NCBI GenBank assembly: GCA_020184695.1
Contig: JAANOX010000038.1
Location: 1 to 9,013, forward strand
Direction: 5' to 3'
From: Histomonas meleagridis 2922-C6/04-290x
Lineage: Eukaryota; Protista; Parabasalia
DNA length: 9,013 nt
Shown: positions 1-9,013 of the stretch, one piece after another
How the letters are laid out: each line of letters starts with the position of its first letter
Position numbering within the stretch: the first letter of the stretch is position 1
Position numbers and translations under genes: made by a program
Notes under the pieces: model-generated
Seen by the model: the letters and a program-made list of their open reading frames with translations, nothing else
Database searches by the model: none
What the model was told of the DNA's origin: nothing

Positions 1-275
1 CATCATTTAGTCAAATCCAAAGCTGAAGTTACTAATCATGATGTTGAACTTGAAAAATCATACAATTAAATCCACAGCTAAAGTTGTTAATCATGATGTT
101 GAAGTAAATCATCATTTAGTCAAATCAATGCTGAAAATTGTTAATCATGATGTTGAAGTTAATCACCATTTAATGAAATCCACAGCTGAAGTTACTAATC
201 ATGATGTTGAAGTCGAAAACCACACTATTAAATCCAAAGCTGAAGTTGTTAGTCATAATGTTGTAGTAAATAAAG
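1..275 (+). repeat. Coding tandem repeat, 54-bp unit (18 aa, KS(T/K)AEV(T/V)NHDVEV(E/N)(N/H)H(T/L)(I/V)), about 5 copies, continuing off the window edge
   Basis: Anchor AATCATGATGTTGAA or a variant recurs at 34, 89, 143, 197 and 251 (spacing 55, 54, 54, 54; the extra base is the A at 53-57). Confidence 0.93.
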
Positions 276-766
276 AAAGAATCGATACCGAAGCAAACGT
301 TCAAGAACTTAGAATCAGGATACACAAAGATGTTCAAACATATGATGTTAAAATTCCTGAAGTTAAAATAAACTATAAAAGCGTCCCTAAACAATTAACT
401 ATTTCTGAAGCTCTTGCTAGAAAATTTAATACTAAAACAACATCAAGTTCGGAAACAAATGATACATATACTTCAGATGATGAATCAGATTCATCTGATT
501 CGTCGGATGAATCAAATACAAACAATAACGATAATTCGGACTCAGATCCTTTTGACGATGAAGAAACAAATGAGATAAATTATGATGAACTAATTGAAGA
601 TGTTAAAAAGATCGAAACGAAACAAGATGTAATAGATCTTATAAATAAATGGAAAAACACAGCTAATGCACCAGGTTGGAAACACGAAGGAACTCACATT
701 TCACAACATCCATTGTTACATATTATGTTACGAGAAAATAAGTGGTGTTACCCAGGTCTTTATCCT

Positions 767-1223
767 TGTCAATGTAAATGCAATAAAGTTCTCCCTTCAG
801 GGAGTGCACTTAGAGCTCATATGGATAAAGAACATGTATGTATAACAGATAAGAATCATATATATGGTTGTATTAAAAATTGTTACAGATCAAAGACATA
901 TATTTTGAAATTAATGAAAATGAAAATAATACGAAATATTATACAAATAATATTATTGTTTGTCCTTGCCCGGGATGTAAATATTTCACCGACGCCTATA
1001 AATCTCTTCTGTCTCACACACGGCATCCCATAAGGAATTCGATAATAATAAAGAAGAATTAGGATGGTATTGGACAATGATAATAACATATGCGAAAACT
1101 AGAAACATCTTACCTAATGCTTTAAACATATTACAAGATAAAAAAGGATTCATTTGTAAAATATGTAATATACATTGGGGTTCAAATAATATTGGTATAG
1201 TTAATCATATTAAAAAGCAACAT
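767..1223 (+). other. Three C2H2 zinc-finger coding segments (N-terminal DNA-binding region of the retroelement)
   Basis: ZF1 767-835 CQCKCNKVLPSGSALRAHMDKEH (C-x3-C-x12-H-x4-H); ZF2 967-1031 CPGCKYFTDAYKSLLSHT(R)ASH after repairing a 1-nt deletion at ~1022; ZF3 1155-1223 CKICNIHWGSNNIGIVNHIKKQH. Confidence 0.8.
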
Positions 1224-2615
1224 CCAAATTTTGATTATGAAGGTGGAGACATTAGATATAGAAGAATTAATTGTAAATCAATCATAAAATTTGGATATCA
1301 ATAAAGATGTACAAGAAAGAATTGATGAAGACATAAATAAAATGAATGAACAAGTTGATAGATATAGGATAGCAACAGAAAGAGAAAGATCAAATGTTAA
1401 AGAAGAACCATTAATTATAAATGTTAGACAACGATTAAATGCTAATAGAAGAAGAATCAGGGAAAACAACTTAAGAGTTAATAGATTAAGAGATCAACAA
1501 CTTAACCAACAAAAATACTAATGAGACAATTAACACAAACATAAATAGTCCACAAACTTCTGAACATGAGGATAATTATAATAGTTCAGAATATAGTTAT
1601 TCTGAAGAAGAATCATCAAGTGACAATAAAGAAGAAACTAATAATACGAATTTAAATATAAATTACCTTAAAAAAATCTTACAAGAGAACAATTATTAGA
1701 AGTAGCAAATAAATGGACTGAAGAATGTAATGAACAAGAACTTCAAATGATCTCATTACCAAAAATTCGGGGAAAGAATAAAACAAAGATCATCAGAGAA
1801 ATCCCCAAACTATTCAAATATATAATAAAACATTTAATTAAAATATGTGAACCATTAAATGATAGACCAGAAGACGAAAACTTTTATATTTGGGAAGGTT
1901 GTTTATCTAAAATCAATCTATTAAATAGAGAAGAAATTTGTAATACTTTAAAAATTACTGGAAATAAAATGTTACATAAAACACAAGGGATAGTTAGAAG
2001 TAACAGAAATAGAGAAATTAATATGGAAATGGAAACAGAAATCAAAAAAATATTTATAAATTTAGCACTATCATTAGAAGAATTCATCACTTCTATCATA
2101 AACAGCAAACACAAATGATATTTAATATGATTAATAGGTTAAAAGATAAACTCATCAAACTTCTACCAAACATCAAAGATGAATTTAGAAATTGCATTGA
2201 AATAAATTTACCCAATGACATTGATAATCTAATGAATATGACAACAGATTATTTAGAAGGTAAACTACAATATATAGAAGCAAGAATTAATACGTTACAA
2301 ACGAATCTAGGAGCTAGAAGAAAAGAGAATTACAAAGATTTAATACAAAACATGTATAGAGAAGATCCTAGAAGATGTCTTAGATGGTATGTTATTCCCA
2401 ATACTACACCAGAATGTAAACTAGAACCAGATAAATTTGTTGAAACATATGGAAGAACATGGAGCCAAGAAAAACTAATAGAAAACAATGAAGAACTTAT
2501 GTCAGATAAAATTATTGAGGCGGAAGATAAACGACAAAGTTATTTAAGAAATAGTTGATATGTTAAAGACTAAACCAGGTTTGAGACCTACTATTTACAT
2601 TGATAATTCAATTAA

Positions 2616-2915
2616 AAAAAAAATAACATCCCAATTCAAAGTGAATTCAGTAATTTACGACATGATATTTGGTTCATTAAAAATAATCAATATTATATTA
2701 TAGAAGTTACTATTCCTTATGGGAACTTTAATGAGAATGATGTTAATTCTCTTGAAATTAGATATACAGGAAAAGTTGATAAATATAAAGATTTATGTAA
2801 TGATATTAGGAATCAAACAAATAAAGAAGTGAACTTTTACGCAATCGTAATTTCTTCTTTAGGTGCTTGGTTTAAGAAATCTTTAGTACATTTAGATACT
2901 TTAGCAGGTTCTTAA
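2616..2915 (+). other. Restriction-like endonuclease (PD-(D/E)xK-type) domain coding segment
   Basis: R-H-D (2658-2666, usually R/K-P-D), 12 residues, E-V-T-I-P-Y (2703-2720), K-x2-K-Y (2772-2786), then I-V-I-S-S-L-G-A-W (2844-2870). Order and spacing match RLEs of R2/R4/NeSL elements. Confidence 0.87.
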
Positions 2916-3287
2916 AGTCTTTTTAAAAGATTTGCTAAAAGAATAACTTTATCCACACTTAGAGAATCTCAAAAGCTCATTACTAATGATTATAATAAAT
3001 TAACTCAAAATAATAGAGATAATAATGCTAACGAGAATAATGTTATACAAGAAGTAGTAAGAGTGCCTGATAATAACATCACACATTCAGATGAAGAAAT
3101 TGATTCATCTGTTCTATCTGATCATGTAGAGATTGACTCTAATCATTTTATCTTATCAGTTCCTTCATCTGATGTCGGACACATGAGCTCCGAAGAGTCG
3201 AATGACTCAAGTCAGGTTACATTAAAGTAGTAATTGGCTTAACTTTGTTCTAGTCAACACATAATTATATAATGATTAATGAATAAA

Positions 3288-3301
3288 CCACACGGGAGGA
3301 G
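3288..3301 (+). pseudogene. 3' fragment (positions 60-73) of a tRNA-Asn gene interrupted by the retrotransposon
   Basis: CCACACGGGAGGAGAT (3288-3303) is identical over 16 nt to 8998-9013, including 2 nt of 3' trailer, and is followed by T runs. Confidence 0.9.
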
Positions 3302-3302
3302 A

Positions 3303-3315
3303 TTTTTCTTTTTTT
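3303..3315 (+). terminator. RNA polymerase III T-run terminator of the interrupted tRNA gene
   Basis: TTTTTCTTTTTTT starting 2 nt after the discriminator base. Confidence 0.7.
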
Positions 3316-3559
3316 CTCATAAAATAAATAACAATTCTTATATTCCCTTATATTTTCTAATATCAAAAGAATATGAATGAGAAATTTAAGAATAAATAAT
3401 TTCCATTATGTTAAAAAATATTAATTTACATAAGATAATGAAAAATTATTCATATTTTGTTAATTGATAAATATATATTATTTCATGAATACTGAGTAAA
3501 TTTCTCTTCTATATAAACAACATTAAATCAATTTTTTCAATAAATCCAATATTCATTCG

Positions 3560-3569
3560 ATAATTTTAG
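3560..3569 (+). repeat. 10-bp target-site duplication ATAATTTTAG, left copy
   Basis: Exact direct repeat of 8650-8659; both copies abut the TIR ends. Confidence 0.85.
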
Positions 3570-3599
3570 GGGAAATCGTATTCAGACGTCGTAACGGTC
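3570..3599 (+). repeat. Left TIR of the Mutator-like element
   Basis: 25/30 inverted match to the split right TIR. Confidence 0.85.
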
Positions 3600-3684
3600 G
3601 CTCGTTCTGAAAAAATTAATATTTATTTCATAGAAATTTTAAAAAAATTTTTTATTACTGTCATTTTACACCTGAAAAAATGAA

Positions 3685-5058
3685 ATGTCAAAATTAAATT
3701 GGAGAAAAAACCATAATGGGACAATCGAAATGCTAAGTATAAATTTAGATAAGAATATTGTCACAATTAAATTTAAATGATTTTTTTTTTCCAATCATTA
3801 TAATCAATGTTAATCAACAAAAATATCGAATTCAAAGTGATAATTATTATTTAAATTATTAAAATAATGATTCAAAATAAAAATTTATGTATTTAAGTTC
3901 AAAATATAAATTAAATCATCTCATTGATTTCATAAGTGCTATTTTCTCATAAAAGAAATACGTTTAATATTTACATTTTTTAAATGCAAAGAAATTCTTA
4001 ATTAAAAAATTCGGATTCATTAACTTCTCGTTACTAAATGCAATGGTTGATGTTAAAATACCAAAAAATTATATTTTGAATATAACAAAAACACAGAGTT
4101 CCACGTTGCAAACAGATCTGACTGTATCAAATTATCATAATGGACATCCTTTCGAAGAAAGACTAAAATTTGAGTTAGAGAGCATTAATTTAGGTCAAAG
4201 TTGTTAGAGTCAACAACATAAAACACCGAATAATTTCATAGAATTTTTAATTAATATAATTGGAACTAAAATTGATAATGATCATCATTTAGTTCGTTAT
4301 ATTAGTAATAAATCTTAATCCATAAGCAACAGACTCTTGAAAAAACATTAAGTCTCTTTATATTTCAAGGGTAATTATTAATGAAAAAGCATATAAATTT
4401 AAAGTACAATCAATTAGATGTATATTCATATAATGGTAAAAAGCTTGGACAATATGCTATTATTGAATTTAATAAAAGATATCAATTATGTTTGACTGAA
4501 AGTGCAAAGCTATTAAATCAAGATCAAAATAGCGTTAGAGAAACATTAAAATTTATTTTTAAAAATAATTGTAATTGTAATAATGAAGATTTATAATGTA
4601 TACATGAAATTTATGAAAGATTAAAAAACCAAAAAAAGGGAGATACTATTTTGAAAGATATAGATATTTATGCTAAATATTTTTATCATGACTTAAAAAT
4701 TGAAAATCCAAATTAAATTGTAATAGTAGAAACAGATGAGAGAGAATACTGAAGTTACAACTCAACAATGGATAAATTAAAACCATATGTTGTTGATCTT
4801 GCACAACGTAATGAACCAGTTCGTTAACTGTTTCGTAATTTTTTTCATGAAGCAGAAAATTTTAAAAAAACCATCGACCCTAATGCCAATGGTATAATTG
4901 TAACTGCAGGATCTCAACCCACTGTCCCATCTGCTACAGTAGACAAGTATTTACCGAAGAAAAAGCGCAGTGCGCACTGCAGTTTCTGCCATAGATTAGG
5001 GCATAATGTAAGTACATGCCCATTCAGAAAAAAAAAAATAATCAGTAAATGCCAATAA
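3685..5058 (+). pseudogene. Decayed ORF (~457 codons) with a SWIM zinc finger and C-terminal CCHC knuckle; MULE transposase-like or cargo protein
   Basis: ATG 3685 (MSKLNWRKNHNG…), shifts at ~3778 and ~4311, then one frame through 5058 with internal stops. SWIM C-x-C-x6-C-x-H at 4570-4605 (CNCNNEDL*CIH); CCHC at 4978-5019 (CSFCHRLGHNVSTC). Weak ES-x-N motif at 4178-4189. Track ORF 4381-4596 is a fragment. Confidence 0.72.
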
Positions 5059-5172
5059 TTTCGATTGTTATATGATTTTTTTTTGATAGAAATTATTAAG
5101 ATTTGTAGATATAATTTGCTTTAACAGATATAATTTGGTTTCATAATTAGGTGTACTATAAGAACAAATTAA

Positions 5173-5317
5173 GATTAAATAAATTGTATTAAATGAAAAA
5201 ATGAGGATTAAATGACTAAATAAGATGTACTAAATGAATAAATGATGATCAAATGACTAAATAAAATGTACTAAATGAAAAAATGATGATCAAATGACTA
5301 AATAGAATGTACCAAAT
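5173..5317. repeat. Minisatellite, 41-bp unit, ~3.5 copies (AAATGACTAAATAAGATGTACTAAATGAATAAATGATGATC)
   Basis: AAATGACTAAATA recurs at 5210, 5251 and 5292, with a diverged upstream copy from ~5173. Confidence 0.9.
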
Positions 5318-5596
5318 TAAATGATTAAAATTGAATAACTATATTGATGGAAAATTGGTGTATTTGTATGCTTGTGTGTTTGTTGTGGCCATCATGGTTT
5401 GAAAACATTTGAACGGTTCATAATATCAAAAACTTTGCTTTTTGACGAGCAGGCGACCGTTAAACGATATCTTTTTTTTATGTTTCTAAAGTTCCATCGT
5501 AGATCAGGTTTTAATTAGCGGTCGATGATATGACCAAAAAAAATACGCGGGGTTTTTTTGGTAAATGATTTGACGCGGAAAATAACCGTTCCCCGA

Positions 5597-5617
5597 GAAC
5601 GTTACGACATCTAAATA
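5597..5617 (-). repeat. Inner part of the right TIR of the Mutator-like element, ending in the TA used by the nested element
   Basis: Reverse complement TATTTAGATGTCGTAACGTTC matches 3579-3599 at 18/21. Confidence 0.85.
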
Positions 5618-5896
5618 CCCTGAAAAATATTAAGAATTTCAAGTTTGTGCTATTTGAATAGCCATTCAATTTTCAATGGAAAATGGTGACGTTTTGATCC
5701 CTCATATTTTTGAATGAAAAAATATTTTAAATTTTAAGAATTGAATGGAGTTCAATGTCAAAATTTTATTGACAAATTGACAATTTTGTAGTCAATTTGC
5801 CAGAAGAATTTTGAATTTCATCATCATTTATTGAAGTTCCGAGCGGTGACTGCAGCACCGTGAGCATCTTCAATGAATGAATAAAAAAAGATGATC

Positions 5897-6145
5897 AAGA
5901 AGAAGAAGAAAAAGAAGGAAGGAAAAGTCGGAAGATGAAGAAAAAGAAAGAAGAAAACAAGAAGGAAAAGATGGGAAAGACAGAAGAAGAAGGAAAAGAA
6001 AGAAGAAAACAGATAGGAAAAGACAAAAGAAGAAGGAAAAGAAAAAAGAAAACAAGACGGTAAAAATGGAAGAAGAAGAAAAAAAAAAGAAAAAATGGAA
6101 CAAGAAAAAAAAAGAAAACAAGAAGAAAAAAAAAAAAAAGAAAAA
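5897..6145 (+). repeat. Purine-rich (GA/A) low-complexity tract with degenerate ~45-50-bp units
   Basis: About 16 pyrimidines in 249 nt by hand count; GAAGAAGGAAAAGAAAGAAGAAAAC-like unit near 5936, 5985 and 6029. Confidence 0.85.
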
Positions 6146-6316
6146 TAAATCAATAAAAGCCGAAAAATGGATTCCTTATTTCGATTAACAAATTTAGGTA
6201 AATTTTATGCGTAATTCAAATAAAAATCATTAAATTGATTAAATTTCTTATTTTTGGTTATTCGATTCAAATTAAAATTTAAATTTGTTATATATAAAAA
6301 AGTCGACTTGGAAATT

Positions 6317-7925
6317 ATGTCTTGGATCGAAGAACAAATTTGAATGATATGCAAAAAGAAGCAGGAAGACCCGAAAGCCAGTTGGGAAACAATTAAAAAT
6401 CGGCTAGAATGGTATTCACCAGTATTTAAGCATTTTGAATCAAAGATATAAATGCCTATCTATATGCTAATGCAAAACTGGTCCAAGAGCCGATTGATTT
6501 CTGGATACAAAATGAAGACATACATTATATTGATATGAATCGTTATTTTTATCGCCATAAAGGACCGAGACAATCAATTAAATATGACAAATGGACACCA
6601 GAAGAAGAAAAATTATTCATAAAATTAATTAACTAAGCTATCGAAGATAAAAGTTTGAGTGATGATGGATCATGGGGCATATTTTCTATTCGAGTTCCAT
6701 ACAGAGTTGGTGATCAATGTTATAACAAATACATTTAACTCTTTAGAAAGAATTTAGTACCAAAATTGTCAGAAAGAACAGATATAATGGTGTCGCATGA
6801 CTTCAGGCGTGCCTTTTCAAAGCACCAAGAATAAGTAATCTCAAAAGAAATACAAAAAAGAATCGAAAATGGTGAGGGTATTTCAATTAGAGAATGTCAA
6901 AAAATCTACACGATTGCTATTATGATTCACATGTAATGGCAAAAAGGGCTGCTGAACTTATAGCTATATAAGATGGAATTCAAATGTATAACAATGATGG
7001 ACATAAAACCAATGAATTTTTGGATTTATATAATTATACTTTTGATCTCGCTAATAATGAGCCACAACTCTTATTGGAAGAGGCAGATATGCCAAATTTT
7101 ATTTGATGCATCAAGGCACTTTGTAGAAGAATTTATTAGAAGAAACAATTTCTCCTTGAGGAAACCACATGTTTCTCGGAGAGGACAATTAAAGGTAGAA
7201 GAAGTTGATCATTTTCTGAAGACGCTTAGTGATGCAATACAACAATATGGTTCAGATAATGTATTCAACATGGATGAAACATCAGTTAGGATTGCATATT
7301 ATCCTGACAAAGTCATTGGAGTTGTTGATTCTGATTCAGTACATGTTGATACAAATATAAATTTAAAAGAATATTTCGCTGCTATCATGACATGTACGAG
7401 AAACAAGCTATATCCACCGATAATACTTGCAAAAGGCAAGACAGAGAAATGCACTAAGAAGTTTAAGCTCAAAGAAAATAACATCATTGAACACTATGTT
7501 TGGCGTTCTGATTATGGACTGATGAAAATGTTGTGAAGAGATATCTTTCCTTTCTCCATGAAATTCATCCTGAACCTTGTGTTCTTGTTCTAGATTCATT
7601 TAGAGCACATATCACAGGAAACGTACTCCAAATTGCTCGGGATTTGGGAATCACTATTATCCAAGTTCCAGCAAATGGAACAGGAAAATATCAACCCCTC
7701 GATAGGCGAATATTTGGGATCGTAAAATCAAGGTTAAGAAATAATCTTGGGAAAAGAAATAATGAATGTGCGAAAAATAGGTGGTCTGTAGCATTAAAAT
7801 GTCTACTCATTGCATGGAATTCAATTACCAAAGAAGCGCTTGAATCTGCATGGTCAATTCCTGGTTTACTCGAAGAGAATCCTTTTGTTCCACGTGATGA
7901 TAACGAATTTGAGTATCTGATATAA
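6317..7925 (+). pseudogene. pogo-like transposase pseudogene: Myb/SANT domain + Tc5/CENP-B-type HTH + DDE_1-type catalytic domain (DD35D)
   Basis: ATG 6317. Myb 6592-6745 (WTPEEEKLF…WGIFSIRVPYRVGDQCYNKY). HTH-end motif FDASRHFVEEFIRRNNFSLRKP (~7100-7176). Catalytic D at 7273 (NVFNMDET), 7593 (VLVLDSFRAH) and 7701 (YQPLD), 35 residues between D2 and D3. Stops at 6341, 6634, 6736, 6832 and ~6970; shifts at ~6445, ~6905, ~7100 and ~7517. Confidence 0.9.
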
Positions 7926-8638
7926 GAAGAAAACTAATCACCAAAAATAAAAAAAAAAAAGTAAAAAAAAAAAAATGAGATGAAAAACGGTTGTTTGATG
8001 TGTTAATTGAAAAAGTCAAATTGATATTGAAAAATTGAGAATTATGATAATTCAAAAAGTGGAATGACCGTTAAACACTGGTGATTAGAAAAGATGGTTT
8101 AATTTCAAATAAGTCAAAAATAAAATCAAAAAACTTTATACAAAAATTAAAGAGTGAATTGTGTAGAATATGTCTTTTGAAGGACAATGGAAAATTTCCA
8201 TCAGATGAGTAAAAAAAATCTATTTATATATGCTCATTTTATGATTTTTTATAGCAAAATAGAAAATGAATAATCTTATTTTAATCTGCTCAAAATAGGG
8301 ATTATTTTGGTATCATTGAATTAATCATATCTTGTACCATATTGGAGAAAACGATTTTTAAAAATTAAAAAAAATGCATGAAATAATTAAAATCCAAATT
8401 TTTATTATAAAATTCATCCCTACATAAACATCAATTTATGGTCCAAATAGCTAAGCTTTTTTCTATTTGGATGAATCAAATAATGAATTTAGATACGGAA
8501 AATTCATTGGCTGGGTTCAAACGTACAAAAGTAAAATTGGCGGGACGGTTATGCCAGTAAATTGAAAAGGTTCAGCCTTCAAATTTGGCACTTTTTATCC
8601 AAATTGCGCAAATATGGAATTTTTAAGATTTTTCAGGG

Positions 8639-8659
8639 TACGATTCTCCATAATTTTAG
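8639..8659. repeat. Duplicated TA, outer end of the Mutator-like right TIR (8641-8649) and right copy of the 10-bp TSD (8650-8659)
   Basis: TACGATTCTCC reverse-complements to GGAGAATCGTA versus left GGGAAATCGTA (9/11), followed by ATAATTTTAG. Confidence 0.85.
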
Positions 8660-8937
8660 TATCATTAAAATACTTTGGGATTTTGATTGTTTATAAATGT
8701 GTGTTGAAAAATTCGTTTCTACGACATAATTCCGATAATAAGAATTAAATTTTTTTTTTTTTAAATTTTGTGCAACAATGAAAATATTAACATTAAATTG
8801 TATATACAATGTAAAATTTAATTGTAATCTCTATATGCATATAAGCATATTAAAAATAATTATTTTATTTTAATTAATAAACTTTTAATTTTTCGGTATT
8901 TATAAATTTATTCTAAACTTTGAAAAGTTTTCAGACT

Positions 8938-9011
8938 TCCTCCCTAACTCAGTTGGTTAGAGTGTCAGACTGTTAATCTGGAAGTCGTGTGTTCGAGCCA
9001 CACGGGAGGAG
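8938..9011 (+). tRNA. tRNA-Asn-GTT: tRNA-Asn (anticodon GTT), 74 nt, intronless, CCA not encoded
   Basis: Acceptor TCCTCCC/GGGAGGA; D-stem ACTC/GAGT; anticodon stem TCAGA/TCTGG with loop CTGTTAA (GTT at 8972-8974); T-stem GTGTG/CACAC with loop TTCGAGC; discriminator G9011. Confidence 0.96.
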
Positions 9012-9013
9012 AT

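Follow-up and report, generated by a model that had tools for sequence, protein, structure and literature searches.

The first 3287 nucleotides of the Histomonas meleagridis sequence analysed here appear to be a dead, distal copy of an R2-like non-LTR retrotransposon family that integrates only into tRNA-Asn(GTT) genes and rebuilds its target through a 15-bp duplication, a reading of the sequence comparisons to which we assign a probability of roughly 85%. The window, i.e., the whole stretch of DNA that was analysed, is the complete 9013-bp contig C38 of a 43-Mb assembly that consists of 281 contigs and has a G+C content of 27.5%. Sister copies elsewhere in this assembly encode the domains that the copy in the window has lost, and their 3' ends meet the same nucleotide of the same tRNA gene in several diverged lineages.

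The junction with the target tRNA gene

Within the window, the 16-mer CCACACGGGAGGAGAT is found at 3288-3303 and at 8998-9013 and nowhere else, and shuffled sequences would be expected to contain none. The second occurrence closes the one intact tRNA-Asn(GTT) gene detected by ARAGORN and Rfam (8937/8938-9011/9012, 61.7 bits), and the first follows directly upon the last bases of the element, ...TTAATGAATAAA, the final one of which is at position 3287. A T5-C-T7 run comes immediately after the first 16-mer and extends to 3315. In the Rfam alignment, this tRNA has a T stem of GUGUG/CACAC and a T loop of UUCGAGC, which puts the break GTTCGAG/CCACAC at standard positions 59/60, within the B box. 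The original prediction had claimed an exact identity between the 16-mer and the end of the intact tRNA gene, a junction at tRNA positions 59/60 and a Pol III terminator behind the 16-mer, and on all three points it was borne out. Short-read contigs from two DNA samples match the 3' junction and its flank (3070-3299 and 3278-3682), none of them with 31 nt on both sides of it. The features of the window that bear on the element and its target are collected in Table 1.

Table 1. Features of the retroelement copy and of the tRNA-Asn sequences in the 9013-bp window
Feature	Positions	Strand	Identity or basis
5' segment of element; contig begins within it; frame broken several times	1-2530	+	99.2% identity to C235 element (L064 2678-5208)
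Five copies of a 54-bp (18-codon) tandem repeat in the N-terminal coding region	1-271	+	
C2H2 zinc finger 1, frame 2	761-835	+	
C2H2-type zinc finger 2, frame 1	961-1026	+	
C2H2-type zinc finger 3, frame 3	1149-1223	+	
Segment immediately N-terminal of RT core; RT core absent after it	2313-2528	+	44% identity to RT-query residues 4-94
Chimeric breakpoint, C235a-type to W-type, at AAGAT microhomology (5 bp)	2526-2533	+	
3' segment, W lineage	2533-3287	+	92-95% identity to copies on C167, C30 and C49
Restriction-like endonuclease (RLE) core, PD-(D/E)xK, motifs RHD...IIEVT...KVDKYK	2658-2885	+	Homologous segment of sister copy aligns to RLE of solved R2 proteins
Premature TAA stop within nuclease-domain frame	2913-2915	+	
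TAG stop closing acidic, Ser-rich C-terminal tail	3228-3230	+	
57-nt 3' UTR, last bases AATGAATAAA	3231-3287	+	
Downstream copy of proposed 15-bp target-site duplication, comprising tRNA-Asn nt 60-73 and the first base of the trailer	3288-3302	+	
T-rich native trailer, Pol III terminator of targeted tRNA gene; then unique flank	3303-3315	+	
Second, intact tRNA-Asn(GTT) gene; contig end two bases later	8938-9011	+	ARAGORN, Rfam

Structure of the copy in the window

Translated with the standard code, positions 1-3230 constitute one long coding region with several frame changes. The 54-bp tandem repeat at its beginning differs in copy number among read sets, and an acidic, Ser-rich stretch lies between these repeats and the C2H2 fingers. 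Three such fingers are present, as weak Pfam matches that fall below the curated cut-offs; a basic coiled region occupies the interval between them and the segment that begins at 2313. The C235 element that serves as reference for the 5' segment adjoins the 3' side of an intact tRNA-Asn gene. For the W-type segment, the identity of 92-95% to other copies holds as far as position 3315, and its terminal motif is common to most lineages.

The switch from one lineage to the other falls right after the CCHC-coding stretch of W and right before the RT core of the C235 type, and the RT core, the linker and the CCHC knuckle are all missing at the joint, which is represented by one assembled copy only. 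The copy in the window combines two lineages, is internally deleted and carries at least one premature stop; it has neither RT nor CCHC and cannot move by itself. An R2/NeSL-type RLE element had been proposed at 3231-3315. As a description of the family this holds, with an RLE core in the window and RT and CCHC in sister copies; as a description of the window copy it does not, for want of the latter two domains. C30 carries a second internally deleted hybrid (L071 840-3089), stacked behind the 3' end of another element. Its 5' part (~800 nt) is of C42 type and gives way, at ~1653/1663, to W-type sequence that lies beyond the RT.

The read evidence that bears on this copy is at the level of assembled contigs, and the RNA label of two of the four runs (X4 and X6) is a guess. 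A possibly-RNA contig of X4 spans the chimeric joint (1620-2589), and other contigs of the guessed-RNA run cover 1-1300 and 2801-3072, not the flank at 3200-4000, a pattern that fits transcription of element sequence and is no proof of it. All four runs have indels of 1-2 nt relative to the window at 874, 1511, 1670 and 2044, near frame changes, and also at 53, 125 and 134; because indels lie beside frame changes in every run, some of the frameshifts in the window may be assembly errors or differences between paralogues. An extra C at 1025 was seen in run X6 only. A loose end at 2530 runs on into full-length C235-type sequence. Over 2600-3400 the summed depth, which does not equal copy number, is 10-20x that of the unique flank, and this hints at more W-type 3' ends than have been assembled.

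Domain content of sister copies and assignment of the family

In sister copies, Pfam detects RVT_1 with E values of 1e-28 on C42, 5e-34 on C175 and 2e-27 on C235, and the best relatives among solved RTs are the R2 proteins (E 1.6e-32, as against ~1e-18 for LINE-1 ORF2p). In a 909-aa open frame on C175, the last ~230 residues can be aligned with the CCHC and RLE of the R2 structures 9nl3 and 9dou (E 6e-9; residues 214-445 of the C175 copy against residues 923-1142 of 9nl3 give E 5.6e-9), with the motifs C..C..H..C, (K/R)PD, (D/E)V(T) and K..KY in register between this copy and both structures. These matches of RT, CCHC and RLE assign the family to the RLE-type, R2-like non-LTR retrotransposons. 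The order of domains in the sister copies is N-terminal C2H2 fingers, RT, CCHC knuckle and RLE. Besides the 15-bp target duplication no terminal repeats (LTRs or TIRs) were seen. Pfam gave no Myb match in the part of the frame-broken N-terminal ORF pieces that was scanned, no Ulp1-like protease or other peptidase domain in the scanned pieces and no match to the large extra N-terminal region.

A search for homologues returned 12 unnamed proteins, the best of them 51-55% identical, and the closest two are encoded on contigs of 1.9-2.3 kb without junctions; matches in the protein atlas were to generic RVT_1 clusters only. Within the assembly, further R2-like RT copies are abundant (C280:612943, C56:1130, C227:113883, C11:481052, C20:1685 and others). 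The one on C20, with 63% identity to the query, is part of a 1461-aa open frame, and more distant RT families (34-44% identity) have open frames of up to 1543 aa. Since these further copies have no tRNA-Asn 15-mer nearby, they may have other targets.

Target specificity across the genome

The exact 16-mer is present in 25 copies in the genome, 13 of which belong to whole tRNA-Asn genes and 12 of which stand without the tRNA 5' part; there are, besides, at least two degenerate orphan copies (C175:8714 and C124:7326). Every orphan 16-mer is directly preceded by the 3' end of an element, in 11 cases ending ...AATAAA with 3-5 terminal A residues and in one case ...AATAGAC. In all, at least 14 independent-looking 3' junctions share one nucleotide; they have differing downstream flanks and represent at least five diverged lineages, whose RTs are 53-63% identical and whose 3' UTRs cannot be aligned between lineages. 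When the survey is made from the nuclease domain, the 15-mer lies 189-322 bp downstream on the same strand in 11 of the 14 RLE copies with at least 49% identity to the query; two of the others are cut by contig ends and the third, a close copy at C124:41189, has no 15-mer within 2 mismatches, so that the proportion among assessable copies is 11 of 12. Of the W-type 3' ends, three could be assessed, and each of them abuts the 16-mer. Among distant-family RLE copies (at most 41% identity) no 15-mer was found nearby.

The proposal of a site-specific RLE family aimed at the T loop of tRNA-Asn had been made from the single junction in the window, with the caveat that one junction could not prove specificity; the 14 or more junctions at one nucleotide answer that caveat. 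The copy numbers are lower bounds, since the assembly breaks at elements. Contigs stop in or immediately behind a tRNA-Asn gene, or the 15-mer of one, at C38:9013 (the second tRNA gene of the window), C114:1644, C178:874, C11:793119 and C42:394765, and for contigs C54, C58, C236, C268, C167 and C174 the end falls within the RT of the youngest (~97% identical) lineage. Contig ends at the tRNA-Asn genes of C38, C114, C178 and C11, in the window only two bases past the gene, are to be expected if repeated elements come next.

The 5' side of the elements and their head-to-tail arrays

An orphan 5' half of the tRNA had been predicted upstream of the element, and none exists among the matches to the tRNA 5' part, all 15 of which represent either whole tRNAs or sequence truncated at a contig end; it is a complete tRNA-Asn gene that precedes the element. 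The tRNA-Asn loci on C54, C58, C6, C271, C236 and C268 have unique upstream flanks, and from the tRNA onward they have at least 1.5 kb in common at ~97% identity. On C58, C236, C54 and C268 the sequence behind the tRNA reaches RT coding sequence 3.4-3.6 kb downstream, where the contigs end, and this continuity from tRNA into RT places an element directly behind a complete tRNA. Such a position, together with the 15-bp direct repeat of the tRNA end, indicates that the gene is regenerated and not destroyed. Ten of the 11 assessable tRNA-Asn genes are occupied in this way; the unoccupied one is on C87, where the downstream 1.5 kb matches no element.

Several loci carry more than one unit. The array on C174 reads tRNA, X, 15-mer, X, 15-mer, main element, with X denoting a shorter element described below, and that on C181 has one X fewer; on C235 the tRNA is followed by a 6.15-kb element, the 15-mer and the next element, and C175 has at least four stacked units. 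Internal units are preceded by the 15-mer alone and never by a whole tRNA. The repeat in the X arrays is exactly CCACACGGGAGGAGA (15 bp), and the base that follows it is the A of the element's ATG, not the native T. The structure of the product is tRNA(1-59)+[60-74]+element+[60-74]+native trailer, a duplication that is read across separate loci and arrays, in contigs that break inside elements, and not at one insertion that has unique sequence on either side and an empty counterpart. Across their 74 nt, the 15 tRNA-Asn copies differ at one site only, linear position 60 (standard 59), where four of them, all at occupied loci, are variant (G>T on C156, C236 and C268, three loci with unique flanks; G>A on C6). 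Judged from its location, this variation may be a scar left where the gap at the nick was filled and ligated.

The ~110-137 nt that follow the tRNA are conserved. A ribozyme or structured leader was considered for this stretch and rejected: Rfam found nothing in it at the gathering threshold or at E values up to 10, and RNAalifold gave -6.7 kcal/mol with almost no covariation. The conservation is explained instead by coding, as the ATG of the ORF lies 0-15 nt past the 15-mer. In X and the second C235 element it directly abuts the 15-mer (GGAGA/ATGAAT), in other lineages it lies 7-15 nt further on, and the N-terminal peptide is kept across lineages. The X element (L068 2179-7471 on C174; L069 on C181) is 2.6 kb in length and has two ORFs, without RT or nuclease; C174 has it in two tandem copies and C181 in one, and its ATG directly follows the 15-bp duplication. 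In the N-terminal region it shares 27-34% identity with the RT-bearing elements, and with this relatedness and no enzymatic domains X looks like a non-autonomous partner.

Proposed mechanism of integration and alternatives

Setting out from the observed junction positions, repeat structure, domain content and chimerism, we infer the order and exact positions of two nicks, target-primed reverse transcription (TPRT) and retargeting as the source of the arrays. The first cut made by the element protein would fall in the bottom strand at T-loop positions 59/60, and the freed 3' OH would prime reverse transcription of the element RNA, the 3' end of which would be ...AAUGAAUAAA. A second nick would be made in the top strand ~15 nt downstream, one base past the discriminator. 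In the observed product, the repeated 15-mer restores a complete tRNA gene upstream of the element, and the T-rich start of the element provides the rebuilt gene with a new Pol III terminator. A target rebuilt in this manner can be hit again, which would give rise to head-to-tail arrays behind one tRNA. The hybrid in the window consists of a C235a-type 5' part and a W-type 3' part that are joined at the 5-bp microhomology.

The alternative that survives best, and which we consider improbable, is that the target is nicked after trailer base 75 and the element integrates precisely where the tRNA gene ends, without any duplication; the 15-mer would then be a tRNA-derived tail of the element's own RNA, which might pair with the target and so guide priming. 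Integration of this kind would leave the same DNA, letter for letter, as a 15-bp duplication; the 15-mer is invariant across lineages with diverged 3' UTRs, and for R2 it has been discussed that the RNA may read through into target sequence at its 3' end. The position-59 variants are the sole evidence that separates duplication from such a tail: with a nick 15 nt away there would be no reason for the only variable base of the tRNA to adjoin 59/60, nor for all four variants to occur at occupied loci. Set against the tail as well is the number of A residues before the 15-mer, which ranges from 3 to 5 as expected at a priming junction.

Considerably less probable still is that the element brings the tRNA-Asn gene along as a 5' module that supplies a Pol III promoter, with the 15-mer as a short terminal direct repeat and with insertion taking place regardless of tRNA genes. 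Homology between occupied loci does begin at the tRNA and not after it, and there is an element behind nearly every tRNA-Asn copy, but the 15-mer is all of the tRNA that precedes internal array members, the tRNA is 100% identical among five lineages whose RTs have diverged to 53-63% identity, and the unoccupied tRNA-Asn gene on C87 has the same upstream CAGACT motif. The least credible alternative, a single old insertion beside tRNA-Asn that was spread by segmental duplication without any target specificity, could draw on the ~97% identical tRNA-plus-element sequence at several loci and on the resemblance of C174 and C181 to duplicates or haplotigs, but it founders on the unique upstream flanks at six loci, on the differing downstream flanks and on lineages ~40-47% apart in RT protein, with unalignable 3' UTRs, that join at the same nucleotide.

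Under target-site duplication, the preferred reading, the proximity of the ORF to the tRNA may be of some consequence. With a start 0-15 nt after the tRNA, processing of a co-transcript by RNase Z could make the 5' end of the mRNA, replacing the 5' ribozyme of R2; co-transcription with the tRNA and 3' tRNA processing as the source of a near-leaderless mRNA 5' end is offered as an idea prompted by the layout of the loci. A broader and quite speculative conjecture, which we regard as possible and rather doubtful, is that the tRNA-Asn lineage is one branch of an R2-like radiation in which each branch is specific for a different tRNA species, rebuilds its target by a tailored duplication and uses the regenerated tRNA as an expression or processing signal.

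Relation to other site-specific elements

The family shares with R2 (structures 8gh6, 9dou, 9nl2 and 9nl3) its best RT match, the order of its domains, alignable RLE motifs and a precise 3' junction at a multicopy RNA gene, and both have internally deleted and hybrid non-autonomous derivatives. R2 SIDEs are short internally deleted R2 and R2/R1 hybrid elements, and the copies in the window and on C30 are similar to them in that they keep 5' and 3' ends without the enzymatic middle and combine parts from two lineages. The differences lie in the target, since R2 inserts in 28S rDNA and inactivates the rDNA unit whereas here the tRNA gene would be restored by the 15-bp duplication; in the N-terminus, where the family has a large extra region; and in the 5' ribozyme, which R2 has and which was not detected here. 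In R2 proper a Myb domain comes after the zinc fingers; the N-terminal pieces that were scanned here, from frame-broken copies, gave no Myb match. Elements such as Dictyostelium TRE and Ty3 are tethered to Pol III factors and insert at a variable distance beside any tRNA gene, whereas here every junction is at the same nucleotide of one tRNA species.

Members of the NeSL clade have a spliced-leader target and a Ulp1-like protease, whereas the present family has a tRNA-Asn target and no peptidase in the scanned pieces. Published RLE elements specific for tRNA genes include NeSL-1_TV in tRNA-Pro of Trichomonas vaginalis and two planarian elements, LIN15_SM in tRNA-Arg and LIN25_SM in tRNA-Glu (PMC4640811), which makes the targeting of tRNA genes less novel than was assumed initially. 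YURE, named at that time as a precedent in tRNA-Arg, was a mistaken choice, for it prefers U2-derived satellites (PMC4640811). The three published elements resemble the present family as RLE-type non-LTR elements that are sequence-specific for one tRNA gene family, and NeSL-1_TV is likewise from a parabasalid; the target here is tRNA-Asn(GTT), the comparison being one of published target descriptions. Our literature search found no published report of tRNA-Asn-specific RLE elements or of such elements in Histomonas.

Utopia, an RLE LINE related to NeSL with one to three N-terminal zinc fingers, is similar in its use of a small multicopy RNA gene. It is specific for U2 snRNA genes, and its reptile families make 20-bp duplications (PMC4640811), a precedent for staggered cuts of such size; it differs from the present family in its target gene, and specificity here looks strict (11 of 12 assessable copies). 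The Dada-tN DNA transposons of fish are specific for tRNA-Asn (PMC8869645) and hence exploit the same isoacceptor family as a safe multicopy target, but they are DDE-transposase DNA transposons, not retroelements, and their mechanism is unrelated.

The tRNA-Asn T loop at 59/60 would thus add a strictly site-specific target to the short list of tRNA-directed RLE retrotransposons. It also appears that an element can fill nearly all copies of an essential gene family (10 of 11 assessable) without harm, provided that a staggered cut duplicates and restores the 3' end of the gene. Lineages with RTs 53-63% identical that insert at the same nucleotide constitute a natural series for asking which parts of the protein read the target, a question that matters for the engineering of R2-type enzymes for site-specific insertion.

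Other features of the window

Downstream of the targeted tRNA fragment, the block at 3570-5620 has motifs that match in inverted orientation near 3574-3600 and 5585-5615, and between them a stop-interrupted ORF (~4020-5030) that ends in a CCHC-like knuckle; it may be a remnant of another transposon, and its piece at 4381-4593 had no Pfam match. A 41-bp tandem repeat lies at 5176-5321 (3.6 copies, 89% matches). The adjacent 5616-8640 looks like a pogo/Tigger-like DNA transposon, with 45-nt inverted terminal repeats at 5616-5660 and 8596-8640 that are 82% complementary and a frame-broken transposase ORF in which DDE_1 is matched at 7533-7922 (E 3e-11). A long, purine-rich (AAG)n-like tract occupies 5897-6149.
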